This document shows positions 1 to 64,000 of a stretch of 64,000 nt of DNA, piece by piece. The stretch lies in the NCBI RefSeq assembly GCF_006345805.1, contig NC_043010.1:52886001-52950000 (forward strand), given 5' to 3'. The position numbers were made by a program, and so were the translations under genes. A model generated the notes under the pieces. The model did no database searches and had not been told where the DNA came from. It saw only the letters and a program-made list of their open reading frames with translations. Every line of letters starts with the position of its first letter. The stretch's first letter is position 1. The DNA comes from Octopus sinensis. Lineage: Eukaryota.

Positions 1-81
<81 letters not shown>

Positions 82-135
82 TAGATATACATATATATAC
101 ACACACACACACTCACACACACATACACACACACA
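1..135. repeat. Compound microsatellite (CT)n(TA)n(TAGA)n(CA)n
   Basis: Directly visible tandem di- and tetranucleotide runs. Confidence 0.95.
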
Positions 136-144
136 TGCCTCCAT

Positions 145-300
145 AGGTGCAGTCATGGCTGCATGGTTTTCTTTCTTTAGTTCCATGTTCAAATCTCACT
201 ACATGGCACCTTAAGGAAAAGTTTTCAATTATAGCACTGGGCAGACCAAAGCCTTGTGAATGAACTCGGTAGGTACAAACTGGAAGAAACCCATCTCATA
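145..300 (+). mobile_element. Degenerate SINE-A (tRNA-derived, CORE-like) 5' half
   Basis: Matches the cleaner copy at 35498 (ATGGTT..TTCAAATC..GGCACCTT..GACCAAAGCCTTGTG..AAACTGGAAGAA). Confidence 0.7.
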
Positions 301-655
301 TAATACGTGTGTGAGTGTGTATAGAATAACAGGTGTGAGAAGTACGATTCGAGCAATCACCTCATCAACACTTCATGTAGAAATCTGGATAGTGTAGTAT
401 TCCAATGATTGAAAGAAAATCAGTTATACATCAATAAATGATAAAAAAAAAGGAACATGTCAAATCAAGATATCTGAGGAAGTGAACATATGTTCGCTAT
501 ATTTCATAACTTTTTATGTGGTATAGAACAATGTTCATTTCCAAAAATGTTTGTAACATCAAATTGACTTTTCTTTTCCTCAATCAAATTAACATTGTAT
601 AAATATATATGTGTATGTACATCATATATATGTATATATACGTCATTGTTTTGGG

Positions 656-895
656 CAGGGCTGTGGAGTCAAAACAAAAAGTTTTGACTCCAACTCTGAC
701 TCTGACTCCTCTGTGAAATTGAGTGATTGTGGTCTATTTTACCAACTCTGACTCTGATCCCAGCTACCCCTTAATTGTTTCTGACTCTGACTCCACAACT
801 CCGACTCCATGACTCTACAATTCTGATTCCACAACTCTGACTCCACGACTCCGACTCCACGACTCCGACTCCATGACTCCAACTCCACAGTCCTG
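656..895. mobile_element. hAT-type MITE with internal GACTCC-based tandem repeat
   Basis: TIRs CAGGGCTGTGGAGT / ACTCCACAGTCCTG; approximate 8-bp TSD GTTTTGGG / GTTTTTGG; second copy at 45349. Confidence 0.8.
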
Positions 896-1084
896 GTTTT
901 TGGGGTCAATAAAATAAGTCCCAGTCAAGTACTGGGGTCAAGGTAGTCAACTAGCTCTGTTCCCCAAAATTACTGGCCCTTTTTCCAGTTAAGGAAGGAA
1001 TTATATTAGTGAATAGGGTAAGATTCGAGGGACAACTGGCAGCAATTTCTAGCATGTTACATGTTGCCTGTGGTGATATCACCA

Positions 1085-1650
1085 TGACTTGAGGATGGTA
1101 AGCATAATGATGATGATGATGATAGCGATGACGATGAAGTTTAAATATGATGATGCTGATGATGGTGAGGAAGAAAAGGAGAAGAAGGAAGGTGTTAATA
1201 ACAATAACACTTCAATGCAAACCATGATGATGATGATGATGATGATGATGATGCTGATGATGACGACACTAATACTGATGCTGATCACATTGACAACGCT
1301 GCTGTTGCTAATGGTGATAGAAGTGATGAAGGTGGTGGTGATGGTGGTGGTGGTGGTGGTTGTGGTGGTGCGGGCGGTAGTGATGATAAGGACGACAATG
1401 ATGTCGATGACAATGATGATAATTATAATGATGATGACAATGACGATGATGATGATGTCAAACATGACAATGATGGTGATGATACTGATGATGTTGACGA
1501 TGATGATGATGATGATGAAGCTGCCGATGATGATGTCAATGATGATGATGATACCGATAATGATGATGATGATGATGATGCGAAAAATGTGGTTGACAAA
1601 GATGATGACGATGACGACGCCAATGATGATGGATATTAAAGATGTTAATG
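1085..1650. repeat. Degenerate (GAT)n/(GGT)n tract
   Basis: Visible trinucleotide periodicity; source of the poly-M/poly-I ORFs. Confidence 0.9.
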
Positions 1651-1939
1651 ATGGAAAGACCTCAATGCCACTCCATTTTTCCCAATCCTCTCCAACACAT
1701 GCCGCAATCCCTGCCAACACCCCCACCCCACTCCACCCAACCCCCACACACTTGTGCTTTTCTGAAATTCGTGATTCCAGTTCCAGCAGGTAGTATCTAC
1801 AATAAGTAGATGCCGGGATTTTTGAGGTGTGACTCACTTCTAATTAGTACACGGCTGATGTTTACCTTGATTAATGTTCATATGAAGAGCAATGCTTGCT
1901 TTATTATTATTATTTTTTTTCTTTCTTATTTATTCTTCC

Positions 1940-2250
1940 CGTTGTCGTTGTTGTCGTCGTTGATGTTGCTGTTGTTGTTGTTGTTATTATTGTTGTTGTT
2001 ACCGATACTGTTGCTTTTGTTTTATTCGAGGTTATTCTTGCTGTTTTTTTTTTGTTTTTATTATTCTAGTTACTGTGGATGCTGTAGTTGAAGGTTTCTA
2101 TAATTTCTATCACTACTACTACTACTACTACCGTTTTCATTATTATTATTATTAGTTTTCATTATTATTATTATTATTATCGTTATTATTGTTATTGTTA
2201 TTATTATTGTTATTATTATCATTATTATTATCATCATTATTATTATTATA

Positions 2251-2282
<32 letters not shown>

Positions 2283-2302
2283 TATTACTATTATTATTAT
2301 TA

Positions 2303-2345
<43 letters not shown>

Positions 2346-2386
2346 TATTATTATTACTATTATTATTATTATCATTATTATTATTA

Positions 2387-2441
<55 letters not shown>

Positions 2442-2464
2442 TATCATCATTATCATTATTATTA

Positions 2465-2495
<31 letters not shown>

Positions 2496-2650
2496 CATCA
2501 TCATCATTATTATTATTATTGTTATTATTTTTATTATTATTACTATTATTATCATTATGTTATTATTATTATTATTATTACTATTATTATTATTACTATT
2601 ATTATTATTATCATTATTATTATTATTGTTATTATTATTATTATTATTAC

Positions 2651-2686
<36 letters not shown>

Positions 2687-2690
2687 TATC

Positions 2691-2737
<47 letters not shown>

Positions 2738-2741
2738 TATC

Positions 2742-2788
<47 letters not shown>

Positions 2789-2802
2789 TATCATCATCAT
2801 CA

Positions 2803-2881
<79 letters not shown>

Positions 2882-2916
2882 CATTATTATTATTGTTATT
2901 ATTATCATTATTATTA

Positions 2917-2960
<44 letters not shown>

Positions 2961-3090
2961 GTTATTTTTGTTGTTGTTGCTGTTGTTGTTGCTGTTACTA
3001 TTATTATTGATGTTGTGGCTGTGCTTCCTTTTCTTATCATCATCCTCATCACCACCACCACCACCACACCACCACCACCACCACCATCAT
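1940..3090. repeat. Long (ATT)n tract with (GTT)n and (CAC)n flanks
   Basis: About 800 bp of near-pure ATT with CAT/ACT variants. Confidence 0.95.
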
Positions 3091-4164
3091 CATTCGCATT
3101 GCTGTTGTTTTCCAGTTTATTTGCTCAGCTCCTGTTCTTGTTCTTGTTCTTGTTCATTACACGGTCTTCAGAGATTGGGTAGAAGATTAACTTCTTAACC
3201 ACATTATACGTACAAACGTGAGAGTGTATATAGGTATGTGTGTGTTCAATGCATATTCATACATGCATATAAGAACATATATATATAAATATATACATAT
3301 ATATATATATAAATAAATATATATAAATAAGTATATATATGTAAATAAATAATAAATAAATATATATATATATAAATATATGTATATATATGTGTACTCT
3401 TACACACTCACATATGTATCCATATATGTGTGAGTATGTAAGTATATCTCTTCCTCCCTCCCTCTCTCTCTCACCCCTCTCTATATAAATATATCTATAT
3501 ACATATATATATCTATATCTATCTATCTATGTATATATGTATATATATATATGTATATATATTATATATATATATATATGTATGTATATATATATATATA
3601 TATTATATATGTTGTGTATGTATGTATGTATATGTATACACACACATGTTATTGTGAGGATATAGATTCTTCTTAAAAGGGATGTTTACATTGAAGTTTT
3701 CCCAGTTTAATCCCTTATATTGATGAAATTCTCAGGAGTCCTGTTTTACATGGTAGTGTTAGTATTTATTATTTAATAGCCACAAATATTATACACATTA
3801 CAGAGTTCAGGTATTTTTTTATAGATGTTTGTTTCACTTGGATATATATATATATATATATATACATCAATTTATTAACATATTGTCAATTTAAACTAGC
3901 CTACAATTGTTTTCATATCCACTCTCATTCAAATTACAAATTTATAAATTAAAATTGCATTTTGAAAACTGCGATGTAAATATTTCTTCAGCGTGAAAAA
4001 TTGACACAAAAAGAAATTACATGTTGATTAAGTGCTCCTTGTATATATCTATACATACATACATACATATATACACACACCATATGCACATGCTACATGT
4101 ATATGATTTATTTCATGGTATGTGTATATAGAGCAAATATGTGTATACATATATATACATACAG

Positions 4165-4443
4165 AGCCTCGTCTGGCCCCCGTGCCGGTGGCACGTAAAA
4201 AGCACCATCTGATCGTGGCTGTTTGCCAGCCTCGTCTGGCACCTGTGCAGGTGGCACGTAAAAGGTACCCACTACACTCATGGAGTGGTTGGCATTAGGA
4301 AGGGCATCCAGCTGTAGAAACACTGCCAGATCAGACTGGGCCTGGCACAGCCTACTGGCTTCCCAGACCCCAGTTGAACCTCCAACCCATGCTAGCATGG
4401 AAAATGGACGTTAAATGATGATGATGATGATGATGATGATGAT
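4165..4443 (+). mobile_element. SINE-D-like retroelement 3' part with (GAT)n tail
   Basis: GGTTGGCATTAGGAAGGGCATCCAGC block and CCATGCTAGCATGGAAAATGGACGTTAAA-(GAT)n end recur at 5405, 19700, 20385, 28505, 50820 and 51635. Confidence 0.8.
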
Positions 4444-4591
4444 GTATATATATATAGGAGTGGCTGTGTGGTAAGAAGCTTGCTTCCCAACCATATGGTT
4501 CCAGTTTCAGTCCCACTGTATAAACGGGTTTGATAAACTTTACGCAATCTTTAAATAAGTTTGACAAGTTAGATCTGGTCTCTCACACCTA

Positions 4592-5248
4592 CGGGGCCAG
4601 ATTAAGACCCATCGAGGCTCTGAGCACTTAAAAGATTTTGGTGCCCCCATAAAAGATTATGTAATTCAAAATATAAACATTAGCAGACCATAAAATAAAT
4701 TTTCATCTTTCAAAACAAAATAAAACAGTAAGAGGGAAAGTAATGTTTATTTTTGTATACTTCCACTTTATTTATATTTGAAAAGTTTCCTCCTACTTTT
4801 TTGAATTGCAATGTCTTTGACAAGATCCTCAAAATAAATCTTATGTAACACCATCTGCATCTATGCTTAGTCGAGATAAAGGCATCCCGAATATTATTTT
4901 AGCAAGTTTAACCCTTTCGTTACCAACCTGGCTGAAACCGGCTCTGGCTCTGAGTACAAATGTCTTGTTTTCATGAGTTTTGAATTAAAATCTTCCATCA
5001 ACCTTAGTCACAATTTATGTTCCTAACACAAGCTGAATGATAACTAAGTTATTTTGCTAAATTCTTTGTAATATTTAAAATTGATTGAAAGAAACCCAGA
5101 GCGTCTCAAAATAAATACAGTAATGAAAGGGTTAAAGTGATTTCTTTTGTGCCGTAAACCATTTACCATTTCTGTGGGGGGTTCCCCCCCCATCTCCCTT
5201 GATGCCCTAGGCATGTGCTTATTTTGCTTAATGGTTAATCCAGTGCTG
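4592..5248 (-). mobile_element. Non-autonomous hAT transposon with a C-terminal dimerisation-domain remnant
   Basis: TIRs CGGGGCCAGATTAA / TTAATCCAGTGCTG; TSD CACACCTA / CACAGCTA (7/8); minus strand ~4780-4880 reads LSRLSIDAD..FEDLVKDIAIQKSRRKLF (frameshifted), like hAT C-termini. Confidence 0.8.
4912..5131. mobile_element. piggyBac-like MITE
   Basis: TTAA on both sides (4908-4911, 5132-5135); termini CCCTTTCGTTAC / GTAATGAAAGGG; other copies at 32180, 60980 and 61420. Confidence 0.85.
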
Positions 5249-5382
5249 CACAGCTACCTACAATATCATTTTGAAAATAAAGAATCATGTCATCGAAACC
5301 TCGAAGCTATGAGATAATGAATAATTAGTTTTTTTTTTAAAATCAATAGATAATCATAACATTTGGCAGAGTAACATTATAG

Positions 5383-5384
<2 letters not shown>

Positions 5385-5428
<44 letters not shown>

Positions 5429-5850
5429 TTAACATCTGTTTTCCCTGCTGGCATGGGTTGGATAGTTTGACTGAAAACTGGTAAGCTGGGGAGCTGCACC
5501 AGGTTCTGATCTGATTTGGCAAGGTTTCAACAGCTGGATGCCCTTCCTAATGCCGACCACTCCATGAGTGCAGTGGATGCTTTTCAAGTGCTACCAACAC
5601 GGGTGCCAGTTATAAAACACTGGCATCGGCCACAACTATGATCTTGCTTGGCCTGACAGGTTTTCTCAAGCACGATATATCGTAAAGGTCTCAGCCACCT
5701 GTCACTGCATTGGTGAGGCCCAACGTTCAAACAGTGCCTTTTACATGCCACTGACATGAGTGACAGTCACGTAACACTGGCATCAGTCACAATTATGATT
5801 TTATTTGGCTTGATGGGTTTTCTCAAGCATGGCATATCACCCAATGTTCA
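5385..5850 (-). mobile_element. SINE-D-like element with (CAT)n tail, longer variant
   Basis: GCTGGATGCCCTTCCTAATGCC block in reverse orientation after (CAT)n. Confidence 0.7.
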
Positions 5851-5851
5851 A

Positions 5852-6466
5852 AGGGTGTCTTTTTAACTGGAATGTTGAAATGGTTAAAGTTTCATGGGTG
5901 TGTAGCATGTAGCCATTTTCAAATAGTAGCGCCAATATTTTGGTCGCTGGCAATATGACGTAATGCCGCATTGCTGAAGAAATATGATTGTCGCTTTCCC
6001 ATTGGTTAATATAACTGCTCATATAGGAATTTAAAAAATTAGTTAAAGAATATTTTTATGTGATTTCGATTCTGTAAAGTCAAGTTGAGCAGTTATAAAA
6101 AAACTTGGATTTTGGAAAAAACTTCAGTGTTTGTGGGCTGTAACTAAACTCCACGACACTCACTCCTTTGAGACATTGGTTATTTTTTTATGCCATGTCT
6201 ATGAAAAATCCAACAAGACTAGTTTGAATTGTTGAGATTTATAATAGCTAGAATGAGGAATTAGTTAGCTAAAATATTAAGTCGTAATTCTCTATGACAA
6301 AATTACTTTACTTCAAATTGTATATAAATATTAAAAATGCTATATGTATATAATAAAATAATGTAGAAATTATTTTCTCTTTCTTCACGTTCTTCAACTT
6401 ATTAATGAAATGTATTTCTGTAATTATGAAACTGTATTTTTTTTATAGCAGTTAAAAGAACACACA
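5852..6466. mobile_element. Possible TIR DNA element (MITE)
   Basis: Imperfect ~17-bp inverted ends GGGTGTCTTTTTAACTG / CAGTTAAAAGAACACAC. Confidence 0.35.
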
Positions 6467-6976
6467 ATTATTCATATTTAACATACATGCATGATTAATG
6501 TCCATTAGTGTTCCAGAAAATACATTTCTCGCTATGGCGTTTATGTAGCTGGAGTCAGGATTTACGTATAATGATAATGCTTATAAGTAAGTTATAAGTG
6601 ACGGTTTTATCATTATATATCCCTACTTAAAAAACTAAATATATTTATCTATTTCCAAATAGGAAACTTAATAAAGTAGCATTACACTAACAGTAAACAA
6701 ACCAACCAGAAAATATTCACTATGTAATAAAACTGGTAGTCCGCTATAGGTGCATAAGACACGTACACTTTGTCAGCTTTTCAAAGACAGACTCAGTCTC
6801 TGAACATATGGTGATGTGGTCATGTCTCAAACACATGTTGTTTCCCAACCACATGGTTTCAGGTTCAATCCCAACTGTATGGCACCCTGGACAAATATAT
6901 TTTACTACATCCCAGGGTTGGCCAAAGCTCTGCGACTGGATATGGTAGATGCAAACTGAAAGATGTCCTTCGTATA

Positions 6977-7192
6977 TACAAGAGGGTGCTACAAAGTTCC
7001 TGGCTTTAAGGGCATCGCGAAATACCCAGTTGTAGGTCCAACCTTCTGAATTCTTTTACAGGGCTTAGGAAAACTGAAGGACCACTGCAATGAGTGTGTG
7101 CATCTGACAGGAGAATATGTTGAATACGATCATAATTAACTGATCTTCTTGTATTTTCTTTTGCCCAAAGCCAGGAACTTTTCAGCACCACA
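6977..7192. mobile_element. Tc1/mariner-type MITE
   Basis: TIRs GGTGCTACAAAGTTCCTGGCTTT / AAAGCCAGGAACTTTTCAGCACC, starting at TA. Confidence 0.7.
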
Positions 7193-7241
7193 TGTACACA
7201 CACACACACACACCACACACACACACACACAAACACACAAA

Positions 7242-7285
<44 letters not shown>

Positions 7286-7316
7286 ACACACATGCATACA
7301 CAAACACAGAATAATT

Positions 7317-7604
7317 TAAAAAGAGAGAAAATAGACAGCTTCTGATAATGCAGAAAGTTTAATGAAACTTTTATATTTCAGGCACAAAGGCCGATCTTCA
7401 GAAGAAAGAACAGTCTGAGAAAAGTCCAGTTATGATGGATCCTACATAACCAGACTTTTCCCAGACTGTTCTTTTCTTCTGAAGATGGGCCTTTGTGCCT
7501 GAATATAAAAGTTTCATTAAACTTACTGCATTATCAAAAGCTGTCTATTTTCTCACTTTTACAATCTTTGATATTACAATGCTTCAAGCAAACTACAACA
7601 CTCT
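7317..7604 (+). mobile_element. Fold-back PLE-derived element with hammerhead motif (family P1)
   Basis: ~120-bp inverted arms centred near 7439; CTGAAGA-T-GGGC..GCCT-GAA(A)TATA near 7479-7507; unique tail abuts (TA)n. Confidence 0.7.
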
Positions 7605-7606
7605 TA

Positions 7607-7656
<50 letters not shown>

Positions 7657-7660
<4 letters not shown>

Positions 7661-7836
7661 CATGATAGATCACTAGCCACTACACATACTTTATTTTTCT
7701 CTCCTAGTTTCTTTCTGTGGAAGAGCGTAGGCTCGAAACATTAAAAACTTTTCCACTTCCCGAGTGTTATACTAATACATCAGTTTGTTGTCTACACCAC
7801 CTGTCTTCGTCTTTTGTTTTTTTGTGAATTCTCCCT
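7657..7836 (+). mobile_element. Short PLE-like element with CUGUNGA hammerhead variant (family P8)
   Basis: TCTTT-CTGTGGA-A-GAGC-GTAG-GCTC-GAAAC; (TA)n-flanked; copies at 33050 and 40930. Confidence 0.7.
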
Positions 7837-7840
7837 ATAT

Positions 7841-7876
<36 letters not shown>

Positions 7877-8129
7877 GTATGTATTATTGTTCAGTTTTAT
7901 TACAAGATTTCTTGCGAACAGAGAAAGAGCTGGTTTCTAACCTAGATTCAAGGCTCCTTCATTGGAATTTCAACATCAACAACAAGGTATTTTTGTATGT
8001 ATGTACGTATGTATGTACGTATGTATATACGTATGTATGTATCGTCATCATCTTTGATGATACATACATATGACTTATGATACATACAAGATGACTTGTT
8101 AGGTGTCTTGTCAAGGTGAACTAAAGTAA

Positions 8130-8450
8130 ACTGGCTCTTTGTCAGTTATGACAACGAGGGTTCCAGTTGATCCAATCAATGGAACAACCTGCTCATGAAA
8201 TTAACATACTGAGCACTCCACAGACACGTGTACTCGTAATGTAGTTCTCAGGGAGATTCAGCATGACACAGAGTGTGACAAGGCTGGCCCTTCGAAATAC
8301 AGATACTACTCATTTTTGCCAGCTGAGTGGACTGGAGTGACATAAAATAAAGTGTCTTGCTCAAAAAAAACAACACATTGATGGGATTTGAACTCATGAC
8401 CTTATGAACATAAGCCAAATACTCTAACCACTAAGCTACGTGACTTCACT
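8130..8450 (-). mobile_element. SINE-C-related copy (tRNA head, degenerate)
   Basis: Reverse match to the 41753 body and tail; B-box rc TTTGAACTC. Confidence 0.7.
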
Positions 8451-8829
8451 GTCGAAAGGTACCTGTTTTTTTTTTTTTTAAATTTCCATTTCACTAATTT
8501 TGATTATAATATATTTAGTTAATTGCAGTTTACTGCTCATCTGTGCAAGAAACTAGCTGCACCACAACTGATTGTACAGCATCTCACCTGTGAAGTACTG
8601 GTGCATGATGGTTCGAAACGTTTGCAGAGAATAATAAAGAATCTCATGAATTCCATTTTCTTTCTCTCATATTTTATAAACTCCACAGACATGAAGGAAT
8701 TCCTGAAGGAAAATCAGTGGCATTTACATTCATACTATTGATGAACATCAGGTAGCCGAATGCAGTGGATAGGTTTAAATGGCATACTATCTGGTGTATA
8801 CCCAAATTAAAAATTATTACTTATATAAA

Positions 8830-9022
8830 AGCACAGGCGTGGTTGTGTGGTAAGGATAGGTGCAGGCATAGCTGTGTGGTAAGAACCTTGCTTACCAACC
8901 ACATGGTTTTGGGTTCAGTCCTACTGCGTGACATCTCAGGCAAATGTCTTCTACTATAGCCTTGGGCCGATCAAAACCTTGTGAGTGGATTTGGTAGACG
9001 GAAACTGAAAGAAGCCCATCGT
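8830..9022 (+). mobile_element. SINE-A 5' half with duplicated head start
   Basis: GTGTGGTAAG occurs twice, then GGTTCAGTCC B-box and CORE-like block. Confidence 0.8.
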
Positions 9023-9172
9023 ATATATATGTGTGTGTGATAAAGAAAATGGAAGCTGAATTTAGTATGAATCGTTATTCGTTATTGTGGATGACATCAG
9101 GTTATCCAGATGGTATATGTGCTTTAATTGACGTACTAACAGACATACACCCAAAGTCCAAGTAGTTACTTA

Positions 9173-9204
<32 letters not shown>

Positions 9205-9378
9205 CTATATATATATAATTTATATATATATAACATATATACATATGTGTGTGTGTATATATAATATAAATATATATATAAATATGTATATGTATATATA
9301 TATATATATAATATATATACATACATATATATATATAATTCATATATATATACACATATATACATATGTGTGTGTATG

Positions 9379-9421
<43 letters not shown>

Positions 9422-10149
9422 TACACACACACAAACAGACATATTATATATATGTATATATATATATATATACTTACTCACATATAACACTCTGTGGCCA
9501 GTTCTCTCGCTCTCTTTCTCTAGTCGTCTCTTCCTTCATTTCTCTCTCTCTCTCACATACATATATGTACACATATACACATATACATACATACATACAT
9601 ACATGCATGCATACACAACAAAGTCCTGTATAAGTGCCAGCCAGCCTTCTTTCTAATGAACACCACAGTTCTGGTGCGTGCCAGCAATAACAAAACAAGC
9701 TGCCGAAAAACATCAAATGGAAAGGAAAGCAGAAGAGACAACAACAGCAACAACAAAAACCAACTGCTGCACAGACCAGCTGCACCAACCGACCGACCGA
9801 CCAGCCGACCGACCGACAGACTGACCATCCTCCTCCTCTTCCTTCTCCTCTGTGGCTGCTCTCCTTCTCTCCCTCCCCCTTCCACCTCTGCCATTGGTAC
9901 ACCACTCCTCTCTCCAAACTGAAGCAATCAACCAACCGAACCAAACCAAATAACTAACTAACCAACTAGCAGACTAACGAACGAACTAACAAACTAATGA
10001 AGGTGGAAATTGTCGAACACAGGAATAGAGAAGGTAAAAAAAAAATTGTATGTACGTGAGTGTGTGTGTGTACATATATACATGCATACAAATATATATA
10101 TATACATACTTTACATACACATGCACATTATATGCAGACACAGGCATGC

Positions 10150-10203
<54 letters not shown>

Positions 10204-10219
10204 ATACTATATATATAAA

Positions 10220-10265
<46 letters not shown>

Positions 10266-10513
10266 GTATACATACATATATATATGTATGTATGTATATA
10301 TATATATTCACTATTGCTCCTTTCCCTATCTGTGTGAGTATGTACACACCTGTATAAGTATATGTGTATATCTATATATATTATCTATATAGATATATAT
10401 ATATATATATTATATACATAATATATATATAAATACATACATATCTATACCAACACATATGTGTATGTGTGTATGTATATATATAACATATAATATATTA
10501 TATATACATATGT

Positions 10514-10554
<41 letters not shown>

Positions 10555-11161
10555 TATATGTATATGTATATGTCATATATAATATATATATATTTACTTG
10601 CATAATTTGATATGTATCGTATGTATATGCCAGAAAACAAATCAGAGAAAATTTACAAAAAAAATCAAAAAGATAAATAAATATGAAAAGAAAGATAATC
10701 AAAAAGACCGCAACAAATCTTTCTGGTTTGGTGTCTAAATTCAGATTTGAATTTTTAACAATCTTAAATGGTGTTGAGCCAATGAGAGAATCCCTTTGCC
10801 ACTTACCCATGTTTTTGTCAGCCTGGACTTCTAGAAACAGCTGCCAAATCTCTGTCAACTAAAATCTCATCCTACTATTCCTCAACCAACCCCACCATCT
10901 CTGCCACACACACACACACACACAAACAAACAAAAAAATGGGGAGTGTTAAATAATGTGTTCTTGGACTTCTTATACATTGGAAAAAGATATGATGGTCA
11001 AGGCTGGAACACCTTTGATCATAGGTCTGGTCAATTGTGCATGGAATACTTTGATTATAAATCTGTTCAACCATATCTGACTTGGAGCAAAAACCAAAAA
11101 ACAACAACAACAACAATATTGATGACACTATGTATATATACAGGCATATATGTATACATAC

Positions 11162-11249
11162 GGGCATATGGTGTAGTGGTTAAGAGTGTGGGCTACTAAC
11201 CCCAATATTCCGAGTTCGATTCCAAGCAGTAACCTGAACTGTAATAATA

Positions 11250-11280
<31 letters not shown>

Positions 11281-11457
11281 AATAATAATAATGATAATAA
11301 TAATAACATCGAAAAATACCTTAGGAATGAGAACCCCAAGACACATGATGAAGGTTGGAGGGTATATCAGCCAAAACGTGTTAACACAAACAAGATGAGG
11401 ACAAATATCCATCAAGTGTAAATAGTGTACATAATTCCTCATCTCTTAAATATAGAA
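11162..11457 (+). mobile_element. tRNA-headed element with (AAT)n linker and PLE-type hammerhead tail (SINE-E)
   Basis: A-box TGGTGTAGTGG, B-box GAGTTCGATTCC, then ATGATGA-AGGTTG..CAGCC-AAAACGTG. Confidence 0.7.
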
Positions 11458-12145
11458 TGATGCTATATGTGTTTTGAAGACACATGGCTCAGTGGTTAGA
11501 GCATTGGGCTCACAATCATGAAGTAGTGTTAGTTATATGGATACAGAAACAAGAGTCCCAGTGGTTAGTGTGTTGAACTCAAGACCATTAGGTCATAGGT
11601 TCAATCCCTGAACAGGACGGTATGTTATTTTCTGGAACAAGTCACTTTACTTTACATTGCTCCAGTCCACTCAACTGAAAATGAGTACCAGTAATAACTG
11701 GGAGTTAACCTACCAGTAGACTAGTGTTCCTTTCGAAGATGGTGGTGGAATTCCTTAATTCACAGTCAGTTAATTCTTTAGTATTTCAACTAACCACATC
11801 TGGTCAGACCAGGTAATGTATTGTGGTGTTGAGCAAAACGCTTTGTTTTAGATTGCTCCAGCCCATTCAGCTGGCAAAAATGAGTAATCCTAAGATAGAC
11901 TGGCATCCTATCCAGGGGTGGGGGAATATATTCATCACAGAAACCACAATACCGGCTTTATGAGTCTATATGATTCAAGAAGGAACTTTATTCATTTTAC
12001 GTTCAAGTTGGTCAGATCCAGCCTCTCATACCTACCATACAATGCCATCCTAAAAATAAACAAACTCATCATTGAAATCACAAAGCTATGAGATAATACC
12101 TTATTAATTCAAGAACAAAATGAATAAATAACATTATTTACAGTA

Positions 12146-12577
12146 TTTACATTATTTACATTCGACAGATATCTGTCCTCATCTTGTTTGTTGTTAACAT
12201 GTTTTGGCTGATATACCCTCCAGCCTTCTTCAGATGTCTTGGGGAAATTTCGAACTTGGGTTCTCATTCCTAAGGTATTTTTTGATAATGATGATGATGA
12301 TGATGATGATGATGATAATGTTATTGTTGTTGTTATTGTTGTTCAGGTCACTGCTTGGAATTGAACTCAGAATCTTGGGGTCAGAAACCTGCGCTCTTAA
12401 CCACTACATCATATGCCCGTGGGCATATCCCCCCAAGACACCTAAAGAAAGCTGGATGGTATAAAAGCTGAAACGTTGCGTTAACAACAAACAAGATGAG
12501 GACAAACACCCATCAAATGTAAATAATGTAAATAATGTAAATAATGTACATGATTTCTCATCTCTTAAATATAGAAC
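12146..12577 (-). mobile_element. SINE-E copy plus inverted duplicate of its hammerhead tail
   Basis: Minus copy 12146-12418; junction palindrome ATATGCCC-GT-GGGCATAT; plus-strand tail 12430-12577. Confidence 0.7.
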
Positions 12578-13059
12578 TGAATGAATAAATAAGCTTTACA
12601 TTTGACAGAGTAATATCAATGCTATTGGTTGAATGCTGCAGAAACAGTAAAAAAAAAAGAGATCAAAATAAAAGATGTTTTTTCAAGTGATTTGGGCTAG
12701 GTTTTTGCTGCTGTTGTTGTTACTGGGGTTTAACTTCAAATTGGTCACATCATATCAAGCAATGTTAACCACACCCAACCTCGGACTTAACTACTGTTTC
12801 TAGCAGGTCATACCCACAGAGAGGCTCCTTTATCTAAACAGATAGCATAAAGACCCATTTTGGTCATGAATGACAAAGGGATTACACCTAAAAAGTTACC
12901 CTCCAAGGCACATGTCCAGGCAAGGTTGTTTCTGGAAGACCAGCAGTCGCCCATGGATACCAGCCTCTTTTAACCACAGTGCCGCTGTTGAACTAAGAAT
13001 GAAAAGATGGATGACATGCCACTAACTGATCTCTCTGCTGTGCTAATGATTCTGCCAAA

Positions 13060-13270
13060 TAATTCTTTCTGCTACAGGCACAAAGCCTGAAATTTGGCAG
13101 GAGGCTGGTGGGGGAGGGCAGTCGATTACATTGACCCCAGTGCAGAGCTGGTACTTATTTCGTTGAGTCCGAAAGGACAAAAGGCAAAGTTGACCTCGGT
13201 GGAATTTGAACTTAGAATGTGAAGATGGATGAAATGACATAAAGCATTTTACCTGGTGCCTTGGTTCTGC
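13060..13270 (-). mobile_element. SINE-B (tRNA-like head, GCCTTTCATCCTTTCGGGGTCGATAAA central block)
   Basis: Reverse match to the copies at 38940, 57513 and 61952. Confidence 0.8.
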
Positions 13271-13272
13271 TA

Positions 13273-13323
<51 letters not shown>

Positions 13324-13324
<1 letters not shown>

Positions 13325-13859
13325 CCCTGATGTAGTACCAGGCAGTGGCTTTTATGGCTTCTCATCTTAACTGATTAGAAGAGTTATCATGTTTTCTTTT
13401 GGTATAAAAGACGGGCTACAGCAAATATTCTGCTCAATACCACAGATTTACTTGACTTTAACAAGTTGAGCATGTCCCTTAGTGGCTGATGATATGTGCA
13501 TCTCTGATCATGAGCAGAAGAAGTGGGGAAGCATCTTAGCCATGTATTGAGAGGGATTCTTTGGGGTTTGAATAATTCACCTCGGGAAACATGGGTGTTT
13601 CGTTCAACATACTTAAACAACTCTTATTCAGGGGCCTTTTCAGTGGGATGGGCTACTCAACCTGAAGAAAATTGTAACTGGGCCCCACCTGCAAGGACAT
13701 GTGCTGTTTATCTTGATATGAGATCACCATGTCGTGTACATATGGTTGTGATGCATGTGCCTAGTGTACCCTTATCAGACAGATAGTCATAATGGTTGTA
13801 CTGGGCTTCGTATATTGTACCCCAGTGTCACTCTGATGGCATATGCTGCTTTCTCACTC

Positions 13860-13860
<1 letters not shown>
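13324..13860 (+). mobile_element. ~540-bp retroelement-like repeat embedded in (AAT)n
   Basis: GCCCTGATG..CTCACTC bounded by (AAT)n on both sides; copies at 38448 and 43170. Confidence 0.8.
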
Positions 13861-13897
<37 letters not shown>

Positions 13898-14482
13898 CGA
13901 TAATTTTATGAATTTTCTCTAAGATGTACCTAAGTCTTGTTTTAAGAAAGGAAATATGTGATGCATTTCTCAAATCATGAGCAATAATAATAATAAGAAT
14001 AATTTCTTAGTTTGGCAAAGAGCCATGAATTGCTAGTCTTTTGATTAAATTCCAGTGCAAGAATGATATTTTGTATTTTCATATTTTATTATGATTTTTT
14101 TACTTTTGTTGACCCCTGGAGGGACAAAAGAAATGAGATCTTGGCAAGATTCAAACTCAGAATATGCCAGGGATAACTAAATATTTTAAAGTACTTAGTT
14201 ACAGTGGTTTACCATTTCCATAGACACTCCACATTACACCACTCCCCTTTCCCCCCAGAAATATTAAGCCAATTAAGTCTGTGTGGTCACTTGACCTATA
14301 GCTAGAAATAGCAGCCAAATCTCCCTCAAATCATTGCCTATCATCTTGGGAAAGGACACATTAAATAAAATTCTCCTGAGTTCACTTCATAAAATAAAAT
14401 TGGATTGCCATGGCTGTAATGCCTTTGATCATAGGTCAGTTTGATCAGGAGCTGAACTGAAGTTAAAAAGACAACAATATCT

Positions 14483-14863
14483 TATTTCATTTTTGGATTT
14501 GGTTTGCAAGATTCTTTATGTGAATTCGTGTGTTGAAGCATATTCTGTTGTGTCTGGAGAGAATCATTTCCTTTTTGTGCCTTATAATGTAACACACTCA
14601 CTGGTAAAATTTCCACTTATTTGTTATTTTTATTTTCCTAAAATTTTTGTTGCATCTTGCAATGGCCTTGACTATTGAAAAAGTTGCAAGATGCAACAAA
14701 AATTTTAGGAAAATAAAAAAAACAAATAAGTGGAAATTTTACCGGTGAGTGTGTTACATCATAGGGCACAAAAAGAAAATGACTTTCCCCAGACACAACA
14801 GAATATGCTTCAACACACGAATTCACATAAAGAATCTTGCAAACCAAATCCCAAAATGAAATA
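14483..14863 (+). mobile_element. Fold-back element with U3-A8 hammerhead variant (family P2)
   Basis: ~180-bp inverted arms; CTA-TTGAAAA-A-GTTGC-AAGAT-GCAAC-(G>A)AA-AATT-T-TAG at 14672-14708. Confidence 0.7.
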
Positions 14864-14928
14864 CATATATATACATACATATATATATAATATATATATA
14901 CATATATATATAATATATACACACACAC

Positions 14929-14981
<53 letters not shown>

Positions 14982-15457
14982 TATATGTAAGTGCCTTTTA
15001 TGTGTCGCTAGTACTGGCTACGACTACGATTTCACTTGGCTTGACATGTCTTCTCAAGCACAACAAATTGCCAAAGAACTCAATCACTTGTCATCGCCTC
15101 TGTGAGACTCAGCATTTGAAGATCTGGCTTCACCACCTCATCCCATGTCTTTCTGGGTCTACCTCTTCTACAGATGCACTCCACAGTTAGAGATCAGCAC
15201 GTTTTTACACAGATGCCCTCGTTCATACACATCACATGATGATACAAGCGCAATCATCTCTCTTGCACACCACATTTCTTGCCGCTTAGGCTCAATTTTT
15301 CTCTCAAGACATTTAGGCTACAGAAAAACACGGTTGCCAGGTGTGCCATGCAGTGTGATGTAACTGAACCCAGAACCATGTGATTGGGAAGTAAACTTCT
15401 GATCACACAACCACGCCTGCACCTGATATGAAAACCTGACATACATATATATCTCTA

Positions 15458-15850
15458 CTAGCTGTATCGCCCAGCGTTGCTCCGGTTTGTTTCGACCCTT
15501 TAGAATTGGAATTTTTGAAAAGTAAAAATTTTCCATTATGTAGCTTGTTATACTTTTTAAGTGAATATTTTTCTGGTTGAAATACACCGAAATATGGCGT
15601 CACAGCAGTAAAAAAATCGTAAAAAATAGGGATTTTCATAGAAAAAAAGTACCTTTTTGATGTAAATAATTTTTTGGTCTTAACATGATCTGATTTGAAA
15701 TTTTTCTTCTACGGAAGGAAGAGTAAGCCTTCTTCTATCATACTCTCAATTTTGGTCAACTTGCGCTGCAGGGTCTCGGAGGAAATAGTGTTAGTTGAAG
15801 GCTACCAAACCTGCCACACACAGACAACTTCAGCTTTATATATATAGAGA
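15458..15850 (-). mobile_element. Non-autonomous Helitron
   Basis: Minus strand: 5' TC, subterminal GC hairpin, 3' CTAG, inserted between A and T; sister copy at 54750. Confidence 0.85.
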
Positions 15851-16036
15851 TGTGTGTGAGTGTATATTTGTGTGCATGTGCACATGTACATTATATCATT
15901 TATTCTGTTTCCTGGTTTCAGCTATCTGTCTAGCACCATACTGGAGTTCACCTTCAAGGGATTTTGTTGAATTTATCATCCTTGGCCCAACACATTATAT
16001 CCACATTCACCTAATAAATTCATGCACACACATACA

Positions 16037-16371
16037 CACACACACGTGTATCTGTACGCATATACAAAATATGTGTGTATATATATATATATTAATATAT
16101 ATATACATGTGAGTATGTATATATACACATTTTTAGGTATACATACTCATACACTTCTATATATGCCTGTATATTACACATACAACATATATATGATATA
16201 TAGTATATATGATACACACATGTATAATGGGGTATGCAATGCAAATAAAGGTATATGTGTGTATTTATATATGTGATATATATATACACACACACACATA
16301 ATATATACATACTCTACAGATCATTTATATGCCTTGCATATACATACACAGATAATGATGTATGTATTGTA

Positions 16372-16408
<37 letters not shown>

Positions 16409-16873
16409 ATGTATATTGGTGTGTGGTATTATTAAAGATACTATATATATATATATAATATAATTTTACCTACATATATACACATATACATGTGTATGTA
16501 TATATATATATCGACGAGAGAGAGAGAGAGAGAGAGAAAGAGAGTACAGAAAAAACATATGAAGATAGATGCTAGCTAGACAGGTAGATAGGTAAATAAA
16601 TAAATAAGCGCATAAAAAAATTACACTCTTTTCTCTCTCACCCTCTCTCTCCTTCACTTCCCCTCCCCCTATCTCTGTGTCACTCTTTCTCTCTTTCCTT
16701 CTCTCTCTCTCATTTCCTCTTTCAAACATACACACACACACGTGTCTGTACGCATATACAAAATATGTGTGTATATATATATATAATATTATATTATACA
16801 TGTGAGTATGTATATACACATTTTAGGATATACATACTCATACACTTATATATATGCCTGTATTACATACATA

Positions 16874-16905
<32 letters not shown>

Positions 16906-17053
16906 GTATAATGTGGGTATGCAATGCAAAAAAGGTATATGTGTGTGCATTTATATATGTGTATATATATACACACACACACAATATATATACATACTCA
17001 TACACATACATTTATATGCCTGCATATACATACACAGATATATGCATGTATGT

Positions 17054-17086
<33 letters not shown>

Positions 17087-17207
17087 TATATATATGGATT
17101 ATATATAGGTGTGTGGGTATGTATTAAAGATACTATATATATATATATATATATAATTTTACCATACATATATACACATATACATGTGTATGATATATAT
17201 ATATATC

Positions 17208-17240
<33 letters not shown>

Positions 17241-17442
17241 TACAGAAGAAAAACATATGAAGATAGATGCATAGCTAGACAGGTAGATAGGTAAATAAAT
17301 AAATAAGCGCATAAAAATATTACACTCCTTTTCTCTCTCACCCTCTCTCTCCTTCACTTCCCCTCCCCCTATCTCTGTGTCACTCTTTCTCTCTTTCCTT
17401 CTCTCTCTCTCATTTCCTCTTTCAAACATACACACACACACA
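16037..17442. repeat. Two ~700-bp tandem copies of a microsatellite-rich segment
   Basis: Unique anchors (GGTATGCAATGCAAA, TATTAAAGATACT, CCCTCCCCCTATCTCTGTGTCACTC) occur twice, ~700 bp apart. Confidence 0.85.
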
Positions 17443-17961
17443 CCTTTATTCTTTCCAGAATTCCATCATTTTTTCATACATCAAATCAGTGACCCCAAAA
17501 AAAATGTCCCTGTTCCCCTTCTCGTTGACTAAGTACTTTACGGTAGGTGAAGTGAAGCTGGAATGACAGAACTCTAAGCTCGACAAAGTGCAATAAAGGT
17601 GCAGTCATGTGTCAAACAGCAACTGCACTTGCACACCAGAGACAGTTGGACATGCAATTTAATAGATAACGCAGCCACTCTCTTTTACATATATATATAT
17701 ATTTATATGTATGTGCATGTGTGTGTGTGTATGTACATATACATATGTATTGTGTATATATACAAGATTATATATGTGTATAAATATCTGTATGTATAAA
17801 TATATGAGTATAAATAAATATTATATATAGATATATATATATATATATATATATAGATATATATATATATAATATATATATATATATGTTATATATGCAT
17901 ATATATATCATATATATATATATATGCGTTGACATGTATATATATGTATCTGTAGGTGGGC

Positions 17962-17997
<36 letters not shown>

Positions 17998-18029
17998 ATA
18001 TATATGTATATATGTATGTATGTATGTAT

Positions 18030-18410
18030 CTTTTATTCTTTTACTTGTTTCAGTCATTTGACTGTGGCCATGCTGGGGCACCACACCTTTAGACGAACAA
18101 ATCGATCCCAAGACTTATTCTTCGTAAGCCTAGTACTTATTCTATTGGGCTCTTTTTTCCAAACTGCTAAGTTACAGGGACGTAAACACACCAGCATTGA
18201 TTGTCAAGCAATGGTGGGGAGACAAATACAGACACAAACACACACACACATATATACGATGGGCTTCTTTCAGGTTCCGTCTACCAAATCCACTCACAAG
18301 GCTTTGGTCGGCCAAAGACTATAGTAGAAGACACTTATCCAAAATACCACGTAGTGGGACAACCCAGAAATATATGCTTGCTAAGAAAACTACTTACCAT
18401 ATAACCACTC
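18030..18410 (-). mobile_element. SINE-A, near full length
   Basis: Reverse match to 35498-35907. Confidence 0.85.
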
Positions 18411-18589
18411 AGTTACCAGCTTCAAATAAATAAGAATATCATCATTTCCACACCCATGTTGTTCTTGCTAGTCCACTCATTTTACAGGCAACCCATTTTA
18501 GATTTTAAAAATATGTAATTTAAATAGAAAATTACTATTTGTTAATCTCAATGAGAGACATTCAGTAACAGTTTTGTTTGTTTGTTCTT

Positions 18590-18875
18590 TCTTGTGTCAT
18601 GTCTGGCTCATAAGGGCCGGTTTCCTGGTTTCCTTGGTGTATAGGTTCCTCACCTGGACAGGATGCCGGTCCGTTGCAGGTGAGCTGCAAGATGCAGGAG
18701 GAAAGAGTGAGAGAAAGTTATGGCGAAAGATTCAGCAGAAGTTCACCATTACCTTCAGTTGTAGCTGTGTTGAGCTTAGGTGTTTCGCTCAAAAAACACA
18801 CATCGCCTGGTTTGAGATTTGAACCCGCGATCCCTCAACGAGTCTGCTGCTCTAACCACTTGGCTATGTGCTTCC
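18590..18875 (-). mobile_element. SINE-C-related copy
   Basis: tRNA head rc (CTAACCACT..TTTGAACCC) and GAGAGAAAGTT body shared with 39680. Confidence 0.7.
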
Positions 18876-19286
18876 ACATTCAGTAACAGTACTCTAGAGT
18901 AAAGATTATTATTTGCCAACAAAATGGGGCAGTCCTGGTTAGGATGAATGCTGCTGCTATTTAACCCCAGGAAACATCGTCTCCAGATGGTTAAACGTTA
19001 CACTATCTGTGTCCTTATATTTTCGAACAAGGAGTTTAGTATCCCCACTCAGCACAAAACAATATCTGTGTACCGAATATGTAATCGTTATTGAGACAAA
19101 ACCCAGAAAATGGTAATTTCTTTCCTTAAAAGTTTAAACTAAAGTCAAAAGTTAAATTTTATAAATTGTCGAGAAATAAAATTCACAAAAATGCCAATGA
19201 GGAGCCGGAGACAAAGGTGAAAAATGTTGATGAAGAAATGGTGGATGAATTGAATGAAGCCAATCAGAAAGTAGTAGAGGAAATTA

Positions 19287-19946
19287 TTGGGTTGTCCGGA
19301 AAGTTTGTGCCGATTTTTAAAGGAATGAAAAAGGTCAATAAATACTTGCCATTACATTTTTAATCAACCAAATATGAACCATTTTGTTGCACAATGTGTC
19401 TCCATCTTTCCTTTACCTTGAAAATACCCTCTTCCCAGAATTGAGGTGGTTTCATGGCAAAGAATTCATCAAGGTATCTTTTTACATCATCCAAGGAAAT
19501 TTTAAATTTTTACCATTAAGACTATTCTGCAGAGACCTGAATAAGTGGAAATCCGAAGGAGCAGTATCTGGTGAATATGGAGGGTGGGGTAACACATCCC
19601 AGCCGAGCTGCAGCAATTTTTTTCTGGTTCCACAAAGCATCAAGTACCGAAAATGAACTTTCTTATCTTCTATTTTAAAGGGTTACAGAATTAACACTGT
19701 TGCCAGCCTTGCCTGGCCCCCGGGCCGGCGGCACGTAATAAGCACCATCCGATTGTGGCCGTTTGCCAGACTCGTCTGGCACGTAAAAAGCACCCACTAC
19801 ACTCACGGAGTGGTTGGCGTTAGGAAGGGCATCCAGCCGTAGAAACATTGCTGGATCAGACTGGGCCTGGTGCAGCCTTCTGGCTTCCCAGACCCCACCC
19901 AGTTGAACCGTCCAGCCCATGCTAGCATGGAAAGCGGACGCTAAAC

Positions 19947-20003
<57 letters not shown>

Positions 20004-20156
20004 ATAGGAACATAAACCTTCTACCACGAAATGACAGCTTAAACTGTGCTCTAAATGGAAGTGTAGTCAAATCCTATTTTATGGACTCAAACATGTTTTA
20101 AAATAGGTCGAAAGGTAAGCTGCTATAAATCGGCACGAACTTTCCGAACAAGCCAA
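19287..20156 (-). mobile_element. Internally deleted mariner transposon interrupted by a SINE-D
   Basis: TA-flanked TIRs TTGGGTTGTCCGGAAAGTTTGTGCCGATTT / AAATCGGCACGAACTTTCCGAACAAGCCAA; minus strand reads EDKKVHFRYLML then LLQLGWDVLPHPPYSPDTAPSDFHLFRSLQN (mariner YSPDLAPxD motif). Confidence 0.92.
19700..20002 (+). mobile_element. SINE-D with (GAT)n tail, nested in the mariner
   Basis: Same blocks as 4165-4443. Confidence 0.85.
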
Positions 20157-20384
20157 TAGTTTGAGTCCAAATTCATTGAGATACGTCATGAGCACATCAT
20201 GAATCTATTCATAAACCATGATTGAGATGAGCTTCATGTCATCAAGACAATTCAAGCATCATGTGAAGTGTAAATGTTGTCTCCTTTGCCCCGTCTTTTG
20301 CTAACTTTGAGGCCCCCAGACATTGGTAATCAGAAGAGTGGTCGGGAAATAAAGCAGAAGACTTATAATAAACAACCATGTAAA

Positions 20385-20997
20385 CATCATCATCATCATC
20401 GTTTAACGTCCGTTTTCCGTGCTAGCACGGGTTGGACGGTTCGACCGGGGTCTGGGAAGCCAGGGGCTGCACCAGGCTCCAGTCTGATCTGGCAGAGTTT
20501 CTACAGCTGGATGCCCTTCCTAATGCCAACCACTCCGCGAGTGTAGTGGGTGCTTTTTACGTGCCACCTGCACAGGTGCCAGGGGGGTCCGGCATCGGCC
20601 ACGATCGGTTGGAGCTTTTAACGTGCCACCGGACATGAAGCCAGCCAAGGCGGCGCTGGCAATGGCCACGTTCGGATGGTGCTTTTTATGTGCCACCGGC
20701 ACAGAAGCCAGTCGGAGCGGCGCTGGCATCAGCCATGTTCGGATGGTGCTTTTTATGTGCCACCGGCACAGAAGCCAGTCGAGGTGGCGCTGGCAACAGC
20801 CACGTTTGGATGGTGCTTTTTATGTGCCTCCGGCACAGAAGCCAGTCGGGGCGGCGCTGGCAACGGCCATGTTCGGATGGTGCTTTTCATGTGCCACCGG
20901 CACAGAAGCCAGCCAAGGCGGGGCTGGCAACGGCCACGTTCGGATGGTGCTTTTTATGTGCCAGCGGCACAGAAGCCAGTCGAGGTGGCGCTGGCGT
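20385..20997 (-). mobile_element. SINE-D with internal 67-bp tandem array (~6 units)
   Basis: GGATGGTGCTTTT recurs at 67-bp spacing (GCT at 20681, 20748, 20815, ...). Confidence 0.85.
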
Positions 20998-21815
20998 AAA
21001 CAACAACAAAAAAAAATGAAACAACCAAATAACTTTAATAAAATTTTTAATATATTTTTTAAATATTTTGAAGTTTTTTCTTCCATTGATATTCAAATGG
21101 CAATGATCTTTTTGAAAATCATTTAAATAAAAATAAATATTTTTTCATATCACAAATTTGACTATGATAAATTTTTAATGCCCAATTCCATTAATTTATC
21201 AAATTTTAATATATTTGATTAATTTTTCCTCACATAATTCAGTCTTAAATTTGGTACTAAGCAGTCATATTTATTAAATATTTGTATTGATTAATTTTTG
21301 CAATTGGTTACAAAAATAATCATAAATAATTCTTCGTCTAAGAATTAGACATAAATATTATTTTGAAAATGCTAAGTGAAATGTACAATTTAATGAACTT
21401 AAATTGACATAATTTATGTCTTAAATCTAAGAATAATCTTATTATTCTTAAAGTATCTTAAAACCTTCATAAAATTTGAAAGCAAAATGATATCTTTTGC
21501 ACCTTAACTTGTACCCAAAACCACAAAATTTTCACTTAAAAATCTGCTCTCTACATATAAGTTATTAACATACATACTTTCAAAATATTGAAAAATTGGG
21601 AAACTAGGGCAATACCACCCTCGCTTGACAACCGATGGTGGTGTGTTTATGTCCCCATAACTTAGCGGTTCGGCAAAAGGTACTGATAGAATAAGTGCTA
21701 GGCTTACAAAGAATTAGTCCTGGGGTCGATTTGCTCGACTAAAGGCGGTGCTCCAGCATGGCCACAGTCAAATGACTGAAACAAGTAAAAGAGTATATAT
21801 ATATATATATATAAT

Positions 21816-21846
<31 letters not shown>

Positions 21847-22550
21847 TTAGGGAATATGATTCCAAACTTACAGGGAAAAATTCAGTTTAGTAATACTAAA
21901 TCAAATTTCACAATATATAATACATGTATATAAATTAGAGAAGAACCTCCATGTAGCAATTCAACAATGATATACTTAAATCATACCATATAGAAAAAAA
22001 ATTAAAGATACGATGAAACATTTACCTAGAACTAAATTAAGTACGAAATAATAAATAAATAGTATAAATAAATAGTGAGAGCCCGCGAGTATTTGCGTAT
22101 ACAGACATGTTTTACTCTTATTGCTTATTTTTTACACTTTTTTTACACATTTTTCTGTTTTTTGCCTTTAGCCCTGTTTTTTCTTGTGCATGTGTGTATA
22201 TAGATGTGTGCATGAACCTGTTTTGTGCACGTGCGTGTGTGTGTGTGCAAGTGTGTATGCAGGTATGTATATATATTTTTTATCGAATGTGTGGGTGAGT
22301 ATGTGTGTGTTTCAAGTGAGAGTGGATAGTATATACATATAGGTGCATATACATGGGTGTGCGTGTGCACATGTGAATGTATGGATACATGCACTTACGC
22401 AATTACTATGAACATTCTTACTCCCTTACCTTTACTCCCTCCCCTTACTTAGTGGTCATTCTAATAGCTCTTTTGTCTTAATAACGGTCAATCTCACAGT
22501 TATTTCCTTTTGTTTTAACGGTCATTTTCATAGCACTTTTTCGATGGCCC

Positions 22551-22720
22551 AATAACTGAACAGATGCCGGCTTGGGTTTCTGCCCCAATATCCAAAACTC
22601 GGAGTTTTATCATGGCTACCGAATAATTGTCACATATTATATTTACAGATAAATTCCTCTATTTACATAAAATCGAGGTCTCCTTCATTCTTTTGTTGTC
22701 TTGCCATTTCTATCAATAAT
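22551..22720 (+). mobile_element. Single-arm copy of hammerhead family P6
   Basis: AATAA-CTGAACA-GATG..ATCC-AAAACTCGGAGTTTTATC and tail match 63104-63376; ends in (TA)n. Confidence 0.7.
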
Positions 22721-22918
22721 ATATATATATATACATATATATATATAGTTTGATTTGAAAACCCCACTAGAATGGGAGAAAGCGCTAATACATGATCTAA
22801 GTTATATGATATATAAAAAATGTAATATACAAATAAATATCTGTAAATATAAACCATCTGATTTTCTGAGTACCTCATTTCTTCTAATATAAAATACCTG
22901 TACATCATCTCCAAACCT

Positions 22919-22958
<40 letters not shown>

Positions 22959-23109
22959 CGAGCTTCTTTCAGTTTCCGTCTACTAATCCACTCAAGGCTT
23001 TGGTCAACCTGAGGTTATAGTAGAAGACACTGTCCCATGGTTCCACACAGTGGGACTGAACCTGGAACCATGTGATTGGGAAGGAAACTTCTTATCCACA
23101 GCTACGCCT

Positions 23110-24244
23110 GCACATATATGTGTATGTTGAAATGAATAAATGTATGTGAATGCATTTGAATGTATGTGTGTGGATGGTTGGTTGGTTATGCGTATATGTG
23201 AATGTGTAAACGGATGTAAATGTATATGTGTGTGTATGTAAATGTGCATATGTGTATGCATGCATATTATGTGTGTGTCTCTATGGATGAGGTGCAAATG
23301 TATGTGTGTGTGTGTACGTATATGTAGTTATGTGCATGTATGTAAATCTATTTCTGTGTATGACTCTGTGTGTGTGTGTGTGTGTGACTGTGTGTGTGTT
23401 TCTGTGTGAGCATAGTTATGCGTATGTGCAAATGTATGTGCAAATATTTCTGTGTGGGAATGTGCGAGTGTGTGTGCGTTTCTGTGTGTTTGTGTGTGTT
23501 TGTGTGTGTTTGTGTGCATCTGCATGTGTATGTGTGTATAGTTGGTTATGTGTATGTGCAAATGTATAAATAGTATGTGAATATATTTATGTGTGGGAGT
23601 GTGTGTGTGTATATGCACATGTGTATGTATGTGTGTGTTTCTGTGCATATGCGTGTGTGTGTGTGTTTGTGTGTCTGCATAGTTGGTTATGTGTACGTGC
23701 AAATGCATAAATGTATGTGAATATATTTCTGTGTGGGAATGTGTGTGTATATGTGTGTGAGTGTGTTTCTGTGTGTTTGTGTGTGTGTGTGTGTTTGTAT
23801 GTATGTGTGTGCATCTGTGTGTGTGTGTGCGTGTTTGTATGTATGTGTGTGTGTGTGTTTGTGTGCATCTGTGTATGTGTGTGTGTTTGTGTGCATCTGT
23901 GTATGTGTGTGTGTGTGCATAGTTGGTTATGTGTATGTGCAAATGTATAAATGCATGTGGATATATTTCTGTGTGGGAATGTGTGAGTGTGTGTGTGTCT
24001 GTGTGTGTGTGTGTGTGTTGTATGTATGTGTGTGTGTTGTGTGCATCTGTGTATGTGTGTGTGTTTGTGTGCATCTGTGTATGTGTGTGTGTTTGTGTGC
24101 ATCTGTGTATGTGTGTGTGTGTGCATAGTTGGTTATGTGTATGTGCAAATGTATAAATGCATGTGGATATATTTCTGTGTGGGAATGTGAGTGTGTGTGT
24201 GTGTGTGTCTGTGTGTGTGTGTGTGTGTGTATGTGTGTGTGTGT

Positions 24245-24288
<44 letters not shown>

Positions 24289-24498
24289 CTGTGTGTTTGT
24301 ATGTATGTGTGTGTGTTTGTGTGCATCTGTGTGTGTGTGTGTGTGTGTGTGCGTGTGTTTGCATAGGATATCGGTTCCCAGGTAGACATATTGAAAACTT
24401 GAAATTTCTTTCAGGAAGTGTCTGCAGAGACAGGTTTTGCTGATCACATTGCCGAAATAACAAAAGATACCAACTCTCTTGAGGAATTCTTATATCTG

Positions 24499-24570
<72 letters not shown>

Positions 24571-25028
24571 GTGTTTGTGTGTTTGTGTGAGTGCATGTGT
24601 ACACACAGCATCTTATGTGCCTTTGTGGTAAATATAATCTGGCAACGCATTTATGGATATGCGTTTGTGCCTTTATATGTGTGTGTGTTTGTGTGTGTGA
24701 GTGTGTGTGTGTGTGTGAGTGTGTGTGTGTGTTTGTGATTAAGAAGCAGTAACATTTGTGTATGTGTGTCTTTGTGCATGTCCTTCTACATATGCAAGTG
24801 TGTGTGTGTGTGAGTTTGCGTGCATGTGTACACACTATGGCGTATGCATTCATATGTATGTGTGTGTTTGTGTGTGTCTGTGTTGTATATGTGTGTGTCT
24901 TTCTGTTTCTCTATATATGTCTGGGCTTGTGTATGTGTGTATGTGTGTATGTGTGCATTTATGTGTGTGTGTTTATGTGTGTCTATGTTGTGTATGTGTT
25001 TTCTATTTCACTTTATATCTATGTCTGG

Positions 25029-25060
<32 letters not shown>

Positions 25061-25805
25061 ATTTACATGTGTTTTTGTGTGTGTGCATGTGTGTATGTGT
25101 GTTTATGTGTGTATGCATGTATGTTAGTGTGCATGCACATGTATGTGTGTGTATGTGAATTTGTGTTTGTGTCTATGTACGTGTATATGCATGTTTGTAT
25201 GTATGTGAGTATATGCATGTATGTGCACATTTCTGTGGGTGCATACTTATGTGCATTTGTGCATGCATGTATGAATATGTGTGTATTTGTATTCACATGT
25301 GCCCCTGTGTGTGCATATGTGTATGCATTTGTGTTTGTATATGTGTGTGTGTGTCTTTGTGTGTGTGTATGTGTGTATGCTTACTGATGTTATACATTTG
25401 CATTCATGTATGCATGTATGTACATATCTATGAATGTATATACGTACATATGGATGTATGCATGTATGTACGTATATACATATGTAACATATGTATGTAC
25501 ATACGTACCTATGTATGTATGTATGTAAGTATGTATGTATGTCCATATATATATATGTATGTACCTATGTACGTATGTATGTATGCATGTATGCATGTAC
25601 GTATGTATGTACATATGTATATATGTAAGTATGTACATATGTATGTATGTATGTGTGTATGTATGTACGTATGTATATATGTATGTACATATGTATGTAT
25701 GTATGCATGTATGCATGTATGTATGTATGTACATATGTATATATGTATGTATGTACATATGTATGTATGTATGTGTGTATGTATGTACGTATGTATATAT
25801 GTATG

Positions 25806-25839
<34 letters not shown>

Positions 25840-25987
25840 TGTACATATGTATGTATGTATGTATGTGTGTATGTATGTATGTACGTATGTATATATATAT
25901 ATGTATGTATATATGTATGTATATATGTATGTATGTATGTACGTACGTATGTATGTATGTATGTGTGTACGTATGTATGTACGTATG

Positions 25988-26020
<33 letters not shown>

Positions 26021-26095
26021 GTATGTGTGTGTCTATGTATGTATGTATGTATGTATGTATGTATGCATGCATGCATGTATGTATGTGTGTATGTT
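23110..26095. repeat. Large degenerate (TG)n/(TATG)n domain with higher-order units
   Basis: Visible periodicity; anchor motif ATAGTTGGTTATGTGTA recurs. Confidence 0.9.
24415..24498 (+). CDS. Candidate 84-nt internal exon ([28 protein letters not shown]), product unknown
   Basis: Unique island inside (TG)n; TTTCTTTCAG acceptor, open frame, weak GTCTGT donor; no homology recognised. Confidence 0.2.
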
Positions 26096-26433
26096 GCTAC
26101 TGATGTGTAGCTCCAGGTAAGACCTGACTGATCAAAGCCTAAGATCAAGGAGGTTCCAGCTGTGACCATCCCATCTTTTTATTTTTATCATGTACAACAT
26201 AATTCCAGCATGTCTTTCTTTTATTTAAGACATGATACACACACACACACACACATACACACACACACACATACACACACACACAGTTGTGTGTGTGTGT
26301 ATATTCAAGAAGTACACACTGCCACAAGAGAGTTGGTCTGGGATTCCAGTGTTGCTGAGTGTGCAGGATTGATGCTTACACTGCAATAAGTGATGAGTGA
26401 TGAATGACGAGTGATGGGACCCGCCCAACTTAC

Positions 26434-26442
26434 GTCCAGCAT
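26434..26442 (-). CDS. Candidate micro first coding exon (MLD, phase 0)
   Basis: Minus strand CACC-ATG-CTG-GAC|GTAAGT. Confidence 0.3.
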
Positions 26443-26962
26443 GGTGAAGCAGAAACAAAAATAGCAGTGATGATGATGATGATGATGATGATGATAGTGT
26501 TGGTGTTTGTGTGAGTGGTAGTGGTGGTGGTGGTAAAGCTGCTGCTGCCACTGCTGCTACGGTGGCTGGCAGTGGTCATTGTGATAAGGACGATGATGAT
26601 AATGATGACGATGATGATGATGACGATGAGACAATGTCATTGATAATGATGAAAGTTGATAATAATGACAACGATGATGATAATGATGGTGATATGATGA
26701 TGATGACAATGATGATGGCAATGATAATGATGAGGATGATGATAATGATAATAATGATAATAATAATGATGATGATGATAACGGCATTGATGATGACAAA
26801 GAGGATAACAAAGAAAATGATGATGATGATGATGATTAATAATGAAGATGTTGGCAGTGATGACAATGTTGATGACACCAGGGCATATCCACACATTACT
26901 GGGTATATCTCCAAATCCCTCTTCCAAATCCAGGACAAACCGTCTTTTGTGACTTTTTGGCT

Positions 26963-27722
26963 TTTGGGATTTTTATTTCTAGTGCAAGAGTCTATGTGGC
27001 TACTGAGTGGAATTTGACAGTATTGTGGGAGATATATCTGTTCTTTATGGACTGCTACTCTTCTGCGTAAAGGAAGGCACATTTGTCCGATATAATTGTG
27101 TTGGCAACCGGCGCATGTAAGAACATAAATGAAGTTCTCGGAGGAACAAGAGAAGTTGGTTTTGATTTTAAACTTTGTCCCTTGTTTGAAAGTAAATTCA
27201 GAGCCTTCAAGTTGGAAGGGGCAGGTACCACAGTTAGGGCGTGCACATTTTTTAACTGATGGAGGTGCATGTGGTGTGTGAAGTTTGGCATTTTTTAAGA
27301 GTCTTTCAATGATTTATGTCGCCTTTTGCATTTAAAGATTTTATGTGTATTGATAATATTATTCATTTTTGGGTCTGTGGACAGTAAGGGGAGGTTTTGT
27401 ATGATTGTGGTGTATGCTTCGATGTTTTTAGGGTTGAGGGTGGAAATGTATGGAAGTATTTTGAGGTTGGGTGTTTTACTGTGTGGGGTGGTTTTCAGTG
27501 TATTATTGTTGAGTTCCACGGCACATTTTATTCCATAGTCTATGAGTGTGGATTCCACTCAGTAGCCACATAGACTCTTGTGCTATAAATAAAAATCCCA
27601 AATTTCATATATTCCCTTTCTATCAATGTAAAGACAGAATCTCAACACAAGAAAGAATCAACAAGGAGAATCTTTTTATTGAAAAATTCCAACCGCTTCT
27701 TAATACGCAAACTCCACTGTGA
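26963..27722. mobile_element. 5'-inverted Penelope-like retroelement fragment (Cys linker + GIY-YIG endonuclease), degenerate
   Basis: Minus 27551->26963: LPYISTLNP..KRRHKSLK (frameshift) CARPNCGTC..FSCSSENFIYVLTCAGCQHNYIGQ..LRRRVAVHK; plus 27552-27722 continues IPLSSHIDSC..KENLFIEKFQPLLN then stop. Confidence 0.88.
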
Positions 27723-28154
27723 TCGTATTCCTTTTTCTAGCATCCTGTCTGACAAAAATTAGATATAAGCATCCTGTTTGACAAAAAAATCCAGCATTCC
27801 AATTAAAGAGTATAAAATCCGCAGAATTGTCTCCTCTTATTCATATTTCCTGTTTTGACACATAAACATCCAACTTTTTCAAACAAAACACTACACTAAA
27901 ACTCATGCATCCTAATCCTCCAAAGAAGTTTTTCCATAGAATAATATTGAACTCTAAAAGCTTAAAGACACTACAATGTATTGGTATACTTATTTATTAA
28001 TTTTTGTATATTTTTATTATTTTTTTGAAAAAAAAAATTGTAAATTTCTTTTTTCCCCTTCTTCAATTTAAAAATAATTTTTTTCCCTTCCAAATCTTGA
28101 AAATTTGCCTTGCATTGAAAGCTTAATTTATCAACCCCGAAATAATAATAATTA

Positions 28155-28330
28155 CTATTTCAAATTTTTGCCACAAGGGTAGCTTGGGAAAGGTGAGGAC
28201 GAGTCAATTAGATCGACCCCAGTACGCAACTAGTACTTAATTTACCGACCCTGAAAGGATGAAAGGCAAAGTCGACCTCGACGGAATTTGAATTCAGAAC
28301 GTAAAGACAGACGAAATACTACTAAGCATT
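28155..28330 (-). mobile_element. SINE-B
   Basis: GAAAGGATGAAAGGCAAAGTCGACC block. Confidence 0.8.
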
Positions 28331-28504
28331 GTGTTCTTGAGCAGGCACTTCATTTCATGTTGCTCCAGTCCACTCACCTGGCAAAAATGAGTAATCCTGC
28401 GACAGACTGGTGTCCCATCCAGGGGTGAGGAATATATACACCATGGGAACTGGGAAACCAGCCCTTATGAGTCACTATGACTTGAGAAGGTAACTTTACC
28501 TATA

Positions 28505-28995
28505 CACTCTGTGAAGTGGTTGGCATTAGGAAGGGCGTCCAGACAATGGAGCTTGGTGCAGTTATCTGGCATGTAGTTATCTGGTGCAGTTATCAAGTCA
28601 AACCATCCAACCCATGCTAGCATGGAAAACGGATGCTAAACGATGATGATGATGATGTTGACGATGACAATGATGGTGACGATAATGATGATGATGATGA
28701 CGATGACAATGGTGATGATGATGATGATGACGATGATGATGATAATGATGCTGACAATGATGATGATGATGCTGACAACGATGATAATGATGATGATGAT
28801 AAAAATGATGATGATGATGATGACAACGACGACGATGACAATGATGATGAAGATGACAATGATGATGATAAAGATGATGATGACGACGACAACAATGATG
28901 ATGATGACAACGACGATTATGATGATAACAATGATGATGATGATGATGATAAATATGATGATGATGATGCTGATAATGATGTTGGCAACGATGAA
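28505..28995 (+). mobile_element. SINE-D 3' end with expanded, degenerate (GAT)n tail
   Basis: GGAAAACGGATGCTAAAC runs directly into ~350 bp of GAT variants. Confidence 0.75.
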
Positions 28996-30343
28996 AAACA
29001 GCATGGTCATGGTTTGAATGCCTTTGCTTATAAAACACTACCATTATCACCTCCCACCCCACCTCACCAATGCCATCGATGACTTCATTGTTAACGTAAA
29101 AATCAACAATAATCCTTTCCAATTTTGGCAGAAAGCCTAAAAATTTTGAGGGAGGGGGGGCTAGCTGATATCATTCAACCTCAATACACAACTGGTACTT
29201 AATTTATTGACCCTGAGAGGATGAAATGCAAAACTGACTTTCAGGAAATTTGAACTCAGAACACAAAGACAGATGAAAGCAAAATGCCACCAAGGTTGTG
29301 CGGTCCACAGTGCTGACTGACACTGCTACCAGAACTAATGCTACTACCAAGGCCACCACAAAAAGATTACCACTTCCAATACTACCACCAAACACCGCCA
29401 ACACTACCACCACCCCACTGCTACTATCATCGACACCACACCACCACCACCATCACTACCACCAATGCCAAGTCTATCACTGAATAACACTGCTACAAAA
29501 TCAACACTACTACCAATACCACAACAAAAAACTACCAACATCACCCAACACCACCAATACAACAAACATCACATTCACCATCACCACTACTAACACCACC
29601 AACACCACCACCACCACCACCACCACCATTACTAGAACCATCCAAGCACTACAACCACACAACAATATCGCACACCACTAAAGCCAATACACACACCAAC
29701 ACAACCACTGCAGTACAAACACTAGCACCATGGCTATGCTACCACCAGCATCAATACCACCACCACCACCACAATGCTAGCACTGGAACTACCACCTCCA
29801 CCAACCAACCAACCAACCAACCATCCAACCAAACACCTGATTGATCAACCAGAATCTCCAAACATCCATTAATCAAGAGGATGGTAGAAGCGGTGGTAGT
29901 GGTGGTGGTGGTGGTGGTGGTGGTGTCGGTATAAGTGTCAGCGCTGTGGCGTGGCGAGAAGTGTGTGGGGGATGGTTGGGGGGGCTGATGTAATGGAGGG
30001 CGTGATGACGACGGTGTGGTGTTGCCGGGGTCGGTCGACTTTTGTGAAGACTGATGCCAAAAATTGGCTGCAGATTATCACCAAGACACAAACTTACCAC
30101 CACCGCCGCCACCTTCACCACCACCACCACCACCACCACCACCACCACTACCATCACCACCACTACCACCACTACCACCACCACCACTATCATCACCACC
30201 ACCACCACCACCACTTTCGCCATCATCACTGCCATCACTGTCGTTGTCACTACTGCCGCCTCTGCCATCACTATTACCACCACCATCACCTTCATCAACT
30301 CAGCATCATCATTATCTTCATCATCATCATCTGTAGCAGCAGT

Positions 30344-30374
<31 letters not shown>

Positions 30375-30761
30375 AGAGCGTTAATATCACCATCATTATT
30401 ACGCTCATCATTATCATCACCGCCATCATCATCATCAATATCATCATTTAACACAGTTACCAGCATCACCAGAATCCCCCCCCACCAACACCAACACTAC
30501 ACCACCACCACCACAGACACCATTATTGTTATCGTCATCATCAGCAGCAGCAGCAGCGACATCGACATCATCAGTGTCTCTGACACCGCCACCATTACCA
30601 CGAGTGCAAGTGTTGTGCAGTTATTGATTGGCTGTGCAGTGGAATTCTATTGGTGTGGTTTGATTAGCTATACATACATATAACACACACACACACCCAT
30701 TATATATATATACACACACATACATATATGTATATATAAATATATATATATATATATACAC

Positions 30762-30799
<38 letters not shown>

Positions 30800-31774
30800 A
30801 TGTATATGTATATATATATATATGTGTATATATATGTGTATATCATATATATGTATATATATATATATATGTGTATATATGTGTATATATATATATATAT
30901 ATATCATATCATATATATTGTATATATACATACATATATATATATATTATATATATATATATATATTATATATATACACATATGTATATATGTATATATA
31001 TTATATATCATATCATATACATATGTATGTATATATATACACGGTATATAGATATATATATGCATGTATGTATGTATGTATCCACACACACACACAGTTT
31101 GTGTGTACATGCATATATGTCAATAGATATATATATATCCATATACACATATATGTGTGTATACATACATATGTATACTCACATATACAGTCTTCCACCT
31201 CACGCATATATACATATATATATATGTATATATATATATACACACACATATATATATATGCACATGTACATATGTGTTTGTTTAAATGCAAAAACACACA
31301 CACATACATAGACGCAACTACTCATACAGAAATTTTAGCAACCTAGTTTGATTAGCTGTACAGGAACCTACATCCATCCATATATGTACACACACACACA
31401 CACACACATAGACACACACACCTTGGACACACTGATCTGTACACATACGCATACACCTACACGCCAGAACACTTGAGTTGGTTAGAGAATAAATTGGTAT
31501 AACTAGACTGTACACTTGATTAGATGTCGCGTATTTTACTGCACCGAACAGTACAATTTTGTACCTAGTATGATTACATTGCATTCTGCAGTGCAGCAGA
31601 AAATTCTTACTGCTCTTGTTGTTGTTGTTGTTGCTGTTGTTGTTGTTTAACCCCAGGTTAAAACCCTGATAGAACAGACCTATGATCAAAGATGTTCCAA
31701 GCAGGAACAACTTGTCTTTTCAGAAAGGCAATTTGGATCCCATAGTCTAAGACTCCAATGTCTAATGTGCCCTA

Positions 31775-32170
31775 TACTCTTTACTCTTTTACTTGTTTCA
31801 GTCATTTGACTGCGGCCATGCTGGAGCACCGCCTTTAATCGAGCAACTCGACACCCGGGACTTATTCTTTTGTAAGCCCAGTACTTATTCTATCGGTCCC
31901 GTTTGCCGAACCGCTAAGTTATGGAGGACATAAACACACCAGCATCGGTTGTCAAGCAATGCTAGGGGGACAAACACAGACACACACACATAGATGCATA
32001 TATACACATATACGACGGGCTTCTGTCAGTTTCCGTCTACCAAATCCACTCACAAGGCTTTGGTCGGCCTGAGGCTACAGTAGAAGACACTTGCCCAAGG
32101 TGCCACGCAGTGGGACTGAACCCGGAACCATGTGGTTGGTAAACAAGCTACTTACCACACAGCCACTCCT
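31775..32170 (-). mobile_element. SINE-A, full length, CpG-rich
   Basis: Reverse match to 35498-35907. Confidence 0.9.
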
Positions 32171-32179
32171 TTTTTGTTT

Positions 32180-32808
32180 TTAACTCTTTCATTACCAACC
32201 TGGCTGAAACCGGCTCTGGCTCTGAGTACAAATGTCTTTTTTTCAGAAGCTCTGAACTAAAATCTTCCACCTCAAACCTTAGTCACAATTTATGTTCCTA
32301 AAACTAGCTGAATGATAACTAAGTTATATTACTAAATTCTTTGTTATATTTAGAACTAGCAGTATCGCCCGGCGTTGCTCGGGTTTGTAAGGGAAATAAC
32401 TATATAAGCATTTTTAGAGAGTTATAGCCAAAAAATAGCAAAAAAATGCATGAAAAATGGAAAAAAAATGATGGTAAATTTTTTTTTAAATCGTTGACTC
32501 ATCGTAGACATTTTTAGAGAGTTACTTCCCTTATATAATAGCGAAGAAAATGCATTAAAATGGAAAAAAATGATGGTAATTTTTTTTTTAAATCATAGAC
32601 TCATCGTAGACGCGCGCTAATACCCAGAAGGGCTTGATATGAATCACGACTATAAGATACCCGGTTTTGGTTAAACTGCACCGCAAAATGTGGGAGTAGT
32701 TAGGAATCTAAATCGTAGGAGACAGACACACAACTTCTCTTTTATATATAAAGATTGATTAAAAGAAACACAGAGCAATTCAAAATAAATACAGTAATGA
32801 AAGGGTTA
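32180..32808. mobile_element. piggyBac-like MITE split by a Helitron
   Basis: Halves 32180-32355 and 32755-32808 rejoin to match 4908-5135. Confidence 0.85.
32356..32754 (-). mobile_element. Non-autonomous Helitron
   Basis: 5' TC, CCCGAGCAACGCCGGG hairpin, 3' CTAG; A|T insertion without TSD shown by the empty site in the 4912 MITE. Confidence 0.9.
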
Positions 32809-33190
32809 AGGTTTGATTTGAAAAGAGATTTGGTTACTATATCTAGCAAATCACGTAACCATGAAGAGCTGGAACAGATAGTGAAACACACCTTGCCTAC
32901 CTCTCTAAAATTTCTGCCACTCGACTGTTTTGGATACTCTGTTACCCTCTTTTACTTATTTCCTTTCATTGTTTGGATCCAAATGGATTCTAATTGAGCA
33001 GAGGGCGCCCCTACGACTTCGTTTGTATTTGAGAGCCCAAAACGAGACAAGGATTGCAATTATGCAATTCGTATCCAACACTTTCATTCGTTTGTTTTTA
33101 TATAAATATATTTTTAAAAGCATTATAGGCCATGATAGATCGTTAGGTCCTACACGCATTTTTTTCTCTCCTTGTTTTTTTTTCTGTGTA

Positions 33191-33228
33191 TCTTTCTGTC
33201 GAAGAGCGTAGGCTCGAAACGTAAAAGA
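33191..33228 (+). ncRNA. Minimal type I hammerhead ribozyme motif (A6U core variant)
   Basis: TCTTT-CTGTCGA-A-GAGC-GTAG-GCTC-GAA-ACGT-A-AAAGA: stem I 5 bp, stem II 4 bp, palindromic stem III, GUA triplet. Confidence 0.65.
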
Positions 33229-33419
33229 CTTTTTCTATTTCTATTCCTGAGCGCCATACTAATACATTTGTTTGTTTGTACTCCACCTGCCTTCGTCTTT
33301 TGTTTATTTTCGTAAACTTTCCCTTTATATTTTTAAAAGCTTGATACGGTGTATGATTGGAAGAATTTTGAGCTGCTGTTTCTAGCATGTGCAGTGAGTA
33401 CGTAGAGGCTCCGTTTATA

Positions 33420-33828
33420 GTAGAATTGTTGGAAGAGGTTCTGGTGGCGGCGGCGGTGATGTTGATGTGTGTGTGTGTGTGTGACGGGGTACATAAATAT
33501 ATAAATGAGTTAGAAAAACCGGGAGGGGTGAAGAGTTCAGAGAACAGCTGGCTTTTTTTCTTTTAATTGCTTTTTTTTCCCCTTTTATTTTCTATACTGG
33601 TGAGAGAGAGAAAGAGAAAGAGAGAGAGAGGACGGTCTGGTGGGAGTTAATAATGCTGTAAATAGTGGTGGTGGAGGCGGACGTCGCCGTCGTCGTCATG
33701 ACGCTGATGATTATGGTGGTGGTGGTTGGCGTACAGATAGTCGAGAAGTTCAATGCAATGCCAGCGTATCTATATATGTATATACATGTTTATATACGTA
33801 TATATGTATTTATGTATGTACGTACGTA

Positions 33829-33869
<41 letters not shown>

Positions 33870-34240
33870 AAGAGCCTTTGTTGTAAGAACATGTATGTGT
33901 ATTTGCTTGTATACATATATATGTATGATTGAATTTTATATAAGCGCAGTTAAGAGCCGATAGGAGAGTAGGAGCAGTATGAGAAAGAGTAAGGAGCAGT
34001 ATGAGAAAGAGTAAGGAGCAGTATGAGAAAGAGTAAGAGGAGTAAAACGGCCAAGGATAAGTAGTGGTGGTGCCGCAAGTCCAGGGAGAGAGAAAACGAG
34101 AGAGCGAACGTGTACGAGTGTGTGCGTGCGCGCGTACGTTTGAGTGCATATCGAGCGTCGGTTTACGATGTGGCGGGCAGGTATCTTTAGGCGGAACAAA
34201 CACATTATCAACACACATACACACACACACTAACGTACTT
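33420..34240. promoter_or_regulatory. CpG-rich unique segment, possible promoter or 5' UTR
   Basis: Dense CpG (CGCCGTCGTCG, GCGTGCGCGCG, GGCGGG) outside known repeats; includes ~3 copies of a 22-bp repeat near 33965-34035. Confidence 0.3.
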
Positions 34241-34331
34241 TTATATTGTCAGGCAGTACGTTCTCTCGGTTCTGCCGTAAGACCGGTCAGAATAGGACCG
34301 ATGGTTTCATGCCAATATATGAATATATATA

Positions 34332-34554
34332 TAATACTAAGTAATTAAGGGTTTAGCAACGATTTGCCTCACCACACACCGAATTTAGAAATAGCAGTCA
34401 AAGAGTTATGGCTATTCTTTCTACTTAAAAGGGAGATCTCAGTAAAACTACAGCACTTTAAGTAGAAAGAATAGCCATAACTCTTTGACTGCTATTTCTA
34501 AATTCGGTGTGTGGTGAGGCAAATCGTTGCTAAACCCTTAATTACTTAGTATTA
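34332..34554. repeat. Perfect ~97-bp inverted repeat with ~27-nt spacer
   Basis: Arms TAATACTAAG..TACTTAAA / TTTAAGTA..CTTAGTATTA. Confidence 0.9.
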
Positions 34555-35497
34555 CTTAAACCTTCCTTGAATGGGGCTTTTACATGCCGAAATCTACTTG
34601 GTGAAATTAATGATTATTCCAAATTAATTAATTTCACCCTATATTATTATTGATAATTATATATATATATATATATACAAATGGAGTTAAACGCAGGTGT
34701 CATTCAAATTCTTTTACTTCCGACACATGTTTCGAAGATATCACTAGTTATTATTCCAAAGGAATAAAATGGTGTACTCTACTTTGATCTGTCCCATTCT
34801 CTCTCCCCCTCTCTCTACTTCTCCTCCTTTTCTCTTTTCTTGCCTCTGATTCTTTGGTCTACTCTTCCCACTCTCTCACAATTCTCTGTCTTTCTCACTT
34901 TGCACTCACTAGCCAATCCTTGGCACGCACTCTTTCTTCTCCCTTCTTTCTCTCTCTTCTCTCCCCCCTTTGTTGCCTTCGTCCCTCTTTCTCTCTCTCT
35001 CTTTGTTTCCTTTGCCCCCTTTCTTTTCTCTCTCTTCATCACATGACCGCTGGTCAAAATCAGCCTTTTGGCCTCCAACCACTGCCGTGAGAACATCGTT
35101 GTCTTCGTCTGCCGATAAAGGCATTATTTCCAAATACGCCAGCTAAACTTGTTGTACTGTTTATTAGTTGTAAGACACCCGCTGTTTTTGTCCTGTTTTT
35201 ACCATTATTGTTTTTTGTATTTTATATTCATGTGGCATCGTCCGTTTTTCTGTCCATGTTTCGTATACATTCGATCCTTCTTCCAAGAAATCTAATGCTC
35301 GTAGCTTAGTTTTTCCTTGGGGCTGGCCGGATCGGAGCGATCTCAAGATTAATCAGCCGAAATTGCTAGGATGGTCCGGTTCTTGACTGAAGATTGAAGG
35401 CTTCGAATGTCCCGTCCGCATTTTTTGTATCGTCTTCTAAATGTTTTATGTTCTTGTCCCAGTTTGTATTTTTCTACATATTTATATATATATATAT

Positions 35498-35907
35498 AGG
35501 CGCAGGAGTGGCTGTGTGGTAAGTAGCTTGCTAACCAATCACATGGTTCCGGGTTCAGTCCCACTGTGTGGCATCTTGGGCGAGTGTCTTCTGCTATAGC
35601 CCCGGGCTGACCAATGCCTTGTGAGTGGATTTAGTAGACGGAAACTGAAAGAAGCCTGTCGTATATATGTATATATATATATATGTGTATGTGTGTGTGT
35701 CTGTGTTTGTCCCCCTAGCATTGCTTGACAACCAATGCTGCTGTATTTACGTCCCCGTCACTTAGCGGTTCGGCAAAAGAGACCGATAGAATAAGTACTG
35801 GGCTTACAAAGAATAAGTCCCGGGGTCGATTTGCTCGACTAAAGGCGGTGCTCCAGCATGGCTGCAGTCAAATGACTGAAACAAGTAAAAGAGTAAAGAG
35901 TAAAGAG
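35498..35907 (+). mobile_element. SINE-A reference copy (tRNA head, CORE-like block, internal (TA)/(TG), AAAGAGT-repeat tail)
   Basis: A-box TGGCTGTGTGG, B-box GGTTCAGTCC, GGCATCTTGGGCGAGT resembling the CORE domain; about 20 full or partial copies in the window. Confidence 0.9.
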
Positions 35908-35929
35908 TATATATATATATATATATAGG

Positions 35930-36247
35930 AGAGTATTGTAGTTTGCTTGAAGCATTGTGTATTGTTTGTAAAGAATAACAAGTTTTGAATGGTGCAACAA
36001 TGCACTATAACACAAACAATGGGCTATGTACCTGTTGTAATTTAGTCATCCATAATCTGATAATATTTCGGAATAAAATTCCTTCTTTAGATATTTTTAG
36101 ATGGAGTCACTGCATCTAAGAATATCTGAAGAAGGAATTTTATTCCGAAATATTATCAGATTATGGATGACTAAATTACAACAGCTAAATAGCCCATTGT
36201 TTGTGTTATAGTGCATTGTTGTACCATTCAAAACCTTATATTCTTTT
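35930..36247 (-). mobile_element. Fold-back element with canonical hammerhead core (family P4)
   Basis: ~130-bp arms; CTGAAGA-A-GGAAT-TTT-ATTCC-GAA-ATAT-T at 36126-36154; flanked by TA-rich repeats. Confidence 0.72.
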
Positions 36248-36393
36248 TATATACATACATACATACATGCATATATATATATATTTATATATATATGTGT
36301 GTGTGTGTATATATATATATATGTGCATATGTATATGTATATATCTATATATATATGTGTATATATATATGTATATATATATATATGTATATA

Positions 36394-36433
<40 letters not shown>

Positions 36434-38404
36434 TATCCAATATACTGCTGGTATAATACCCAATTATTAATACACAAGTGTTTTTAATTGCATTGCAATT
36501 AACTTACCTAGTGTATTAAATGGGTGATGGTAAAGAGATATTTTACCATTAGTTTATGGAGCAATAAGAAAATGGAGGGGATCAATAGGTGGTATTTATC
36601 AACTTTTAGACATTATATTATGTCAACTTATTTATTTATTTACTAAAATGACAATCACAAGAATATACATACATGCATAACATATTATGCTTTACATATA
36701 AAATATATTAATATATAAAGATACCAGTAATTATTAAAATATAACATACAGGAATAGAAATTGGGAAAATATCTTACAGCTGTTTCAGCCAAGAGGCAAA
36801 ATTACCTCATTCTACCTTTATTCCTCCAGTAGACTGAAGTAATAAGTAGATGAAATCGAGGTACTTGGGTGTTTCTCTAGGCTTAAAAGGACTAAAAGCT
36901 TGAAGTGAAAATGTTCACAAGCCATATTGTACACAGATAAGCATATAAAGCCTATTGCATAACATGGTTTGCACATTCCTGTAGCAACTAACATGACAAA
37001 CAAAGGTGCATGCAGCAAGAAGTATTTCCTAATACTTCTGAGATAGTTTTCGTTTGCAGCAGGAAGTGCAACATATGCTGCTTGACTTCCACAATGATAA
37101 CAATGAAATATAATGTAAAATAACAGAGCAGCTGCAAAGTAAGCTAGAGAGACATCGAATCTGGACGTGTTTGAAGTGTGTGTTGTGATACATAGGAGCA
37201 GTTGTGACTGTTTGAGTAAAAAGCTTTGCTTCCTAACCATGTGGTCTTGGTTTCAATTCCACTGTGCGGAACTTTGGCTAAGTATTTTCTAATAATAGTA
37301 CAAGGCTGACCAAAGGGTTGGGAATGAATTTGGTAGCTGGAAACTGAAAGAAGCCCGTTGTATATATTCTTTTATTCTTTCATTTGTTTCAGTCATTTGA
37401 CTGTGGCCATGCTGGAGATGTTTCGACCAGAGCAGGCAAGCTGGGGAGCTGCACCAGACTCCAGTCTGTTTTGGCATGGTTTCCATGGCTGGATACCCTT
37501 CCTAATGCCAACCCCTTTACAACATGTGTTGGGTGCTTTTACGGGGCACGACGAGAGTGATTTTACATGGTGCCACACAGGTGCTTTTAGGTGGCACTCC
37601 CACAAGTGCTTTACACCACTAGGGGTATCAGTCTTGACACTTCAGATGTGGAGTATGGGTCTTCTTGAGTAAAGCCAAGTGCCAGGCATCTCAGCCCTTT
37701 GCCATCTTGCCTGAAAGGCTCGGCATCCTTCAAATTATTCTGTCAAATTTAATCCTTATATTTTCACTTCACCTGAGTACTGAAGTGAATAAAATAAGCA
37801 TTAAATTTGATGGAATAATCTCAATGCTAAGGGGTTAAAACTACAAAGCCCAAACAGGAAGAAAAGCCCAACAGTGTTAAGGGCCAGTTTACATGACCAC
37901 TTGAGGGTCTTCTGCTCTTCCTCATGACCCTCATGCATGAAGAAATTGCTATCATAACCAGTTGAAATGTGATTTAGTTTCACAACCGGGCTAGGTCTAT
38001 TATTACCTGTTGCAATGCGACTGCAATTCCATATCTGGACTTAACTTATTCTTTTCTACTTTAGGCACAAGGCCCAAAATTTGGGGGGAGAAGGCCAGTC
38101 GATTAGATCAGCCCAGTAGGCAACTGGTACTTAATTTATCAACCCTGAAAAGCAAAGTCAACCTTGGCAGAATTTGAACTCAGAATATAAGGACAGATGA
38201 AATACCGCTAACCATTTCACCCAGCATGCTAACGTTTCTGCCAGCTTTATTGCCCACAAGGGGCTAAACATAGAGGGGACAAACAAGGACAGACAAAGGG
38301 GTTAAGTCAATTACATTGACCCCAGTACGTAACTGGTACTTAATTTATCAACCCCAAAAGGATGAAAGGCAAATTCGACCTATTATTATTATTATTATTA
38401 TTAC

Positions 38405-38447
<43 letters not shown>

Positions 38448-38880
38448 GAGTGAGAGAGCAGTTCATGCCATCAAAGTGACACTGGGGTAAAATATACGAA
38501 GCCCAATATACCCATCATGACTACCTGTCTGATAAGGGCACACCAGGCACATGCATCACAACCATATGTGCGCGACATGGTGATCTCATATCAAGATAAA
38601 CAGCTCATGACCTTGCAGGTGGGGCCCAGTTAGAATTTTCTTCAGGTTGAGTAGCCCATCCCGCTCAAGCGGTCCCTCAATAAGGGTTGTTTAAGGATGT
38701 TGAAAGAACCACCCATGTTTCCAGAGGTGAATCATTCAAACCCCAAAGAATCCCTCTCAACACATGGCTATGATGCTCCCCCACTACTTCTGCTCGTGAT
38801 CAGAGATGCACATATCGTCAGCCACTAAGGGACATGCTCAACTGGTTAAGGTCAAACAACTGACAAGCAAATCTATGGTA
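38448..38880 (-). mobile_element. (AAT)n-embedded element, truncated copy
   Basis: Matches 43170-43723; (ATT)n on both sides. Confidence 0.8.
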
Positions 38881-38881
38881 T

Positions 38882-38922
<41 letters not shown>

Positions 38923-38939
38923 GTTATTATTATTACAGC

Positions 38940-39150
38940 ACCGAGCTGGCAGAATCGTTAGCACGCTGAGCGAAATGCTTAGTGGTATTTCGCTTGTTTT
39001 CATGTTCTGAGTTCAAATACCGCTGGGATCAACTTTGCCTTTCATTCTTTCCAGGTCGATAAATTAAGTACCAGTTATGTACTGGGTTCAATCTAACCGA
39101 CTGGTCCCCCTCCCCCCAAATTTCGGACCTTGTGCCTAGAGTAGAAATTA
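38940..39150 (+). mobile_element. SINE-B with (ATT)n tail
   Basis: GAGCTGGCAGAATCGTTAGC head, GAGTTCAAAT B-box, CCTTGTGCCTAGAGTAGAA end. Confidence 0.85.
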
Positions 39151-39160
39151 TTATTATTAT

Positions 39161-39193
<33 letters not shown>

Positions 39194-39208
39194 TAATAAT
39201 TATTATTA

Positions 39209-39253
<45 letters not shown>

Positions 39254-39679
39254 ATGTTTACTTTGCTTAATGTCACCTTTCGTCCCCTACTCCCTTCTTA
39301 GCTTTATCTTGGCTTCTGTATATATATATTATATATATATATATACTCTCCCACCTCACCTCACCTCAACTCCTTCCACTCCTACTCTTTCTCAAGTCTC
39401 CACGCTCAACCTTCTGTTTACTTTTCCCCTCTCCCTCCTCTTTCACCACTACCACCACACCTTTTTAACCATTCAGCTGCAGCTACAGAAAGAACAATGG
39501 AAACCCCCCCCCCCCCGAGTATAAACAGCTACATGCAGGCACACAGACATATCAATGCTCACACAACACAACCACACATACTCACAGACAGGCAAAGTCA
39601 TTGGAATGTACTCGCTAAATTAGTATAACTTCATGAAAATAGATACTACACATAGATTACTATAACAGTTATACATACA

Positions 39680-39925
39680 CTCTTGAATGCGCATCCAGGC
39701 TCAGCGGTTGTGTAGGAAGTCGGCAACAAGAAACAGGAAGCAAGAGTGAGAGAAAGTTGTGGCGAAAGAGTACAACAGGGGTCACCACCACCCCGCTGCT
39801 GGAGCCTCGTGGAGCTTTTAGGTGTTTTCGCTCAATAAACACACACAACGCCCGGTCTGGGAATCGAAACCGCGATCCTCCGACCACATGTCCGCTGCCC
39901 TAACCACTGGGCCATTGCGCCTCCA
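39680..39925 (-). mobile_element. SINE-C variant
   Basis: Reverse match to the 41753 head and body. Confidence 0.8.
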
Positions 39926-40929
39926 CTCTGTTGTTGCTGCTGCTGTTGATGTTGTTTGTTCTTGTCATTGCTATTGTTCAGGCCCTGAACACCACATCTT
40001 TATTATTTTCCTCAAACAGTATGCAACAACACCCAAGTTTTCGACGTGTCCTTCCTCTTTGAGATAGACTGAGCTACTATTTTTAGCAGTTAGAGAGACG
40101 GTATAAAAGCCCTCCCATTAGCTTAGGATTAGGAGAGATTAGGTGCTTTGAAGTAGGGTGAAGCTGGCTGAAGTGGGATAGAATAACATAATAGTGCAAT
40201 GAGGTGGAGCAGGGAAATTGCCCCACCCCACACTGCATGGAGTAAATAAGGGCAGGGTGGGATGGGGGTGGGGGAAGGGATGAATGTTAGGGGAACAACT
40301 AGGAAACCATTCACTCTATGTTTCATAATGTCACCACCACCACCACAACAACAACAACATAAACACAACTACTACCACAGCTATCACCACCACCACCATC
40401 ACCATCATCATAAATACAACTGCTACCACAGCAGTCACCACCACTACCACCAAAACTACTGTCACCATCACCCGGATCACCGCTACCGACAACCTTATCA
40501 CTATCAGTGCAGTTATCACATTCATTGCTACTGCAATCCCCACCACCACTACCATCACCACAACCACCACTACCACCACCACCATTAAAAGCTATATCAT
40601 ATTACCAAGGCATGTTGTTATCAATCTGTCATCATTTTACAAGGAGCTTTGTTGTGATGGGTCTCAGATGAAGCAGGGAATCAATCCTACCCTCACTACA
40701 CATGTTCACCATAGCCGAGATGTGTATCATTATCCTCATCATCATCATCATCATTTCTATGAGACAGACTGAATTTAACAAGGCAGATTTTCTACAACCA
40801 GATGCCCTTCCGTTGCAAACCTTTACCTGTTTTCAAGCAAGGTAATATTGCCACATGGTCAGGCATGTTTTTCATGGAAGATAGAAATGGTCTCCCTCTC
40901 TCTCTCTGCCTGTCTCTCTCTCTTTTTCT

Positions 40930-41091
40930 CTCCTTGTTTCTTTCTGTGTTCTTTTCTGTGGAAGAGCGTAGGCTCGAAATGTTAAAGACTTTTTTACTTC
41001 CCGAGCATTATACATCTGTTATACGTCTGTTATACATCTGTTTGTTTCCTACATCACCTGTCTTCATCTTTTGTTTTTTTGTGAATTCTCC

Positions 41092-41094
<3 letters not shown>
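40930..41094 (+). mobile_element. Family P8 hammerhead element
   Basis: CTGTGGAAGAGCGTAGGCTCGAAATGTTAAAGA; tail TCTCCC abuts (TA)n. Confidence 0.7.
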
Positions 41095-41128
<34 letters not shown>

Positions 41129-41752
41129 AAAAGCGATTTATCTTCCTTCTTTCACTTCCTTCGTAAAGACAAGATGTGCTTTTACCTGTCTCTTCTCATA
41201 GCTTGTCTTTCCAGTGTTCATAATTTTTCACATCGTCTTGGCTTAACAGCCCTCACCATTCGTTTTTACTGTTTTGTTCTCACTTTCCTGTTTTTGTTAC
41301 CACTTTCACCCTCCACAAAAAAATCCCAAATTTTATTTAATTTGCTTTGCTGGAAGGACTGTTTCAACGAAGTCGCGTATTGTCCTTACCTTCGAAACGC
41401 AGAGTAGACGAAACAGGGACAACTGATGAAGGGGAATATTCTTTATGTTGCATGTCTCGTTTCTCTGTTTGTTTGTTTTTACGGGGACGTAAACACACCG
41501 CTTGACAATCAGTGTTGATGTGTTTATGTCCCCCGTAACTTAGCGGTTCAGCAAAAAAGATGGATAGAATAAGAAGTAGGCTTAAAAAATAAGACCCGGG
41601 CTCAATTTATTTGACTAAAACCGTTTCAAGGCGTTGCTCCAGCATGGTCGCAGTCAAACGACTGAAATGAATAAAACAATAAAAGAATAATAATAGAGAA
41701 CACAGGGTGGACAAAGGAGCTTTTCACCATCAACGTAGAGAAGATGGTGACA

Positions 41753-42130
41753 GAGGCGCAATGGCCCAGTGGTTAGGGCAGCGGACTCGCGGTCGTAGGA
41801 TCGCAGTTTCGATTCCCAGACCGAGTGTTGTGAGTGTTTATTGAGTGAAAACACCTAAAGCTCCACGAGGCTCCGGCAGGGGATGGTGGCGATCCCTGCT
41901 GTACTCTTTCACCACAACTTTCTCTCACTCTTACTTCCTGTTTCTGTTGTACCTGTATTTCAAAGGGGTCGGCCTTGTCACTCTCTGTGTCACGCTGAAT
42001 ATCCCCAAGAACTACGTTAAGGGTACACGTGTCTGTGGAGTGCTCAGCCACTTACACGTTAATTTCACGAGCAGGCTGTTCCGTTGATTCGGATCAACCA
42101 GAACCCTCGTCGTCGTAACCGACGGAGTGC
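41753..42130 (+). mobile_element. SINE-C reference copy (tRNA-derived head)
   Basis: A-box TGGCCCAGTGG, B-box GTTTCGATTCC; near-identical copy at 51131. Confidence 0.88.
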
Positions 42131-42401
42131 TTCCCAGAGAAGATGGTAGGGATGATGGTGAGAGAAACTTGCTTGGAACCAGACGTGATGCCAAGCTTCA
42201 TTATGTTCCCGCACTCATTTCTCTTTTCCTGTATGATGTTGTTGTTGCTGTTGCCGTTGTTACTGCTATTATTTCGACCATCGTGTGTGGATCTAGTCTA
42301 AAATAGACACCATGTATATATATATATATAAGAAGGCAGGTAAAGGTTACTGATGTAATCAAGGGGAATGTTGAATTATTAATCAACAAGTGTCTCGTTA
42401 C

Positions 42402-42413
42402 CTGGCAGATCAT
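42402..42413 (-). CDS. Candidate micro first coding exon (MICQ, phase 0)
   Basis: Minus strand GCGCC-ATG-ATC-TGC-CAG|GTAACG in unique sequence. Confidence 0.3.
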
Positions 42414-42601
42414 GGCGCTGGCTGCCCCGTTGTAGTAGCTGTGGTTCTCTTGCAAGAATTAATAATTATCGTTACTGTTTGCTTTATTTTATTTTATCAT
42501 TTATTTAATTTTTTTTTTCTTTCTGAGTCTTTCATCTTTCTTTTACTTGTTTCAGTCATTAGACTGTGGCCATACTGGGACACTCTCTCAAAGAATTTTA
42601 T

Positions 42602-42918
42602 AGGTGTAGGAGTGGCTGTGTGGTAAGTAGCTTGCTTACCAACCACATGGTTTTCTGGGTTCAGTCCCACTGTAGGGCACCTTGGGCAAGTGTCTTCTAC
42701 TATAGCCTCAGGCCAACCAAAGCCTTGTGAGTGGATTTGGTAGATGGAAACTGAAAGAAGCCCGTCGTATATATGTATATACATATGTGTGTGTGTGTGT
42801 GTATGTGTTTATCCCCTCAACATTGCTTCACAACCGATGCTGGTGTGTTTACGTCCCCGTAACTTAGCAGTTCGGCAAAAAGGACCAATAGAATAAGTAC
42901 AAGGCTTACAAAGAATAA
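42602..42918 (+). mobile_element. SINE-A, 3'-truncated
   Basis: Match to 35498. Confidence 0.85.
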
Positions 42919-42947
42919 TATAAGACTATATATATATATATATAATC

Positions 42948-43145
42948 GAGTTGGCAGAATAGTTAGCATGCCAGATAAAATGCTTAGTGCTGCTACATTC
43001 TGAGTTCAAATTCCACTGAGGCTGACTCTGCCTTTCAGCCTTTTGGGGTCGATAAATTAAGTACCAGTTGAGTACTGGGGTCAATGTAATCAACTAGTCC
43101 TCTCTGGCCAAAAATTTCAGACCTTGTGCCTATAGTAGAAAGGAT
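42948..43145 (+). mobile_element. SINE-B
   Basis: Match to 38940. Confidence 0.8.
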
Positions 43146-43169
43146 TATTATTATTATCATTATTATTAT

Positions 43170-43723
43170 TGAGTGAGAGAGCAGTGCATGCCATCAAAGT
43201 GACACTGGGGTACAAATATATCAAGCCCAGTTTACCCATCATGACTACCCTCTGATAAGGGTACACCAGGCACATGCATCACAACCACATGTGCGCAACA
43301 TGGGGATCTCATATCAAAATAAACAGTGCATGACTTTGCAGGTGGGGACCAGGTAGAATTTTTTCTGGTCGAGTAGCCCATCCCGCTCAAAAGGTCCCTG
43401 AATAAGGGTTGCTTAAGGATGTTGAAAGAAACACCCATATTTCCAAAGGTGAATTATCCAAACCTCCAAGAATTTCTTTCAACACACGACTATGATACTC
43501 CCCCACTACTTCTGCTCGTGATCAGAGATGCACATATCATCAGCCACTAAGGGACATACTCAACTGGTTAAGGTCAAGCAACTGACAAGCAAATCTGTGG
43601 TATTGAGCAGAATATTTGCTGTAGCCCATCTTTTATACCAAGACAAAACAATGTACATGATAACACTTCCAATCAGTTAAGATCAGAAGCCATGAGAGCC
43701 ACTGCCAGGTACTGCATCAGGGC
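43170..43723 (-). mobile_element. (AAT)n-embedded element, full-length copy
   Basis: Same termini as 13324-13860; (ATT)n on both sides. Confidence 0.82.
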
Positions 43724-44347
43724 ATTTATTATTATCATCATTATTATTATTATTCTATGTTTGACTTTTGCTTTATATTTGTACAAGTTGGCTCCAAGTC
43801 TCACCCAGAGACCTCAAGAAGCAACAGGTTGGAAGTTCATGTTGTTGTTATGCCTAGTGTGCCATATATTTGGGGGTTTTTTTTGTGTTGTACTAGTAAA
43901 TGTCCAAAAAAAAAAAAAATTATGTTTATTATAATAATAATTATAATAATTATAATAATAATGATAACAATATCAGGGCATTCTACTTCTTATTATTATC
44001 ATCATCGTCATCCTTATTAGCAGCAGCTGCTGCTGTTGTCATATTGGTTATTGTTATTAGAGTTTCAGAGAAAATACTCCGAGTACTTAAGGTTGACATT
44101 ATTGCTGTCGTTGTTCATTAACTTCAGGCTGGCCATGATCAGACAGATCTGTAATTAAAACTGTTCCAACTGTGACTAAGGTATGTTTTATTGAGACGAT
44201 AATGTATGTAAGTCTATGTCATTATTTGTGATCAATAATGTAAGAAGGCTTAGCTGTTATGTCTAACCTGTTTAGTGACCGTCGATGGCACATACATACA
44301 CACATCAACTGCAAGTTGTGCTTTAGTGTCTTATGAATGCTGCATGT

Positions 44348-45122
44348 CTCTTTTACTTGTTTCAGTCACTTGACTATGGCCATACTGGAGCACTGCCTTT
44401 AGTCGAGCAAATCGACCCCCAGGACTTATTCTTTGTAAACCTAGTACTTATTCTATTGGTCTCTTTTGCTGAACTGCTAAGTTATGAGGACTTAAACACA
44501 CCAGCATCAATTGTCGAGCGATGGTGGGGGACAAACACAGATACACAAACATACACACACACACACACATACACACACACACACACACACCACACACACA
44601 CATATACATATATACGACGGGCTTCTTTCAGTTTCTGTCTACCAAATCCACTCAAGGCTTTGGTCAGCCCGATGCTATAGCAGAGGACACTTGCCCAAGG
44701 TGCCATGCAGTGGGACTGAACCTGGAACCATGTGCGTATGAACCAATGAGAAGGAGCTTTATATAATAGCTAGATCTGGTTTTTGTTGAAGAAATTGACC
44801 CCAGGATTTATTCTTTGTATGCCTAGTACATATTTTATCAGTCTCTTTTGCCGAATGGCTAAGTTACGGAGAGATAAACACACCAGTATCAGTTGTCAAG
44901 CGGTGGCGGAGGAAAAAAAAAATCAGAAACACACACACAAATACACACACACACACCACACACACACAAACGATGGGCTTTCAGTTTCTGTCAACCAAAT
45001 CTATTCACAAAGCTTTGGTTGGCCTGAGGCTATAGTAGAAGATACTCAGTGAAGGTGCCACACAGTGGGACTGAACCTAGAACCATGTGGCTGGGAAGCA
45101 AACTTCTTACCACACAGCCACG
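44348..45122 (-). mobile_element. Two tandem SINE-A copies
   Basis: 44348-44735 and 44785-45122 both match 35498 in reverse. Confidence 0.85.
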
Positions 45123-45348
45123 AGCAGCTTCTAATTCTTATTAGAATCTTTTCTGTGGTATGAAGCGTTGGGGACATACCAGCAGATTGGTTCGTAAATT
45201 ATTTTGCACATGGTTATAGACATCAGGCCTTGTTTTGGGTACACAGTATTGATGAGTCATAATAAGGATGAAACATTGATGTCTATCACTTCTGAATGGA
45301 ACTGGATGTAAGCTATTTCACTTGTCTAAGACTTCTAGGTATTTTAAA

Positions 45349-46035
45349 CAGGGCTGTGGAGTCAAAACAAAAAACTTTGACTCTGACTCCTCTACTATTG
45401 GCACCTCTGATTTCGACTCCTCTACTATTGGCACCTCCGACTCCTACTCCTCTACTATTGGCATCTCCAACTCCGACTCCTCTACTATTGGCATCTCCGA
45501 CTAACTCCTCTACTATTGGCACCTCCAACTCCAACTCCTCTACTATTGGCACCTCCGACTTCGACGCCTCTACTATTGGCACCTCCAACTCCGACTTCTC
45601 TACTATTGGCATCTCTGACTCCAACTCCGACTCCTCTACTATTGGCATCTCCGACTCCAACTCCTCTACTATTGGCATCTCTGACTCCAACTCCGACTCC
45701 TCTACTATTGGCATCTCCGATTCCGACTCCGACTCCTCTACTATTGGCACCTCCAACTCCGACTCCTCTACTATTGGCATCTCTGACTCCAGCTCCGACT
45801 CCTCTACTATTGGCACCTCTGACTCCGACTCCTCTTTATGTAATTAAGTGACTGTGGTCTTACATATCTCCATAAAGCATGTGCATACACTTGTACTTTG
45901 AATAGGTCTATATGTTATAACTGGTTTATGTTTAAGAATAAAGACATTGTGAGTCAGATTTGGAGTCGGTATAGTTTTACCAACTCCGACTCCAGCTACC
46001 CCTTAACTGTTTACGACTCTGACTCCACAGCCCTG
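45349..46035. mobile_element. hAT-type MITE with internal 24/30-bp minisatellite
   Basis: Perfect TIR CAGGGCTGTGGAGTC / GACTCCACAGCCCTG; degenerate TSD ATTTTAAA / GTTTTAAC; many CTCTACTATTGGCA units at 45385-45830. Confidence 0.85.
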
Positions 46036-46564
46036 GTTTTAACACCAGGCAAATTGATGAGAATATATTCTCTTATGCCTATAAGCACAGCCTATATCCC
46101 TCAAGCTCTTTCTAATTCATATTTGAATACACACACACGCACATATATACATGGACACAAAATGCATACAGATATACATTGATGCATTCATACCTATACA
46201 CATTACATACGTATGACATTTAAAAGGATTTATTTAAATTACTATTATACACATGTTTCTTATCAAAATTCACGTGTGTGTGTGTGTGTGCATGCGAGTA
46301 TGTGTGTGTATGTGTGTGTGATATTCTTTCACTCTATGATCAAAAATTGAAAATGGGAAATAATGGAAAGACACCAGCATTGAAGTTCTGAAATTTTGAT
46401 GAATGTGTCTGTGTCTGTGTCTGTGTGTGTGTGTGTGTGTGTGTGCATGTGTGTGTGTGTGTGTGTGTGTGTACGTGAGCATGTATGTATGTATGTATGT
46501 ATGTATGTATGTATGTATGTATGCATATATGTATGTATATATGTTTATATATCTCCCCCTCTCC

Positions 46565-46611
<47 letters not shown>

Positions 46612-46686
46612 TATACATAAATATATTTATATATAGATAGATAGATACACACACACACATATATATATATATACACACACACACGC

Positions 46687-46717
<31 letters not shown>

Positions 46718-47130
46718 TGTATATATATATATATATATACATACATATGCACAGGTCTGTGATCACAAACAGTAAGTGGAGATATTGCCGAATAGTATTA
46801 ATATTAATACCATACTGTGCACTGTTCAAGCACCCAACCCCTTTTCTTTCTTTCTTTTTTCCCCCCAACCAACCTTTTCAAAATTTTCTTCAGATTCCTA
46901 TTTCCAACAACAGGAGTTATAATTTTGCACCCTACCACAAAAAAAAAAAAACTAAAAAAAAATATAAAAAACTTAGAATTTTTTCAATTATTTCTAGGAA
47001 GCAATGTAGGACTTCACGCTTAAATAAAGGGACATTGTGATACTGTAAGCTGAAACCAGGATTTTTTTTTTGTAATTTTTAAAATCATTTTCAAAATTTC
47101 AAAACATCAAATGCTGGTTGCTTACCTTAC

Positions 47131-47136
47131 CTTCAT
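47131..47136 (-). CDS. Candidate micro first coding exon (MK, phase 0)
   Basis: Minus strand AAAA-ATG-AAG|GTAAGGTAAG. Confidence 0.22.
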
Positions 47137-47194
47137 TTTTCACTTTCAATTTGTGATCATAAAGCAAAAGGATTCAACATGAATATATATATAT

Positions 47195-47236
<42 letters not shown>

Positions 47237-47376
47237 GTGATGATGACAATGATGATGATGACAACAACGATAATGACAATGATAATGTTGATGATGATGA
47301 TTATGATGACGATGATGATGACGATGATGATGATAATGACGATGTTATATATATATTTATATATGTTAAACGATGA

Positions 47377-47414
<38 letters not shown>

Positions 47415-47415
<1 letters not shown>

Positions 47416-47809
47416 TAGCAGTATCGCCCGGCGTTGCTCGGGTTTGTAAGGGAAATAATTATATAAGCATTTTTAGAGATGTAAAGTATAATAGCCATCT
47501 CAATATGGCTAACCACAAAGGGGGAGGGGTGTTACTGTAGCTTTTTACGTTCTGAGATTTAATAATAAATTTAAGAGAGTTACTTCCCTTATATATGTCA
47601 AAAATGGATTAAAAATGGGAAAAATTGATGGTAAATTTTTTTTTAAATCGTAGACTCATCGTAGACGCGCGCTAATACCCAGACGGTCTCGATATGAATC
47701 ACGACTATAAGATACCCGGTTTTGGTTAAACTGCACCGCAAAATGTGGGAGTAGTTAGGAATCTAAATCGTAGGAGACAGACACACAACCTCACTTTTAT
47801 ATATAAAGA
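47415..47809 (-). mobile_element. Non-autonomous Helitron
   Basis: Same termini and body as 32356-32754. Confidence 0.88.
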
Positions 47810-47909
47810 TTTCCTCTATTTACATAATATTGAGGTCTCTTTCTTTCTTTTGTTATCTTACTGTTTTTACCAATATACATATATATATATATATATAATA
47901 TATATATAG

Positions 47910-48231
47910 TTACAGAGATGTACTTGCATAGCAAGTGACTTGATCTGAGATCGTGTGCTGGAACGAAAACAGTTGCAGCGTTGAAGGTGTTTATAAGCCA
48001 TTTAAGAAACACACAAAAACCGTTAGATTCACTTCAACATTTAAATTTAATTTGTCAAAATATTTTCGTCGCTTTGAGACCGCGACCTGTTAGCACGATA
48101 TTTTTGTCAGTGAACAGGTCGCGGTCTCAAAGCGACGAAAATATTTTGGCAAATTAAATTTAAATGTTGAAGTGAATGTAACGGTTTTTGTGTGTTTCTT
48201 AAATGGCTTACAAACACCTTCCACGCTGCAA
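47910..48231. mobile_element. Fold-back element with G3-C8 hammerhead variant (family P5)
   Basis: ~118-bp arms at 47973-48231, (TA)n on both sides; partial copy at 62815-62952. Confidence 0.75.
48103..48153 (+). ncRNA. Minimal type I hammerhead ribozyme motif (G3-C8 swap)
   Basis: TTTGTCA-GTGAACA-G-GTCGC-GGTCTCAAA-GCGAC-GAA-AATATT-T-TGGCAAA. Confidence 0.65.
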
Positions 48232-48587
48232 TATATATATACACACACATATATATATGTATGTATGTGTGTATATGTGTATGCATGTATGTGTGTGTGT
48301 GTGCGTGTCTGTGCTTGTGATTGTCCTCCACCACTGCTTGACAACGAATGTTGGTTTGTTTACATCCCTGTCACCTAGTGGTTTGACAAAGGAAATAGAT
48401 AGAATAAGTACAATGCTTACAAAAATAAAACTGGATTTGATTCATTAAACTACAATTCTTCAAGGCATTGCCCCAGCATGGCCACAGACCAATGGCTGGA
48501 AAAAGCAGAAGAATAAAAGAATACATTCTCTGCTTTGGTCTTATGTTCAAGGCATGAGAAAGCTTGAGTTTACATGAGAAGGCCTAG

Positions 48588-48855
48588 CAGACCTGGTAGA
48601 AATAGCAGCCAAATCTCCCTCAAATCACACCTTACTGTCTTATGTATGTATATATATATGAGCCAATGAGGGGGACCTCTACATGGTAGCTAGACCTGGT
48701 AGAAATAGCAGCCAAATTTCCCCCAAATCACACCTTACTGTCTTATCTATGTATATATGTATGTATGAGCCTATGAGGGAGACCCCTACATGGCAGCTAG
48801 ACATGGTAGAAATAGCAGCCAAATCTCCCTCAAATCACACCTTCCTGTCTTATCT
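48588..48855. repeat. Three tandem ~100-110-bp units
   Basis: TGGTAGAAATAGCAGCCAAAT..CAAATCACACCTT occurs three times. Confidence 0.85.
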
Positions 48856-48951
48856 TTCTGCTACTTGGATATAGGTGTCATATTCGTCGTAAAAAACTTT
48901 CCTGTCACACACTCACGCACACGCACACACACACACACACACACGCACCCT

Positions 48952-48982
<31 letters not shown>

Positions 48983-49568
48983 ACACGCACGTTAGCTTAC
49001 AATTTTATTTATATATTTGCGTGTCTATGTGTGGAAAGAGGAAGTGGGAGGCAGAGTGAAAGAATCACTCACTACAGTAAGTGAATTAGTTTCATTTTAT
49101 TCGTTGCCCACTGTGTGTGTGCGTTTGCGTGTGGTGTAAACCAGACTAAGAAAAGCATTTGACACACACACCAGAATGTGAGTTTTCTGTAAATTTTGCT
49201 TAATTGGAGTTTAAATTTTAAAAACTGGACCTGCCATGATGCGATGCATTGTACTCTTAAAAATGCTAGGTAAATTGTAATTGAAGAAATCCTATATTGT
49301 AGATTTCTATAACTCCCAAAGGGAAGCAGATAAAATCTGCCTTTTATAATAAGAGATATATATATAATATAATATAATATAATATAATATAATATAATAT
49401 AATATATATATAATATAATGTATATATAATATAATATATATATATATTTATATGTAAATATATATAATATATATATATGTATATAATATATATATTTAAT
49501 ATATATATAATATGTATATATATTTATATGTAGCTATATATAATATATATAATATATATATTTAATAT

Positions 49569-49599
<31 letters not shown>

Positions 49600-49644
49600 G
49601 AAATATAATATATATATATAAATATAATATATATATATAAAATA

Positions 49645-49680
<36 letters not shown>

Positions 49681-49992
49681 CACACATACACATACACACA
49701 CACACACAAATGCAGGTATATCAAATAGCATGCAACAAAAATTCTCTAGTTATTAAAAGTATCTGTGCCTCTAGAACAGTGTTTCTCAACTTCTTTTTAC
49801 CTATGGACCCCTTTGGTCACTATTTAGGAAGGGTATCCACTATTAGAAAGGGTATCCAGTTGCAGAAACCAAGCTAAAACAAAAAAAAAAAAAAGAAAAA
49901 GAAAAAGACCATGCAACCTGGTGCAACACGTGGATTTGCCAGTTCCTGTCAAGACTTCCAGAACATGATAGCATGGAATATAGACATTAAAA

Positions 49993-50098
49993 GATGATTA
50001 TGATGATGACGACGACAATGATGATGATGATGACAATGATGATGATGACGATGACGACGATGATGATGATGATGATGATGGCAATGATGATGATGATA

Positions 50099-50137
<39 letters not shown>

Positions 50138-50188
50138 GCAACGATGATGATAACGACGACGATGAGGATGATGATGATGATGATGATA

Positions 50189-50223
<35 letters not shown>

Positions 50224-50446
50224 AAGGATGATGACGATGACGATGATGATGATGATGATGATAAGGATGATGATGATGATGATGATGATGACGATGACAA
50301 TGATGATGATGACGATGATGATGATGATGATGGCAATGATGATGATGATAAGGATGATGATGATGATGATGATGATGACGATGACAATGATGATGATGAC
50401 GATGACGATGATGATGATGATGATGATGGCAATGATGATGATGATA

Positions 50447-50482
<36 letters not shown>

Positions 50483-50500
50483 GCAATGATGATGATGATA

Positions 50501-50544
<44 letters not shown>

Positions 50545-50644
50545 AAGGATGATGACGATGACGATGATGATGATGATGATGGCAATGATGATGATGATAA
50601 GGATGATGATGATGATGATGATGATGGCAATGATGATGATGATA

Positions 50645-50694
<50 letters not shown>

Positions 50695-50713
50695 GATGAT
50701 AACGACGACGATG

Positions 50714-50748
<35 letters not shown>

Positions 50749-50779
50749 AATGATGACAATGATGGTGATGATAATGACA

Positions 50780-50813
<34 letters not shown>

Positions 50814-50818
50814 CAATG
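49993..50818. repeat. ~820-bp (GAT)n array with recurring GGCAAT and GATAAG interruptions
   Basis: Directly visible; begins at a SINE-D-like 3' end (GCATGGAA..GACATTAAAA). Confidence 0.95.
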
Positions 50819-50819
50819 A

Positions 50820-51090
50820 CTGGCACCTTGACTGGCTTCTGTGCCGGTGACACGTAAAAAAGCATCAACCGATCATGGTCGTTTTCCAGCCTCCTCTGCC
50901 CTCTGTGCCGGCGGCACGTAAAAAGCACCCACTACACTCACGGAGTGGTTGGCATTAGGAAGGGCATCCAGCCGTAGAAACACTGCCAGATCAGACTGGA
51001 GCCTGGCGCAGCTTCTTGGCTTCCCAGACCCCGGTCGAAACGTCCAACCCAAGCTAGCATGGAAAACGGACATTAAACGATGATGATGAT
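50820..51090 (+). mobile_element. SINE-D
   Basis: Match to 4165 and 19700. Confidence 0.85.
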
Positions 51091-51130
51091 TATTATTATT
51101 TTGAATTATCCATGGTTACATTGCAGACTG

Positions 51131-51510
51131 TGGAGGCGCAATGGCCCCGTGGTTAGGGTAGTAGACTCAGAGTCTTAGGATCATGGTTTTGATTCCCAGA
51201 CTGGGCATTGTGAGTGTTTATTGAGCAAAAACACCTGAAGCTCCACGAGGCTCCAGCAGGGAGAGATGGTGAGCCCTGCTGTACTCTTTTGCCACAACTT
51301 TCTCCCTCTGTTTCTTCCTGTTTCTGTTGTAACTGTATTTCGAAGGGGCCAGCCTTGTCACACTCTGTGTCACGCTGAATCTCCCCAAGAACTACGTTAA
51401 GGGTACACATGTCTGCGGAGTGCTCAGCCACTTGCACGTTCATTTCACAAGCAGGCTGTTCCGTTGATCGGATCAACTGGAACCCTCGTCGTTGCAACTG
51501 ACGGAGTGCC
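51131..51510 (+). mobile_element. SINE-C
   Basis: Match to 41753. Confidence 0.88.
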
Positions 51511-52161
51511 AACAAAAGTATATTGCAGACTCAAGATTTCAATGAAAAGACAGCTTTTTGTCTTCTACTATAGCCTCGTGCCAACCAAAGCCTTGTGAGT
51601 GGATTTGGAAGACGGAAACTGAAAGAAGCCCATCGCTGGTGTCATGTTAAAAGCACCATCCGATTGTGGCTGTTGTTAGCCTCGCCTGGCCCCCGTGCAC
51701 CATCCGACCGTGGTCATTTGCTAGCCCCGTTGGCACGTAAAAAGCACCCACTACACTCACGGAGTGGTTGGTGTTAGGAAGGGCATCCAGCCGTAGAAAC
51801 ATTGCCAGATCAGACTGGTCTTGGTGCAGCCTTCTGGCTTCCCAGACCCCAGTTGAACCGTCCAACCCATGCTAGCATGGAAAGCAGATGCTAAATGATG
51901 ATGAAAATGATGATGATGATATTGTATGTGTGTGTATATGTTTGTCTGTGTTTGCCCCTCAACATGCGGTTGTGTTTACGTCCCCGTAACTTAGCGGTTC
52001 GGCAAAAGACACCGATAGAATAAGTACTAGGCTTATAAAGAATAAGTCGTGGGGTCAATTTGCTCGAATAAAGGGGGTGCTCCAGCATGGCCACAATCAA
52101 ATGACTGAAACAAGTAAAAGAGGAAAGAGAGTATACTTTATATGTTTAAGAACCATGATAA

Positions 52162-52528
52162 TCTCTCTATATATAAATGGCAAAATGTCTGCGTGTGTGT
52201 CCTTTATACAAATCCACAATTTTTCAGTTAGAGGGCTCGCACTTTCTATGGTCATTCAAAACCGTCCAAGGGTGGTCGTACACATCTTTACATTTCCCCA
52301 GTCACCCCGCAAAGCCATTAAAAAAATCAATAGAAGTGACTACTTTTTGTGAATTTTCTATCCAAAACCCAATCAAAATGCCCAAAACTTGATACGCCAA
52401 TTGAATGCCAGCTAGCTGTATGTGATTGGTCGGAGGTTTGGACAGTACTCGCGTGTATGTGCGCACGCACGCATCTGTATATGCATGCACTAGCATTATG
52501 ACTCGTCGTTGCCAGGTTATAGTGCTAG
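52162..52528 (+). mobile_element. Non-autonomous Helitron, third family
   Basis: A|TCTCTCTATATATAA start, degenerate subterminal hairpin, CTAG|T end. Confidence 0.65.
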
Positions 52529-52624
52529 TATTTATATATAATCGAATGTTTACAGGTATGGTGTAATATATAAAGTCGTTGACTCGAATTTGATGTTTGC
52601 TCTATGATCAATGTTTCTTTATCT

Positions 52625-53230
52625 CTCATTTATTTGTTTCAGTCATTTGACTGTGGCCATGCTGGAGCACCGCCTTTAGTCGAGCAAATCGATCCCAGGA
52701 CTTATTCTTTGTAAGCCTAGTACTTATTCTATTGGTCTCTTTTGCCGAACCGCTAAGTTACGGTGACGTAAACACACCAGCATCGGTTGTCAAGCGATGG
52801 TGGGGAGGGACAAACACAACACATATATATACATATATATGACGGACTTCTTTCAGTTTCCATCTACCAAATCCACTCACAAGGCTTTGGTCGGCCCGAG
52901 GTTATAGCAGGAGACACTTGCCCAAGGTGCCATGCAGTGGGACTGAACCCGGAACCATGTGGTTCGTAAGCAAGCTACTTACCACACAGCCACTCAGCAC
53001 TTCTTTTTCGAAGTCCTATAAATCCTTTTGTTTCATAAAAAGAGACAAAAATTATTTCTTGCATATATATATGAGTGGCTGTGTGGTAAGTAGCTTGCTA
53101 ACCAACCACATGGTTCCGGGTTCAGTCCCACTGCGTGGCATCTTGGGCAAGTGTCTTCTGCTATAGCCCCGGGCCGACCAATGCCTTGTGAGTGGATTTG
53201 GTAGACGGAAACTGAAAGAAGACTGTCGTA

Positions 53231-53290
<60 letters not shown>

Positions 53291-53513
53291 GTGGTGTGTG
53301 TGTATGTGTGTGTGTTTGTCCCCCTAGCATTGCTTGACAACCGATGCTGGTGTGTTTACGTCCCCGTCACTTAGCGGTTCGGCAAAAGAGACGCCCGATA
53401 GAATAATTACTGGGCTTACAAAGAATAAGTCCCGGGGTCGATTTGCTCGACTAAAGGCGGTGCTCCAGCATGGCCGCAGTCAAATGACTGAAACAAGTAA
53501 AAGAGTAAAAGAG
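52625..53513. mobile_element. Head-to-head SINE-A pair
   Basis: Minus copy 52625-52995 and plus copy 53072-53513. Confidence 0.9.
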
Positions 53514-53553
53514 TATATATATATTTAAATTGTTGTAATGTTTACACACATAC

Positions 53554-53607
53554 GCGAGAGACAGAGAGGGGTCTCGACCTTTTGACAGTACAAAGAAAGG
53601 ACTGCAT
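53554..53607 (-). CDS. Candidate first coding exon (MQSFLCTVKRSRPLSVSR, phase 0), product unknown
   Basis: AAC-ATG, 18 open codons, C|GTATGT donor; upstream TCAGTT Inr-like motif (~53737) and TATA-like sequence (~53756-53774). Confidence 0.35.
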
Positions 53608-53647
53608 GTTAAAATTAGACAAGCTCTCTCTCTCTCCCTCTCGCTCT

Positions 53648-53697
<50 letters not shown>

Positions 53698-53825
53698 ATT
53701 CTATATCGAATGAAGAAAACCAGATCAATAACGAACTGAATACGCTTCAATTGCAATTTATATTTATTTAAATATATGCATTTATGTATGTATGTATGTA
53801 TGTATGTACAATCACATGTACGTAC

Positions 53826-54046
<221 letters not shown>

Positions 54047-54059
54047 GCTTATGTATTTT

Positions 54060-54380
54060 ATATCTGCGTACGATTGTGCATAGGCAGATGGTTTTCTTCT
54101 ACTAAACGCTAATCACCCGGAGAAAGAGAGAGGATGGGCAGGCAGAGGGAGATCTAGGGTAGTTGCAAAGAGGGAGGAGGGGGGAACGTAGGCTACGTGA
54201 CAGAAAACAATGCGCCAAACCAAGCACACGGCTGCGTTAACAATCACAGTGGGCAGCGGACAAAAGGAAAAGTTTTAAAGTTTTGTGCGCATGCGTAGAG
54301 CAACTATTTTGACTACTTTTTTTTCTTTCAACGTCGCAACTTTATCCCGCCCGCCGACAGACGTTTTGTGCGTGTGAATG
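54060..54380. promoter_or_regulatory. CpG-rich promoter-like segment
   Basis: TGCGCATGCG (NRF1-type palindrome) ~54286-54295, CCCGCCC GC-box ~54346, non-repetitive. Confidence 0.45.
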
Positions 54381-54749
54381 AGTGTATCTATATGGTGTAT
54401 ATAAGTTTGTGTGTGTGATGGCGTTGTATATACGTGTATAATTTTCTGTATACATGTTATACACGCATTCAGATATGTATATATATTTTATATATGATAA
54501 AATCTTTATAAGAATTTATCAAGTAGTTAACGTGAAAAAACCTAATAAAGTAAAAAATTTATTAATTAATCACTATAAATATATTTATTTATATTAAGGG
54601 CATTCATATATGTTTACACACGTATATATGTGTGTGTGTGAATGTATGCATATATTTTATGCTTATACGCACATACATCAATGATTATACACACAAGCAT
54701 ATACATATATATATAGTTTTCAGCTTATATGTTTGTACACACATACGCT

Positions 54750-55140
54750 TATATATATAAAGTTGAAGTTGTCTGTGTGTGGCAGGTTTGGTAGCCTTCA
54801 ACTAACACTATCTCCTCCGAGACCCTGCGGTGCAAGTTGACCAAAATTGAGAGTATGATAGAAGAAGGCTTACTCTTCATTCTGTAGAAGAAAAAAATTC
54901 AAACCAGACCATGTTAAGAGCAAAAATTATTTACATCAAAAAGGTGCTTTTTTAAAAATATAAATCCCTATTTTTTACGATATTTTGACTGCTGTGTCGC
55001 CATTTTTCGGTGTATTTCAACCAGGAAAATGTTCACTTAAAGAGAATAACAAGCTACATAATGCAAATTTTTTTACTTTTCAAAAATTCCAATTCTAAAG
55101 GGTCGAAACAAATCCGAGCAACGCCGGGCGATACAGCTAG
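54750..55140 (+). mobile_element. Non-autonomous Helitron
   Basis: Reverse complement of the 15458-15850 family; CCGAGCAACGCCGG hairpin and CTAG|T. Confidence 0.85.
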
Positions 55141-55701
55141 TATGTGTGTGTATTATACATATGTAACGGTTAGTTCTTTGGAAGGCTACACATATTTATT
55201 TATACGCACACATACGGTCGGCCAGTGGTTGTGTCTATGTAAATGTCTCTTTGTGTGAGAGAGTGTGTTAAGTGTTGGCGCAATGTGGTTTGCCGTTCTT
55301 GTTTAAACCCAGGTCAGCCGTGATCAAATAGACCTATGATAAAAAAAGTTTGCCAGCTGCGACCATACACAACCTTCTCTCTTTTTTTTTTTTTTTTGTC
55401 TATATACAAGGGACAGTAACCTGTAATTTAAAAGAGATTTAGCAGCAATTTATACCAAGCCAAACAATCACATAGTTATATGTCCACGTCTAAAAGCGAA
55501 TATCCATGTGTCTTAAATTTTAGCTTTCATCTATGTCGTTCTTTCGCCTCGGACCAGCTCTGAGCGAACAGATCTGTGACCGAAAGCTTTTCAGCATCAG
55601 CCATCCTGTCTCTGTTTGGCTGTATTGAGGACTACAGTGTCTATTATTTATTTATATATTTATTTATCTTTAGAGGCAATTATGCAGATAACCAAATTAG
55701 A

Positions 55702-56090
55702 TATTTCGTTTTTGGATTTGGTTTGCAAGATTCTTTAAATGAGTTCGTGTGTTGAAGCATATTCTGTTGTGTCTGTGGAGAGTCATTTTCTTTTTGTGTC
55801 TTATAATGTAACACACTCACCGGTAAAATTTCCACTTATTTCTTACTTCTCCTAGGGCTAAACAGCGGTGGTGTAACCCCCTACTGTCACGTTCACGTTA
55901 GATTGACAGTATACAACCATTCTATCGCCCCACCACCGTACATATCTCTATGAGAGATTCAGAAATTTAATATTTCTGATTCTTACTTTTTATTTTCCTA
56001 AAATTTTCGTTGCGTCTTGCAACCTTTTCAATAGCCTTGAGTGTGTTACATTATAAGACACAAAAAGAAAATTACTCTCCCCAGACACAA
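55702..56090 (-). mobile_element. Family P2 element with a ~130-bp insertion
   Basis: Matches the 14483 arm; partial inverted arm at 56038-56090. Confidence 0.75.
55998..56034 (-). ncRNA. Minimal type I hammerhead ribozyme motif (U3-A8)
   Basis: Minus strand CTA-TTGAAAA-G-GTTGC-AAGAC-GCAAC-GAA-AATT-T-TAG. Confidence 0.6.
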
Positions 56091-56449
56091 ATTAGATACA
56101 TTAAATATAACGGTTTGGGGATGAAATACAAAATATGTATATATGTATTCATGCAAAATGAAAGAACACAAAAGCTGGGGACTTTCAGACGATAAATATT
56201 TAAGTATAAATACAAATTTATATTAAAAGATGCGACTAACACAGGGTACAAACGACAGAGAAAATTAAAGGGGTGGAATACAGGTGTTATAAGTCCAACA
56301 GCTGTTTCTCGAGGTTCGGGGATCCAAGACAATAGTAAACGATTATTTTTTTTATATTTATAATTTTTTAAATTTTTGACATACATACACAAGCGTGTCT
56401 CCTCCATACGACTTTGTTTCCTCATAACTTTCAGAAAATTGGATATTTT

Positions 56450-56808
56450 TTACTCTTTTACTTGTTTCAGTCATTTGACTGCGGCCATACTGGAGTACCA
56501 CCTTTAGTCGAGCAAATCGACACCAGGACTTATTCTTTGTAAGCCCAGTACTTATTCTATCGGTCACTTTTGTCGAACCGCTACGTTACACAGCAGCATC
56601 GGTTGTCAAGCGGTGTTGGGGGGGGGCATATACAGACACACACACATATATATACATACGCATACATATATACGACGGGCTTCTTTCAGTTTCCGTCTAC
56701 CAAAACCACTGACAAGGGTTTGGTCGGCCCGAGGTTATAGTAGAAGACACTTGCCCAATATGCCACGCAGTGGGACTGAACCCGGAACCACACAGCCACT
56801 CCTGCGCC
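56450..56808 (-). mobile_element. SINE-A
   Basis: Reverse match to 35498 with small deletions. Confidence 0.85.
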
Positions 56809-57512
56809 TATTTTTTCATGAAATGTTTTTACAAATAAGTTTCATCAAAGTTTAATGTTGAAAAATTATTGGTGGGTGTGCACACATACACACTAATACA
56901 CAATTTTTTTCAAAATTTCATGATACGCATCGTATATATATCTCCAAAATTGGAGATATATATGTGATGTGTACTAGTATGTATGTATATGTGCGCGCCC
57001 ACCAATTTTAATATTTTTTTTACATCGAATTCCGATGTAATTGTACTCTACATCATCTGAAAGTTATTTATAGAAAATTTCATTAAAAACTGTCCATTTT
57101 CCTGAAAGTTATGAAGAAACAAAAGAAAGGAGTTAATGGTCACCAAACAATGGTTACGATGCGTCCAGTTTGTATAGATAATAGAGTGTATGGCGTTAGA
57201 TTATTACTTGGACTTTGGTCAGCCTTGATAGAACAGATCTCTACAATCAAAAATATTCCAGTGGTGTTTAATGATTCCAAGAAGAAAAAAGGAAAAGCCG
57301 AAAATTCATACACTCACATGTACGCAAATTTGCAATACTGTTGAATATGGTAATCGACTTATGCTCATTAAGCTTAACTATGGAAAGATACAAAAGACAT
57401 AATCGAGAATGTAAATAGTTTTATTATCAAACGTAACGGACTTACTGGCGTGTAAGACACGCACCCTTATTTTACAAATAAATTTTGTGGAAAAACAAAT
57501 TAAGTATATTTC

Positions 57513-57735
57513 AGCTGGCAGAAACGTTAGCACGCCGGGCGAAATGCGTAGCCGTATTTCGTCTGCCGTTACGTTCTGAGTTCAAATTCCGTCGAGATCG
57601 ACTTTGCCTTTCATCCTTTCGGGGGTCGATAAATTAAGTACTAGTTACGCACTGGGCTCGATATAATCGACTTAATCCGTTTGACTGTCCTTCTTTGTCC
57701 CCTCTGTGTTTAGCCCCTTGTGGGTAGTAAAGAAA
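57513..57735 (+). mobile_element. SINE-B, alternative 3' tail
   Basis: Same head and central block; tail TTTGTCCCCTCTGTGTTTAGCCCCTTGTGGG as at 38250 (minus). Confidence 0.8.
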
Positions 57736-58314
57736 TATATACTTCATATTTTAAAGTGATTTTATGAGGCCGCTCAAAACACTTCTCAAATTCCTAGAAG
57801 CTTTGTTTTTTTAAACTGAAATCAAAGTTGACCATAACAAGACTTGAACTCACGAGTACAAAGAGCCAGAACAAGTAGTGAGTAAACTTTCGGCTTATGA
57901 TCACAAAGTGAAAAGTGTAAAGCAATTGGCCGGCATTAAACGTCAATGAATGTGAAAGTTAACGTTATCTGATTTATTAGTGTAATGATATAGTTCGGAT
58001 GATTTATGACTAAAGCTTTTGAACGATTGTTTATGAAAGGTGATTTATAATGAAATGAAAATGAACGTGTAAATGATTTATTAGTAAACTATGAAAGCTA
58101 AAACTATTTAATTTGTAAGATAACATTGTCTAATACAATTTTAAAATTGCGTAAATTCGTTGTTTTTAATGGTTTTTGTATCAGCAAAATTCTTGTCGAA
58201 TGAGTTAGAAATATTATGTCTGAATGTTCCAGGCACAATGCAATATTTGTTTTTTAGTCTGTCATACGGTACTTTCTTTACTACCTGCTGGAATGAAAAA
58301 AAAGGTAGTCTGTG

Positions 58315-58436
58315 GTTTACAAATGGCCATATTACGTTGAATGCATGGATTCTTGTCCGATCACCGAAGTTAAGTAACGCTGAGCCTAGTGAGTACTTAG
58401 ATGGGCGACTGCTTGGGAAACCTAGGTGCTGTAAGC
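58315..58436 (+). pseudogene. 5S rRNA pseudogene
   Basis: GGCCATATTACGTTGAA..GTCCGATCACCGAAGTTAAG..AGTACTTAGATGGGCGACTGCTTGGGAA..GTGCTGTAAGC; short insertion near the 5' end and substitutions; T5 run ~10 nt downstream; solitary. Confidence 0.85.
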
Positions 58437-58451
58437 GTCACACATTTTTAT

Positions 58452-58848
58452 AGGCGTAAGAGAGGCTGTGTGGTAAGTAGTTTGCTTACGAACCGCATGG
58501 TTCCGGGTTCAGTCCCACTGCGTGGTACCTTGGTCAAGTGTCTTCTACAATAGCCTCGGGCCGACCAAAGCCTTGTGAGAGGATTTGGTAGACAGAAACT
58601 GAAAGAAACCCGTCGTATATATGTGTGTGTGTGTGTGTGTGTTTGTGTGCCTGTTTGTTCCCCAACATTGCTTGACAACTGATGCTGCTGTGTTTATGAC
58701 CCTATAACTTAGCAGATCAGCAAAAGAGACCAATAGAATAAGTACGAGGCTTACAAAAAATAAGTCTTGGGGTAGATTTGTTCGACTAATGGCAGTGCTC
58801 CAGCATGGCCGCAGTCAAATAACTCAAACAAATAAAAGAATAAAAGAA
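58452..58848 (+). mobile_element. SINE-A, full length
   Basis: Match to 35498. Confidence 0.88.
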
Positions 58849-59264
58849 TGTGTGTGTGTATACTATGTGGAGGGGCGTGGCTTAGTGGTTAGGGGTATCG
58901 GACTCGTGACCAGAAGATTGTGGTTTCAATTCCCGAGCGTGTTGTGTTCTTGAACAAACCACTTCATTTAACGTTGACCGGCAGAATTGAATATTCTTGT
59001 GATGGACTCATGTCCCATACAGTGGTGGTGTTGGTGGGGATATATGTGACCATGGAAACCAGGGAAGCCGGCCCTATGGGTCTAAAACTCAGGAAGGATC
59101 TTAAATAAATTACTATTGCATTGATTTTCCCAGCGATCTATAATGCTGCGAAGTCGGCTCGGCGTCCGAACTCAGAACATAAAGACCCGGAAGGTATGCC
59201 GTTAAACATTTTGTTTGGTGTATCAACGATTCTGCCAGTTCGCCGCTTTATTAAAGGAAAAAGT

Positions 59265-59825
59265 AGGTTTGGCAAGACTCCCTTTTGTACCCGACCAAAA
59301 ACACCCCTTTTTTATTTATTTAATTGTTATATCTACACAAACTCACATTTTCGGCTACAGAGAATATGAATCTGCAAAAAAATTGGCAAAAATCGGCATT
59401 TTGAAATTACCCCACCCCTCACTAAATTCTTCATTTTTAACCTTTTTTTAGAAAATTTTTGTTTTCAAAATACACAGAAAAATATGGAGATTATGATTCT
59501 GAAAAAAATTTCCCAAAGCTTTTCTATTTAGGGTTAGGGTTAGGGTCAGCATTTTAGGGTTAGGGTTTTAGGGTCACGGTTAAGGTTTGGGTTAGAGTTT
59601 TAGGGTTAGAGTTGGGGTTTTAGGTTTAGGGTTATGGCAAAAAGTTAAAAAAATGAAGAAGTTGGGGTGTAAAGGGGTGGGGCAGAAATATCGAAATTTC
59701 AATTTTTGGCAATTTTCTGGAATCTCCTTATCCGAAAATGTGGGTTTTTGGCCAAAAAAATTTTGTTAAAAAACCAATAATTTGCAAGAAAAGCAGGAAA
59801 GACGGGAGGAGGTCTTTCCGTAGGT
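59265..59825. mobile_element. Degenerate fold-back/MITE with internal TTAGGG-like repeats
   Basis: Imperfect inverted blocks (CACATTTTCGG / CCGAAAATGTG; AATTGGCAAAAAT / ATTTTTGGCAATT; CCCACCCC / GGGGTGGG; TTCTTCATTTTT / AAAAATGAAGAA) around TTAGGG variants at 59528-59635. Confidence 0.6.
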
Positions 59826-60979
59826 TTTTAAAGCGGTTTACACTCAAGTTCACATTGTTGTTGAAGATGCTAGGACAATTGCTGTAATAGTTGTTGTTGT
59901 AATAATTTAGCCTCAACCCCACCCCCACACACACACACACACACATACATTCACATGTCACGGTCGTTGTAGATATTGTATTTATTGATACAGTTTATGT
60001 TGTTGTTGTTATGGTTGCTGTTAATATTGTGTTTATTAATTCAGTTGATGTTGTTATGACTGTTGTTATTGTTGTCAATATTGTGTTTATTAATACGGTC
60101 GATCGTGTTGTTATGACTGTAGTTGTTGATATTGTGTTTATCAATGTAATTGATGATGATTGTACATTTGTTATTGTTGATATTGTTGTAGTTGTTGACA
60201 TGATTGTTGTTATGGCTGATTTGCTTCTATAGCTGTTGTTGTTGTCGATATGGTTGTTGTTGTCATTTATACAGTTGTTGTATTAGTTGCTGATATGGTT
60301 GTTCTTATTTATGTCGATACAATTGTTGTTATAACAATTGCTTTAGTTATCATTATTATCATTATTATTGTTGTTGTTGATACAGTTGTTGTTATGGATG
60401 TTATTGTTTAAAGCTATTGCTGAAACAGTCTTATTTTTCAGTATGTTTCATATTATTATTATTATTATTATTATTCATCTTGTTATTCATGTTGTACTTG
60501 ATATGGTTATTCCTGTTCTTCTGCAAAATTCTGAGAGGATCTATTCATCATTACCATTCAATAATACATTCACATTAACCCTTTTGTTATCGCATTTCTA
60601 TTGAAATACATAGGCTTTGTTTAAATTCATTTTGAAAATAAAGAAGAATTTTGTAAAATTTAATGTTTGGAGCATAAATTAGTCCTCGTAGTACGGTGGT
60701 GAGCTGGCAGAACTGTTAGCACGCTGGGCAAATTGCTTAGCAGCATTTGATCTGGCTTTATGTTCTCAGTTCAAATTCCGCCGAGGTCGACTTTGCCTTT
60801 CATCCTTTCGGGGTTGATAAAATAAATACCAGTTGAGTATTGGGGTCGATGAAATCGACTTACCCCTCCCCCCAAACTGCTAGTCATGTGCCAAAGTCTG
60901 AAATCAATGGTTAGTCCTCGAAGCAGAATTCCTGAAAGAGTTTTAAGTTCAGTTGGCATGAAAAGTGACTAGTACTCCA

Positions 60980-61527
60980 TTGGTTACCAACCCGGCCAAA
61001 ACTGCCTCTGGCTCTGTAGTACAAATGTCTTGTTTTCATAAGTTTTGAATTAAAATCTTCCACCAAACCTTAGTCACAATTTATGTTCCTAACACTAGCT
61101 TAATGATAACCAAGTTATTTTACTAAATTCTTTGTTATATCTAAAATAATTAAGAGAAACACAGAGCATTTCAAAATAAATACAGTAATGAAAGGGTTAA
61201 TAATCCTTTCTACTAAAGGCATAAGGCCAGAAATCTTGTGGGAGGGAACTAGTCGATTACATTGACCCCAGTGTTTCACTGGTACTTAATTTATCAACTC
61301 CAAAAGGATAAAAGGCAAAGTTGACCTCTGTAGAATTTGAACTCAGAATGTAAAAATGGACAAAATATCACTTAGCATTTTGCCTGGTATGTTAACGATC
61401 CTGCCAGCTTGCTGCCTTACACTAGCTTACTGATAACTAAATTATTTTACTAAATTCTTTCTTATATCTAAAATACTTAAGAGAAACACAGAACATCTCA
61501 AAGTAAATACAGTAACGAAAGGGTTAA
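60980..61527. mobile_element. piggyBac-like MITE, SINE-B (minus, 61200-61415) and duplicated MITE 3' half
   Basis: GAAAGGGTTAA termini at 61200 and 61527. Confidence 0.75.
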
Positions 61528-61634
61528 CAAGCAATTCCGATGGAAGGTTTTAACTTAGATCAATTTAAAGCAGGAAGTTTGGATTTTACAACAAGGGATA
61601 GTCTCGGAGAAATTAGTATCAAAAAGAGTTAATG

Positions 61635-61911
61635 CAGTGGTTCCCAAAGTGGGTCATACTTCTCCCCTGGGGTGGGGGTGGGGGAGATCCAAGGGGGTGT
61701 TGAAGAAAAAGGGGCAATAATAGGGTGGTCAAAAGGGGGCAATGGATGTAAAAAAAGACAATGAAATAATGGGTTAGTTAGGTTAAGTTTTACTTGTGAA
61801 ATACTGTAGTTTGTAATTTGTGGTAGAAAGTGGTCTCTGTTTGTGAGGGTTAGTTGGGCGGTGGGGGGGGGCACTAGGAATGTGGCCCTGAAAAAAATTT
61901 GGGAACCACCA
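61635..61911. mobile_element. hAT (Charlie-like) MITE
   Basis: TIRs CAGTGGTTCCCAAA / TTTGGGAACCACCA; TSD AGTTAATG / GGTTAATG (7/8). Confidence 0.78.
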
Positions 61912-61951
61912 GGTTAATGCTTAATGCTTACAATATGCTTGTTATAGTAAA

Positions 61952-62165
61952 GCGGTGAGCTGGCAGAAATGTTAGTACGCCAGGCGAAGTGCTTAGCAGT
62001 ACTTCATCTGTCTTCATCTGTCTGAGTTCAAATACCACCAAGGTCGACTTTGCCTTTCATCTTTTCAGGGTCAATAAATCAAGTACCAGTTGCGTACTGG
62101 GTTTGATCTAATCGGCTGGCTCTCTCCCCCAAAATTTCGGGCCTTGTGCCTAGAGTAGAAAAGAA
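61952..62165 (+). mobile_element. SINE-B
   Basis: Match to 38940. Confidence 0.85.
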
Positions 62166-62717
62166 TATGCTTGTTACAGTCCCAAGATTCCAATCATAAT
62201 GTTCAACCTTCATTCTTCAGCTGCCTGTCATATCCAGAAAGTTTTTTGGGAAATCCAAACCAAACCTTCTGTTAAATCCACAAGATCTGTGTGTTCTCAT
62301 TCCGTTGTCTGTATCAAGAACCAAGGAATATTCTCCAGCTTCTAAAGCAGCTGATTCATTCTTCTAAACCATTTAGCATACACATTATTCTGTCAAGTGT
62401 AATGCTTATTAATTCGTATTGTTTCGAATTAATCAAGCATTATCATGCAGCTTTGAGATTTCAATGACGTAATTGTTTAGTTTTAGAACGACACTGTGGA
62501 GTAGGCGTGAGAGGCCATATCTAACTGTTTTTTTAACATAAAATTGGTAGAATATCCAGCTCTGCTGTCTGCTTGGAGCTTGTCAAGCCATCCTACCCAT
62601 GTCAGTATGGAAAACAGATGGTAAATAATAATGATGATGATGATGATGATGATGGTGAGTTTAAATGCCAAAGGGTTAAACTCTTAGGTATATGTATGTA
62701 TATATGTGTATATGTGC

Positions 62718-62805
<88 letters not shown>

Positions 62806-62950
62806 TATATATATGAGATGTACTTGCATAGCAAGAGACTTGATAGGAGATCGTGTGCTGAAACAAAAACAATTGCAGCATGGGAGGTGTTTATAAGCTG
62901 TTTAAAAACACACAAAAACTGTTAGATTAAATATTTTCTTCATTTTGAAA

Positions 62951-62984
<34 letters not shown>

Positions 62985-63103
62985 AGAGAGAGAAAGCGAG
63001 ATAAAGAGATAGATAGACAGAGAGACAGACAAACAGATAGATAGATCGTGAGTCCGCTGCTCTAACCACTGGGCCACGTGCCTCCAGGTATATATATATA
63101 TAT

Positions 63104-63371
63104 ATATTGATAAAAACAGTAAGACAACAAAAGAAAGAAAGAGACCTCGATATTATGTAAATAGAGGAAATTTATCTGTAAATGTAATATCTGACAATTA
63201 TTCGGTAGCCATGATAAAACTCCGAGTTTCGGATGCTGAGGTGGAAATCCACGCCGCCATCTCTTCGTGTATCCGGATAACTGAAGAGATGGCGGCGTGG
63301 ATTTCCGCCTTGGCATCCAAAACTCGGAGTTTTATCATGGCTACCGAATAATTGTTACATGTTACATTTAC

Positions 63372-63376
<5 letters not shown>
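63104..63376. mobile_element. Fold-back element with canonical hammerhead (family P6)
   Basis: Arms 63173-63376; (TA)n on both sides. Confidence 0.75.
63276..63336 (+). ncRNA. Type I hammerhead ribozyme motif
   Basis: GATAA-CTGAAGA-GATG..CATC-C-(G)AA-ACTCGGAGT-T-TTATC; G12 is lost by CpG decay in this arm but intact (GTTTCGG) in the left arm. Confidence 0.62.
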
Positions 63377-63407
<31 letters not shown>

Positions 63408-63529
63408 TTTGCAATTAAGGACAACTACTTAATAAGGAAAACTTAACAAGAAATTGTCAGGTAGATAGCGTAAAAACCTCATAAGAGAAAAAATTCGAAA
63501 ATAATTATTTCTTATTGAACATATTAATT

Positions 63530-63733
63530 TATATATAGAGGGCATAATTATACATACATGCCAGGAGGCATTATATATACTGCCAAACGCTAAGAGGGAC
63601 AATCAGTCATTTCTACCAAAAATATTACTAATAGTAATATTTTTGGTAGAAATGACTGATTGTCCCTCTTAGCGTTTGGCAGGTATATATAATGCCTCCT
63701 GGCATGTATGTATAATTATGCCCTCTATATATA
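63530..63733. repeat. Near-perfect ~200-bp palindrome in TA-rich sequence
   Basis: TAGAGGGCATAATT..AATATTACTA-A-TAGTAATATT..AATTATGCCCTCTA, one indel. Confidence 0.92.
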
Positions 63734-63908
63734 AATATATATATATATTATATATACAGATAGATATAAGTTCAGCAAAAATTTAGATTCCAATGAATAT
63801 GGTACTTAATTTAGATGCACCAGAATTCTGTATGGTGTTATCCATATAAATTCATGGGGTGATTATAATCAAAATAAGCAACCGGAGTCATTCTTGTGGC
63901 TTATTTTG

Positions 63909-63947
<39 letters not shown>

Positions 63948-64000
63948 AAAACGGCTATTCACAATTTAGAACTGATAGGCACCAAGCACAGTTGCCACTA

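Follow-up and report, generated by a model that had tools for sequence, protein, structure and literature searches.

A minimal hammerhead motif with a U3-A8 pair in two copies of a likely PLE-derived repeat of Octopus sinensis

A 64,000-nt stretch of the Octopus sinensis genome (contig NC_043010.1, positions 52,886,001 to 52,950,000; hereafter the window) carries two copies, A and B, of a minimal type I hammerhead motif in which positions 3 and 8 are U and A. We place both motifs in a likely relic of a Penelope-like retrotransposon (Penelope-like element, PLE) that comprises a pLTR plus a tail, and the intact copy A would cleave only weakly, as a dimer or aided by a protein. This reading as a whole is given a probability of about 0.8. 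The coordinates of all features are collected in Table 1.

Table 1. Features of the window that relate to the hammerhead motifs and the elements carrying them (window coordinates; parts of the copy A motif in minus-strand order)
Feature	Position	Strand	Description
Copy A motif	55998..56034	minus	intact PLE-type minimal type I hammerhead motif, U3-A8
Copy A helix I, 5' strand	56034-56032	minus	CTA
Copy A core	56031-56025	minus	TTGAAAA; U3 U4 G5 A6 A7 A8 A9
Copy A extra base after A9	56024	minus	G
Copy A stem II	56023-56009	minus	GTTGC/GCAAC, 5 bp, loop AAGAC
Copy A G12 A13 A14	56008-56006	minus	GAA
Copy A helix III positions	56005-56002	minus	palindromic AATT, A15.1 to U16.1
Copy A U17	56001	minus	
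Copy A helix I, 3' strand	56000-55998	minus	TAG
Copy B motif	14672..14708	plus	copy A motif with G12>A at 14698
Copy B extra base	14682	plus	A
Copy A direct repeat, 5' copy	56088..56098	minus	11 bp, target-site duplication likely
Copy A inverted 5' piece	56038..56090	plus	53 nt, 2 mismatches to body 55767-55819
141-nt segment	55846..55986	minus	in copy A, missing from both copy B arms
Copy A 3' body	55702..55845	minus	~92% identical to copy B arms
28-codon ATG frame	55703..55786	minus	reaches element end, starts 84 nt before 3' end
Copy A direct repeat, 3' copy	55693..55703	minus	11 bp
Copy B inverted arm	14483..14662	minus	180 nt, 95% complementary to sense arm; starts inside stem II; carries G12A
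Copy B sense arm	14684..14863	plus	stem II to element 3' end, then TA-rich microsatellite
G3-C8 minimal hammerhead motif	48103..48153	plus	7-bp helix I, palindromic AAUAUU (6 nt), in palindrome 47973-48231
C3-G8 minimal hammerhead motif	36124..36156	plus	in palindrome 35970-36246
Decayed C3-G8 motif	7479	plus	palindrome 7319-7560; by eye, fails strict descriptor, weaker
Atypical C3-G8 candidate	63281	plus	palindrome ~63170-63376 (also delimited as 63197-63352); by eye, fails strict descriptor, weaker

The U3-A8 motif in copies A and B

The preliminary description of this DNA had read both sites as CTA-TTGAAAA-R-GTTGC-loop-GCAAC-GAA-AATT-T-TAG, and indeed both read so, apart from the G12 lost in copy B. 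The core set of minimal hammerheads (U4 G5 A6 N7 A9, G12 A13 A14, A15.1-U16.1 and H17) is complete in copy A, and the Watson-Crick 3-8 pair is U3/A8 in both copies (2 of 2). Minimal hammerheads of PLE pseudo-LTRs (pLTRs) are marked by an extra base after A9, a G10.1-C11.1 pair and a palindromic helix III (PMC4209133). Copy A has both the unpaired base between 9 and 10.1 and G10.1-C11.1 as the pair closing stem II, and the palindrome for dimer formation is present as AAUU. The short helix I that closes the junction comprises 3 bp in copy A, as stated before. This is ordinary for the PLE class, in which helix I is drawn with 2-3 bp in 29 of the 56 examples of Fig. S3 (our count in a text rendering; PMC4209133). 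Cleavage of copy A is predicted between 56001 and 56000.

The copy B motif differs from that of copy A at 3 of 37 positions: the extra base is changed from G to A at 14682, a loop C to T at a CpG (14692), and G12 to A, likewise at a CpG (14698), the last being the loss of G12 that had been reported. Minimal hammerheads require G12, which is missing in copy B, with G>A in both arms of its palindrome. Copy B is a decayed relative, and its ribozyme is predicted to be inactive. A longer helix I was also considered. Copy B could gain two U-A pairs past a tandem GA mismatch; since copy A cannot, no extension of helix I is claimed.

The chance occurrence of the motif was evaluated with a PLE-type descriptor without any constraint on positions 3 and 8, and block-wise dinucleotide shuffles of the window served as null. 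The descriptor matched the window three times, at 56031 (U/A), 48110 (G/C) and 36126 (C/G), and all three matches are Watson-Crick at 3-8. In 2546 shuffles the same descriptor gave 16 matches, four of them Watson-Crick, and never more than one Watson-Crick match per shuffle. A decay-tolerant descriptor, which adds 14675, matched four times in the window versus 18 times in 933 shuffles, and the family pattern of the U3-A8 copies matched twice versus not once in 100 shuffles. Partial look-alikes from looser scans are left out of these counts. These results bear out the hammerhead-type motif with a U3-A8 pair, and the hammerhead shape is real and not due to chance. The Rfam hammerhead models gave no match at E up to 10 to 55690-56110 (copy A) and 48085-48235. 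In the Rfam scan of the whole window, dominated by microsatellite matches to miRNA models, no hammerhead occurs among the 150 of 408 matches listed. Pattern searches were extended to prokaryotic genomes, where 10 matches were obtained with ~15 expected by chance and none combined palindrome and helix I by eye, and to a phage collection, where two 35-nt matches (E=0.01) were judged to be chance.

The novelty that had been implied for U3-A8 does not hold. The pair has been known in natural hammerheads since 2011, in a paper that cites prior in vitro activity of such variants (Perreault et al. 2011, PMC3088659), and in 2014 it was described in ~1,300 Schistosoma PLE motifs (PMC4209133). Perreault et al. 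present the same 3-8 covariation; the available passages of that paper contain neither a tie to PLEs nor the minimal dimer architecture. By our count, the 56 rows of Fig. S3 in PMC4209133 comprise 53 C3-G8, two U3-A8, one U3-G8 and no G3-C8 motifs.

U3-A8 as found here also occurs in the Cercyon PLE of Schistosoma mansoni (Sm3/Sm4; Cervera and de la Pena 2014, PMC4209133). The S. mansoni(4) row resembles copy A in the core UUGAAAA, the extra base before G10.1, the G10.1-C11.1 pair, the 3-bp helix I, U17 and the palindromic positions 15.2/16.2, whereas its stem II has 6 bp instead of 5 and another sequence, and its palindrome is ACGU instead of AAUU. A further likeness lies in the arrangement, as the Cercyon minimal hammerheads are mostly solo copies, with opposite-strand pairs 100-700 bp apart (PMC4209133). 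The present host is in contrast an octopod, and no RT ORF is linked to the motifs in the window. In the pLTR of Drosophila Penelope, stem II (GGUUGC..GCAACC) resembles GUUGC..GCAAC here (PMC4209133 Fig. S3), its helix III is likewise an A/U palindrome and its helix I has 2-3 bp (PMC4209133); the differences are its C3-G8 core and its 6-nt palindrome. No report of PLE hammerheads in octopus was found by title or abstract.

PLE minimal hammerheads assayed in vitro are inactive as monomers and cleave poorly as dimers (PMC4209133). For the isolated copy A motif, pair probabilities of 0.99-1.0 were computed for stem II and of about 0.7 for helix I. The AAUU self-duplex was computed at an unfavourable +2.2 kcal/mol, and helix III did not form in a cofold of two copy A motifs. 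When the whole of copy A was folded, stem II was present and helix I absent; in the folds of whole copy B and of the 36-kb and 48-kb elements the motif was buried in a hairpin. The computed folds agree with a low ribozyme activity, and a read-through transcript of copy B would be predicted to bury the motif in a long hairpin.

The repeat element carrying the motif

Beyond the features described before, the motif proved to be embedded in a longer repeat that has an inverted piece on its 5' side, and both arms of the copy B palindrome were found to carry G12A. Copies A and B belong to one repeat family and are ~92% identical over 180 nt and partly palindromic. In copy B, which forms the palindrome 14483-14863, the arms are separated by a 21-nt spacer containing the 5' half of the ribozyme. 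In copy A an 11-bp repeat is followed by the 53-nt inverted piece, the ribozyme, the extra segment of 141 nt and the body, and the second 11-bp repeat comes last. A shared stretch of at least 11 nt was found in 31 of 5000 random window pairs. Copy B has no flanking repeat of at least 6 nt, and no TA repeats are found at the 3' end of copy A.

PLE insertions have been described with 5'-truncated copies in inverted orientation, tails on one side and targets in TA repeats (PMC8557442). An inverted 5'-truncated copy lies beside the 5' end in both elements (53 nt in A, 180 nt in B), and PLE-like target signs are seen as the 11-bp repeat around A and the TA-rich repeat at the 3' end of B. A one-sided tail is found in the 7.5-, 36- and 48-kb elements and is not evident in copies A and B.

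The two arms of copy B have nine differences from A in common, with five and four private ones. Out of the five CpG sites of A, three (including G12) have decayed identically in both B arms, one in a single arm, and one is intact in both. The presence of G12A in both arms means that the change either was present in the template before the palindrome arose or was spread by conversion from arm to arm. Motif and body (13-14 differences in 180 positions) diverge between A and B at the same rate, so the copy pair gives no sign of selection, and we infer that the window copies are decaying neutrally. Because of this equal rate, the constancy of TTGAAAA and stem II, which had been proposed as a check and holds in 2 of 2 copies, is uninformative.

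Removal of the 141-nt segment brings copies A and B into colinearity in ten registers. Among these, the one with the fewest mismatches (1 to the left arm, 2 to the right arm) is the sole register with GT..AG ends. The segment further contains a branch-point-like CTAAC at 55901, while its acceptor has a poor pyrimidine tract and a better AG lies 6 nt upstream. It is flanked by a 9-nt direct repeat, so that an insertion together with a 1-nt loss in copy B can account for the segment as well. The segment folds better than its shuffles (z = -3.2); it occurs once in the window, and Rfam returned nothing meaningful for it. That it is an intron is possible, though we consider this doubtful. Helitrons start with TC and end with CTAG. 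A Helitron reading of the segment based on such ends was rejected, since excision there is not colinear with copy B. Drosophila Penelope occurs in spliced and unspliced forms (PMC2377424); the Penelope intron ends upstream of helix I, whereas the segment here starts 15 nt downstream of U17.

Among the 255 frames of at least 55 aa outside simple repeats in the window, none belongs to an RT or GIY-YIG family; Pfam gave nothing above cut-off and sub-threshold noise in six frames. Copies A and B are not classed as autonomous PLEs. As no RT-endonuclease gene was found in the window, their PLE origin is proposed from structure. The 28-codon frame has 62% identity over 26 aa to the N-terminus of the Octopus bimaculoides gene model A0A0L8I3J7. 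Altogether, four database proteins, one of them from O. bimaculoides, match the terminal 26-aa frame, and the matches stop at the element 3' end; four repetitive matches (5-19 stretches each) are left out of this count. The common stop argues for a definite end that diverged relatives have in common. No coding selection on the frame was detected among the window copies (synonymous to nonsynonymous changes 1:6, 1:5 and 0:4). Searches for a long PLE protein starting with the frame of the element found none (weak negatives), and the one long protein with this N-terminus is a likely chimeric gene model. A0A0L8I3J7 was rejected as a PLE protein since its alignment beyond about residue 27 is with SAP-domain ORFs lacking the motif; it is likely a chimeric gene model in which the end of a related repeat is fused to part of an ORF from a SAP-domain family. 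A search with an alternative frame of 44 aa gave no homologue, and the ESM Atlas search returned a single match (0.76) to an unnamed cluster.

The window in general is eukaryotic DNA rich in microsatellites, in which further repeats are dispersed. A SINE-like family adjoins copy A at 56443-56590 and occurs at at least ten further sites in the window; we take this abundant family to be of octopus type. A 5S rRNA-like copy at 58319-58437 (plus; Rfam, 72.7 bits) and a partial tRNA-like match at 8380-8439 (minus; Rfam, 39 bits) are each likely a pseudogene or part of a SINE. A degenerate interstitial TTAGGG array (66% matches) lies at 59528-59634.

Neighbouring motifs and the states of the 3-8 pair

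The preliminary description had also named C-G and G-C cores in neighbouring families, and these are found at 36126 (C3-G8) and 48110 (G3-C8), in elements laid out like those of the U3-A8 motifs. Three Watson-Crick states of the 3-8 pair are therefore present in the window. The families can be aligned in the core alone, so that three states on three strict matches are in agreement with the known rule and yield no covariation statistic. The proposed 3-8 covariation within the window thus stands as three pair states, and only across families that share the core; it is not phylogenetic covariation. In the literature searched no natural G3-C8 was found, the pair occurring there as an engineered variant only (PMC11167929, PMC3884650), which does not establish its absence from print.

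The G3-C8 motif at 48110 is the best-formed in the window. Part of the 3' end of the G3-C8 family, tail included, is located at about 62815-62928 on the minus strand. In the decayed motif at 7479, C11.1>T is common to both arms and each arm has one private lesion; the element has a ~45-nt tail on the right, followed by TA repeats. The candidate at 63281 combines a long interrupted stem II with a near-palindromic 9-nt helix III and a 5-bp helix I.

Eleven inverted-repeat structures are local to the window, of which six carry a motif and five do not. All three strict matches lie inside inverted-repeat structures, which make up 4.0% of the window (a post hoc figure in which the span of copy A is included for its motif). 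In the motif-bearing elements N3 sits 6-39 nt from the inverted arm or the centre, and a TA-rich microsatellite terminates 5 of the 6. One-sided tails of ~45-60 nt are found at 7.6, 35.9 and 47.9 kb, and in five elements the distance from N17 to the 3' end is 43-158 nt. A tail of 28/29 nt is common to 7576-7604 (plus) and ~35930-35958 (minus), beside TA repeats; the bodies of these elements cannot be aligned. The palindromes without a motif are located at 52841-53227, 34332-34554, 63538-63725, 37734-37819 and 56924-56973. The one at 63538-63725 is 98% perfect, TA-flanked and MITE-like.

Origin of the elements and possible significance

The role of the hammerhead in PLEs has been called still unclear (PMC8557442). 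Reverse transcription of the anole PLE is initiated internally, at 111-118 nt within the ORF that begins at stem II; cleavage requires the protein of the element, and the substrate of insertion is the uncleaved RNA (PMC11167929). A C3G/G8C exchange partly rescues cleavage there, and ribozyme mutants insert unaffected (PMC11167929). This element, Poseidon PAc of Anolis carolinensis, resembles the repeats described here in its pLTR ribozyme, an element end ~100 nt downstream and AT-rich targets. It differs in being autonomous, with an ORF from stem II and a C3-G8 core (PMC11167929), whereas the sole ATG frame here is the one close to the 3' end.

Under the PLE reading that we favour, an RT-endonuclease encoded elsewhere in the genome would prime at nicked AT-rich DNA. 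Copying would start ~160 nt (copy B) or ~300 nt (copy A, extra segment included) downstream of the cleavage site, and the RNA would be copied back to just upstream of the ribozyme. An inverted partial copy would be laid down as well, giving rise to palindromes. Helix III of the parent element would arise from AAUU pairing between two motifs, with U3-A8 in the place of C3-G8. The N17-to-3'-end distances of the five elements fit internal initiation as in the anole element (PMC11167929). Further support for PLEs is provided by the anatomy: minimal hammerheads of this class are described with the extra base, G10.1-C11.1, a palindromic helix III and U3-A8 (PMC4209133). The PLE-like insertion signs, the rarity of descriptor matches in shuffles, the position of the strict matches in inverted repeats, the TA-rich ends of 5 of 6 elements and the database proteins that stop at the 3' end also speak in favour. 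Speaking against it are the negative Pfam, Rfam and protein searches, the equal divergence of motif and flanks in two copies, the unfavourable AAUU duplex and dimer cofold, the absence of helix I from the fold of whole copy A, the lack of a flanking repeat at copy B and of TA repeats at the end of copy A, and the five palindromes without a motif. Taken together, we infer a PLE origin of the repeat.

Instead of a clipped autonomous PLE, the repeat might be a self-standing non-autonomous retroelement, SINE- or retrozyme-like, which carries a hammerhead and borrows its RT. The lack of an ORF beside any of the six motifs, the defined 3' end common to diverged relatives, and the 7.5-kb and 36-kb families with a common tail and no alignable body would suit such an element. 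Metazoan non-LTR retrozymes are likewise short, non-coding and repetitive and contain a type I hammerhead (PMC7229834; bioRxiv 10.64898/2026.07.22.740005), and in a preprint the origin of animal retrozymes is placed in PLE pLTRs (bioRxiv 10.64898/2026.07.22.740005). However, the type I motifs of retrozymes are canonical and arrayed in tandem (PMC7229834), and the window elements are dispersed inverted units with minimal motifs: no tandem array of the family is seen among the 150 of 167 TRF rows listed, and family searches returned dispersed copies only. Moreover, internal initiation as in the anole PLE accounts for short copies without a separate element (PMC11167929). We therefore regard a self-standing element as quite unlikely.

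Long near-perfect palindromes with TA-rich flanks and no ORF, together with the window palindromes that lack a motif (5 of 11), could also be expected of MITE or foldback DNA transposons whose inverted repeats hold a hammerhead look-alike by chance. Against this stand ~0.002 Watson-Crick matches expected by chance per window versus three observed, in unrelated families. The inverted piece of copy A matches the internal body and not the element end, so symmetric terminal inverted repeats of the MITE style are not common to all copies; copy A with its 53-nt piece and 11-bp repeat is asymmetric, arm lengths and centres vary among the elements, and tails are one-sided. This origin is very improbable. 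That copy A is a domesticated, active host ribozyme is scarcely credible: its core is intact and its motif lies outside the inverted piece, but no gene was found nearby, there is no partner motif in tandem, motif and flank have diverged equally from copy B, and PLE minimal hammerhead monomers are inactive in vitro (PMC4209133).

A more far-reaching version of the PLE reading, which we think rather unlikely in its entirety, would join several of these observations. The elements would form several families of short hairpin PLE derivatives in this octopod genome, in which the 3-8 pair has passed through three Watson-Crick states including a natural G3-C8; dead ribozymes would have been mobilised uncleaved, as G12A in both copy B arms would suggest; and A and B would be unspliced and spliced retrocopies of an element with a 141-nt intron close behind the cleavage site. 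If true, the window would serve as a natural experiment on the importance of hammerhead cleavage and intron retention to PLE transposition.

Given that U3-A8 and the minimal architecture were already published in 2011 and 2014, the finding matters little in itself and adds a likely cephalopod example to the known PLE hammerheads. The neighbouring G3-C8 motif at 48110, with its 7-bp helix I, is the better candidate for an assay. Whether cleavage is under selection could be probed with dense families of this kind, which vary in the 3-8 pair, in G12 and in the possession of a possible intron.
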